Shown in pieces: positions 1 to 64,000 of a DNA stretch of 64,000 nt. How positions within the stretch are numbered: position 1 is the stretch's first letter; every line of letters starts with the position of its first letter. This DNA comes from Rhodosorus marinus CCMP1338 (Eukaryota; Plantae; Rhodophyta): NCBI GenBank assembly GCA_029953675.1, contig JAMWBK010000009.1:868001-932000 (forward strand). The letters are read 5' to 3'. The notes beneath the pieces were generated by a model, which saw only the letters and a list, made by a program, of their open reading frames with translations, had not been told where the DNA came from and did no database searches. The position numbers and the translations under genes were made by a program.

Positions 1-233
1 TTGACGTCTTTAGCATTTCCCACATCCAACCTAAACGCGTCTGAGCCGTTCGCAGACTCGATCGTGTTCTCTCGTCCCCTCCTTCGCCATTTTGGTGTAG
101 CAATTGTAGCCCTCGCCGGCGATAGGAGCGGGTTGGAACCACCCACATCGACTGAAGCATCCTCCCGACTCATCCCGAGCGGAGATGTGGTACAGGAACC
201 GCCAAATCCGGAAGCTCTCCTTGCAGTTCTCAT
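1..233 (-). CDS. 5' end of an unidentified gene running off the left edge (MRTARRASGFGGSC...)
   Basis: ATG at 233 opens a frame that stays open to position 1. It is preceded by a C/A-rich (sense G/T-rich) leader at 280-740 like other gene starts here. Confidence 0.4.
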   Translation of the reverse strand, partial: MRTARRASGFGGSCTTSPLGMSREDASVDVGGSNPLLSPARATIATPKWRRRGRENTIESANGSDAFRLDVGNAKDV

Positions 234-1168
234 GCCAAACCTTCAGTCCACCACGCCAAGTCTCTCCTCATCCTAGGCCCTCCTCACGACCACCCACTCC
301 ACATAGCAGAATTCCCATCACGACACATAGTTCCCCAACATAAAAAAAAACAACCATGTACGGCGCCGATCACCCACCCCCAAACGTCGGGCCTCAGAGC
401 AACAATCCTATGAAAACTCAAACATCAAACTCTCCTTTGAACACCGTCCTTTCTCTTCTTCCACCCCAGGACTCCTTAACGCATCCCAAGCCCAAATCCA
501 TGCCCAGTCCCCGTACCACCCCACCCGGTCCCACTCCCCATCCTTACCATCATCATGACAATAGTAACATAAGAAAAGTCATCACCTTCAAAAAAACTAA
601 AAAACCCTCTCCCTACCATCAAATCACACCAAACCACCCCCCTCCCCCTTTTCCTGCTCCTTTCTTTTTCCATCACATCTTCCACACTCAGGCAATCGTC
701 ACCCTTCAGGCAAAAAAAATTCAATTAGATGATTAAAAGAAGAAAAAGGGCCGATATCTTTATTAATCAGGATAGGACTCCCCCCTCCCCCCTCGCTCAA
801 AATAATTGTGATGGGGAACGCAAAGAGCAAAAACAAGGAAAAGAATATCTTCTGAGATACATCGCATACAATACTATATTGTATATATGGTAAAGTTTTT
901 TTACTTAATTGTAGACGTTTGTCTTATACGGTAGTCGAGCTGTTTTTCTGGTCCGTGCTGCTGGGGCTGGATTTCGTGAATAGGGAAAATTTTCCGAAAG
1001 GGGGGTCGCTGCAGCCATATTGGATACTGCTCATTTCTTTTTTTTTGGGAAGGGGTAATATCCAAGGTACAACATGATACAATATTAAAATATGCTATAT
1101 TTTGTCATTGTCAAAGAACCATCAGCATTCTCAGGGTCACATGGCTGGGAAATGCTTTCCAATGAGAA

Positions 1169-1216
1169 TACATTGTCGCTTTGTAAGGGGTACGAGGCGT
1201 ATCACAGCGAAGTGTT
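1169..1216 (-). repeat. Degenerate copy of the segment at ~4089-4131
   Basis: ATACATTGTCGCTTTG..AAGGGG..TA[T/C]CACAGCGAAGTGTTC is shared with 4089-4131. Confidence 0.7.
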
Positions 1217-2105
1217 CGCTGGCCGTTGGCAACCCCTTCCTGAGTTTCTCCTTTCACCCGCTTGGTCTTTTTATAGAAATGATCCACTCTGCGTTTAACC
1301 ACTGAAGATCTTATTAGTACCGCGAGTAATATAGTACGATATATTCTTATGTACTATGAATTGACCTGGGAAAAGAATACATGGTGGTAAGGGGGGGTAG
1401 GTTTTCACCCCTTGGGACAAACTGTGACACTGCCCGGATCGTGTAGAGGGCACCAAGCGAGATATCGTCAAGCTATATCGTTTCTTTGTCTCTTTTGATC
1501 AAATCTGTTAACCGCGCCCTTGGTCGAAAAGGAAAAACGAGAGCATTCCCGAAACATCTCAGTCCCTGGCCACTCTCGGCTCAAGATGACCTGCTTCGGA
1601 AGCTGATCAGCGTCCCCCTCCCCCACCCATTCCAAGGCTTTAGGACAGATGGATTGAGGATAATTTTCTCCAGCGATCATCCCGAACTGCTCCAGCGATT
1701 CATTCGTCACGGTTTTTCATCAGCGCAGACCTTGAGATGGTCTAACAACGTCAAACCCCATTGGTGCAAACATAGAAAAATATATATATAGGAAATAAGC
1801 AAAAAAATTAATATTTGGACACTAATTTCTTCTAAAATATTATCTATTTGAATATTTCGACATGACATAATTTTTCTGCGTCTGTTGGTAACGGCTAAGG
1901 TTGACCTATGCTGGTTAGTCCAACTGGACATACTTCGTCCATAGCACGCAGGCTGGAGCGACGCAGGCAGGATTGGAGCTGAGAGCCAGCGATGGAACGA
2001 ACTAGGGACATATTTCGTGGATGCGGTGAGCAGTATTGTGTATCTTGAAGCGAGTCTAGCAAGAGCGTTACAGCGTGGTTTCTCATCTGTTGTGTTTTAT
2101 GGTGG

Positions 2106-3464
2106 ATGAGTGAGAGATTGGCAATGAGTGCGAGTGAGAATGTGTACTATGTCACGAATGAGACAGTCGATAAAGTAAGAGCTTTTGAGGTCAAGAAGGG
2201 TAGGCGATGGATAGAAAAAGAGTTGACAAGACTCATTCATTCCTGGCAAGGTATTAGTCGGTCTGTGTTCAATGAGGAAAAGAGACCAGATTGGTGGGTG
2301 CCCGGGGAGGTCGTGCATTTTGGTGAAACAGCCACCGAAATTCCCTTGTTCCAGAGCAGAAGAAAAATCAGATGGACTCAGGACGCTATGCGGTGCCTGG
2401 TGGCCCGTGCCTACCAGATGATAGATTGCTCGGTCGTTGCAAGCACGGTAGACCCAAGTGTTGTAGAAATGAGTCTAAACAGCACCCGCCCTGTAGATGA
2501 CCTCTCAGCACCCATCCATGGCTCGCTTGTGAAACCGACGAAAGAGAATGCATCAGTTCAAATTCTCGATCCATCAGTGGCAGAAGATTTTGATGCAGGA
2601 CAGAGGACGTGTGCTCAGCTCAAAACTCCGGAAAGTGCTCGACGCGCTGAGAAACTGGACTCCGAGGACATCGATACTATCATCGCTGAGATGGAAGTGG
2701 AGGTCCAAGCGAGATGTGATGCTCTTAGGAGCCTCGCTGAGCAAGTTGCACTCTCCCTCCAAAATGCATTCAGCGTAGAAGTGTTAAAGCTTCCGCGCAG
2801 AGTACGAGGAATGTCTGTCAGGCAATTTTATGAGAACTATGCCGGTGATGTTGACGCGATTCTTATGCATGATATCCGCAAGACTGTAGAGGAAAGCATT
2901 GCAATGGAGTCCAGTAAGAACTCAGGTCCGTAGTATAGAGCTATCCCTTCTTGCATTGGTGCTTACCAGATGTACAAGCTTTTTCGTGTTGCTTACTTTT
3001 GGGTTTATCGTGGATACTCAGGGCTTGTGCGGACCGACAACAAGCGGCGTAGGGCAAGACTTGAAACAGCTACTGCAGATGGGCTGGCAACGGGGAGGGT
3101 GCGCAGGACAAGGGCGCGTTATCGAGAGGCCCTTCAAGATGCATCGAACTCCCAACAAACAAAGCGCGTCCCACAGATCAATGCCACGCTTCACAGAAAG
3201 AGTGGATCGTTCCAGCAAAGCGCGGATCTCCTCGTCACTCCGGCGCAACCAAAGAAAAAGGATGTTGTCGATATGGATGCTCCTGGAACTGTCATTCAGA
3301 GCATTCGAAGAGGCAAGAATGGAAAGACGCGCATCGAACTCGATGATGGACATGCAATTGAGGTATCCGACGGGATGAATGCGGAGGCCAAGTCAGTTGC
3401 TCGGATGAAACTTGTCGAGCTACAACACGAGCTGCAATCACTGATTGCGGAACTGAACGGCTGA
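2106..3464 (+). CDS. Borealin (CPC subunit)-like protein with N-terminal NRF1-like domain; 2 exons (2106-2925, 3022-3464)
   Basis: EMEVEVQARCDALRSLAEQVALSLQNAFSVEVLKLPRRVRGMSVRQF matches the Nbl1/Borealin N-terminal helix. The GT-AG intron 2926-3021 joins the two ORFs in frame (NSG|LVRTD). The C-terminal helix resembles the Borealin dimerisation region. Confidence 0.7.
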
Positions 3465-3887
3465 TCTTGAAATCTCATGGAGAAGCCCTTCGGTTCAGTA
3501 CGCAATCAATTTTCAAGTCTGCGGTTGAAATGGCAGGGACACGAGAAGCAACGAAACATCTCGTTGCAGTCGAATCCACCGTGGCAGGTCCTAACGAAGA
3601 ACGGGTGACCATTCGAAGGAACAGTCTGTGCACAATGATGATGCTTACATCTTTCACGGTAGGAACCGAATTTCCTCGCGCACGGCACGACCTCTCCCTA
3701 AGTCGCTTGTCCACCCTGCAACGCTTTGTGGTCAACGAGAGTAACAGAAGGTAGCCAATACCTGTTCCCTACTGCAAATATTTTTCTGTTTCCAACATGT
3801 TTGTCGCTAGCCTATGTAGTCAAAGGACGAGACGAGTATTGAATCCAACCAGCCCTCGCAATGCCGAGAAAATTTTCGATCATTGAT

Positions 3888-4140
3888 AAATATTTACATC
3901 GGTTCCTCAAAAAAGTTCAGGGAATGTCCCTCAGCACCTTATCGTTAAGGAAACGATTAAGAATTGCCGTTCGATAAACGCTCTACTTGTCCATGGATCG
4001 ATGTCTCTACAATGGCCACGAAAACACGCTCGCCAGGTCATTCTCGAACAAATCCATATCCTCTACCGAAGCTATCAACCTGACAGAGATACATTGTCGC
4101 TTTGAAAGGGGTGTACCACAGCGAAGTGTTCCTGACAGAG
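3888..4140 (-). pseudogene. Decayed paralog of the last exon of the F-box gene (6845-7040)
   Basis: Clear nucleotide similarity to 6845-7040 (AAATATTTAC..GGTTCCTCAAAA..CGATTAAGAA..CAATGGCCACGAAAACACGCT..CCATATCCTC..ATCAACCTG). Translation LIASVEDMDLFENDLASVFSWPL* versus LMASMEDMGLRENSLTSVFSWPLE, with in-frame stops. Confidence 0.6.
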
Positions 4141-5090
4141 ATCTTCAAAGTAAGTTGAAATGAAAGGGGGTTGTTTGAGTAAGGAAGATGACCAATGTTA
4201 CTGATGTGGTCTAAATAAATTATTTTAAAACAGTAAATTCGTTTGGCCCGAACCTTTTTGTAGGAGACTTTTGCAGAACTTTTCAACCCTTGTTTTGGCT
4301 GAAAGGGGGTTCCCAGTTTTCCATAGATGTACATTTCTACCGTGGACCACGAAAGGGATGTCCTGCAGGGAGAATCACTGTCCAGGGTCTGTGACCCAGG
4401 ACGGAAGTGTCGATGAGAATGCTAGTTGTACTATGAGCCAATTTGAGTAATGGCTCAAACCATTCCGTTGGGCCTAGCCTGTTTTGTGTCTGGTTTTACG
4501 AATGTGCACTCAGATTTCATCCAGATGTCGATCCACTTGAAACGGACAAACGTACAGATGGTTGAAAAACTGGTGTTCACAGTCGCGGCGGGACGAGGCG
4601 CGCTGTATACAAAACTACTTGTAAGTAGTATGGTTATGCTCTCTGATTTTATAGGCGCAATGAAGATCCCATAGCGACGGATGAAGGTCGTGAGAAAGAA
4701 CCGGTGAGTGCGGTTAGCTCTACTCCTTACAACATAGCCTTGGTTCCTTGTTGGATGGTTCGCTGGTCGCATTGATATTCTCATTGGCTATCGTAGCATG
4801 CCAGTGAAGGCCGCGCACACTTTGTGTCCACTCTGCAGTGACAACGATATCGTCTGCACCTCTCTATACGTTGCGCCTGGTTAGAGATGGTAGTGCGCAC
4901 TCTGAGTACATAGAACCATCGATTGTCCTCACGGTGCATGGTACGCAAAGGAGGACTAGAGCCCATTAAGAAATTGTCCAGCAGCGGTCGGACAGGATAA
5001 TTTCTTGACCAGCACGTGGGTACCGGTCAGGTTGAGACAACAGGATTCGTAGACGGCATTTCTTTATAAACTAGGGAAATTGCACGCAGG

Positions 5091-5895
5091 CTAGGCCCGA
5101 GTATAGAGTTTACCGTGGACATCCCTCTTATGATTGATGCAGGCCTTTTCCCTCTCTGTCAGCACGTTGAAGGGGTTTTCTCCTATCCAGGAGTTTGGAG
5201 TTGAGTCAACGAAGAGCGGGTTCGCGCTTACGACCTCGTCCATTTGCTCTGCAACTTCCAGTACATCAGAGATTACGTACAATTCTCCGGAGGGCTTCAA
5301 GTGCTTGGCAATGACCTCAACTAGCTCTGGTTGAAGCACGCGCCTCTTCTGATGTCTCTTTTTAAACCATGGATCTGGGAACTGGACAGAAATCGTATCA
5401 AGCATTCCAGTAGGAAGCCGCGACAATACTTCGTCCAAGGAGACGTTCGCGTTGCAGAAGATAAAGTCCAGGTTTCTGAGATTCCTATCATCTCTCCAGT
5501 CATTTGCCTACGTTGATATGATAATTGCATCCGTCAAACCCTGAAGTCCAAGAGCAAATCGTCCAATTTCTTACCTGGTCTACGAGAGGTTTTCGAATTT
5601 CGAGCCCGAGGAAGTTCTTCTCTGGGTACTTCTCCGCCATATCGAACAAAAAGCGTCCTTTGGCAACTCCAACATCGACGTGGAAGGTTCGTTCTAAACT
5701 TTCGAACTTGTCCTTTGGCCACTCTTGTTCAAGCTCAACCGGCTTCTGCATGTGCTCCGACAAGGGGTTCACGTGTTGCCGGGTCCGAACTTGCCCGGAA
5801 GCAACAACAACCCCCATCCGGTTTCCTCTTCCACATGCTGATTCAGTTGCATCAGCAGACGTGAAAGTCTGAAAACTATTTACAAAGCAAACCAT
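5091..5895 (-). CDS. trmB: tRNA (guanine-N7)-methyltransferase, plastid-type; intron 5508-5574
   Basis: Motifs RTRQHVNP, VDVGVAKGRFL, NFLGLEIR, QFPDPWFKKRHQKRR and TERE. The splice GT-AG restores the frame. MVCFV transit-peptide-like start. Confidence 0.92.
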
Positions 5896-6914
5896 CGCGT
5901 GTTCCCAAAAGGATTCCAGTCGCATTGCCTCCCTTAACGACCAAACACCTTCTCCGTCGCCTGACGTCCAAAACAATTTGACTACGGCGTCTAAAGGAGC
6001 CGGGAAAGGGCTTGCGCTAAGCACTGTCGGGAATTCTTTTGCCCGAGCCCCCAAAAGATTACTCAAAATAGTGCAGCAACGCACCAGAACAGATAAAGCC
6101 AAAGTTTCAGCTTTTGCCGAACTCTGCGGTTGGCCCGTAGTTCTCTACTCGGGTGAACTTCAGTTTGCATGTGATGGAGGTACTGGCATTCGCGGCTTTT
6201 GAACGACTTTTTCCCCTCCCGTGCCCGAACACGGACTAGTTGAATTCCGGAAGTCCCTGAAATTTTCGCTTTCTACTAGACGGATGCCCCATTCTCTCGG
6301 TCCAGACCCCGTCCAGGGAAAGTGTAGACGGACAGTCCTCCCCTGCGATGTTGTCAACTGTGCGGATGCGCAAATCCCTCTCGGATGGCTTCGATATCGA
6401 GAAACGCGTCATTCTAATCACCTCATTTCTCACATCGAAAAACCATCTGAGAGAACAAGCGCATCAACCATGGGGATAACCCGGTGTTTCTGTATAGAAG
6501 AGGCTCACTGCTGAGGCGGTCAGCCGAACATTCTTGTCTGTGAAACTGTCGGTGAGGGATTGTGCGGTCTAACAAACGCAGATGGAATGGATGCGATCTC
6601 ACGGGCGCTCAACGAATACATTTGAGGGTGTTACTATCTAGTCTTCTGCTCTCGGATGATTCAATGCGCTGTCTCTGATCAAGAATCACGAGCTCCGTTC
6701 CTCACAAAGCGTGCAAAGGGCTAGTGCTTGCTTTCTTTCATTTTGTGCGCTTAGGTTTGCTGTTTGGCAGAGGGTGCAGCAAGTCTCGTCGGGACTAACC
6801 AATGCTTGCCATGCTGAGAAAGGTTCCAATTCAAACTCAGGAATAAAATATTTACGTTAAAGGTTCCTCAAAATTTTCAGGCGGCGTCCGTCGACATCCT
6901 TCCAAAGGAAGCGA

Positions 6915-8714
6915 TTAAGAACTCAGTGGGATAAGCACTCTCTTACATAGATCTATATGTACCTCCAATGGCCACGAAAACACGCTAGTCAAGCTATTCT
7001 CGCGCAAGCCCATATCCTCCATAGAAGCCATCAACCTGCGCCACCAAACATTCAACTATTCAGCCAATGCAAATAATATATCTCATGGATGCGGTTGGAA
7101 GGTTTCCTCCTGGTACGGGCCAACCTTTGCCGTAGCTCGTCTTACCCAGCATGAATATTCCGAAACTCGGTTATCGTTCTATTCAGCGGTATCTCGTTCT
7201 CTTGGTATACCCGACCAGTTGAGGGTAGAGCGAGCACGAACCAGAAGAGCGCTACGCGCCGCAAAAACTTGCAAGCTTCTGTCCTATCTACTAGCTCATC
7301 AGCAACGAGACCACTCGAACGGGTCTGCGGAACCACTGCTATTGGTCCGGCATCGAGAAGCTCCGTCAAAGCCTTCTCGATCATTTCCGATACCTCGAAA
7401 TCTTCCCCGGATGGATCCAGAGTTTCTCTCAGAAATATATAGGGCGTCCGTTCACTATAAAACGCCATCTCCAACGTATTGTCCACCACATCCTGCATTG
7501 TGCCGCTGGTATTCCTGTTTTGAATGAACCCAGTACTACCACTTGACAAGGCGTTTAATCTATAGCCATGCCCCAAAAGGCCACTTTCCATGCGCTTCTC
7601 ACGAAGGCAAAATTCGATGCGTTCTCTCATGTATCTGATCAGCCGAACAGCCTCTTCGAGGTCCAGCCGACCTTGAGCATAACCTTCGTGAAGAGCACAC
7701 CCCTTTAGTGCTAGGTTTCCTCCTCCCTCGAGAATTTTTTCAAACTCAGCCCATCGCAACCGCAACAGCTTCTTGTTTCTCAAGACCTGCTCAAATACTT
7801 CCCGCAAACTGGATCCCCGTTTGCTTACTCTCTCAAATACACGTTTCAAAATTAGCCGAGGTGAAACCGGCTGCACTGCCATCATACCGTTTTGTTCCCG
7901 GAACTCGATAGTGGCAATCTTGCCAAGAGACTTAATCTCACTGAATGTCCTCTTTCCCACCATCTGAAACAGAAACGCCACCCTATCATGCTTTGCAGAC
8001 AAAAATCCTCTGCTATGTAAACCCGCAATACCTTCATACTTTTCATGACCTACTTTTTCGCCTCCAAACACGAGAGACCCAAAGCAGACGGGGGGTAAGA
8101 CCATTCTGATCAGCTTAATCTACCAAGTCAAGAAAACGAGAAAACCTTGCTGTCAGCTTGACTATTTTTCAGCGACAAAGACAGACAAACGTAAACATTC
8201 TTGAGTGCATTACAGCTTCCTCGCATGCGCTCCAGCTCAATATAGTCCCCGTGGAAGTCTTTACAGAAGTACCATCCTCCACTATCTCCATATCAGCCAC
8301 AAGCCTCTCTAACATACGCGCCCATAGGCCTGACCTGCTGACTACTCGTTCCAACTGTCGATTTACTCTACGCAGTTGCATGGCCCCGAGCAGATCTTGC
8401 TCGAGCAACTCACATACAATTCGGTCCCAAAGTTCGTCGTTCAGCGAGCACGTCAGCTCCTCGTCCTCCCTCCTTGCATACTTGGCCCTTCCACACGTCT
8501 CCAGGAAAACAATCCTACTTGCCCTCCTTTTCCGCGAAATACCGAAGTCCCCATGTGCATCGATTTCCGCATCCAACTCTGCATCCGTCATCGAATTGAA
8601 CCCGCGCCATGAACTCGTCTCCCCTGACGAGTAGGGCGAACCTTCGCACTCATGATACGTTTCCCCTACATCCGCAACAAGCGACCTCAAAGCGGAGTCC
8701 AAGGCCAGCGTCAT
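6915..8714 (-). CDS. F-box protein with uncharacterised C-terminal domain; predicted introns 8120-8213 and 7036-7145
   Basis: LNDELWDRIVCELL..LRRVNRQLERVVSRSGLW is F-box-like. GT-AG introns link it in frame to the 320-aa ORF 7142-8104 and to a short last exon. The splice junctions are predicted. Confidence 0.6.
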
Positions 8715-10447
8715 CCTGTCCCGTTCCCCAAAAGAAACCCCCCTATCCCGACCCCAAATGGACCAAACCCCGAAACATCAACAAACAAAACAAAACGGGC
8801 CCCACCGAAAATACCTCCCGAAAAACACACCTTGCCACAACGCGTACAACTCAAAAGAATTCAGACCACATACCTCCCAAAAAAAAAAAAAACCACCACG
8901 ACCAAATTCAACTAGACACAAATTACCACGTGCCCAACTCCTTCCCGTCCAGACCTCCAACTCCTTCCCCCTACCCCAGACCACCCCAGACCGCCAGCCT
9001 GACAACTCCCAGAAGCCAAATACTTATATATCCCCCAGCATGTTGGCGAGCGCGTCTATCTAGTCATTCACCTATGACGTGAAAACGCTCACCCACTCCA
9101 CCCCACCCAAAATTCTATTCCAATATGAAATCATCCAAACCACCCCCTCTACTGAAACCCAATCTTACAAAACAAACCAAAAAAAAAAAAAAACAACGCC
9201 GGCTCCACTTTCGAAAGAAAGAAGGAATTCTGTCGGCACTATGAGAATAAGCACAAAAAAAGAACAGAAGCGTTGGGGGGGAGGAAGGTCATAAATTGTC
9301 TGATTTATAGTACTAGTACAAATCTGAGTACGCATGATATTGAATAAATGAATACATTTGGATGTGTGGTTATGAAAAATATTTGCGAAAAGTGTCTGAT
9401 AAGGGATGGTTATCAGACAGGTATTTTTAAATATTTTCATTAACAGACGAGGAACTTTCTTCCTTTATTGCATATGAATTTTATCGGACGTTTTATGACA
9501 TCCGTGAGCCGACATATCTGGGATTTTGGATACAGTAGGATGAGGACTTACTGGCAGCTCCCCGGACTGAAACTGGTACTTGTCTACTCCATCATCCTCA
9601 GGCTGCGCGGTGTCGTTGGTGCTGCAGCTGTTTTTGTAATGCGACGTATGAAAGAGTTCTCAATATGCTGAGGCGATGACTCATCCTACCGTTCGGGTCT
9701 CGACGCGGCCTCATCGGTTGGAACTGCTCATTTGTCGAGTGCTTTGGTCTGTTGGACAGAGTGGCCTCTCGCTGGCTTTCGAAGCGTCTTTCGTAATGCC
9801 CCCGGGACGTCTTGATAGTCTCCTCTCAGATCTTTCCTTGACGGTCGGGGGCTCTAACGCTGCTTCGTTGTTAGACGCCCGTCACCGGGTTCTCCGTTGA
9901 AACTCCTCGGGTGTTTAGCCCTTAAAACAAAACCGCATGATAGTAGAATTTGGTGGACCACCACACTGTACGGTACGAGGCCCTCTAATTCCACACACCC
10001 CTAGAGGACCTTTGATTTCTAGCCTACATCCGATAGAAAAGTATTGGACCTGAACTAGGAAGACAGAGCAAGGTTCATCGGATAGCTGACCGATAACCGT
10101 CCGATAAGGTCAGGGTTGCTCCTTCCTTGGAGGCGAGTGCGCAGATGATGATTTTCACACCTTGTCTGGCTTTGTGTGCCGCAAGTCTTGTCCCGGACAA
10201 CAAGCTCTGTGGCTGGCGTGCAGTACTGCATAAGAAAGAATCTATAATCTCAAAGAAAAGCAAAGATAGTGCGAACAGACTATCCCAAGCACCGTCAACC
10301 CTGCTGGTGGTTACTGAGCGCGACCGCAGCAGGCGGCCTAGTTTACAGTCTAGTGCCCTGTCCGAGGGCCCCCAGCTTGCTTTTGTCATGATTCCAATGC
10401 AAGCAACAAACTATATATTTACACAAGCCACCGTGTTGCTGAGAAGC

Positions 10448-11390
10448 TCATCGCTTCACCTTGATAAGACCTTGGAATAAGTCGAGACTCCTTCCGTCAG
10501 GTTGCAGTTCGTGTTTCTCACCTGTGTCCTGTTTCGCCTTCAGGTCGAAATAGAGAAGATTGCCGAGCAAAGAAGCTCTTGAGTCTGTTTTCCTTTGTCA
10601 GGAATGCAAGTGAACAGGCCGGGCCTGGAAGGCATCCGCTTACGAGAAGAAACCCTGTATCCGGTGCTAGGTCCACCACCGTTACTTCCGAACCCCCTTC
10701 CTCTTCTAGTTGCAGTCTTTGCCCCGAGTGCAACCAAAGGCTTCTGTACTCCTCAAGAAACATGCTGAATCCATTCTCCAAGAAGTCGTAGAACATTGGC
10801 TCGAAGTGATTGAAGAACTTGGCCAGGACGAGCTCTCTGGTAACAACTTGGGGATCGCCCAGTGCTATTGACCTGAGGCAGGTTGTGGGATGGTCGTTTT
10901 CCACGTTCACTCCAACCCCGACAGTTGCGAGAAACTCCTGAGTCGAAACAGAGGTTGAGTTGATAATAACGCCAGCTACTTTTTTCATTTGCTTATCGTT
11001 TCCATAAGCGGCACTGGAATATATGTCATTAGGCCACTTAATTCGTACTCTAGCCACCTCATTAGCCGTTCTCGCAAGGGCGAGAGAAACGAGATGCTGC
11101 ATTGTACCCAGCCTCGCCGGGTTTCGAATCATGCACCGAAAAGAGAACATCAAACATCCCAGCGGTGACTCCCACTGGTTCCTTCCCCGGCCTTTTCCTG
11201 ATGTCTGTATATCTGCTACGCATGTGTACCCTTCCGCTGGAAGGCTACCCATCCGCATGACCGCATCTTGCGTCGAATCCACCTTCGCAAGCACTTTCAG
11301 GTTCTGTCCAAACACCCTGGTGGACAAAGCTCCTACATAGCTCGGATAATTGAAAAAAGATAGCTCTGAATTCACGCTTTTAAGCAACAT
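10448..11390 (-). CDS. BPL1: Biotin--protein ligase (holocarboxylase synthetase); intron 10538-10643
   Basis: Motifs DSTQ, QTSGKGRGRNQWESPLGCLMFS, IKWPNDIY, KVAGVI and GVGVNV. The spliced C-terminus ELQPDGRSLDLFQGLI is typical of eukaryotic BPL. Confidence 0.93.
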
Positions 11391-12595
11391 TTCAAATAGT
11401 CATCATAACCCCAAACCTCCTCACACCCCGTTCAGCACATCCAAACGCAAAGCAAAGTGCAGAAATATCTTTCGCGTTGACATATCTCGTTCTAGGGTTG
11501 TCACAGACCGTCCAATAAATTTTCAAGTGCATAGAATATTAACAAACTGTAGAAAAAATTACTGGGTGTCAGATTGAAATTATTTAAAACAAACAGGTCC
11601 GATTAGCGTCCGATAAACGGATCCGATAAATCGTCCCATATCAATCAACGTTGGTCCAATAATCAATCATCTCTGAATCGACAATTAAATCATGATTGCT
11701 GCTTAGTATGACAAGCTCTCTAGCACATATCATGCATTATGATTACTTCTCGAAATGAGGAGCTCGTCATTATCATGTGATGAATCCTGATACTTTATGG
11801 CATCCTGTCGATCGACAGGCTGTCATAACGATGCAACTCCACGGTTGAGAATTGGGTGGCAGACCTTTCGACTGCCGAGCTGCCGTGTAACAGTCAGGTC
11901 TCAGAAGCCATCACATTTTCCCCTTTCGAATTGCTGTACAGACGCAACCCGACATTACCGCACGACCTCATCTTGCTGGACTACAACAGCTCTGCAGCTC
12001 GCTTACCCGAAGCTGCAATGGTGCTCCCACGACACCAACAAGATCAGTAATCTTTGGCCGACTCAACTTGCGTTATGCCCAGGAACGGCAGCGCTTTTAC
12101 TATGATCGTGCAAAAAAAGACGTTCCGTTTAAAACCGGCGATTACGTCCTCTGCCATTTACGCGAAATCTCCAACTGCCGGGTTCTAAGCTTTTTCGGTC
12201 TCGCTATTTGGGGCCTTTCAAAGTTCTACAAAAAATCGGCGAAGTCGCGTACCAGCTAGAGCTCGCGTAAGATTTCAAATTCATGATGTTTTTCACTCAT
12301 CTCTTTTGCGGAAGCTTATGGGATCCGAGCCTTCGACGAGTCGAGTAATACCTGCGTTCCTGCCGCTCACGCAACCGCGCGAGGTTAAGTCGGTATTGGG
12401 GCATAGGCTGAGCGCTGAGAGTTTGAACGAATATTTCGTCTATATGGAGGGGGAGACAACGGATGATCTACAATGGCTACCATATCATCAGCTGCCGCAG
12501 AATGGGAATACCAAGAAGCAGATCCGGTATTACGCAAACCTTCATAAGGCTGCTTCATCTTCAGCCCGGAAACCTGTTCCTTCGGAGGGAGGAGA

Positions 12596-12918
12596 TGTCA
12601 CGTCCTGAAGAGACAGGTTCAGTAGCACGGCCAGAGTGCTAAACCTACCATGGCTGGCCGGAGGGCTAAACTGGAGAATCCTGACAAGATTTGGCACGCT
12701 AACCTTAGCCAAAATATTACCGTAACTATGACATCTCTCTTAGCGTTAGCCGTAGGAAGAAAAGTGTCGGGAATAGAGTTAGGAAGAGTTAGGAAGAGTT
12801 AGGAAGAGTTAGGAAGAGTTAGGAAGAGTTAGGAAGAAGAAGTTAAACCTGAGACAAAAGTAAAAGCTGATTTACGAAGAAATTGAAACCAGGACAAACG
12901 TCATCTGAGGACGTTTCA
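12596..12918 (+). mobile_element. Putative 3' LTR (~323 bp)
   Basis: Starts TGTCACGTCCT right after the PPT and ends AGGACGTTTCA, an imperfect terminal inverted repeat with TG...CA ends. The right boundary is inferred. Confidence 0.6.
12776..12835 (+). repeat. Tandem 10-mer (GAGTTAGGAA)x6 inside the LTR
   Basis: Six perfect copies read directly. Confidence 0.97.
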
Positions 12919-14127
12919 AAGGCCAGGGCTTGGAGTAGAACAAGCGCATTCCGAAGCGAGTTAAAAATATCGGACAGCAATCAGTCGTTATCGGACTATT
13001 TATCGGACGAAGCCTTTTTTTATTTTTTATTCAGGTCAGGAAACTTATATAGGACGAGAATCTTTGGCAAATGGAATCCAATATTTCCGAATTCAGGTCT
13101 GATACATGTTCATAGCCGGAAGGGGATGACAAACCCTACCCATTCGATCCATCCGTTTCCGTTACCTCGCATTTTGCCTTACAGTTTGATTGGATAGCTA
13201 CCCGTCCAGCATCGGCGGAGGCGTGTACTCGCTCTTTCAAATGTTTGACAACTTGACTGGTGCTGAAAACTTTCCCGAAGCGTACGGATTTGTCGCTGAT
13301 AATCCGCTGAGCTACATTAGAAGGGTACCAATGACAAGGGAGTAGTAGAGGCTCAACCGCATTTCCGCACATCGCCCTCGGCATTTACAGAACACAAAGG
13401 GGGTGCTCCCAACCATGTCCTGGAGAATCAAAATCTCTGAGCGAGGCTGAAAAGTTTATTCATAACAGTCACAGTTTATGCATACATCTCTCACTCTCGG
13501 TTTACAAGCAATCCCCTCCAAAACCAGGCTCAACTCTTGAATATAAAAAAGGGTTCTTTTTCACTCATGCAATCATTAACCTTTATGTTTGACTGCAACA
13601 AATCAAAATTTTACTGAATAGGGGAGTTTTTAAGAGCTCAATCACCGCCAATAGAAAATTAAGGCCAAAACGCAACATCTATTCAATCATTTCGCTTTAA
13701 AACAATCAAAATAAGGAACAAGTTCAATCATTAACATCCCAACTCGATTGATTCGAATTGGCCTTTAAAGCCTGGGGGCAAATAATGGCCCGAAAACCGC
13801 GACTCCCGACCTTTTTTTTATTTAGTTTGTCGAAGTGAGTGATCGGTATTGGGAATTGGCTGCCGCCATCCATGAAGATCCGGGGTATTGTGGGTAGGTG
13901 TAGAGGTGGGCAAGTTCGGATGTTCGATTTCGTGTCGATGTTAGAGATTGGACGGACGTTAGATTTTTTGCTAAGAGAGAGATAGAGATAGAGAGAGAGA
14001 GAAAGTCTCTTGTATAGTGATCTGTAATTGGTAGATCTGATCGATCGATCATCGTGTTGGTTGGGTGTGCTTTGAAGGACTCACGGTGTGAAGTTTTGGT
14101 GGCTTGGTGTACTTTGGGTTTGGATAG

Positions 14128-15696
14128 ATGAGGAGGATATTGATCTTAGTGGCCGTTCTGGCGGTGGCCTTGGGGGCCGATGAGAGGGAGGATTCTGAGG
14201 AGAACGTCGGGCCGGTGCCTTTTGTGGAGCCGAAGCTCCCCGATGATGCGATTTTGGTGGAAACGTTTCAAAGTAAAAGCTTAAAAGAGTCTGGATGGGT
14301 TGCTTCAGAGAACGAGAAGTATCTGGGTGAATTTACGATCGCCAGCGGGGAGACAGCCTCGATTCCAGACGACACTGGACTGTTTGTTCCGGCTAAGGCA
14401 AACCACTACGCTATTTCAAAGAAGATCGAGTTTTTGGACCCGGAGAATCACGATTTGGTAGTACAATATCAATTCCGCTATGATAACTATCCAACCTGCG
14501 GCGGTGCCTATCTGAAATTGTTCGCTGCTCCTTTCGATAAGCTCGCCGAACTGGATAATTCTGTTCCCTACAGTATCATGTTTGGACCGGATCGGTGCGG
14601 AGCTGAAGCGAAGGTACATTTCATCTTTCAGCAGAAGAATGAGAAGAGTGGAAAGTTTGTTGAACACCATATGAAGGATCCTCCATCCCCGTCGTCGGAT
14701 AAGTCAACGCACTTGTACACAGTGGCTGTCTTTAAGAACATGACCTTCGCGGTTTATGTTGATAACCAAAAGGAGAAAGGGGGATCTTTGTTCGAAGAAT
14801 TCGAACCGCCCTTGCAGGCACCAGAGGAGATTCCGGATCCGAACGACACGAAGCCTAAGGATTGGGTGGACAAGAAAAAGATCAAGGACCCGAACGCAAC
14901 GAAGCCGGACGACTGGGATGAAAATGAACCTCAGCTTATAGAAGATCCTGACGCGAAGAAGCCCGACGACTGGCTTGATGATGAACCCCTGCTGATTCCG
15001 GATCCGGATGCCACGAAACCGGATGACTGGGACGAGAAAGAGGACGGTGAATGGGCAGCCCCTGATATTGACAACCCAAAATGCGAAAATCAGGGTTGCG
15101 GAGAATGGGTGCACCCGATGATAGACAATCCCAAATTCAAGGGTAAGTGGAAGGCGCCTATGATCGACAACCCGGATTACAAGGGCAAATGGGAGCAGAA
15201 GACAATTCCAAACCCGGACCACTACAAGGTGGATAAGGCTCATGTGCTCCCAATCTCCGCGGTTGGGTTCGAAATTTGGACTATGGATGACGGGTATACC
15301 TTTGACAATTTGTTTATTGGGGAGAGTTTGGATGCCGCCAAAGCATTTGCGGCCGAAACTTATGACCGCGTCCGGGAAGCAGAGAAAGTACGCGAAGACA
15401 GGGAGATCGATGAAATGGCAAAGAAGGAGAACTTCTACGATGACGAAGAGGGCGTAGATATCGAGGGAGCTGGGGAAGAAGAGACTTTTGAGGAAGATGA
15501 TGATGATCAGGAAATCTACGGCGGGGAATTTGATGCTGAAGAGTTGCTTGATGATGATGAGGACGTAGAAGATGACTACGGTCAAGATATTTACGACTAT
15601 GAGGGCGGGGACGAGGAAGAACCGGTGAACGATGACTATGGCGAAGACGAGGAATACGAAGACGAAGACGAAGGTTTCGCAGAAGAAGAGTTGTAG
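14128..15696 (+). CDS. CNX1: Calnexin-family ER lectin chaperone, apparently soluble (no TM helix, acidic tail, ends AEEEL); intronless
   Basis: Signal peptide, CGGAYLKL, YSIMFGPDRCG, four KPxDWD P-domain repeats, calnexin-type CENQGCGEW, and GFEIWTM. Confidence 0.9.
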   Translation: MRRILILVAVLAVALGADEREDSEENVGPVPFVEPKLPDDAILVETFQSKSLKESGWVASENEKYLGEFTIASGETASIPDDTGLFVPAKANHYAISKKIEFLDPENHDLVVQYQFRYDNYPTCGGAYLKLFAAPFDKLAELDNSVPYSIMFGPDRCGAEAKVHFIFQQKNEKSGKFVEHHMKDPPSPSSDKSTHLYTVAVFKNMTFAVYVDNQKEKGGSLFEEFEPPLQAPEEIPDPNDTKPKDWVDKKKIKDPNATKPDDWDENEPQLIEDPDAKKPDDWLDDEPLLIPDPDATKPDDWDEKEDGEWAAPDIDNPKCENQGCGEWVHPMIDNPKFKGKWKAPMIDNPDYKGKWEQKTIPNPDHYKVDKAHVLPISAVGFEIWTMDDGYTFDNLFIGESLDAAKAFAAETYDRVREAEKVREDREIDEMAKKENFYDDEEGVDIEGAGEEETFEEDDDDQEIYGGEFDAEELLDDDEDVEDDYGQDIYDYEGGDEEEPVNDDYGEDEEYEDEDEGFAEEEL

Positions 15697-17830
15697 ATTC
15701 CTATGCCACAAACGATAAGCCGGACCACCTGGGAAGCCTCCAGCTGGGTAGCCTTCTATTGTTACAGGTGGAAAGAGACCACATTGACGAAATACGGAGA
15801 GCGTTTCCTTCTTAATTGTCAGCGAGATCTTGCTCCAGGATCTCCAGTATGCTAGGTGCACTCGAAGTAACAAACAACTGATTCATAGCACCGGGATAGC
15901 ACCTTCGCCGAATGTTTCCAGTTCGTTCCACCCTACAGTTGTTTAGATGCCGCGTTCTCTGCGCCTCTTCAGAACTTCCTGGGCATCCAGCGCGTCACCC
16001 CCAATACATCATGTAGCTCCTCGATAAAGTACTTTACGAGATTCAACCCTGAAGGCCGAACCGGCAATGCGCTCTGCATGTATTAGTGCACCGTTGCGGC
16101 CAGCGACAGCTGTTGGACTGTAGGAGGCTATTTCTTAGTAGCGTTGACATGACCCAAGGCGCAACTGTTCCAGCGTTTAGAACTACAAGTCTAATCTGAT
16201 AGAAAGATTACACTAGTAGGCAAAAAAGGCGTCACGCGACTTGGTTGTTGTCGTCTGCAGCCGAGAAAGCTTCAATTCGACGGGGAAGTACGAACGGACA
16301 GAGTCCGATCGGTCGGCACATGGAAGACAAATTCTCACCCACCTCCAACATTCCAGAAGTCGGCCGTAATAGTCATTTCCCTTTACCTTTGGGCTAGGTC
16401 CCAACCGCGTAGTGCTTGTCCATCCCAATCCGCTCTGCTGCTGAAGCCAGGGGATTAGGTACAATCAAGCTCGGGGACGATATTCTTTAACTAGCTCCAG
16501 TCAGGAATGAAGCAAATACTACAGACTATTAATCCAAATTTTCACAGATCAGCCCCAAACAACTCCAATCTCATAGCAAAGAACCCTCCTCAACCGAATG
16601 AAATGGACCATCGCAACCCTCGCACTAAAGGAGAATGGAAAATCAATCAATCAACCCAAAGTCAATCCAAAATTCTATTAAATCCCGTCCACAAGCAAGC
16701 TTCCCGAGATAATATTGATTGATTTGAATGACTAAGTATTTATATTCAATTTTTTAGTGCTTCGGCTCCATCGGAGGTGCTAGTAAAGTCATGGAGGCGA
16801 ATAGTTCTCAGGAAATATATTTCGGAAATAAAAAAAAATCCAAAATTGCACTGGGGAATATGAAATTGTTTTGTTTTACGCCTATGTCGAGACATAAGTG
16901 TATTTCATACATCATAGGATTTGGTTTTTATCTCCTAATTATTAAAAGGTATAATATGTAGTAACAGCGTATATTTCTAGAACCATATGATCTTCGACAA
17001 CGCATACTATGGTATAAAATACAATAAGTAAATACTCCCAACCGCCATCCACCCCGTTAAAGTTTACGCACAAGGCGACTTTTCCTAAAATTACTTTGAT
17101 AGGCTATAAATTATGCTAATATTTATAATATTGATAATTATTCACTATTATTCTCAGACCAAATAATTTTAAAAAAAGAACTTTTGATCCTACTGGAGGA
17201 CAGTTTCAGGGGTAAGAAATGCTATGGTAGAAATGACCTGGGCGCTCCAATTTGTTTGATTTTAATATATTAAAATATATTTATCCGGGATTATTTTGAA
17301 GCACGTAATTATAAGATAATATATGGGTTCAGAAAATATTTTAATTCTAGAGGCTCTGTGTGGATGGTATGTATGCAAGTTTCTCGTTCCATTCGCATCT
17401 ACATTGTTGGAGGTGGTGATTAGTTTTTCGATATTAAGGAGGGTTTTCACTTAACGGGTCACACCGAGACAACATCCACGGTATTTTTTTTTTTTTTTAG
17501 ATAAAGATGAACGAAGGGGTTATTGATCGACCACGGTTCAATGACATGAAAGTTTGATTTTCTGTTCGATTGCGCATTGTTAGATCCTTCTGGGGCTGTG
17601 CGTGGTAAGATAGTGGGAGATGTGACTATTAATATTAAGGGCGGGCAGTTGATTGGGGGGGAGGGGGGAGGTAGGAGAGGGAAGAGCCTTGATAGGGTGT
17701 GTGGTATTTTGTTCGGTTGTGGATCTTTTCCTTACTCTCGTCTGTGCGAACTGTGGGTGAGAGGAGTTTTCTGTTGTTGGACCTTGTGTTCTTTTGGGGT
17801 CGGTGGTAATTCTATTGATTAAGTGACAGA

Positions 17831-18587
17831 ATGGTTGGCTTCGTTGCAAGTTCGAAATTATGCGTGGGCCAGCAGAAGCAAGTCAAGGTTTGCCGAAGCT
17901 CGTCGATCAGGATGAGCGTTCGCGATGATCAGAGCAGTGAAGGGCTGATGAGCGAACTGACCAAGTTGCACACGGGATTGGCTACTATGGCGATCATGGG
18001 AACGCCGTTGGCAGCGCTGGCTGGGGAGGCTGCTGCCGAGGAGAGTGCGCTGAAGACCCTCTTCAAGACCAAGGCTCTTTCTCTCGCCCATCCAGTTGCC
18101 ATGTGGGGTGTTGTTGGATACGCTGGGTACGTGTTCTATTTGGGTTCCCAAGCTAGGACTTTGAGGACCACGACGGATCAGGAAGTGAAGAAAGACCTTG
18201 CGAAGCAAAAGCCTGGACAAAAGCACTTTAGCCTCTCTGCCTGGCTGTTAGCTGCCACCACCTTTTTTACGTTCGAGGGCATGGTACGTGCTTGTGTCCA
18301 GAATTCCCAGTTTCTTTTAAAAACATATGCAATTCTGACCCTTCCTGATTGTCTAGGCTAACACGTACACGAGAACTGGCAAACTCTTCCCCGGTCCCCA
18401 TCTTTATGCCGGGCTGGGTGTTGTTTCACTCCTGGCTTTCATGGCTGCCCTAGTACCTGCAATGCAGAAGAACCAGCTCTGGGCCAGAAACACCCATTTC
18501 ACCCTCGCCGTTGGCGCACTTGGGCTCTTCGGGTGGCAGGCAAAGACCGGACTGGACATTGTCGGGAAACTTCTCGGCTTCAAGTAA
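17831..18587 (+). CDS. DUF4079 plastid membrane protein; intron 18284-18356
   Basis: HPVAMW, KHF, and spliced GM|ANTYTRTGKLFPGPHLYAG..WARNTH..QAKTGLDIV; transit peptide present. Confidence 0.85.
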
Positions 18588-18885
18588 GGAACGTATTCGA
18601 ACTCAGATGAGTCGCTTTGATTTTTTTAGAGTCTTTGATAATAAAAAGGATCCGCCTTCCCCTGGCTAGTTTGTCAACTGGTTGCAAAAGCCCGTAACTC
18701 CCTCAAGCCCCAGCCATGCAGGAATTGGATGCCGGCCCTCTTTGATGGCAGGCTCTTGGGGTAGAATCATATTCCAGTGACTCCAGCCACATGACATCAA
18801 TACCGGGAATCATGTTTTCTCATCTTTATTCAATTCTTGGGGTTGCAATCTAGTAGAAAAAAAAATTACTTAAAGCACGGGGCTC

Positions 18886-20344
18886 TTAGGCGGTGCTGTA
18901 GCGCAGCAGAACACCGTTGGCGCCAAGGACAAACCCGACATCCTTGGAAACGAAAATGATCTTATATAACAACGCTCCTGCTTTTCCGAGCTGCTTGTCA
19001 TACGACCATGTCTTCCCTCCGTCGTAGCTGACGTAAAGCTGCCCGCCGCCAACAGAGGCCCAGACCTCGTCCGTTCCTGGTCGGAACGCCACATCCAGAA
19101 TTCCATATCCTGACAGAAGAACACAATTCATATTAGAGGTGCTCTGTCCAGCGCTTGCAGAAAAGATAAACTAACCTCCGCTCTTCAGATTGACCTTCTT
19201 GAACTCAAGGTCTCCTTTCAGAATATCAGGATTCGGTTCAGAGAATACCAGCTCTCCTCCTCGAAGCGACATCCAAATACCCTTGGTCACGTCATCGCTA
19301 ACGAAACCCATTCCCTGAATACGCTTGGAGGAGTCGCGTCCATGTGGGACCCAGAACTCCTGCCCAGGTTTCCAGGTGAGGTAGAAATTACCGCGAGAGC
19401 TCACAGCAATATAAGCGCCAAGAGAATCCCGCAGAACAGAAATGATGCTTCCAGTAAAGTAGGACGCGCCAGTGACTCCGGAGCTTACTGTTCGGTTAAG
19501 AGTTGCGTCAATGGTTTCCTTAACCTGTTCATAGGTCCGACAAAAGCCAACTCAATACACAGACCAACCGGTAATTCCTCTTGGCACATTCTTCTGAGTG
19601 AACTTGTTTTAGCTTACTTGAGCCTTCCAGTTGAGTCCACTGTTTGTGGTGATGTAAACAGCACCGGCGGTCGTTGTCATCTCCGCGGTCTCGCGGCCGA
19701 GAGCAGTGATTGAGCATGGATCACCAGGGAGCTTTGGAGAAAGCGAGACTCTCTCCCAGCTCTTTCCGCCATCACGAGTGTGGAGCAGTATAGAGGGCTT
19801 GCCAATAACCCAGCCCTCTGACCCGTTGAACGAGATCTCTTGGAATCTGTAGTTAATTTCTTCCTCAGGGTCCAGGTTCTGGAAACTGCGAGCCATCCAC
19901 GTCTGACCGTAATCAGTAGTTTCGAAAACACTGCCCTTGGTTCCAATGAGCCAACCGTGGGAGGGCTCTTGCGGGATGAACGAGAGATCTGACAAGTAGA
20001 AAGCGGGTGTGAGTCGTTTCCTAGGAACTCTTATGAAGACCTTACAATAGGGGCCAACCAAGACTCGTTCCTGCGAAGCACAGCATACCGAACAGAGTAC
20101 CCTCAAAAGGAAGTTCTACCCGTGACCACTTTCCCTTCGGAATCGAGGAAACGTCCGCCGCAATAGCAGAATCGGGCAAAGCTGGCCCGGCGGCCGCAGC
20201 CGCCGCAATACCTGCGGCTGCGGTCTTCAACAACTCCCGCCTCGACATCCCTACCGAAGCATCCTCCGAAGCAGAACAGACGACTCTCGACCTCTGCCTA
20301 ACCCAATCTCCGACCGCAAAACTGCCAACAAACCCACTCCTCAT
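18886..20344 (-). CDS. HCF136: Photosystem II assembly factor HCF136/Ycf48; introns 19989-20088, 19525-19617, 19111-19175
   Basis: TAT motif [44 protein letters not shown] and [10 protein letters not shown]. All introns are GT-AG and restore the frame. Confidence 0.95.
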
Positions 20345-21002
20345 CCTTCCCAGCCAAGTGCAAAAAAATGCGATACGGCCTCCTCCCCACCTGCCCTCCC
20401 CTCCCTCACAGATCCAAACCCCCCTCTGCCCCACAAAAAAAAACAATTGCCTTCCTCAACCTCAGTTCCCCTCCCTTCCCCTCCCCATCCTCCTTCTACA
20501 GTCCACAAGCTTATTATCCAGACACCAATCCTATACGACTCGAATACCATAATACACCTATATAATAATAAAAATCCCCACCTAGCTTCCAGAGCACCCG
20601 ATCGATCCCGGTCTCCTTCCTTGACAGCCACAAAAATCACAAAACAATCCCAAGAACGCTTCAATAAAATGATTGAATACTCGTTCATATTATGAAATAG
20701 AATACAATATTCAATCAATATAATCGATAAGGCTTGGTGCGTGCACCTTCGAAAGCCTCGAATTCGATGGAAGGAAAAAGCTCCGTCGGTGGATCTGCGT
20801 TGATATGGATTGAATATTGTCTAAACGTTATAGGTTTTTGTTTTTGTGTGGATTGAATTTGGTCGATTGGGTCGGGTTAGTGGATGCAGAGAGGATTGTG
20901 CTTCAGGGTAGATTTGCATTTTTGTTTGTGGGGCTGCGGAGTACTGACGAGCTTCAGATGGATGGGTAGGGTTTTTTTTCTGGGGGGGGGGGAGAGGGGG
21001 AC

Positions 21003-21050
21003 GGTGGGATGGTGGGATGGTGGGATGGTGGGATGGTGGGATGGTGGGAT
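21003..21050 (+). repeat. Tandem 8-mer (GGTGGGAT)x6, G-quadruplex-capable
   Basis: Six perfect copies read directly, next to poly-G runs. Confidence 0.95.
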
Positions 21051-21434
21051 GGTGGAGTTAGCCTCTAAGAGGTTATTCAGACTCTATTGCGTTGACATTG
21101 AGTCCACAGAAAAAATTAGACGGACTCGAAGATTCTGAATCGTACTGGTTCGATACGGGTTAGCGAGAACCGATGACAATCGTGCTCCGTAAGCCTTTTT
21201 ACAGACGGGTAGAAAACGGACCGCACTGGTTCGATACAATGGGCGGCGAGTGGAGACTTCGAGTGATTCCCTTTAACGCCCGTGTGCAGTAGAGACAGAG
21301 GCTTTTGGCAGCTGCCCAGCAAAGGTTACGGTTACGTGGAAAAGTCGCAGTTTGTAGGTCATACCGCTGACTGTGGCTAACAGTACGATCGAGAGTCTAC
21401 GGGCGCATATCGTCTCATATGACGGCTCCTATAG

Positions 21435-22259
21435 CTAGAGGGTCATCTGTTCTCGCTGAAGTGTAGTGGCAGGATTTTAAGGTGTGCTCTGGATGCCCTC
21501 CAGACTTATCTGTACGAGCAGGTCTAGATCGGAGAGATACTGGGCTTTCGAGTACTTAGTCGTCACTCTCTACCGGATTTAGGCGACGTCCTGGAAATAC
21601 TTTTGAACCGCGTGATTAAACGCAGAGAGCCTCAGAAGCCATTGAAGGATCCCCTGCTCGTTAGCAAACATGTTGATGAAGCTCTGGCTCTGGCGACTAT
21701 GGACGAGACCCTGTTTTGGGTTAGAAACAAGATGCGGGAATGGGAGTTCTTGACAACGACTAGACCTACGAAGAACGGGTGCATTCGGGCGCTCCCCCAA
21801 TTTTACCAGTTCCACCGTCCGCGTTTACCTCTAGGCGAGTTGTGAAGGTGGCCTCTAACACCAGTAGCTGCATTGAGCGTGCCCCTCATATATCTTGAAT
21901 TCTCTTGCGAGATTACCAAGAACTTCAATCTTGTACGGAAGGACTCGAAACGTGCCAGTCCGTTCATCCGTTCGAAAAGCTACAGCAAATTCAAAGTACT
22001 TGTGCAAGATGGTAGCAAAACACAAAATACCAGCTCCATAACCAGGATCAGCAAGCAAAGGCGCACTCTCCTGACCCCAGAAAGAATCATTGATCGAATC
22101 CAGAAGCAATCAAACCTCAATCTCCGACGAAGTCCCTTTAATCTCAGAAAGCAACCGAAGCATCAACCCCGTTTCCTCCATCCTCAGGAAACACCACACC
22201 CCCGCTGTCCCCCGTGGAACAGAAACCATCAGTTCGATGTCAGCACGGAACCCATTTGA
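21435..22259 (+). pseudogene. Decayed long reading frame of unknown family
   Basis: ORFs 21603-21845 and 21873-22259 are in the same frame, separated by one TGA. The frame extends upstream through one TAG (21525-21527) to 21435. Confidence 0.4.
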
Positions 22260-22639
22260 CACTTAGAAGAATGCCTGCAATTGAATATCTTGAATTTTGG
22301 ACAAGAAAAAAAATCCAAAATAAGATAATATTGGAGAAATTGGTCTGTTTCAATTCTCGCGGAGGTGTTGTTTAAGTGTCATTCTGTGTTGGAAAGCTAT
22401 GACAGAATTTGAAGCAGGCCGTTTGTATTGGGAGATTGCGAGGAGAGAGACAGGAAGCAAAAGTATATATCGCTATGTGTGAACGTGAATACAGTGTTTG
22501 GTTTCTTATCTAGAGGAATTGTTGAGGAAGAGGAAGAGACAAGCAGGATATTGTGTTTTGTTGTTTTTTTCGGTGTTTTGTTTTTGGATAGGTTCGTTTT
22601 GTTTGAAAGGTTGCGAGTTTTGATGACGTACCTCAAGAA

Positions 22640-25056
22640 ATGACGTTCTTGGTCGCGCAGCTCACGTTTCTCGTGTTGTGGGTACCGCTGGCGGGGGTGC
22701 TGAGCGTAAGTCTGTTAGTTAAGTACTGTGCTCGTCATGGAGCTGTGCCCGTCGGAGTTGGGATTGTGGTGGGCCTGGTGTGGTTCATGTCGATGCTGGT
22801 CCCTGTCCTCTTGCCGCTCGACGTTGCTGAAATGACCACCGAGCGATGTAAAGCTGAGGCTTCAGGAGGACAGGATGTGAATTGTGCACCTACTCGAGCG
22901 GATCCTGAGTTTCTCGCTTTGGCCTGGCATATTGGATACTGGTTCTGCTTCACTATGTCGTGGTTGGTTCTGCCGATTCTCTCCTCCTATGTGCTCGCAG
23001 GGGCGTTTTCGGTGAAGAAACGATTCTTTTTCGCTCTTCGGGACCGTTTGATTTTCTTCCTTGTGATCGGAGTACTCTTCGGGATTGCAACAGTTCTCCT
23101 CGTTCTCCGCTTCCAGTTTTCGCTCCAGGGCCTCTCCGGGATTCTCGTCTCGCTTGCAAACGTCTTTGGTATTTTTGTCTCGACCCTGATGCTGAGCTAT
23201 GGACTAATCGAGGTTCCCAAATGGCTATGGAAGTTTGGCGATTACCAAGCGAAGCTACGAAGCAGCGAGATAAGAGCGACCTATACGATGGAGAGAATGG
23301 AGGAGGCCAAATCGTCGATGGCCCTCGCTCTCGGAAACATAAACGCGGTGGTAAGGCTCTTCTATCACTTTAGTATAATACGATGACGAGCAAGGAGTGC
23401 CCCAAGTTGACGCTTGTTTTTTTTGCCTTTGTTTCTCAAGATGAGTTTGTACGACAAATCGAAGAAGGACATGCCAGCCCGCAAGAGAAAAACGATCAAG
23501 AAGTTCATCAGGCTAGTGCAAGCGGAGGTTCCAAACCCTGATTCGGGGCTAACCCTACCGAAAGCTATCCAGGATGAAGCTTTGCATTGCGCTCTGACGG
23601 AGGATTACCTCGCAGGCCTGCGGTTCAAAGTGAAGAAACGTGTGATTGAATTCCGGAAGGTTAATTATCTCTGGAGGAAGAGATGTGTCGAGGCATTTGA
23701 ACTGCAGGACCTCCTCCTGTGGAGGACTGGGGATTTCCAAGCGAGTTCGTGGGTAGGGTCAGTCTTCCTTACGATACGGGCTTACTTACTGCCCGTCTTC
23801 TCTCGGATAGCCGCTGTGGCGACTGCATTGCTGACCATGGCAATTATTTGGAGCGAGGCAACGCTGTGGACAATCAGTTTGCCAAATTCTCTTGATCTGT
23901 CTCCGTTTTCATATCTCATTCACCAGCTACACCCACCTTACACCGTGGTCATGGTAAGCCTCACTTGTCAATGTGCAACGTCCAGCAATTTAGCCCTCTG
24001 TCTTCCCAGGCTAAGGACAATTTTTTCTCTTTCCTCGTCAACGAACAGCTTTTCTGTTTTGCATGTGTCTTGTACTTGTACTTTTGCTTGTTCTTCGGCA
24101 TTTTCCGATTCAGACTGTTTATGCTGTACGAGCTGGTACCGAAGCACACAGATCCATTCACGCTGGTATTGAACAGTATTCTGTGCAGCCGCCTTCTGAT
24201 CCCGGTTGCTTACAACTTCATCACTATCATGCACGAGACGACGTATTCAATCAGTATACTGTACGAGGGTGCGGCCACTGCGATGGCAATGACAAGAATA
24301 GCAACGCTGCACAAGGGAATGGACGAGGTTCCAGTGTTCGGAGTCTCGTTTAATCTCTATTTTCCTGCCGTCATCGTTTTGTTCGTGCTTTTGACTTTGT
24401 GCAGAGTGTGGGACAAGATCATGAACTTATTCGACCTTACCAAATACTCCTTTGAAGGTGTAGGGGACGAGCGACTTGAAGCCTTCGGCAAGCAGCTCCT
24501 CTCGCAGGAAAGGAACAAGTGGTAAGTACTTTGCCAACCCGTTGTCGGCTAGAAGTTTATCCTGTTTTCTCCAACCTTAGCTAGGCTATATAACTCTCGC
24601 TAGGATGAACCAGCGGCACCCAGAGGAAGATGCTCGGATCAACCGCTATATGAGTCCAAGCAGACCCACTGAAGAGGACCCGATATCGGATTCTGACTTT
24701 GGCGGAAGACAAAATTCGAACTGTTCGTATGAGGTAACCGGTGATGCGGAAAGGGAAGAAGAGCTACACCACAGTTTCGAGGTACAGAATGAAATGAGCT
24801 CGCCTAGTCTTCGGTCCAGACAAAATGGTGAGTAGCCAGCCAAATTCCACATCTGACCCTCTTGTGGGCCCCGAGACTAACCAACGACGGTCTGCTTGTA
24901 TCGACAGAGCCTACAGAGCTTGAAGCATTTGGCGAACAAGCACCACCCGAAGGAACTCAGGATATAGCTGAGGCTTCGCGGAAAACGAGAAAGAAGCAGA
25001 AGAAGAAGACGAAGAAGAAGACCTCGAAGAATTCAGAGGACGACTTCGAGTTCTGA
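22640..25056 (+). CDS. LMBR1-domain (LMBRD2-like) membrane protein; introns 23351-23440, 23954-24048, 24522-24603, 24828-24907
   Basis: Multi-TM protein with LLPLDVA, SWLVLPILSSY, GYGL-like SYGLIEVPKWLW and NLYFPAVIVLFVLLTL. All four GT-AG introns give a continuous frame. Confidence 0.9.
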
Positions 25057-25248
25057 GAAAAACGCTGACGGAGAGGTTATCTCCCCTTGCCGCATTTTTG
25101 AGGACAAGACGACTAGCACTAACTAGCTCTAGGGAAACTCTAGTAGCGAAACACCTTTGAACATACAAAAGCCAACCCCAGGCGGTAGACTTGAAAATGA
25201 TGTTGAGCCGCGGGTCTGATTTCAGCGAGATAGAGAGGTTGGTTTTGC

Positions 25249-26301
25249 TCAAACACAAGTAGCTGATGGGAACAGTGGATTGCGGTTAGTATCCTTGTAA
25301 ATAATGTATCGAGAAATTTCCTTCCCCAACGCTCCGAACCACTGGGGTACGAATGGAGCCATGTAGATGGCGTCACCTGCGGTAACGGGGATGTAGTCAT
25401 CTCCAAGCCGGTACACTCCCATACCGGTGAGAAGCAGCAACCCGTGCTGATTGTAGTGAACCTGTGACATCCGAGATATTAGTGAACAGACTGTGTCAAA
25501 TGTAACCGTCCAATTTGCGGGTGGCGCGGATCAATACCTCTTTGACGTTCAAGAACTCTCCGGGGTCAAAATCCATGACATGAATGTTAAAGTCGAAACT
25601 TTTCGACATGGGAAGAAGCCGTCGAAGCCGGAATACCTCACCATCGGGAACCTCCACTTGGATGTTGTCTTGATGATCTACGATTAGGGGTGGGACGCCC
25701 TCGCCCGCCACTAGCAGCGAAGTTGTGCAAGACAACTCAGTCAGATTAGCTTTCAAGCATCGCTTCTGCGTACTCTGGGTTATCTGGACCTACTCGATTG
25801 GTACTGTCGATCATAGACCAGAAAGACGGAGCTTTCTTTTATCGAGAAAATTGCATCGCTCTCACCCGCGGGAATGTAGGCGAATCCGCCGGGTTGCAGG
25901 CGTTTGTCGTTTGGGCCTACTACCTCGCCCTCAATAACGTATATGAACCTCTCAACATCTTGCAAAGATCCGCATCCCTTCACCTCAACTTCGGACGACG
26001 AGAACGCGAGATACATGGAAAAGTGGGACCCCATTGCCGGTGAAATCAGGCAGGCCGCCGCGATCCTCGGCCAACCGGGCAAGTCGGCATAGACGTGACT
26101 CTCCGGAGTAACGAGAGCATAATTATCTCGAACGACGCTCCTCGTAGCACCAGGAAGGCTTGAGAAGAAACTCCAAGATCGAGATCTCGACGCGCGGATT
26201 TGCTCGTACACAGTGGCATCGGCGGCAGCAAATACAGTTGCGTACCCGATGATCGCGAACACTAAAACCCATACCAAAGCTCTCAACTCCGTGGAGACCA
26301 T
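25249..26301 (-). CDS. UGLYAH: (S)-ureidoglycine aminohydrolase (bicupin); introns 25711-25793, 25462-25537
   Basis: [48 protein letters not shown] and MAPFVPQWF; N-terminal signal peptide. Confidence 0.93.
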
Positions 26302-26778
26302 GTTTAGCACTCGTCCCCGCGTGAGAGGTAGAATAGCATACTGAAACTCATGCACTCCGTAACATCCACTAGAAAAATTTGTAGAATAGTAGCGACACCC
26401 ATTCATCCCGCATGAACATAGGGCCTCTTGGACCCTCCCCCCAAGCCCCAAGTTGCGGTGGTCGCTTCCCTGAGAGGATTACAAACTTGTGCCAGCGCAA
26501 GGGTCAGGTGGGTCATCTGGTAAGGTAAGCGAACGGGTTACTGGAGGAAAGCCACTGCTGTGCGAAACTTGTCGAGCAGATGCAACGTGAACCAGAATCT
26601 AGCAAAACCATCATTCGTATGGGGATCAGCCTCAACTGAGAGTTGGGTTGCGCCAATGGCGTAAGTAAGTGTGTCCTCGTTCTTTCGAAGCTGTTTGATA
26701 ATTTAGTTAGTCCCACTGCATAAGAGTTTAAAATAGTGTACAGCGAAGTTTCCTTGTCGAAAGACATGTATTAACCGA

Positions 26779-28245
26779 CTATGGACCGCGCAGCGAGCTC
26801 TCATATTGCTTGAGCTGTGCGAGAAAGCCGCGATTGGGCTTCACAATGTCCCTCCTCTTCCTGACGTGTTTCAGGCTCTCCTCGAGCGTCCACCCGCGAC
26901 TCTTCATACCATAGGCAACCACCATACTTGCGCTTCGGCTGATGCCCCGCTGGCAGTGGACGAGGCATCTCGACCCGCGTCTCTCGGCCTGCATCATAAA
27001 GTCCACTGTATCGGGAATCCATTCGAGCAGGTTTTCTGATTCTCGATCCGCTACTGGCACTCGATGCTGGATGAAATCGTCGGATTCAATAGACGGAATC
27101 TCTTTCGTGACGTTCAAAATACAATCAATGCTGTTGGTCTCCAGCTCTTTCATGTTTCCAGCGTTCCACTCGGACCCCAAATACAGGAAATTGTCAAAGA
27201 CCTCTGAAGCTTCCTCCATTTGACCCATGACCATGATCATCTTTTCATCAATGAACCGTTTGTGCTCGGATCTGATCGTGCTTCCGAACTCCTCGTCAAC
27301 ACATCTATACACGTCTTTGCATGTTATCGTCTCCAGATCACATCCAACGAGAGCCCTTCTGATTGACTCCACGATAGCCGTCTTCGTTCGTCTGGATTCG
27401 GCATCATCAGGAATTGAATCTAAGCTGTTGATCGAAGATCCACAAGACTTGGACGATTCTTCTGCGTTCCCCTCGTAGAAATCCATACTCTCGACCGAAC
27501 CAACGTACTTTGAAAGCCATGTCCCTGTGCATCTGCTGACTTGCTCTTGCGGTGTTTTCCTCTCCAACAGCAACCGCAGAGAGTTGAATGCCATCCAGAG
27601 ACTCAACACGGAGGTCATATGTAGTCGGAGGGTCACTCTGCCATCATCAGACAGAGTTTGTAGGGCCAAAGACCCGGAACCCATCATGTAGACATCCCTC
27701 GCCTCTCCCAGAGGCACTATTGACCTGATTCTAAGCGGGGAGGTCTCCTTTTGGCAACTGGCTAGGATGAACACAGCTGCTTGGCAGGGATTAGCTGGCT
27801 CAGAAACAATCGCGATCACGGAAGGCCAGCTGAAGTCTCCACCTTGCCTGCTCACTATGGCCTCCCAAGCATGCTCGAGCGCCTCACGATCTGTAAGGCT
27901 CTCTCGCAGAGCCTCCACTGTATGCGAAAATGAGTCAAAATTATGCCGCACACTATCAGTGCTATCCACAGCGCAGCTACTCACGCTCATGCTTAATCCC
28001 GATTTCAGAGAATGGTTGCTGTTCTCGCTAAAGCTCGGCTCATCAAACTTCTTCACCATGACCTCGAAATCAGTCTGTGAATGCTGACGTGTTTTTGACG
28101 ATTTTTCCGCAGGTGCGGTGAATCTCTTTTTCCTTTGTGATTTCACGGTATGATGCTCCGAAAATCTTGCTTGCATTCTTCTCACCAGCCCTTCACTACC
28201 ACTGGGACCATGATCGGTCCCAGGAGAAAAAATCCCCGCTTTCAT
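26779..28245 (-). CDS. Slingshot-like dual-specificity phosphatase (SSH-N-like + DEK_C + DSP); intronless
   Basis: Active site VHCQRGISRSAS, LYLGSEWNA, DEK_C-like DLETITCKDVY..FIDEKMIMVMGQM, and PNRGFLAQL. Confidence 0.88.
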   Translation of the reverse strand: MKAGIFSPGTDHGPSGSEGLVRRMQARFSEHHTVKSQRKKRFTAPAEKSSKTRQHSQTDFEVMVKKFDEPSFSENSNHSLKSGLSMSVSSCAVDSTDSVRHNFDSFSHTVEALRESLTDREALEHAWEAIVSRQGGDFSWPSVIAIVSEPANPCQAAVFILASCQKETSPLRIRSIVPLGEARDVYMMGSGSLALQTLSDDGRVTLRLHMTSVLSLWMAFNSLRLLLERKTPQEQVSRCTGTWLSKYVGSVESMDFYEGNAEESSKSCGSSINSLDSIPDDAESRRTKTAIVESIRRALVGCDLETITCKDVYRCVDEEFGSTIRSEHKRFIDEKMIMVMGQMEEASEVFDNFLYLGSEWNAGNMKELETNSIDCILNVTKEIPSIESDDFIQHRVPVADRESENLLEWIPDTVDFMMQAERRGSRCLVHCQRGISRSASMVVAYGMKSRGWTLEESLKHVRKRRDIVKPNRGFLAQLKQYESSLRGP

Positions 28246-29390
28246 GACCAACTGTTGCAGGGTAGTCAACTCGTTGTTCTTAGAACTGGCCCGCCTTTAT
28301 CCCCGAAGAGCACTTCCATTCATCGAAACGCCAACACATCGATTTCCGTTTGACAAGTGCCAGCCCAGGTCACAATCACAGACCACAGCTCCAACACTAC
28401 AACTTCTAACACCCCCCAAAAAAAAACATGATTCCTGCCCCCTCAGACTGCACGACCTCTTCCTCAACCCAAACCCTCTTCATATTTTGGCATCCACAGT
28501 GTCTTCCCCGAGACAATCCTCCTTCGCTTCTCCACAAGTATTCCAATCCCGTTCCCTAAATGAGAAATTGGATCAAATAGTCGATAGTTTCATGTAATCT
28601 TCAATTTCAATGGATTTTGGCAAAACTTCTGTTCAACAGAGTGGCAAAACTGTTTGTGTTTTTTTTGGTAATTCGTTCGTTTTTTGTTTTGTTCTATGGT
28701 TTTTTTTCAACAATTGGCAAACATTTTTTTTGAGACGATAAGAAATCTTTATTGGACAAAGAGAATTTTTGAACGAGTAACTCATTGGATAAAAAATTGC
28801 TATTGAATTTATCTTGAAAATATCCAATTTTTGGATGGATCCTTGTTATTTTGTTCCGTAGTTCACGAAGTTGGGATTGGATGTTTTTCAGCACTCAAAC
28901 CTAAGGGGTGATCTATTAGCCCAAGTAATGGGCGTTATCGTTAAAATTTATTTCTTAGGTAGTAAAATAGGAAAGGTTCCGCTCGCTCGTATCACCCCTC
29001 AGGTTCGTTTGGGTAATATGTAAACCAAACTTGGAGACAATCTAATTTTATTAACATTAAGAAAATTATGTTTGTCAGCTTCTTAACGTCACAGGAACCA
29101 ATCATGCTCTGTTGATCAAGGTTTATAAGTAATAATAGTTTAAAAACAATTATTTTGATTTCTTTCATTCGGACAGCTGTTCAAAATTTTCTATTCATTG
29201 AGGTCGATGTAGATGAGAAATCCGTCCGTTGTACTTTTTCTCAAATACAATTAACTTTGTTAGATCAGAAAGTGACACAGAAACTACATACTTACAAAGA
29301 CCAAAACCGAATAGAATTAGGAGGGTCTCTTTTTGGGGGTGGGGTTAGTCGATCTGTTTTTCTTTGGTTTTCAATACTTTACCATTGGAT

Positions 29391-31000
29391 TGTTATCACA
29401 AAAAGGGGTTTAGCCGGTGGGCGTGTAGCCTACTGAAAAGTGGTGTGTGAAGGTGTCTTAATCATCTTAATCACCTTCACACCCTTGCCCTCTGGGCTGC
29501 TGGCACTTTTCTTCTACGCCTGAAGTTTTGATCTGTGGACTCTCAACCCCGGAGGAGACGATGTGGTGGGGGGACCCCCCAATTTTATGTGTAACCTCTT
29601 GAGTCTGCAATAGACTCGACGCAACCATTGGCACGCAAGTTTACGTCTACATCCGTTCAACCATGTTGCGACCAACTTTCCCGTCTTCGTACACCTTTGT
29701 ATGAAGCGTGGACCCTACCACATACAAATTTCTTGTCCGTGGTTACTCCCAAGCCCTCGCTGAGTACTGTCGCATCATAACCGATGTCAACGGCGAGTGG
29801 CTCACGCCATGGAGTCAATGGGTCCTTTTTCCCATGATTGATTGCCCTAGGAAGATTCTTGCTGAAAATGACAGCCTCAGGGCGCTTCCAGATGTGGATT
29901 CAACATCAGTTTGGATTGCGGAAATAAACTACGGCTTTCCCCCAGGCCGGAACTGGTGGAGTTGCATATGCTTTGGGATGGCTTCTAATTATTCATCGCG
30001 AGCATGAAGTGGCCTACAGTCGCCCGAACCCTTTGTTCTGCTTTGTCTGGAATTGGTTCTGTCAGACTCACGGACAATTTTGAAAGTGGAAAGCTGATTG
30101 CACTTGTCCTCGAGATTAGAATAGCCTCCGGGACTTTCAGGAGGACTTCCTGAACTGGACTACAGCTTCTGCGGATCGAATTCCTTAGCTGGAACCCTTA
30201 AGGACCCTTAGGAGCTGCTGGCTAACCACGTGTTTGATTGGAATGGGGTTTCTGTGACGAGTCGGGGCTGCATGGAGGATGGGAGACATGGACTCTGAAC
30301 TTGATACTTGATACTCTTGGAATTACTTCTCTGGAATCTTTCCGGTTCAATAAGTATTGTTGAATTGCCAGATTATTCTCTGTTACCTTGTAGTACCTTC
30401 ATTTTCACCAAGGTTGAGGTTGTCTTGTTGCTCGACGAAGGCGGGAACTCTCCGGTTTCTCCTTCAGTTGCCATCAACATAAACCCTGATGCCAGCCATC
30501 TAGAATAGTCTGAGAGCTTGAGGGGGGTTGGATACACCTTACTGTACCCGAGCTCCTGGATTCGTAATCATTGCAAGTCCATGAACCTTTCTCTATAGAT
30601 ATAGCGCTCCCAATTTTTGTGTCCCATTCTCGTTTGTCCCAGTCAAACGAGAATGGGGTTGGCTGGGGGGGAAGCCTCAACTTCATTATGCGGCCGGTGA
30701 ACTAACGACTACGAGCCCAGCGTGAGCCGGAATAAGCTCCGTTCAATAACAATCATATCACAACTAGATCTCGGATCTGGGGCTCTCTTCGATTCCAGCT
30801 AGTTGCCTTCGCACCCCGAATGCAAACATTCGCACACACCGCAGCACGCGCCTCAGACACTCTTGAGCTGATCGGATGAGCACACCTTTTCAAAGCTGTT
30901 CGAAGTGAGGGCTCATGCTAGCACTATTTTGGGTCTTCTTAACTATATGTGCTCCCGAACTACTAGCCCAACTTTCTTCTTCCGCTATGAGACCCGTTCG
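29391..31000. other. Gene-free decayed region (possible TE remnant) containing two perfect inverted repeats
   Basis: No assemblable gene, and stop-rich frames. Stems at 29445-29482 and 30623-30657. Confidence 0.35.
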
Positions 31001-31127
31001 CAAATGGCGCCGGTGTAGATTGGGCTGAATGACTAGTCATCCATTCGGAGAACGGTTGAGGGCGATTGCGGAAGGCAGATGTTTTTTTTGATGAGTATCT
31101 TCGGATGAGGCCGCTGTTGGGATTAAC

Positions 31128-31706
31128 ATGAAGCATCCGATTGCAAGAAGGAGCTTCAATGATCGTTCAACGATCCGAGCACTGCACAGTCACGATTCCC
31201 GGACGAACGTGCTCGTGGCGCAGGCTGTTGAGCCCTCTCGATCTCAGGTCTATTCGATCCTCGAGAAGATCGGCGATGCCCTGGAGAGAGGTACGAAGGT
31301 TGTTGATGGTGGCACAAAAGCAGTAGGCAAGGTATTTTCCTTTCTTCCCCCGTTGTCGATCGGAATCGGATTTGGGACTGGTTGTGGTGTGGGAATTGGT
31401 TGGAGCTTCCAGCAGGTCCGAAGAGAAGGGCTTATTTCGCCACCGAGAGTGCGTAGAGCCTGAAAGCTTTGCTTGGGCGTTGTCCTCTTTCAGGCATTAA
31501 CTGACAGGTTAGAGGCTCTCGTCATGTTTTAGTATTTTGCCGGTTGCGGAGCTGGGATCGGAGTTGGACTAGGAGTGGGACAGGGTTTCGGACGAAATCT
31601 CAGCCGAGATAATCGTCCGGAATACTTGCAACCTAAAGACCCTGGACAGATTGAGAGCGAAATAAGGGCTTTCTTCTTGAAGTTGTTCGGCCGCAGCAAG
31701 GAGTAG
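31128..31706 (+). CDS. Small glycine-rich membrane protein (GIGFGTGCGVGIGW / GCGAGIGVGLGVGQGFG), spliced
   Basis: Two Gly-rich hydrophobic segments lie on either side of an intron whose exact boundaries are unresolved. Stop TAG at 31704-31706. Confidence 0.6.
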
Positions 31707-31764
31707 CTCGGACGCGAGTTGGCGCGTTCAGCGATTCGCTCGCTCCTCTCGGTCGTACCCATAG

Positions 31765-32100
31765 ATGGTGGACGGAGCAGCAGGCAAGAATGAGGGTACT
31801 TCGAAGTCACACGTGCTTCGCGGAGGTTCCGACGGTTCGTTTAATGTCGGTGATGCGATAGACTCCTTTCCGTAAGCGCCCTGATCGAAACTCAAAACTG
31901 AATGCCTTTCAGCTGATATAATCTGCTTGAATTCTCCCTTTTTCCTCGTATCGAGCAGTTGTCGTGACGCCTACCTGGCGCTAGAGGAGTGCCTTGGTGA
32001 AAACGATCGCGACTGGACAAAGTGTCAGGTCCAGGTACGCGACCTTCGCGCGTGCCATGAAAAGAAAACACACGAAAACGACTCGAAAAGCAAAGCCTGA
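31765..32100 (+). CDS. COA4: Twin CX9C mitochondrial protein, COA4/Cmc3-like; intron 31872-31955 (absent from ORF track)
   Basis: Spliced product ...DSFP|SCRDAYLALEECLGENDRDWTKCQVQVRDLRACHEK with CX9C-CX9C spacing. Confidence 0.8.
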
Positions 32101-32884
32101 AGCAACAAGCAGGAGGGAAGAGTTTATAGCTAGAGGATCTAGTAAAGCAAGATCATTGATCCCTTCATATTCCAAGGAGACCATAAGTTGCTACTTCAGG
32201 CCCTCGACCATCTTCGCCTAAGCTTGAGAAGCTTCAAGAAGCTAGATGGACTATTCGATACTAGAATTTGCTTGGTAGAAATCTTTTAAAGAAAGCAAAC
32301 GCGCAACCTCAGCACATCCCGAGATCCTCAGAATCATCTGACTTCACAGCACGCCAGTAACATCAACAGGGGTTAACCGAGGTCTCGAGAAGGAGACAAG
32401 GGCAGCGGCATGGCGAAGCCAAAAGCTCAAGCTTTGGACACTAATCCTAGCTCTTCTCGAGAGCCCAATTGTCCACTGAAGAGGTGCCGCAGGCGTTTGG
32501 GTGAAACTGTCCATAAGCTTCTACAGCTCTCGGAAGAACCTCGTCCCTTTCCCTTTTCCCCGGCAACCTTGGCGCTGGAAATCGCGTCACACGAATCAAG
32601 GCACTGCTCGGATGAACAGAAAATCCGGACAAGCCGAGTCTACAGCAATTTTCGAATCAACCAGTCCGAAGAGCCTTTGGGCATCCTCTGGCTTTGGCAG
32701 CTCCCCCTTTTTGAAGGAGGTAAGCTGCACTTAGCCAAGCACAGAGCACTCGTTGGAAACGTTGAAGCTTGGGGGAGATCTTTCGGACCGCAAAGGTTTG
32801 GTACTGGTAACGTTCCTGGGGAGCGCTGTTTATCATCAAGCCAGTACAAAGTTTTCGATCGTCATAATAGAAATCCGAACCACA

Positions 32885-33735
32885 ATGGGTGAATCGATTC
32901 TCAATGCTCTGGTGATTGTGCTGGTGAGTATCTGTGCGAACTTGGTGAGTGAAGGTAGGCGTTGTTTTGCAAAAGCCTCAGTTCTGTGGATCTATCTTCC
33001 TCTGTTTGGATCTTTTTCGTTTTGTGATGGGCGGCTGAACTAGAGGAATTGACGGACGTGGATGTCTCAGGAATTTCGTGGATTTTTGTATACCGAACGG
33101 ATTCTTTCAAGCAGAGCAAAGTGCGACTCAACGAGTTGAATAAGAGACGTAAGTTGGCGGCAAATGCTCTGTGATCCGCTTTCAAAGAGTTAATGTAGTC
33201 AATCGATGCACCCAACTGTGCGCATGTTTTTCTTTGTTGCAGTTGAGAAAGAGGAAGCAACTCTGGTTGGACTTGAGAAACGGAAAACCCAGGAGAAGAA
33301 GATAGAGCGCTACAACGAAGACATAAAGAAAGCAACTTCCCAATTGAATGGCTCAAGGTTCAAGGTTAATATCGGGATATCGTTGCTTCTGATGGGTGTG
33401 TACCGCCTCATCAGCTTTATATTTTACGGAAAAGCGGTAGCAACCCTCCCATTTGAACCCATACCATACCTGCGAGGTAAGCTGTTAGGGCAGAAAAGCT
33501 CGACCGGATGGTCCCCCAAACTAACCATGGAAAGGAACGTTTTATGATACTGCCAGGGATGACCCACAGAGGGCTTGAAGGAGACAATTTCCGCGAGTGC
33601 TCCTTCGCATTTATTTATGCGATGTGCACGATGGCTTTCAAGGGGACTCTACAGAAAGCCCTCGGACAATCTGCCCCTCGCAACACGTACGATTACATGA
33701 AGAACATGGAGAAAGACAGTATGTTTTCGAGGTAA
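32885..33735 (+). CDS. TMCO1: TMCO1 (EMC3/TMCO1, DUF106) ER membrane protein; 4 exons
   Basis: Assembled: VSE|GISWIFVYRTDSFK..|LEKEE..ATLPFEPI..R|GMTHRGLEGDNFRECSFAFIYAMC..QKALG..P. Confidence 0.9.
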
Positions 33736-34953
33736 TATTAAAATCTGGTTGTACGGCCAACTTTTGCAGTCTTAGAGCTCCGACGCTGAGACCGCAGCAT
33801 TGAAGAGATCCAAACCGCGCCGAAAACGGTGCTCTAAAGCATCGACTGAGAGGGGATCGAAATTGCCTTGACGTTCTCACGACCTGCAGAGGGCCCCTTC
33901 CAGTGAGTCGATCATCTGCTAGTCCAGCATCTTTTGAGCAACCAAGTCAAGCCATTCGACAGGCAGGTGACCAAAACAAGGCCCCAGTCCCCAACTGTGC
34001 ATAGCCACAGATCTTGTCACCCACCACTGCATCCAGAAATGTCAAAAGAACCCAGCGTATTGATCATGGCAAAAAATTGGCGAAAGGCAAACCCTCCTAT
34101 GAGGAAATCAATCCGCATTTGTTTCAAGGACGCTTCAATCAGACAGGCTTGCATGCATAGCCATAGCAAGCGTTTTGTCCGTTCACAAAGATGAGGAAAT
34201 GCCAGTACACGTCCGGTTTAAGTACGCGACTTGCTCCCAAAGTTCTCAATACCCGCCGACATCCACATCAGCCAAAATAAAAATGACTGATAAGTCAGTC
34301 ATTTTAAAATCCACAGCCAAGTAATGAGTCACAAGTGTCTTTAATTATCCAATGAAACCATAGAAAGTTTAGGATTTCAACGAATAATATAGATACGCGT
34401 GTTATTTCTATTTTCTTGTGGAATTCTGTTTCTTTGTCGTCGGCGACGGGGCTGGGCTTTCAAGATGGTTGGATTGTATTTTTGGTTATTTTGGGGACTA
34501 TTTTCACTGTGAAGGATTTTGGGAGGTTTGCATAGATTGTTTTTTCCAGGTGGAAACGGCGTTTGTGATGAGAGGGAAGGAAGTGGGATGAAACACTGTG
34601 GTGCGGTGGGGGAAGCGAGAGAGGAGTGACGAGGCTTGTGGTTAGGTTTAGTTTTTGTTTTGAAGGAGGCTGGTGTTTTGGTTACCTGGTAAGTCTGGAT
34701 TAATGCTCCAAGCATCCACTGGTTTCGGATTTTTGTATTCCGGTTGGATGTTGTGCTGTTTTGTTCTTTCGGTTGGAGTGGTGGAGGTTTTGCTTTTGTC
34801 CGAATAGACGATCGAGTTTTCTTGAAGTTCTTGAGGCCTGCGTGGTTTTTTTTTTTGTCCTGTGAAGTCAGTTTTGTGTGGTGTCGTGTGGTGTGATTTG
34901 TGACTGATTCGTCGGACTTTTCTTGTTTGTTTGTTGTTTAGCAATCTGCGAAT

Positions 34954-35216
34954 ATGGGTCACTCTAACGTGTGGTATTCTCATCCGAGAAATAATGGAAA
35001 GGGAGCGAGGCAGTGCCGAGTTTGCGCCTCAAGGTCAGGTATCATCAGAAAGTATCAGATTGATATCTGTCGTCGCTGCTTCCGGGAAAATGCGGAGAAG
35101 ATTGGATTCCACAAGGTAGGAAATTGCAACTACATCCGCAGAGACGCGCTCCTTGGATCATTTGGATCTGTCGTTCTGAGTTTTTGAGTGCTTGTGTCCC
35201 ATTGCAGTACCGGTAA
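34954..35216 (+). CDS. RPS29: 40S ribosomal protein S29 (uS14); intron 35116-35207
   Basis: [42 protein letters not shown]|YR*. Confidence 0.97.
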
Positions 35217-35643
35217 ACGCGCACGGAGTCCATGTTGTATCTGACGCACTGCTAGAAACGCTGATCTGAAGTTGAGAGAATGAATAAACTCTATTTGAAA
35301 TTCATCTTAAACTACGAAGTCCCCAATGGGAAAGTGAAACGAGTTCTGATAGCAGCTCTACATGCCTCAAACAATCGTTGACTCGGCTTGCAGTTTGCTG
35401 GTCTCCATCATAGCTGATAGGAAGGTCTTGATATGCCTGTCGGAATTATTTTAGCCCACGGGATTGCTTCTCCAGGTTTAACCGAACGCTCACATGAGGA
35501 ACAGCTTAACGGAAAGGCTGGGCAGTTTGTTTTTGTCAATTGCAATAGTTCTTTTAATACTGGTTAGTTTCCCTGAAAATTCCGAGTTGTTTTCTCCCCG
35601 ATCGTGTCCACGCCTTCCAGATTGTTTCACTAGGAAGATGTGT

Positions 35644-37235
35644 TCATTCTCCCTCACTTGATCCATACAGAGATATTTCATCTGCCTGTTCAGGGAGATC
35701 TTGCCCTATTCCGTCGATGGCTACTTGCGGGAGAAGATCTTTTGTCGGATTCAGGCGCTCAAAGAATCTTGCTCCATTTCCATAGTGGAGATTCTTGCTC
35801 TTCTTCAGCACGCTTTTGACGTCTGCCGGCGGCGGTATCCGTGGTGGGTCCTTCACGTCAGTCTCGGAGGTATTCTGGGTTTGCTCTTGGTCATGGAAGC
35901 GCCCCTGGTCAACGACTTTTCGGCTATCGAACAGCCGGGATGAGGGGGCAACAAAGCCATTGAGGGCTGGGCGCGTAGTCTTGGTCGCTGACTTGAAAAA
36001 TTGTTGAGTGTGAAAGTCACATTTCTCTCCTGCAGGAGCACGAAATATCTTAACGTTAGAAAGACCGGAGCAGCGACGGTCCAGGGTGGGTCTGAAGCTC
36101 GTACCGGTGCGTTTGTCGAGCCAGGTTGTACAATTGTGAGCTAAACATCTTCCAAAGTCTTTCGATTCTCCTAGCACCAAAATCTGTTGAGGGACGTTGA
36201 TGAAGAGCCCCATCCCAGATTTTCCTTTGATTGTATTGTCCGAAATCGATCCATTCACTACGGCAAGAATAGTGCCAGCATTCAGCGCCTCCGCCCGACG
36301 GGCTGCTTTGTTAAGTGCGTGAACTGGCATGTTCGTCCTCTTTCCTCGAGCCGCCAGATCCGACAAGTAAATTGTAGTGTACCTGCGCCCGGTGATCAGA
36401 GACCCTTGTCAACGACTACTTTAACAATGAAAAACGCATTCAAATTGTATCCATTCTGCTTTGATGTGCATGCTTACGGGGACCCTTTCTTCGATTCTTT
36501 CTTTTGTAACACGCTCACAATGCAGCCTACTACAAGGGTGCTCTGCTCAGGGCTTCTCATAAGCCGATCATAGTCGCGCTCCAACTCAGCAGTGGTACGT
36601 GGATTGCATTCACATCTATGGAGGGAGCACGTGAAGGCTTTAGGTGAGTGAACGACTGCACCAAGCTGACCGGAACGTGCTCAAGCGGAGGTTTGGCGTG
36701 ACTTACGCAAGCCTCTCGTACTTGTCCTCAGCGACTAGCCATCTGGATAAGCGGAGCGAATGCACGTTGCCGGCGACTTGACCGTCTTGGGTAGTAGATC
36801 TTACTTCCTCAGCAGATTTTATTAGCTTCTGTGAACCGGGATGTTGGACAATTCAGAACGGAGAAGAGTATTCCTTGTGTCCTCTTGGGCCTACCTTACC
36901 TGTTTCGATGCAAGTGCCGGACGTTGGCCGGGATGCTTTCTCTTCTTTCCGACCCCGGGACGACCCATCCAAGAACCCTCTGTCACCCTGTTGCCAGCGA
37001 TTCTTTTCCTCAAAAGATCTGCCCTTTCGGATCTCTTCTCTTTGTCCAGCGAGCTCAATGCCACTATTCTCTGCCTCCTGACTTCGTCGAAGCTCGCGGA
37101 GGTTTCGTCAACCGGTTCCCCCACCAAATCCTCCTCCACATCCTCCACCGCATCGTCATTTTTATCGCACAGGGACAGAACCAGAGCGGCATCTGCAGAA
37201 AAATTGTATTCATCTCCTTCCCCCATTTTGCCCAC
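35644..37235 (-). CDS. MCM10: Mcm10 replication factor (OB-fold + CCCH zinc finger); several introns
   Basis: Assembled VVGCIVSVLQKKESKKGSP|YTTIYLSDL and LVLGESKDFGRC..C..WLDKRTG..CDFH. Some exon boundaries are approximate. Confidence 0.8.
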
Positions 37236-37804
37236 CAGTGATCAAGTGAAAACCTTTCCACCCACCGCAACAAAACAACTCAGAATCGACTCTACTACTC
37301 ATACATCTTCTCACAGCAGAAAGGCCAAGAATGGTGAAGCCCCTGAATCCAACCGATTCCGGTCTCTTCGCGAAATATCGCATACCCTCCTGCTTTGCCA
37401 ATCGTCGGAGAGCATTTCTGGAACCTCCTTTCGTTGATAAGATCACTTGAAAATCGAAATCTTTCCTGTGCAGAGTGCCACCCTAACACAAACTCTCCTG
37501 TCCTGAACCTCACTAAACAGCATGAGCTTCCCCAAGCATTGACTACTGCACCCAGCGAATGCTTCTGACACCTCTGGCGGCCCCCCTTTCAGTCCCCGAA
37601 CAACATTGACGATCGGGATGATGACGATATCATCGAGGAGGATAGGTTCTCCCTAGAAGACTCTTATGAAGTCTAATAAAACAGCCTCAGACTTGACCGG
37701 CTTGGACCATCCGTCTCGCACACCAGTCTCCCCAGCAGGCACCCATTGAAAACGAAAAACAAATAGTCCATTTGCTTTTTGCGGATGAGTTTTGTGTATT
37801 TATT

Positions 37805-37826
37805 TTTGGCGCGAAATATTTCCCGC
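37805..37826. promoter_or_regulatory. E2F sites: overlapping dyad TTTGGCGCGAAA plus TTTCCCGC
   Basis: Exact TTTSSCGC matches about 570 bp upstream of the MCM10 start codon. Confidence 0.7.
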
Positions 37827-38482
37827 CCAATTTATTTTGGATCGATGGGCGAGATGTTGGTGCTGGGGGGGGCGGATGAGTTGGAGTGGGAAGGGGGTGG
37901 GGGGGAGGGGATGGAGAGTTGGGATGAATGGAAGAGATATCTTCCTGACTGAAAGGCTTTTGTTGGACTCTCCTGTTTTTAGAATCTCGTTGCGATTTTT
38001 TGGGGCAAGTCGTGACAGGTTTGAATCCTCTTCTGAAGCGACCAGATCTGTTTTGTTGTTTTTTTTGTTCGTGCCGTTTCTGGACGAGGGTTTTTGCTGC
38101 TTGGTTTAAGCTGGTTTCTTATGTGTTGCTGATTTTGACTTCTTGGCATATGTCTTTTGTTTAAGCTGGGATTTTTTTGGAAGGTGATATCCTCATGGAA
38201 CGTTCAGAGGCGCGGCGTAGTGAGGCCGGAATCTGGCATGCATATCCTTGGAGCCGGGCAAATAGGAGGGAGCCCTGCTCCGTTCTTGGTCTATCCAGCT
38301 CTCCTATAACGTCGCGACTTTGTCGTCTACAGTCTGTCTGAGCTGGAGCAAAGCCCATCAGCTTCAGCACTTGAAATTTGCCAGCTGGACGGCCTGGTGC
38401 TTATCTCGATTCTATAGTTAATGATAATCTCAGTTATCATTAGGCAGGGGAACAATCGGACTTGGGAATTCAGAAACTCAGC

Positions 38483-39535
38483 CTACCAAGAAGTAGTTTG
38501 CTTGCACGCTACGGCAGATCGACTACGATGGGCTTACAGCTCCTGTTTCCCTCAAATTTGGAGTACTGTGCGACGTTCGCGAAGAGGGTGCCTTTGTCAC
38601 CCTGCCTCATGCTGCCATACGAATTATGAATATGCCCAAAGACGTGAATTTTGGGATCAATTTCCATCACCTACGAGGTTCAAAGCCAGTCAATCGATGG
38701 TAAGGACACTACTAGAACGAAACGGTTGAGTCCAGGCAAGGGAGGAATAGCGCACCTTTCGCTCAAGCGCTTGACATCCTACATGACCGCCGCTCGATGG
38801 TGAGTCGAGTATTCCGTATGGAGGTCCATGCGTGATCAACACATCAACTCTGTCGGGAATCTTAGATATCATTTCCTGTGTGTCCGTAGCGTTGTACAGC
38901 TGAAACACTCCAACAAACTTTTGAGCGAGTGCGGGACCGGGGGGAGCAGGGTCAGCCAAGGTTACAGCGAAGCGGTGATTGCTTCGATGAGATGCAAGAA
39001 TACCTTTGGGGTGAAAGGAGATCCGTAGAAAACATACCCGTCTATTTCAACTTGGGAGTCCTGAAGATAGATGGCATTGCTCAGAGTATCATCGGCTTCT
39101 GCCTTTGACATTATACCCAGAGCGAAGTCCATGTTGCCGCCGATAACAATCTTGTTACGGTGCGGAAGCGTCCCTAACCATTCGTTGAATCTGAAGGGGG
39201 AAAACCGCATAGGCAGTTGCATAGCGCTCTAGGTTAGAACACAAATCTCGCAACCTCTGCGTTTCTAGGAAGGCACGGTCATCTCATCCTCACCTTCGTA
39301 TGTCACTTGCTGAACCTCCCTCTGTAAAGTCTCCGGCATGAATGAGCACGTCACCGTCTGGAATCTCAATCTCTTGATGGTAGTCATGCGTGTCTGAAAT
39401 ACAAACAAGTCTCATCGCCTTATCGCTTTCGAGTCTTGGTGCAGTGCCACCTTCGCTCTCTCCACGAAACTTCAGCAACGCCCAAAAACAGGTAACCGCA
39501 CAAACAGCTACTGCCAGCAAAGCCGTCCTACGCAT
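38483..39535 (-). CDS. MPPED-like calcineurin-type metallophosphoesterase with N-terminal signal/anchor; 4 exons
   Basis: CISDTH, IHAGDFT, GGNMD, LITHGPP and HVFGHIH motifs lie across GT-AG introns. The 3' end is approximate. Confidence 0.88.
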
Positions 39536-40086
39536 CCTCTTCAAACATTTGTCTAGTTGAGTATCTCGACCAGAGCGGTACACCGTGGCTCCTTTACCAA
39601 AGGCTCGCTCAAACCCACTTAGAAGACAGCATAAGCAGCGATGAAAGATATACGCAAGGCAATTTTGTACTCTTCTCGTCTTCAATGTCCCTGTATGGAT
39701 GTATTCCCAATACCGAGATATCCTCTTTCCTAAGGCATGGCCAGACTTCGGTGGTATTCACTTAACGAATCTTCCGCGGAGTTTCAAGTTCGGACGCATT
39801 CGCTTCTCTTGGATGTGTATACGGATCCGAGCTCAGCGGATCATAACCCTTCCATGGGTTTTGATCCTATGGTATTTCTTGAAAGACGCGAATCTATAGA
39901 GTCGGTTGAGATCCTCTCTGAGACCAAAGTCTGCTCGGAGTAGGGCAGTTGACTGGTCTTGTTGGCTGTGAAGACCGTTAGGAGCGCTGTAGCATCGATC
40001 GACGAGGTGCCTGAGGTAGATGCCGAATCGGCATCAATTGATAGTCACGTCTGAGTTTCGCTGAGGTGTTGATTGTTTAAGTCGAC

Positions 40087-42167
40087 ATGGAGCGAATGGC
40101 GATGGAAAGTTATTGCAAGTGGGAGCTGAATCAAACTCTGGTGAAGGAGGTCAGAGGTTGGCTTGCAGAAGGCAATGGCAAAGGTTTTGATCGATTCAAG
40201 AGTAGGCTCCAGTTTGGAACTGCGGGGCTTCGTGCTAGGATGGGACCTGGTCTGGATCGGATGAACACAGTAGCGGTAATGCAAGCCACGCAGGGGGTTC
40301 TCAAACATATTGAAGAGAAGTTGGGGCCGCAGAACGGGACCTCCAGAGGAATCGCGATAGCATTCGACTCACGACACAACTCTGAAGTGTTTGCAGCCGT
40401 AACGGCGACAGTCTGTCTGAGAAGAGGCTTCAAGGTCCTTTTCCATGATACCCCTGTCCCCACGCCGATACTAGCATATACAGCGAAGCTGAGATCTACA
40501 GCTGCAGCTATCATGATCACTGCCTCTCACAATCCGAAAGAAGACAATGGATATAAACTTTACGGGGAAGATGCTTGCCAGATTATTCCCCCAAATGACG
40601 AAGCCATTCAAAAGCTCATAGAAGAGAACTTCGAAGTATGAAACTCGTTCCAATTCTGATTTGCGAGATGCAGATTTGTCTGGAATCTGAATCGCTCTGT
40701 GGTAATCGTTTCGTCCAGCCGTGGAGTGACTATTCAGATGCTTCAATCAACTCCGTGACCTCAAACAAGCTCTGCAGTGTTGTTACGAATGACGTCGTCA
40801 GAGAGTATCTCAAGGAAGTGACGCAAAAGCTCCAGTACGTCGTCGCCGCAATACTCACGAAGTAGCAAAAGCTGGATCGCTGACATGTGTCATTGTTTCA
40901 ACAGTCGGGTTGCATCGGAGATAAACTCAGCGTCTCCAAGAATCGTCTATTCAGCATTTCATGGCGTTGGAGCAAAGTACGTGAAGTTAGTTTTTGAGAA
41001 GTTTCGGCTGCCGGAGTACATTCCAGTTGAAGAGCAGCTGTTGCCGGATCCGGATTTCCCAACGCTCGGATTTCCCAATCCGGAGGAGGGAAAAGGCGCG
41101 ATGGAGCTCTCCATCTCGACCGCGGAGGCATACGGCTCGAATATAATCCTAGCTAACGATCCTGACGCTGATAGATTGGCGGTAGCAGAGAAGCAAGAAA
41201 ACGGGCAGTGGAGACTCTTCACGGGTACGTTGGTTCATCAACGTCCCACTAGTTCTGTTTTTGCTAACTGAGCAACTTGAAAACTTGTGTCTCAGGCAAC
41301 GAAATTGGTGCTTTGCTTGGCTATCACCTTTGGGAAGTGGAGGGCCAGAATGCGCCTGAGGGTCAGAAGTTTTGCATGGTATCATCTGCCGTCTCATCCA
41401 AGGCCCTTGGGGCTATGGCCGCAAGAGAAGGATTTGTTTTTCTTGAGGCTTTAACGGGCTTCAAGTGGCTATCCCACGTTGCTCTCGAAGCTCGTTCTGA
41501 CGGCATCAAGCCGTTGGTGACCTTCGAGGAGGCGATTGGGTTCATGCTCGCTGACGTGGTTTACGACAAGGACGGACTTTCGGCTGCCGGTGTGGCTGCG
41601 GAAATGGTTGCTCAGTGCTATCAGTCAGGAATGACTTTGAGCAAACGGCTTTCACAGTTCTACGACACATACGGGTACTGTTGTAAAAGTTCAAGACGGC
41701 AAGCTGGCCCCGGTTCGTGGCTGACAAGATTTTTTCTTCCGTTTAGGTACTTTATTGGCTACAACGGGTACAGAGTGTGCAGCGATCCATCGACAATGAG
41801 GATGATATTCTCGAGACTGCGAGAATACAGAGCCGGGGGTGATATTGATGGAACGAAAATTCATTCGACAAGAGACGTCGGAGCCGGTACAGATACAGCC
41901 GCATCGGACGGGAAGTCAGACCTTCCCACCGGAGGTGGGACGGACTTCATTACTCTCCGACTCTCTGTGGACCTTCTCGGGACGGGAAAGCCACAGGAAG
42001 CTCCCAATCTCATTCTTTGCTACCGGGCGTCAGGCACGGAGCCGAAGTTCAAGTTCTATTCGGAGCTCTGCTGCTCGAGGGAAGAAGTAGACGGTGGCGC
42101 TCACGAAAAGCTTCGAGCTATAGTAGACAGCACGACCGAACATGCCGTCAATTTCACAACTAACTAG
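40087..42167 (+). CDS. PGM2: Phosphoglucomutase/phosphopentomutase (PGM2-type alpha-D-phosphohexomutase); 5 exons
   Basis: [32 protein letters not shown] and RASGTEPK. Confidence 0.95.
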
Positions 42168-42399
42168 CCCCGAAAGTTTGCTCTGTGCGTTTCGATGGCT
42201 TTCCCGCTGATGAGTTGAGGAGTTCCAAGCAAAGGACCGAGAAGAGAGCGGTGTTCATCATTCAACGAATGACCATCGAGCTTGGAGGGGACTAAATCCG
42301 CAGAAAACCCCTCCACGGGTTCCAGTACAAACGGAGACGACGACCGGGGGAGGGGACCTATGTATACTAAGAACAAGCTCTACTAACAGCTTGCCCTTT

Positions 42400-43570
42400 G
42401 CGACTATGACCCCAAAAAGCATATACTGTTCCATATACACAAAGCCATGTTGTAAAAAAACAAAACACAGCCGAGAGAATGCCAAAAATATAAAAAAATA
42501 CAAAAGAACTGTACAGCCCAGGGACACAACCAAAAAAGCTCTTTAACGACCCAAAAAAAATATGTCGCCCATTCCGCGGAGCTCAACTCACCATTTCTCA
42601 ATCAAATGGGGAATGACATCCACTTCCCACCACCCACTCCCCACCACCCACCAATCGGGCGTAAAATGCATCCACATCCCCACACTCAAAACCCTGCCCC
42701 AAAAACCCTCTACTTCTCACACCCACCCCCATCAAAAAATTGATATTAAAATCGAACGACGGCTTTCATCAATCCAATTACACGTTGAAAACAACTTTTT
42801 ACTCATTCTATTGGTTACTATCTCCGGGTAACGGACAGAATCAAGTTATTATTGGACAAACAGCAAATCTCATCTCCGCAGGAGAATACCATTTAACCAA
42901 TCATCGGCTAAGCTTAACATAACCCTAGATACTCTCAATGGAGGCCAATCAAATGCTTTGAAAAGAGCGACACCCCCAGAATACTTGAAAAACAAAAATT
43001 AATAATAGGGCGATCGAGAAATCTATTTTTACGACGTACTTGCCCTTATATAAATGGCTTAATATATTGATAATGAAAATAAAATTTTGAAACACTGAGT
43101 TATTTACAGCTGATAATTGGATGATAGTTCTTAATAAGAAGAAGTGTTTTGCTGGATATTGGTTTATTTTAATAATAAATAATATCGTTGCGAGATAAGA
43201 TTGGAAGATGTTGCTGTAAAATAGGAATGAAAATATGTTCTCATTGATTAGTGAAACCGTTTCACAACCGCAAAAAAAATATATGGGTATTTTTAAGGAA
43301 AAAGGATGTGAGTGGGTGGGGTTGAATTGGCCGAGTTTTTAGAAACTTTTTTGATGAAAAAGTGCTTTTAGTTTGTGCGGGTTACGATGGGAGGTAGGTT
43401 TGCTAGGGAGCGGGGGGGGGTGCGGGGTGCGGAAAGTGGGGGTTGGTTGGGTTGTGTGGGTTGAGGGAGAGAATTGAGCTGTGTGGTGAAGGGCAGTTGT
43501 TGTTGTTGAAGGTGTGAAGGTGAGGTGTTACCGTTAGAAGGGGGCTGTGGTTTGTGGGTGAGGCTTTTTT
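42400..43570. promoter_or_regulatory. Bidirectional AT-rich promoter island with C/A-rich left flank, G/T-rich right flank and CCAAT boxes
   Basis: Base composition switches across an AT-rich core. CCAAT/ATTGG occurs at about 42771, 42806, 42851, 42897, 42946, 43116 and 43201. Confidence 0.6.
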
Positions 43571-43573
43571 TTT

Positions 43574-46500
43574 ATGGAGGGTCATACTGAGCTCGAGGGC
43601 GAGCTTTCGGAGCGGCTGGATGAGACTCTGTCTCTGAAACCCCAGCCTAAGTGGTGGGAAGATTTGGATTGTCATGTGCATAACATCGCCTCGTATGAGA
43701 ATTGGGACCACCGGGAGTGCTGTGTTGGGAATGCGGATGAGTGGAAGTCGGCAATTTGGGATTACCTTCCGGACGCGAAGGAAATTCCTCTTGTACGTGT
43801 AAAAATCAATACTAGCGAAATTCGTCGTTTTCATACGGGATTGCAATGTCGCGGAGCCTGACATGGCTCGTGTGGTGAATGTTTTTCGCAGGTTATGCAT
43901 CAGATATGGGTTGGGCCGAAGGAACCGCCATGCGTATGGCTTGATACCTGGAGAGTAAAGTACCTCCATGATAATCCAACGTGGGATTACAAGCTCTGGA
44001 CCGATAAGGAGGTGAGCCCACCCAGTATGACGTTCAAAACGCTCGCAGCAAAGCGCTAAACGGTTCCGTTGAACGTCGCAGGTTGAGGACTTAGACATGA
44101 TCAATCAAGACCTGTATGATATGGAAGGCATGTATCAATGCAAAGCCGATATTCTGCGTTTGGAGATTCTGTACAAGTATGGGGGCGTCTACATCGACGC
44201 TGATATGGTAGGCAGCGCAGTTCCGGCGCTAAAGGACTTCCACTCGACCTGCAGAGAACTTAAGAAGCGACCTTTTCGCACGTCGTTGTACTAGGTTTCT
44301 CTGGAAAAAAGCTTGGATAAGGTTATTAAGATGGCTGATGACACAAAGTTCCTAATCATGTTCGAGCCCGACACAAAGGACAAGCCGTACTCTGTCATTG
44401 GCAACTCCTTCATTGCAACAACACCCGGCCACCCTCTCGTAAGAATGCTGATCATGTACATCCGCAACATTTATCACCACAAGAGGTAGGGAGACCGTCA
44501 CAGTTGATCTTGAAGCGTGAACTTTCCTAACCTGTTGAACTTATGGTGCATATTGCAGGCCGTACCACGGGGTTGAGTGGGTAACGGGCCCATTGGCATT
44601 TACAAAGTGTCTGGTACATCCCGATATGCCTATGAGTATCCCTCCGACGTCGTACTTTTACCCTCAGTTCCACTACGTACCCAATCCCGACGCTATTAAT
44701 CTGGACATGTTCCCTGAGTCCTATGCGTTCCAGTTCGGTTACACCTGCTCGGGTCTTGAGGGTTGGGTAAAGAATAACAACCGATGCAAAAAGGCACTTG
44801 ACTGCGCTGCGCATAAGAGACGCAAGGACTGGCCGTTTGGGGAGCTTGAACCGTTTCCGGAGAATACGTATGAAATGGTTGAGTACGGCGAAATTCCGAA
44901 GGTCATTCATCAGTTTGTTTTCCAGGACAGTTCCGGAAAGCCAGAGAGATGGATGCGCACGTGGTACGACCACTTTCTCCAGAGCGTGGGAGACGGGTGG
45001 ACTTATAAATGCTGGGATATTCAATCCTTGAAGGGCGGCAAATACTTCTGTCCGCACATGTACCGCGACGATCGTCAAATGGAAGAGGATGCCCTGGAGA
45101 TCTTAGCAATGGAGATTATTTATCGCCACGGGGGATACTACGTTCCCTTGACCAGTTTTTACAGTGGTGAAGGAAGTGAGTAGCGGCGTTGAATGAAACT
45201 TCGTCCAGTTTGTAGACCCTTACAGTCCTCAACCTCTCTTGTACAGGACTACCGAAACTTTTTGAAGCTGATACCCACGTGTCCGGGTCTGGGATTGTCG
45301 GTTCTGTTGCTAAAGGGAGGAAGCTCTTCTTCCAGCTCAAGGGCGCGTATAATGGATCGTCTACAAACCGCTTCGAAGTACGTTCTTTCACGCTACTAGG
45401 GAGTGTCGCATGTTGAATCTGATCCAAGTTCGATTTCCAGGATGACGACAGTCCAGCCAAGACCGATATCGTAAGTCTTGGATACTCGGATGCGAGTGCT
45501 GTCTATTGTCAGTTCCCGCAGTGGTCCAGGTTCCTCGGAGCTGAGGTCTTGTTTGACGCGACGAACTCAAAGCAAACTGAGCAGGCAAGTAGCTCAGGGC
45601 TGATCCTTTCCAGGGTTGTCCTTGTGCAAGTGGCTGACTTCAACAATTTCCTCCATATCCACGAAAACCGCAGACTATGCTTTGCTGGGCTTATGATTCC
45701 AACGTGCCTTGTTACAAGGTTGGCCGAGGGAAAAACTGGAAGATCCAAAGCGGTAAGTGATCACTGCATGTGACGAATTATATTTGCCTGATGATCTCAC
45801 GGGCGTTCGAAGTATAATTTGTGCTAATGCTCTCCTCGAACTTGTTGAGCAGAAATTTCGAGATGTGTTGTTGCAGTCGACCCGGAAGTTGGAAGGTTCC
45901 CTTCTCTGGTGAACTCGCTGCCTGGATTTCTCAAGGGGCTGGATGAGGAGGACCCAGATTGGGAGGTTCTGATCTTCGGATTGGAATGGAGTGCAGGCGA
46001 AAATTCGTTTACCAAATATCGCGTGACATCACAGTTCACCTCGCCAGATTGCAAACATCTCGGTAGGAAGTTTCGACATCGTTTCACTTCATAGGCGAAT
46101 TTTCTAACTCCGTGTGAGCACTTGTGGACCATTCCAGGAATTGCCTTCAACACAAACTGTGCGAGATTCATGAGCGACAAAAACGATTCGGCGTTTAAGA
46201 ATCTGTTCGAAAGGCATCGTGAGATCAAACTTTATGTCGGAGTTCAGAAGTTCGAGCACGAGAGGCAGCTTGCGCAAATCTTCAATTCTATACCATCCAT
46301 TCAGAACGCTTTCCGAAAGCTAGCTGGGCATGAAGCTCCCTTTGAGTTTGAGAGATACGAAACTCATGGGTCTTTGCTGAAGGGATTCCTTGGAGATCGC
46401 CTCTCCATTGAGCTCAGTGCTGACGCAGAAAATCGAGTAATGTACCGCTCATGGAACGATGACGGAGGGCTGAACTCTGAGATGAAATTGCAGATGGGAC

Positions 46501-46704
46501 AGGCTAACGATACAGTGGATTGGATGAGAGTCTACTTCGCCCACGCGGTACGATTCAGCTCAACAATACCAAGAAATTTGCTTTTTTGCGCTTTTTTGAG
46601 CTTTTTGGCTAATTTGTTTCACTCTCTGGTGCTTCCTTCGTGTTTTGCTTGTCAATTTTCATCAGGTGATTTTCAACGCAAACAATAAGCCGGTTTCAGT
46701 TTAA
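43574..46704 (+). CDS. Large protein with tandem GT32/DXD-type glycosyltransferase sugar-binding domains; many introns
   Basis: Domain 1: HQIW..KADILRLEILYKYGGVYIDAD..NSFIA..HP..TGP. Domain 2: EIPKVIHQ..EIIYRHGGYYVP. No signal peptide. Confidence 0.85.
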
Positions 46705-47396
46705 CTGAGAAGTCATCCCATTAAGCTGGATTGTGCCCCTCTCAAAGGAAACAAATTCTGATAAGTAAATACGAAACAAATACCCTAGCACGTTGCGGTT
46801 CCTAGCGTCAACTTCCAATCCTAGCACAAAAAGGCGCATGCTCGCGTGTCAAGGGGTACCTTCACACAGCATTGAAACCTTCTTTACTTGCAGGTCGCCA
46901 AATATTCACACTACAATACGAGCCTTATGACGAGACCATCCAGTACAAGCTTTTTCTACCGGCCTTGCGGGGAAACGGTGATTTGATATTAGCGTTTCCT
47001 GGCATTCACCAGCTTCCGACTACGAAGGCTCCCAAAGAGTTCCTTTCGGTCTACCTCTTTCCACAGGTTCCTTTGCATTATACATGACGCGTTGTTCGTA
47101 AAAGCTGAGATTGCACTGTGGCTCGCAGTCTGCATCGTAGTCGACTAGAAGCCACCGGTGCGTGAAGAGTTTCCAACCGGCTTCGTCTGGCATAGGTGAG
47201 CCGGCTACAAGCCATGACTATCAATTGGCAGAAGAACCAACTTTGCACCGCCGTAGTTCTAGACTTTCATGCTACTTTGCTTCTGCAGGAGCGTCAATCG
47301 CTCGCCTGAATTCTCCTGGTTGGCAAGTGCGAACTACCAGGGACTTACCAATCCTCGCTCTCCATATCGTACTATACCTGCTCAAGTGGACTTGGG

Positions 47397-48564
47397 TCAT
47401 TTCAGTTTTTCATCTGCGTCACTCATTCCCGATGATATGTCGATGCCGTAGTGCTTCTGAATACGAAGTCTCTGCGCTTCGATCCCAACCATTTGTACCG
47501 CTCTCTGTACTCGCTTTGGATCGAGAGAATACGCATCGTAGAGTTTTCTAATCCGCGAGGCGTGCTTGTCATATGTACTGGCTTCAGAAAGGTCTACATG
47601 ACTGTAAGCAGATCCAATGATGATACATGCTGCCGCAATCTCCGTGCTTGAATGGGTAATGTGAGTCTCGTTTCCCATTGACTCAACCAGAAAGTTGATA
47701 GAAGCCTAGAGGGGGGTTGAGCATTCGCAACAAATCAGAAATGCTCCTTGGAGACTGCCTCTCATTAGCACCATCCTTGTCAGTACCTGGTGGACATGCC
47801 TCCCTGTGGTTCCCGCGCCGAAGAGTTCTGTGATCATTTCCTTGATCTTGTCGTGGGGGAGCACAACATTGAGATCGAAGTTTAGCACTCTCAGTACATC
47901 TCTTTCCGCTGTCAGGAGCCGAATCTTTTCGTCAAAAAAGTGGACGTTGTCCTCAGTAATCTCTTCTCCATCCGGAAAATCCTTTTGGATCAGGGGGAAA
48001 CGTACACGTGCTTAGTGGGACTCAACATTAACGACGGCCCTCAATAGTTGAAGAGGAAGAAGAGCCCTCGGGGTTATCAAGTTCATTACCGCGGAATCCT
48101 TCGTGTATACTTTTCGACAGCAATAAATAATATCCTTACATGCCCTCAGGTACTCACAAACTTTTCCGGAGACGAACAAGGAGGCAGCCGCAATGGCTTC
48201 GACATCGGAGCCTTTCAAGCTCTCAACAAGAAAATACCTTTCCAGACAAAATTCGAAACCCCCAAAAAGCTCATTCCCTTAGCTTGCGGAGCCGAGTACC
48301 CCACTCAAAAACAGAATAGGAAACCGATCTAGAACGATGCAAGTGGTTCTGTGCGTGATTTTCGCATCCTCACCTTCTAAACAAGATAATAGCAACGTAG
48401 GCAGGAAACCCAATGAGCCTCAACAATACCGCACCCTCCTGCATTTTCTCAACGTGCCGATTCAAAGTACTCAGTTCTTCCTCGTAGCTTATACCGTCGC
48501 TTCTCGACGGCGTGTACAACCTCAGCTCCTCCTCATCAAACACCCAAGTCTCATCAGTCCCCAT
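47397..48564 (-). CDS. Transcriptional cyclin (cyclin K/T/L-like); spliced
   Basis: WVFDEEEL..TPSRSDGISYEEE, VAIILFRR|YFL, AAASLFVSGKVCE, and a second cyclin box (EIAAACIII). Confidence 0.85.
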
Positions 48565-49404
48565 CCTTCCTCAACAGAAGCTGCATACAGACTATTCACA
48601 AAGCCCAGAGTGACTGAAAAAAGTCCTCCTTGAAGACAACTTTCCCCAGCAAAAGACTCCACTCTTCTGACTTTCGCCTCTCTGTCCAAGATATCCTCTC
48701 AGAAACGTTCTCATCCCAAAAGCCCAAGCCGGATCGTCAAGAGCCCATCCTAATCGGGAGTACATTTGGCTGCAACTGTACATTGGACTTCTACCGGCAC
48801 GCTCTTAGCTGCAAACCACGACTTGCAATCTTCACGGCAAGGCTTCATGGAATTTAGATCATCCTGACAAGGGCTTTGCTGAAGACGGTTGGCGCAAGGG
48901 TTCCGATGCCTGGTGAGCCTGGCAAGGTCTGTCAATTGTCCTATTCTGCAAGTCGACCGTAAGTCTCCGAGGCCATAGCACGTCCAGTGTTTGTCTTCCG
49001 AAATTTGGCAGCTCGCTTGACTCCTGTGAAGTCACCTCCGCGTGAGTGTCGAAGGGGAGTCACAAGCTTGTGACTCTTCGGTCCATGTTCTCTGCACACC
49101 CACCCCAGGGATTAATAGTTTTCCAGTCAACTGCATATACCCTTCAGCTTCGGAGTTGTGGAAGAACAACCCACGCGTAGGAGGAGCTTTTGAAGGCTAA
49201 GAGGAGTGAGAGGACCAAAAGTGGACAAAACAAGCTGGAACGGTTGACCGTTTGAGCAACTCCCATCTTGTAGAGAAGGAATGGGGCTACGTTTTAATGT
49301 TTGCACTTTCCTATCGATCATATTTAGCAAAGATGTAACCAAGCTCCACTGGCCCTCGTCACGTGGACCTATTTCTAGGCGTGGTAAAAACCTCGCGTCC
49401 AGCC

Positions 49405-50886
49405 TCAACTGCTAGTGGGGTTGAGAAGCTCCCGACCGATGAGCATTCTCCTTATCTCCGATGTCCCTGCCCCGATCTCGTAGAGCTTGGCATCTCTGAG
49501 GAAACGACCCGTTGGGTACTCATTAGTATACCCGTTCGCACCGAGGCATTGAATCGCTTGCAGAGCCACCTGCGTAGCATTTTCTGCAGTCCTCAGTATC
49601 ACTCCGGCGCAATCCTTTCTGGAGGTGAACCCTGGAACATACGATTGAGTTTCTTCCTATCAGCGGCATGAAAAGGCAGATATGTTTGCGGTTGATGAAG
49701 CTGGCTATTACCCTTGTCGGCATCCACGGCAGTTCTGTACACATAAGCTTGGGACATTGAGAGCGTCGTATACATATCCGCAAGTTTACCTTGCATGAGC
49801 TGATACTCTCCGATCGGTTTTCCAAACTGCTTGCGCTCAGCGACGTACGGAAGAACACAATCAAGACATGCTTGCATGATCCCTAACGGTCCAGCAGAAA
49901 GAACCAACCTCTCCGAATCCAGTCCGCTCATTAGAACATACACTCCCTCGTTAACCTTGCCCAGGACGTTCTCGTTTGGGATGAAGCATGAATCGAAGAC
50001 CAGCTCGCACGTTGGGCTCCCTCGCATGCCAAGCTTGTCAAGCTTTTGAGAGGTTGAGAAACCGGGCATGTCCTTCTCGATGATGAATGCCGTAATCCCC
50101 CTGGAGTTTTTTTCAGGGTCGGTTTTTGCATAGACGATGAGGGTGTCGGCGATTGGTCCGTTGGTGCACCACATCTTTGTTCCTGTGAGTTTCCAACCCC
50201 CGTTTACTTCCGCAGCACGGCAAGTCATCGATACTACATCTGAACCAGAATTGGATTCGCTCATAGCCAGCGCTCCTACTTTCTCGCCAGATATTAGATC
50301 AGGAAGAAACCTGTACCCGCAAGAATGGTGGGCTCCTTTTCAAGTCATTGCTGATTGGTCTGGTGCATATGCTTGACTTACCTTTCCATTTGCTGTTCGT
50401 TCCCGTTTCGCACTATCTGGTTTACGCAGAGATTTGAATGCGCTCCATAGGACAGACCAACAGAACCGCTCCCTCTGCTCAACTCCTCCATTACCAGACA
50501 GTGGTGAGAGTAGCCCAAGCCAAGGCCTCCATACTTTTCAGGAGCGGTGACACCCAACAGTCCCATGTCCCCCATAGCCTGTTAGCAAAACATTAGAAGA
50601 AGAAAAAAAGGGAAGCAGCAAAGAGAACAAGTCAACAAACTGAACCCGAAAGCCAGACCCATCGTTCTAAGCGTTTCCAGTTGCCGCCTACCGTCCACAA
50701 CCGCGACGGAAATACACTGCTCTTATCAATTTCATCAGCGAATGGAGCTACCTCCTTGTCTGTAAATTTCTTAACAGACTCCCCCAGCTCCTTCATCTCC
50801 GGCTCCGGCTGCAGCGTCGACACACCTCTCCTCAGCCATCGCGCATTGGCGAGTAAAACCTTGCGTCCAAAAGCACCGCTGTTCAT
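49405..50886 (-). CDS. IVD: Isovaleryl-CoA dehydrogenase, mitochondrial; spliced
   Basis: [59 protein letters not shown] and [17 protein letters not shown]. Confidence 0.95.
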
Positions 50887-52293
50887 TCCTCCACAACAAA
50901 ACAACAAGAAAACCCTCTCCACTTCCTTAGCCAACAAAAGTGTCAACCTGTCTCCCCCATGTATCCCCTTATGTACTCTCAAGGAATCCAAGACCGTTCC
51001 AACTACCTCTGCCGCCATTCGCAATCCACAAAACCAAACAAGTTTCGTCTGATACTCTCCAAAGCAAACTCCTGACACTGAGATTTCAACCAATTTATAA
51101 GCGTCATCTCTTTCTCATACTATTGAATTAATTAATTATTTTGATAGTCTTTTCCCGAAAATATTTACAAATTACAATTGTAGCCATCCTCCCTGGATAT
51201 CAAATTTTGGACTATTTAAGGTGAAGCTTAAGCTGGACTTGTTCGTTGCGTCGCAACTAGTCTATTAATATCACCTCTGTCCTAATAATGAATTTATGAA
51301 TTATTAGGACTATTATTTATAATAATATCTAAAATTACAAAACACGAATATTTATTCAAGGGGAAGATATGGTGACGACTAAATTGGTTTTCCGACAATA
51401 TTTGTAAATGGATGTGTTTGGAATAGATTTCTACTACCTTGAAAATAAATATATTTATGGCGTCCTCAATCAAATGGAGTTTTGAGGTGGGCTGTATCTG
51501 AAAGGTTCCGAAGGCATTGAAGAAGATCAGAGTTTTGTACCGGATTCGGATGCAATCTTCAGAGTTCTTTTAGGAGTTATTCACATCCACAAATACGCAC
51601 GTAGTCAAGCATCGAATGCAACGCACAATGATCAATTGCGTGAGCCTACCACTCGCAAAGCCAGGGAGTGCAGGGCGGAAAGGCAGCAGTCGATCTTCCG
51701 TGCGGAGGTTTCGATGACCACGCATATGTGACTGTATATCTTGCGATACATGAAACAACGCACCCCCATGAACCCAAAAGCCCGTTGTTCCTCGAAAGGA
51801 AGTCAGAGGCCCTTGGCCAATCTCGCTCCGCGCAGACTCACTTTTCAGGCGTTTGTCCGCATGATCCTGTCTAAACCAAACTCAACCACCACCTGTTGTT
51901 AATAGACAGAGATCTGCTACTTTGCTGCTGCTAGTTTCTCAACCCCGCATCTAAAAGAACCCTCCACCAACTCATCAGAAGTACTCGTACAAAATCCAGT
52001 GCTCTGTACTAAAAGATTCCAATCTTGGAAGAAAAAACAGCGACATTCCGAACAATACCCGAATCTGGTATACGCACAAAATCGGGTAAAATTGGGTTTT
52101 GCTTAGGATTCGCAAACTTGGCATACTAACCACTCAATTGCGGTAGAGTTAGAGCTTTCATGGGGGAGATTAGAGTGGAGCTCGTTGACGGATACCTAGT
52201 GTTGAAGTGGGGGAGTGACAGCAACATAGTGGAATTGAGCTTTTGGAGAGGGATTGCTTTTGTGCTTGGCGTGAACTGAGGAATTTATGCAGG

Positions 52294-53615
52294 ATGATTT
52301 CGTTTGTTTCGGTATCAGGAGGGCTTGGGTTTGCTGGTTGTCCCGGGTCGCGGTGTCGGGTGGTGTGCAAGGCGAGCGGACCCGAGGTAGTTGCGGTTAA
52401 GTTGATCGCGTATGGAGATGCTGAGGAATGGCCAAGAGCGGAGGGCCTGGCGCTGTTAGGTCGGGCAAAGGAGAAGGACGCGTATAATTCAGAGGTCGTC
52501 CCCATACCGCTGGCCAGTAAGTTCGAGGTCGCCCTGGTCAAGTCCTGTTTCGGCTCCGGCAGCAAGCTGTCGATGATTGATGTTGTGAGAATATTGCACG
52601 AAATTGGGGACATCGTTAGTGGCCTTCCATGGAAAGAACAAGGGTGAGGAAACTTTCAAGAGGATCTGCCAACACTCTATGCTTCGTAGGTTCTGATCGG
52701 TACTGTACCTGCAGGAAACAGGAGGCGATCCAGTCCATGTACGATGGCAGAGCTAACGGTTCAATCCAACGCGAAGCTAGTATGTTAGAGCAAATGGTCT
52801 CAGCAAGTCCATCCGAGATAGTTCGCCTCAGCCTCGTGGAGAAAGAAACTTTGACTGTCGACCCATTGATTACTGGTCAACTTACAGTCCGTCGAGAAGT
52901 AGTGTCCTTGTTCGGAAAGACATACTACTCCCAAGAGCCTGAAAAAATTGTAAGTTCTTAGCAATATGTGAAGCTGGCCTTTGTATACTTTCGCATTCTC
53001 ACGAAAGCCCTATTCGCCCAACAGGAGTGCCGGCCCGGGGAGGTGATCTCTCTCAGCCAAGAATTGGATATTCCGATATCGATGGACAGCTGGGCGTGGA
53101 CCCTCTACTCGACTAGGCTTGCCAGAGACCGAGATTCGAATTCTATTGGATTTTCTGAGGATATCGAGTTTGTGGAGCGTTCCAAAGAGGATTCAGTCAC
53201 GGTGAAGCCCGTTGAATTATTGACAAAGGATGAAATTCTCAGAATGTCGATTCCTCAGCTTCGAACAGCGTTGCGATCGGCAGGAATTCCGTCCAAGACC
53301 AGAACCACTAGAGGCGAGCTTCTTATGCGACTAATTCCCATGATTGACGAGACAGTGCGAAGAGCTATGCTTGTTGATGAGGCAGTTCGAAGGGAGGATT
53401 ACGGACGGGCCTCGGAGCTTCAAGCCGAGCGGTCTGAAAGGAGCCGCGTAAAGCAGCAACTTGAAGAAGCGGTGGCTGAGGAAAGGTACCTCGACGCTCA
53501 AAAGCTTCAGGAAAGATTTGACCGACTTACAGAGATCCGAGCAGACCCAACACAAGATGAAGGATCTTACGATCGATATTTGGATCAGGACGAATGGTAC
53601 AAACCCATCCGCTGA
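52294..53615 (+). CDS. Plastid-targeted protein with tandem UVR (UvrB/C) helices; 3 exons
   Basis: Transit peptide MISFVS; AVRREDYGRASELQ and LEEAVAEERYLDAQKLQ UVR motifs; C-terminal ADPTQDEGSYDRYLDQDEWY. Confidence 0.8.
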
Positions 53616-55233
53616 CCTCGGTTACCTTTTGAGTCCCTCCAGCCGATCGGCCGCGGAACCCGAAAGATCTACCGGTGAGGCCGCTTGGGCCTGTGGAGAA
53701 CGGCACCGACGTTTGCGATTGTTATACATCCAAAGAAGGATATTGTTTCCGCTTAGTGCACCTAACAGCTTGGCCTCCACGGCGACCGCCGCATGGCAGC
53801 TAGGGTGACACGGCCATTCCACCGCAGACCATCAAGACTGTGAACAAAGCAAACTAGGCTCTTGCTCTTAATCGGTGGAAAGCACCGTGCAGAACTGAGC
53901 ATGGCACGTGACATCCTTCGGCTTCGATCATTTCAGGTGTCATCGCCAGAGCTCGCAGGGCTAAAGCTTCCAAAGCAAGATGACGATCCAAAGATCGTGC
54001 GTGTTTTCGAAACTCGCGTCTCGAGCACACGGTGTTCCCCTGCCACGCACCGCGCGATCTATTAACCACTACTCTGAGCAAGACGCCGCTCCGGAAAACA
54101 TCCCTGCCTCAGATATTTCAGGTCTATTCCAGTTCAGAAGAGTTCATGAATCCCAGAAATAAATAAATAAAAAAACTCCCTCAACAGTCGTTCATTGGAT
54201 AATCCAATATACTGTACAAACAAACTATCTAGATTAATCACAGCCAACACTCCACCTTCATTGGAGACATTACCATACTTAGTACATGTCCATTGGCCAT
54301 CTTCACAAAACCTTCCAATCAAACAAAAAACAACAGCAAAGACTATACAATTATTTCACAAGAACATTCCAAAAAAATCCGAGAAATATCTTTCAAAACG
54401 CCCATATCTCGCGTGTTTTCCAGCCCCTCGATGCAATTCCGCCTACCGCTCATTCTCAACAATAGACGACCAGAGGGGTAAGACAATAACACAAAATAAA
54501 TCCATCAACATATAAAAACATACTTAAAATAACTAATAACCTATTCTACCACATGCAATAAGGCGGGATCATCGCTAAAGCAAAATCAAAAGAACTTGAA
54601 CTCAAATAGATTGATTATCAATCATTAACTATTTTTGCGATTGAACTCGATCGTGGAATGGTTTATTTTCTTTCGTTTTTTAAGTCTCCCAGTTCCTCCG
54701 CTCAAGGGTGATGAGGTTTTATCATCTCGTTTGGGGAGAGAGGTTTCAGTTTTGAGAAGCACTCTCTTTCGTGCTGAGGACGTCGTGCGGATAACATATG
54801 GAAAATACGGTTGATGGCTGTTTTAGAAAGGGCATTCCTATTAGTTTCTTTTTGTTCTTGTTCTTCTCATTTGGGGTTTGGGTAGTGGGATTGTATTCTA
54901 TTTTTTTGGTGTTCCTGTTTGGGAAGGAACGGACGTGTTTGGTGACGGTTTCGGTGAAGGTACAGAGTTGGATTTGGATTTGTGGGGATAAGGGTGTGGT
55001 GGAGGGGAGGGAGGGGGGATGTGGGATGTAAGATGGTTTAGAGGAGGGAGGTAATGGCTGAGGTGGACGTATAGTTTTGGGGGCAGAGTAGTTCTTTGAG
55101 GGGATGGTGAGCCTGGAGGTGGGATGTTTGTAGGGTCCCATTGATGAATCTGCGATCGGGTGTTGCCGGGGTTGGGGGAGGTGGGGTTGTGGGTGTTTTG
55201 TTTTGTTTTTTGAACTGACTCCGTTTGCCACAG

Positions 55234-58200
55234 ATGGGGTTTCTGAGTTCCTCGACGTCGTCGCATCCAAATGTCACGCGAAAACCTGGGGTGGTGCCGC
55301 GACAGGCGCGGGCGGGGGTTGTTTGCATGGCAGTTGAGAAAAGGGCGTTTAGACAGGATCCGCTGCCGACGATTAAGGATTTTAATCGCCGAATTTCGTA
55401 TCACGGAAAGTGAGTAATTGCGCAGTACTTGAAAGTGTTTCTTAAGGTGTTTTCTCCTAAACTTCAATCTGAATAGCGGTCTAACAATTTGAAACTGTGA
55501 AGACGAAAGGAATTCGATGCAGCTCTGAAGGTAAAGGGCATGATTGAGGCTGCGGAGGCCCTAGATACTGGGATTAGAAGAAACGTATATACCTTCAATG
55601 CTTGGCTCGATGCCTGTGTGAGGTAAGCTTGCCGGACAAGTGGCCGTCCCCAAAAGGAAAATGAATATGGCGCTGACCTGGGGCACAAACCGTGCTTCTT
55701 ACTGAACAGATGTGGCAAGACGGAGCTCACAACCGAAGCGATGCGGGAAATGGCAAATCTGGGTCTCAAACCGAACATAGTCAGTTTCAATACTATCTTG
55801 AAGGTTTGTGCAAAGAGTACAGCTTCCCTCACATTTGACGTTGCGTTGACTCGAAGTTTGTCGTTTAGGGATACGCAACTGGACAAAAAGCGGATCTTGA
55901 GAACGCGCTCGCACTCCTAAATGAGATGAAAAGATTGAATGTGGAACCAGATGTTTTGTCGTACAATACGGTTCTTAACGCCTGTGCTGAGGCGCTTGAG
56001 ATGACTACGGCGAAGAAGTTGGTCGTCGAGATGCTTAGGAACAATGTGAAACCGGACGATTTCACCATTACGACTCTAGCAAAAGGTAACGTGCTGCTTC
56101 CCTTTTGCTAAACTGCGCCGTGGATCGAGTAAGTAATGATCTAACATAAGCCGCCTTTCGTGAAAACAAGGTTGGATGACGTTGAAGAATGTCGAGGAAC
56201 TGGATAAGCTGCTCTTGCTGAAGATCAAGATGGAAAGTGGATCCCGGACCCTTAAGCGCCGAAGACCGACCGCGTACTACACTTTAGCGGATGGCTACGT
56301 ACGAAGCGGACGCCCACGGAAGGCAGTAGCTCTGATCAAGTCCCTACTTCCACATCACCGAGAAGAGACAGACGGTGAAGTGTTTTCCATGCTTCACGAG
56401 ATTGATGTAAGGCTGGCTTCTCGTTTCTATCCTGTTTGGATTAGGACCCTGCTAAACGTAGCGTTTTACCCTTCCTATATAGGTTGCCGTCGACGTTAAC
56501 ACGTTCAACGTCCTCTTGAAGGCCCTCAAGGAATCTGCGGCTTCCAGTCTTAGCGCCCAGAAGGTGTTGATGGAGATGGAGCGTTATGACGTCGCACCGG
56601 ACAACGTAAGCTGCACACGTTTTGTCAGGGAATCTGCTCTACTCATTGCTCATAGGAGAATTCTTGTCTTTGTGCAGATTACATACATCACGCTGGTCGA
56701 CCTGCTTTGCACGAACGGAGACATGGAGCTGGGTGAGGCGACGATTGCAAGTCTTGCGGATTCCGGCTTTCCCACCACGGCTGCTATGTACAATGCTTTG
56801 ATTAAAGGTACGAGCAGTAAATACCAGGGTGTGACCGAACAGCGTACGGCGACTCAGCGTATCTTCTCTGTCGGATGTTAGGATACGCACGAATGAGTCC
56901 ACCGAACATGGAAAAAGTCTTCGAAATCTACGACGCGATGAAGGAGCCAAAGGGTAAGTGCCGATCCATGAAGGGTTGTACGAATTTCAGGGAGCTGAAG
57001 AAACTAACCGCGGTCCTTGTTCTTAGATGGTTACTCTCCGCCGGATCACGTAACGTCCGCTTGCGTAGTCGACGCTTTAGCAAGGGTTGGAGATGTTGGG
57101 ACAGCGTTGAAGGTACTCCAGGAGGCGGAAGCAAGTGAGGACTTTGCTGCAAGGCCGAGGAAGGAAACTTTCAACGCGCTCATAAAGGCTTACAGAACTG
57201 CGGTGCTGAAAGTCCGAACTCTCGAAGAAGACGAGTTCGATGGTGATGAGGGCGCGGACGACTTTGATGTGAGGATGAAAGCAATCTATATGGAAACCTT
57301 CCTCAAAGCTCCTCTTGCTTGAATTTCCTGACACTTTTCACTTGTTACTCCCCTTGGACAGAGGGAACATCTTGCCCACTACTTCAACGCCGCACGGAGG
57401 ATACTGATACGGATGCGTGGCTTTCATGACGAGAGGGTTACACCGGATGTAATTACATACAATACAGCCATAGACATTTGCGCGGAATTGGGAGACGTTC
57501 CAAATGCTGAGAAGCTTTACAGGGAGATGATTGAGGATAAGATTAGGCCTGATGTGAAGACGTTCAACACACTCATTAAGGTATGATGTCGCGGTCTCGC
57601 GCTGGAAAAACTCGTACGTGGATATTGACGTTACTCTGGCTTCTGACAGGCATGCAATCGGGCCAGGACTGGGTTGATGGAGGCGTTCAAGTGGACGAAA
57701 GAAATGTCGGAAAAGAATGTGAAGCCTGATCAGTACACTTATGCTGGACTGTTATCCGCATCAGCAGAGTCAAAGGATGTACCCAGGGCTTTGGAATATT
57801 TCCAGGAAACCCTGCAGGCTAAGCGCGACGAGATGATGAGTGAGTCTTGGCACTATGCGATAAATCCCAGCCGCGTTTGCGTGGCCGCGCCTCTGATTTG
57901 GCGTTGCATTGGAATTCAGGGTTCCGAGAGGAGGAGGAGGAGTCGTTTCTTCAGCTCTCAGTACACCCGTCAGCATATGTATCTCTGATGAAAGCCTTCT
58001 CAAACTTGGGTGTTAACGGTTCGAAGATGATTTTCAAGCTGCGTGATGAGCTGGAAGGTAGGCTGAACTGTCCTCTAGTGCCGGTGTTTCCGGTTTGAAT
58101 TTTTTGATTGTGCGCAACGGGTGGCTAAGCACACAAGCATCTCTTTGTCGTGTGTAGCTCGGGGGTATGAGATGGGAGTAAGTGGGTATACAGCTATAGC

Positions 58201-58789
58201 CAATTGCCACGCTCAGCAAGGGGACTACAACGCTGTGGACGCCACATTTGACGAGATGCTCAGAAATGTCAGAAACATTCCGGTACGTGCAAGGCCTAGC
58301 AATAGGAGTATTAAAGATCCAGCGCGTTCACCAGGTTGTGGTTTGGGAAACAGGAATCGCTGAATAAGCGTCAACAGTCGATTCGATTGAAAGCCTACTG
58401 CAAAGGCAACAACCTTACGGCAGCTGTTCAGTTGTTCTTCGCAGAGAGCGACCCGGACGTTGCCATGTACAACACAATTTTAATGTATTGCTGTGATGCA
58501 AAAGATATGGACAATCTAGTCAAAATCCTCAGAAGAATGGAGGTAAGTTTCCTGATCGACCGGGTTGGCCGTCGGGGCAACCCTTCGGGTAAAAGAAGCT
58601 TACAAACGATGCTCTCTGCTTGCGTAGGCGGAGGGTGTAGAGCCCGACGAAAGAACAGGTGTATCTGTGAAGGAGATGATGCGCAGCGTCGCGAAAGTGC
58701 TGAAGAGCTTTGACAGCCGCTTCACCTCATTGATCCTGCAAGCAGCATCTTCTAGCTCGCCTCCTACTGCCGAACAGGAAGCAACGTGA
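55234..58789 (+). CDS. Pentatricopeptide-repeat protein, plastid-targeted; >10 introns
   Basis: Repeated PPR motifs (PDVLSYNTVLNAC, PDVITYNTAIDIC, PDVKTFNTLIK, PDQYTYAGLLSA) joined by GT-AG introns. Confidence 0.9.
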
Positions 58790-58990
58790 AGAGAGAAATT
58801 TAGATGATAGGATCGCTGGCCTTAGGATTGTTTTCTAGGAAAGCTAGTTTCCTAGCGAAAACATTTCCCATAGTAGTACGAATTCTACAACTAACTGCAA
58901 TAGTTTAATCACAAAGACACTTTTTTAAGGACGTCTCGCGGACTGGTCTGCACGTCCCATGGGATCTTATTCACTTATGAGGTTTCTAGC

Positions 58991-60029
58991 TCAACTTTCA
59001 ACCTGTCCAAAGTATTTGCCTAGAATAGAAATGAACACGGAGAGAACGGCTGAAGCGCTGACATCTTCCGCTCCATTCGATTCCGTTGCTTTCCACGCAA
59101 CTGAGAACATCCTAAGAAGCGAGCGCATTGATGCATATGAGTCCGCATCTAAAGGTCTGAGAAGCGTGACAATACAGCGCGAGGTTTGGAGAAGGAAGGT
59201 TAGCCTTTCAGAGATGGTCGACGCTCGGTCCTTTGCCGTCCTTGTGTCGGCTTCTTACGTTTCCAATGTGGCCAGCAATGCAAAGAGCCATTCTCCTCTG
59301 TACGAGTCCTGTTTTTTGGATGGATTGAAGAGGCACTGCCTTTTGAGTGAATGAAGTTTGGCTTGCCGGATGCGTGTCGATACTCAGTCACATACAGAAA
59401 GCAAAGACGCACAGGCCAATTCTTCTTGTGCGCTCAGGGTTTCTTCGCGAAGCCACTTTTCGAAGTGCCACAGAGCCGCACAGGCGTTTTTCTGATCTAT
59501 TTGTCGCACTATAGTTAGAGTAGGACGTTGACTGGTCTGCTTCTCAAAGCAAAGGCGTCTCCATTTCGCCTCGTTCTCCGGTTTCGGGAGGTTGCTGTGC
59601 CTGCTTTCATGGTCAAAATTCCTCTCACCGGCCTTCAAACGACGTCGGACCTGCTCAAACTCATCCAGAAGCTCTTTCAGCTGCTCTTCGGAGATCTTTG
59701 CGAAAAATTCGTCAGTGTGAGGTATCTCAATCCTGGCCAATTGGGAGGAGACATCTGCTTGGGATTCTCTCTGTCTTCTCTCGCGAGTCTCAGCCACCGC
59801 TACATTCGCCATCGATTGAGCCTCCCAGTGTACCTGCCTCAGATACTCCTCTGCGCTCTGCGGCGGACCTTCACTCGGTCTTTGTCCGTCAAAATACAGC
59901 GCCTTCAGCGTCAAAAGGAGACAGAAGCGGAGTCAGCAGACTAGTCCTTACGAGATGAAGAATCAGACACTGGAAGAAGGCCCTCACCCTTGGCATCAAG
60001 TGATCATCTCGAGAGTCATCGCTGTCCAT
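58991..60029 (-). CDS. GEMIN2: Gemin2/SIP1 (SMN complex); spliced
   Basis: MDSDD..LMPR|AL..PPQSAEEYLRQVHWEA, WRRLC, WLFALLATLET|PLDAD..MRSLLR, and ILGKYFGQ. Confidence 0.88.
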
Positions 60030-61087
60030 GTCTTTGAAACGCCCCTGAAGCTCGCTTCAGACCATGACCGGACAAGCGAGCTTCCTAGAGACACCCGCAT
60101 GCAATTCGCGAGCATTAGTCGTCCTCAACAAGCTCAGAGCAGATAACTATCGTGCCGGGTTCTTATCTCGTTGTCAACCATCGTCACCAAACTGGCTGTC
60201 CAGCACCAAAAGCTTACCATCAGCTTCTTCAGTGCTGTGGAGATGTATGAGTTATTCTCACTGACTTGGTAGCTGTCGATCCCTGGCTGGTGCGAGACAC
60301 CCTCCAGTTTGAAACTGTACTGTATAAAATTTCAGTCAGGAGCTACGGAAACCAAGAATCGTTGAGTGCTGATGTGTTCCTTGTAGACGTCGCTTTAATA
60401 CGAAACAAAGATTCACTTTGCGTGTGAAAAACGAAAGACTGCTCCGCGTATACTGATACGCGGAGCCCATCTGCACCTGCCTCTTGGCAGGTGCAGATGG
60501 AGATTGGCATTGGCAACAATGCCCACTATGGTCATCACGAGTGCGGCAGCTGCTCGATCAGCTTGAGTTGAATCCTCTGCCACGGCATCCGCGTGAACGT
60601 CATGGACGTAAAAGCAGGTTCGCGGTTGCCGGCAGCAGCTTGCTCGACTTGCCCAGTTTTCCGCGTGATTGAAAGGTATCGTTCTCACGTTAGGAACTGA
60701 GCCGCTATACTGGCGAAGCGCTTCTAAGTCGATTTTCAGTGGTTGCTTGATAAATCCTTGAACCCCATGTTGATCCATGAGTAGAACTGATCGAGTTCAG
60801 ACTGCACGATGGTGGAAAGCATTCGTGGTGGACTAGGACGTGGGCGTACAGCTAATTAGAAGTTACACTGAAACTATAAACAGATGGGCTTGCAGGTCAA
60901 TACGGGAAACATCCCCATTCAGCGATCTCAGCCGTTGAACGATTTTGACGTGGATATTACATATTTTACATGTCCGAAGCCGTTGAATAGTCTGAGCTTT
61001 GCGACTAGTGTTGCCCTCTGTGACAGGTTGCTCAAGCCACTCCCGCATGGAGTATGAGTCTTGGAGATTCCCTCACCTTAACGGTTT

Positions 61088-61744
61088 CTATGCACTACCC
61101 TCATTCGTCGGGGCGGCAACAGGGTTGTCCTTTGAGTCTTCTTGCGTGGACTGGTCCTGAACGAGCTTCGTGACCGACCTCAACATGAGTCTAATGTTGG
61201 ATAGGTTCTCGTGCTTCTTGTTCTTCATGAAAAACTTCTTCTCGGGCTCTTTCGACAACAACAGCTCCACGAGATCAAATGCAGTCTGGCTTTGTCCGTT
61301 TTGAATCGACGGATCCGCCCCCTGGTCAAGCAAATATTCCACAGTTCCCTGTCGTGCATAGCCGGCAGCCATATGCAAGGGCGTCAAACCCGTCACATCC
61401 TGTGCATCGATCTCCGCTCCCTTTTCCAGCAACGTCGTGATCGTTGGTACTGCTCCGATCGCCGCGACGTAGTGCAAAATAGATCGTCCATTAGGATCCG
61501 TGGCGGTGGCATCAGCTCCTTCATCCAACGCATCATCGATCGCCGAAACGTCCTGCTTAGACGCCGCCTCGAACATCTTGGTGTTGTCCACCGCTGGCGC
61601 CAACGGATTCTCAACCGCTTTTTCATTCTCTACGTCAGCCTCCATTCTAACCGCAAGACGCCCAATCTTTCGCCTCGAGCATACACAACATCCACGATGA
61701 CCCCCAACAGGGCCACCAACAAATCCAGACCCAACAAAAGCCAT
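61088..61744 (-). CDS. Plastid ankyrin-repeat protein resembling the cpSRP43 ankyrin core; intronless
   Basis: MAFV transit peptide; GRSILHYVAAIG and GLTPLHMAAGYARQGTVEYLLDQGAD..QTAFDLVELLL. Confidence 0.8.
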   Translation of the reverse strand: MAFVGSGFVGGPVGGHRGCCVCSRRKIGRLAVRMEADVENEKAVENPLAPAVDNTKMFEAASKQDVSAIDDALDEGADATATDPNGRSILHYVAAIGAVPTITTLLEKGAEIDAQDVTGLTPLHMAAGYARQGTVEYLLDQGADPSIQNGQSQTAFDLVELLLSKEPEKKFFMKNKKHENLSNIRLMLRSVTKLVQDQSTQEDSKDNPVAAPTNEGSA

Positions 61745-63732
61745 CGCGAGACAAAAAAAAACTTCAAAAAATGACTCCTCCACCAAAAACAAAAACAAAA
61801 AATAAACTTCTCTCACTTAATCCTAAAAAAGCCTTAAGAAAATGGAACTCGAGACTCACAAAACACTGGCAGAAACAAATGCTCTACTCAAACCTCAACG
61901 TCAACTAGCTGCCCCGCGCCCCTCCCAAACCCGCTCCTTTCCCCCCCCCCCGCGCCCCACCGCAATTGGAAGTATCCTCTTCACGTGATCTCCGAAACTC
62001 TTACTGTTTGTTCATCCTAGACAATCCAAAAAACATATTAAGTGTCATAATTATATATTGAATTATTTTATAAAATAGATACCCGCGGGAAACTTTTTCC
62101 TTTTTCATTGCATAAAGTTGATAAATTATTGTGGATTCATTATTATTATATTGTGCAATAGTAATAATATAATGTATATAAATTTTTTTAACAATAATTC
62201 AATAGTACTTTGCCCGTTAACTTGTAGTCTAGGGGGTAGATTTGGGGGTTGGGAATATTAAAATATCGAACTATTATAATTTTTATAAGGTAAAATGGTG
62301 TAATGAGTGGTTTAAGAACACCAGAACTTAAGGTGACGCTTTAGACTGTGTTGTGATTGATTTCGTTTGGCCGATGACGAGGGGTGAGAAATTTCTATTT
62401 ATTTATTAGATTTTAGTGGTGGAGATGTAATCTTGCTGGGGGTCTTGCAGAAGGCTTTTGATTGTTGCTACGAATGGATTGGAATGGGGAGGGTGGGCAG
62501 CCGCTTCGGTGAAAGTTCCTTTTCGTCACTGGTTTGTGAGAGGATCAGCAGGCGGAGTGGTTTCTCAAGACAGATCTTGATTCAGAGGCGTACTAGAGTT
62601 GGAAAGGGACCCACTCCCGATGCGAATATTTAGCCTTTAACGCAAATGCACTAGGAACCACATACATTCATCTTTTGTCTCCAAGAACAGCCAATATCTG
62701 CTGTCATCTGTGACAAGCGGATGGGCATCGTCTTCAACGAAGAACTGCAGAGAGAATTTTTCGGGTTGGTGAAAACTTCTTCTCGTCAGCGATCCGGATG
62801 TCACAACTCAGGTTCGTTGTCTTGTTCACACGACGCTGGGGGCTGATGCAACGCTTTCCACCGGAAATCAGCGAAAAAAACACCGTGTTGGCTTGTTGAC
62901 AGACGTACTCCTACAGAAGAGTCCTCCGCCGTTTCTGTGCGGGCTGCATCTATGGACATCGTCTTCAAGCAAGAGACTGGAGAGAACGATGGGGTTCGAA
63001 AATACTTCCTCGTCTTGTACTCACGGGTGGCAGTCTTTGCATGTTCAATCCGATCGTCACTGTGGAAGTGTTACCTCCATCCCCACTCGCTCCCCGGACC
63101 ACGGCCGCCCCTGCCCTTCTGGAGCGTAAAAGATTGATTATGCAATCATTGTCTTCTATTTCGGCCACGGTTTCTGCCAAAAAAATTCAACCCACGAAAT
63201 ATTTTTATGAAAATCTGACCGAAAACGTCAACGAATATCCTTTTCAGTCATTTTCTGGTTGAAATCGGATTAAATATAATCTAAAATAATGGCAGAAATC
63301 AATATCCGTTGTCCATAAAACCTACCTCGAGAAAGCAGATCGGTTTCCACGCTCACTATTGAACTCAGGATTGAAGTATATGATCAGAGGCTAGAGCTTC
63401 CGATTGAAGGACCAAGACCAAGTTCAAGGTTATTTATTTGCGTGTCATTATACCGTGAGAAAGACCTTTTTCCAGCATCGCACCAGTAAAAACATCCCGA
63501 GCCGGGTTCGGTCGCACCGGAGGATCTAGTAGCGTCAGTTCTCTGCATTGGGATTGGGGCGGTGAAGGAGTTCTGGATAGGAACACGTCTCCGTTGGCTT
63601 GAAATTGGATAAGGGTATTCGTGTCTGTCTCATTGCATGAGTTGAAGAAACTATTGAGGAGCTGCTGTAGACTAAACACAAACGAACAAGGGAAAAAAAA
63701 TCAAAAGGCAGCAGGATTCAATGTGATGTCGG

Positions 63733-64000
63733 ATGGGTGATCGGGATACAGCCGAACCGCGGTCTCAGTACGAGATCGGTGAGCTTCTCGGGCGGGGGTA
63801 AGTGCGCTTCAATCCTATTGTTTTAGCTGTTCGGACGTGGTCTAGATTGTGCTCTGTGTTCTGATGGACAGACAATTTTGGTGTGCGTCATGTAGTTCAT
63901 CTGGACTAGTGTACAGGGCCGTCACCCCGGATGGGTTGGAAGTTGCTATCAAGAAGATTCCCTTGTGCAAGGACTCCATGGTTACGATCCAAAATGAGAT
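63733..64000 (+). CDS. 5' part of a Ser/Thr protein kinase (STE20-like start); intron 63798-63895; runs off window
   Basis: Spliced YEIGELLGRG|SSGLVYRAVTPDGLEVAIKKIPL..IQNE (subdomains I-III). Confidence 0.85.

Follow-up and report, generated by a model that had tools for sequence, protein, structure and literature searches.

The window analysed here, a stretch of 64,000 nucleotides from contig JAMWBK010000009.1 of Rhodosorus marinus CCMP1338, carries on its forward strand a two-exon gene whose coding sequence of 1263 nt specifies a protein of 420 aa (Table 1). This protein corresponds over its whole length to NCBI NDN08_006709 of Rhodosorus marinus (100% identity, 100% coverage), which is labelled "hypothetical" by NCBI and "Borealin N-terminal domain-containing" in the visible first part of its UniRef name. 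An earlier note, made from the DNA letters alone, had proposed that one uninterrupted exon encodes an NRF1-like DNA-binding domain fused to Borealin, and the peptides that it quoted (EKELTRLIHSWQG, EEKRPDWWVPGEV and RRKIRWTQDAMRCLVARAY) are indeed found exactly in the open reading frame 2106..2933 (+).

Table 1. Features of the Rhodosorus gene, with positions counted from the first letter of the window
Feature	Position	Strand	Remarks
5' leader	1987..2105	+	blastn alignment of the sister-strain cDNA contig L005 begins at 1987
Coding exon 1	2106..2925	+	aa 1-273 and first base of codon 274
N-terminal NRF1-DBD-like module	2160..2426	+	aa 19-107
Variable acidic linker	2427..2660	+	aa 108-185, pI 4.8
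Borealin N-terminal helix, PF10444 Nbl1_Borealin_N	2670..2834	+	aa 189-243
Intron	2926-3021	+	96 nt, GT..AG, phase 1; absent from cDNA L005
Exon 2	3022-3464	+	in frame with exon 1; stop codon included
Exon 2 first part, strongly basic region	3022..3266	+	aa 274-355, net +13, pI 11.7
Exon 2 second part, conserved C-terminal region	3267..3464	+	aa 356-420 and stop codon

The transcript structure is provided by L005, a cDNA contig from an MMETSP-derived transcriptome of another Rhodosorus strain, which aligns to positions 1987-2926 and 3018-3577 with the intron spliced out and carries the mRNA 119 nt or more upstream of the start codon. A full-length cDNA had been suggested as a check on the fusion; the sister-strain cDNA contig confirms both the splice and the in-frame presence of the N-terminal segment in the mRNA: it spans that segment instead of starting downstream of it. 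The 5' leader contains short upstream ATGs and, in both the window and the cDNA, an in-frame stop ahead of the start codon. Because the cDNA covers the module in frame and this stop lies upstream, the N-terminal segment is transcribed in one open reading frame with the Borealin helix and its 5' end is delimited. The protein deduced from the sister-strain transcript (P0002, 414 aa) is 86% identical to the window protein and contains the exon junction peptide SGLVRTDNKRRR; its open reading frame begins at the second ATG (2124, Met7). Between the two Rhodosorus strains, dN/dS (Nei-Gojobori, window gene vs sister strain) amounts to 0.29 overall; it is lowest in the Borealin helix region (0.08) and reaches 0.33 in the module and 0.44 in the linker. 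As a separate observation, P0003, one of the relatives described below, appears to keep an in-frame intron at the same codon as the window intron.

In characterised Borealins, the PF10444 helix forms the CPC (chromosomal passenger complex) three-helix bundle together with INCENP and Survivin. The window protein matches PF10444 (E=1.2e-13, 50.9 bits for a gathering score of 24.4) at aa 189-243, where the earlier note had indeed seen a Borealin N-helix, and when the whole protein was searched with phmmer against PDB sequences, the best matches were weak, were all Borealin chains and fell on these same residues. Judged by its sequence, the protein is a genuine Borealin, the predicted scaffold subunit of the CPC. 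With 188 residues standing before the PF10444 match, the helix is thus not at the N-terminus. The segment that precedes it (aa 108-185) had been described as a low-complexity linker, a label that does not fit its entropy of 3.87 bits; the linker is acidic and unconserved instead, being alignable with the sister strain only.

Downstream of the helix, the basic region contains an invariant LATGRVRRTRAR..REAL.DASN stretch, and the C-terminal region has the sequence ...IRRGK..TRIELDDG..IEVS..., followed by a terminal helix, and is kept in P0002 and P0003. The claim that a Borealin C-helix follows in exon 2 was not confirmed for Rhodosorus: its protein gave no match at E<=10 to PF10512, the Borealin dimerisation domain, and a profile of the C-terminal region found no Borealin among PDB sequences. 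PF10512 was matched by the C-terminal segment of one more distant relative, at an E-value (0.005) under the cut-off, and the C-terminal region may correspond to the Borealin C-terminal domain. The top PDB matches of its profile, KaiC and nucleocapsid proteins, were judged to be due to chance. A weak match to DUF6188, also under the cut-off (E=0.001-0.004), was observed in the same region.

The N-terminal module and its relatives

From its N- to its C-terminus, the module is made of a helix, a second helix, a long loop holding a P-x-W-W motif and a beta-hairpin, and a helix that opens with W-T-Q; in Rhodosorus, it is basic (net +4, pI 9.7). AlphaFold2 models, both of them predictions from one shallow 8-sequence alignment, were obtained for the Rhodosorus module (pLDDT 88.8, pTM 0.79) and for that of P0006 (pLDDT 91.5, pTM 0.79), the two modules being 21% identical.

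When the module profile was run with HMMER against 1.84 billion representative proteins, only six proteins were found at E<=1e-3 (P0002, P0003, P0004, P0005, P0006 and P0007), and all are Borealin-like. Briefly, PF10444 is matched by P0003, P0004 and P0007 (E=2e-14 to 9e-9, 35-53 bits) and is present in the precomputed annotation of P0002. In P0006, a Borealin-N-like helix can be recognised by eye, together with a weak PF10512 match (E=0.093 over the whole protein), and P0005 has, again by eye, a Borealin-like C-terminal "SKGSP" motif only. P0003, which comes from a Logan assembly, is 39% identical to the Rhodosorus protein overall and 40% in the module; it keeps the Borealin parts, and its linker is unalignable. 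P0004 matches the module profile at E=9e-12 and shares its 90% cluster with Timspurckia oligopyrenoides, which represents a second class of red algae, this relative bearing the UniRef name "Borealin N-terminal domain-containing protein". In P0007, the module is present in a shorter version, twice in tandem. The module is a separate folded domain tied exclusively to Borealin-like proteins. As to whether the fusion is conserved in other red algae, which the earlier note had asked, it is found in the cluster that includes Timspurckia oligopyrenoides, and well-known sequenced red algae were not recognisable among the matches of the module profile in the 1.84 billion proteins.

The module alignment holds eight copies, two of them the tandem pair of P0007; the module is conserved in P0002-P0008. 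Six residues, Q48, G49, R52, P61, W63 and W64 in Rhodosorus numbering, are invariant in all eight, and W90/T91 are invariant among Rhodosorus and P0003 only, the more distant members having the T replaced or lacking the pair. Six of the eight copies are basic (net +2 to +6, pI 9.0-10.1, compared with +5 and pI 9.5 for the NRF1 DNA-binding domain, or DBD) and the two P0007 copies are near neutral.

Comparison with the NRF1 DNA-binding domain

The NRF1 sequence quoted in the earlier note agrees letter for letter with PDB 8K3D and 8K4L, and the motif shared by the module and NRF1 can be written as G-x5-aromatic-x4/5-P-x-W-W...W-T-Q...Y. The proposed profile check, however, was negative for the Rhodosorus protein, since PF10491 (Nrf1_DNA-bind) gave no match at E<=10, whether with the full window protein or with just its first 133 aa; with P0007, it gave E=5.3 (7.1 bits for a gathering score of 23.5). 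Likewise, NRF1 was not found when the module profile was compared with PDB sequences, and NRF1 proteins were not among its matches in the 1.84 billion proteins. Several other candidates were discarded: Mhr1, the only Pfam match of this 133-aa segment at E<=10, is meaningless; a dioxygenase beta subunit and a phage portal protein, obtained as PDB sequence matches of the protein or the module profile, are chance matches; and the match of an NRF1 fragment to CroV539 (E=0.006) is spurious, this being an FGxxFN leucine-rich-repeat protein.

A comparison of the module alignment with an NRF1 DBD alignment by hhalign gave a score of 26.6 over 56 columns (P=1.7e-4, probability 49%), bearing in mind that NRF1 was chosen as the comparison after the motif had been noticed and that this P corresponds to E~3 if taken as a scan of ~20,000 families. 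The alignment is collinear, from S-x-G through P-x-W-W to W-T-Q...Y. All of the 400 column-shuffled controls (200+200) fell short of that score, with means of 11.1 and 10.6, sd of 2.8 and 2.7 and maxima of 21.6 and 25.9, as did the reversed profile at 20.0. Leaving out P0007, or keeping just the four sequences of the Rhodosorus/P0003/Timspurckia type, did not change the score, and P0007 alone gave P=9.4e-6 (probability 83%) against the NRF1 DBD. The power of hhalign is limited here by a shallow NRF1 profile (Neff ~2), composed of short, mostly animal exon fragments of at least 58% identity. In P0007, the P-D-W-W-P-E region also matches PF11001 (YDR124W-like helical bundle, formerly DUF2841) in two stretches (E=0.0019, 18.6 bits, under the gathering score of 31.3), a match found neither in the Rhodosorus protein nor in the other relatives; this hints at a putative wider set of P-x-W-W-P domains.

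The fold comparison points in the same direction. Among 350,542 PDB chains, Foldseek ranked 8k4l_B first (E=1.4, TMq 0.50) and 8k3d_A second (E=2.6, TMq 0.42) for the Rhodosorus model; for the P0006 model, it ranked 8k4l_A first (E=0.33, probability 0.80, TMq 0.57, rmsd 5.7 Å over 83 columns), the other listed matches having TMq <=0.30. As 8k4l is the NRF1 dimer with DNA and 8k3d a DBD-only construct of NRF1 with DNA, the AlphaFold and Foldseek check that had been put forward places NRF1-DNA structures at the top for two models, and NRF1 chains are, among the matches listed, the only ones with TM>=0.5 for both. Taken singly, these matches of predicted models are non-significant (E 0.33-2.6, probability 0.44-0.80, rmsd 5.7-9.2 Å), and the lines of evidence are partly dependent, given that both fold searches go back to a single 8-sequence alignment and that Foldseek also scores amino-acid similarity. 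That the profile comparison and two fold searches should all point by chance to the fold of just two PDB entries is very unlikely.

The best structural match of the module is the NRF1/EWG/P3A2 DNA-binding subdomain (human NRF1 aa 201-284; 8K3D, 8K4L; part of PF10491). Both have in common S-x-G, 5 residues, an aromatic, 4-5 residues, P-x-W-W-(x)-P and W-T-Q...Y, as well as their basic charge and a layout of helix, long loop and helix, the module having in addition an extra N-terminal helix and a beta-hairpin in the loop. Taking the profile and fold comparisons together, we find it probable that the module is truly related to the NRF1 DBD, at the level of the fold and probably by homology, and it is homology, as against mere fold resemblance, that we infer. 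In the Pfam sense, the module lies outside the NRF1 family, matching no more of it than the aa 201-284 subdomain. The proposal of an NRF1-like DNA-binding domain fused to Borealin is supported as to architecture and fold match; the link to NRF1 is remote, and neither PF10491 nor an NRF1 sequence in PDB was matched by the Rhodosorus protein or the module profile.

Candidate role of the module and alternative readings

In human Borealin, the nucleosome is bound by the extreme N-terminal end, immediately ahead of this helix (PMC6891087, PMC12420818), and the Survivin/BORI homologues of Rhodophyta are reported to be short, helix-only and without recognisable extra domain (Komaki et al. 2022, PMC9680938); because of these two facts, a role of the module as an anchor is reasonable. 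We suggest, with a probability of roughly 0.55, that the best explanation is a Borealin with an NRF1-DBD-related module anchoring the CPC on DNA or chromatin. The helix (aa ~186-270) of this scaffold subunit would assemble with INCENP and a Survivin-like helix, and the module, carried by a flexible acidic linker of ~75 aa, would give the complex an extra anchor to DNA or chromatin.

In NRF1, bases are read by R206, N242 and R244, and the DNA backbone is contacted by T201, Q202, G220, G223, W224, S245, D246, K253, W258 and T259 (PMC10810270). The hhalign alignment sets W224 against F55, whose position is aromatic (F, W or Y) in the family, K253 against R85, and W258-T259 against W90-T91. The base-reading residues are not conserved in this alignment, where N242 is replaced by E and R244 by A; R206 aligns to E with low confidence, a family-wide K/R standing one residue later, and both P0007 copies are devoid of the loop that bears N242/R244 in NRF1. 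The NRF1 DBD alone binds a half-site only, full binding needing the dimerisation domain (PMC10810270), and a MADS-like dimerisation domain is absent here, only ~18-30 residues (one helix), without corresponding Pfam or PDB match, preceding the module. On the aligned residues, a nucleic-acid or chromatin-binding surface on the module is plausible, and the step from an NRF1-like fold to DNA binding is one that we take tentatively. If anything, NRF1-like specificity is weakened, as N242/R244 are unconserved and the dimerisation domain is missing: the GCGC specificity of NRF1, whose family binds GCGCATGCGC-type DNA, has probably not been kept and should not be assumed for the module.

A more far-reaching version, in which the CPC of Rhodosorus, Timspurckia and other module-bearing eukaryotes would be brought to chromosomes by an NRF1-type DNA-reading domain built into Borealin, seems to us unlikely, and sequence-specific centromere targeting by the module, which in the earlier note could direct Aurora B to centromere DNA, is speculation. 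Under such a scheme, the target might be specific centromeric or pericentromeric sequences, bivalence could come from Borealin self-association or from tandem duplication (P0007), and the module would replace the phospho-histone reader of Survivin/BORI (animals, fungi, plants), missing in red algae.

Instead of binding nucleic acid, the NRF1-DBD-like fold might serve protein-protein contacts, with histones or the acidic patch of the nucleosome, with a shugoshin or kinetochore partner, or as an intramolecular CPC regulator. We consider this alternative rather unlikely. What the module has in common with NRF1 is largely structural (G, aromatic, P-x-W-W and the W that opens the last helix) and does not include the base-reading N242 and R244, the P0007 copies have no groove-inserting loop and are not basic, and the animal Borealin N-terminus itself binds histone surfaces, not DNA sequence (PMC12420818). 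However, six of the eight copies are clearly basic, with the charges given above, Rhodosorus and P0003 retain the W-T that touches the DNA backbone in NRF1, and the one relative of this fold to have been characterised binds DNA, which speaks against the alternative.

It is also improbable, in our view, that the NRF1 resemblance arose by chance or convergence and that the module, restricted to its lineage and specific to Borealin, has an unrelated origin. Such an origin would agree with E-values that, by sequence as by structure, are not significant database-wide, with an NRF1 hypothesis picked after the motif had been seen, and with the better score of P0007 against PF11001 (E=0.0019) than against PF10491 (E=5.3); it accounts poorly for two models of 21% identity that both rank NRF1 first among 350,542 chains, as the sole match with TM>=0.5 among those listed, and for an hhalign score above all 400 shuffles with a collinear G...aromatic...PxWW...WTQ...Y. 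Finally, a gene-model artefact, in which the N-terminal segment would be a separate gene, a 5' UTR or an uORF and Borealin would start near aa ~185, is suggested by the initial helix of canonical Borealins and by the short ATGs of the leader and is highly improbable in view of the single-exon reading frame that runs uninterrupted from the module through the Borealin helix, the same continuous architecture in six further proteins from different organisms (two of them transcriptome-derived), a cDNA that extends 119 nt 5' of the ATG, and a module under purifying selection (dN/dS 0.33) that keeps 40% identity in P0003 next to an unconserved linker.

Relation to known systems

In agreement with the earlier note, whose author knew of no description of the fusion, none was found in the full-text literature on Borealin evolution, on Pfam names and on NRF1 homologues outside animals. 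What is new is a Borealin with an accessory NRF1-DBD-like domain, Borealin itself and domain acquisition in the CPC being already known. To our knowledge, the NRF1 DBD fold has been solved so far only for the human transcription factor, where it was viewed as a novel mode of DNA binding. The presence of an NRF1-DBD-like fold in an algal protein that has no part in transcription is relevant to where the fold came from; if the module did read DNA, the NRF1 DNA-binding fold would predate animals and be used outside transcription. NRF1 is a transcription factor, whereas the module forms the N-terminus of a mitotic scaffold protein. For the CPC, the module is a candidate chromatin anchor in lineages without the BIR of Survivin or the FHA reader of BORI.

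The Rhodosorus protein has the PF10444 helix in common with Borealin/CDCA8 of animals, Nbl1 of yeast and BORR of Arabidopsis, and it is also Borealin-like in what follows, a basic and probably disordered middle and then a conserved C-terminal region, in which the dimerisation domain of animal Borealin (PF10512) is not detectable. The difference lies at the other end: in canonical Borealins, the helix comes after a short tail, whereas in Rhodosorus it is preceded by ~185 residues comprising a folded module of ~80-90 aa and the linker.

Another parallel is offered by Survivin/BORI, which gained a BIR (animals, fungi) or an FHA domain (plants, stramenopiles, haptophytes) independently (PMC9680938), domain acquisition being treated by Komaki et al. 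2022 for Survivin/BORI only (PMC9680938). As in this "differential domain acquisition", an ancient CPC helix has gained in Rhodosorus a lineage-specific accessory domain that would be directed to chromatin. The module extends recurrent domain acquisition in CPC evolution to a second subunit and to a different kind of domain: the gain in Survivin/BORI is a phospho-histone reader, whereas in Rhodosorus it is on Borealin and consists of a DNA-binding-like fold.

Ends and flanks of the Borealin gene

Within the 5' leader of the Borealin gene (window 1987-2105) lie short upstream ATGs, among them one near 1993 and one at 2099, whose reading frames reach a stop either before the main Borealin ORF or in a different frame from it. 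The ORF itself has two candidate start codons, at window 2106 and 2124, the latter being the one used by the sister Rhodosorus strain. At the other end of the protein, residues 356-420 (window 3267-3461) gave a weak, sub-threshold match (E=0.001-0.004), which goes to DUF6188 and not to the Borealin C-terminal domain.

Downstream of the Borealin gene, the alignment with L005, a transcriptome (cDNA) contig of the sister strain, jumps from window position 3577 to 4686. Parts of the stretch missing from L005 are similar to window 1168-1217 (82%) and 6846-7038 (73%), and a strain-specific insertion or a dispersed repeat could account for this stretch, as could the artefactual merging of convergent transcripts. 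The convergent neighbour of the Borealin gene encodes a TrmB-type methyltransferase and adjoins it on L005 too, annotated there as PF02390 (Methyltransf_4), and a gap in the cDNA alignment at window ~5510-5561 suggests that this TrmB-type gene contains a short intron.

Coordinates of the features in the window and on the contigs of Borealin-like relatives
Feature	Location	Strand or placement	Basis
TrmB-type tRNA (guanine-N7) methyltransferase	window ~5091-6102	-; convergent to Borealin gene	FPDPWFKKRHQKRR motif
Stretch without counterpart in L005	window 3578-4685 (~1.1 kb)	3' of Borealin stop codon	cDNA alignment
P0003 gene call	L004 396-1928		
P0007 gene	L001 1447-3321		

Borealin-like relatives bearing the module

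About 40 codons of hydrophobic filler are found inside the gene call of the relative P0003, exactly at the Rhodosorus intron position. Because its DNA starts with CCTG|GTATGC and AG acceptors are present, this filler appears to be an intron that is retained in frame, its position being conserved. The 16.9 kb contig of a second relative, P0006 (contig GC 44.5%), is compact and apparently poor in introns; its other genes encode Tom37/metaxin, an AA10 LPMO, an AI-2E-family transporter, a 2Fe-2S ferredoxin and a DHX8/Prp22-like helicase.

Tandem modules and weak likeness to PF11001

In the third relative, P0007, a shortened module occurs twice in tandem (residues ~20-75 and ~200-260) upstream of the Borealin helix. 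Its P-D-W-W-P-E region weakly matches PF11001, the YDR124W-like helical bundle (E=0.0019), which hints at a wider superfamily of P-x-W-W-P domains that might link NRF1, PF11001 and the Borealin module.
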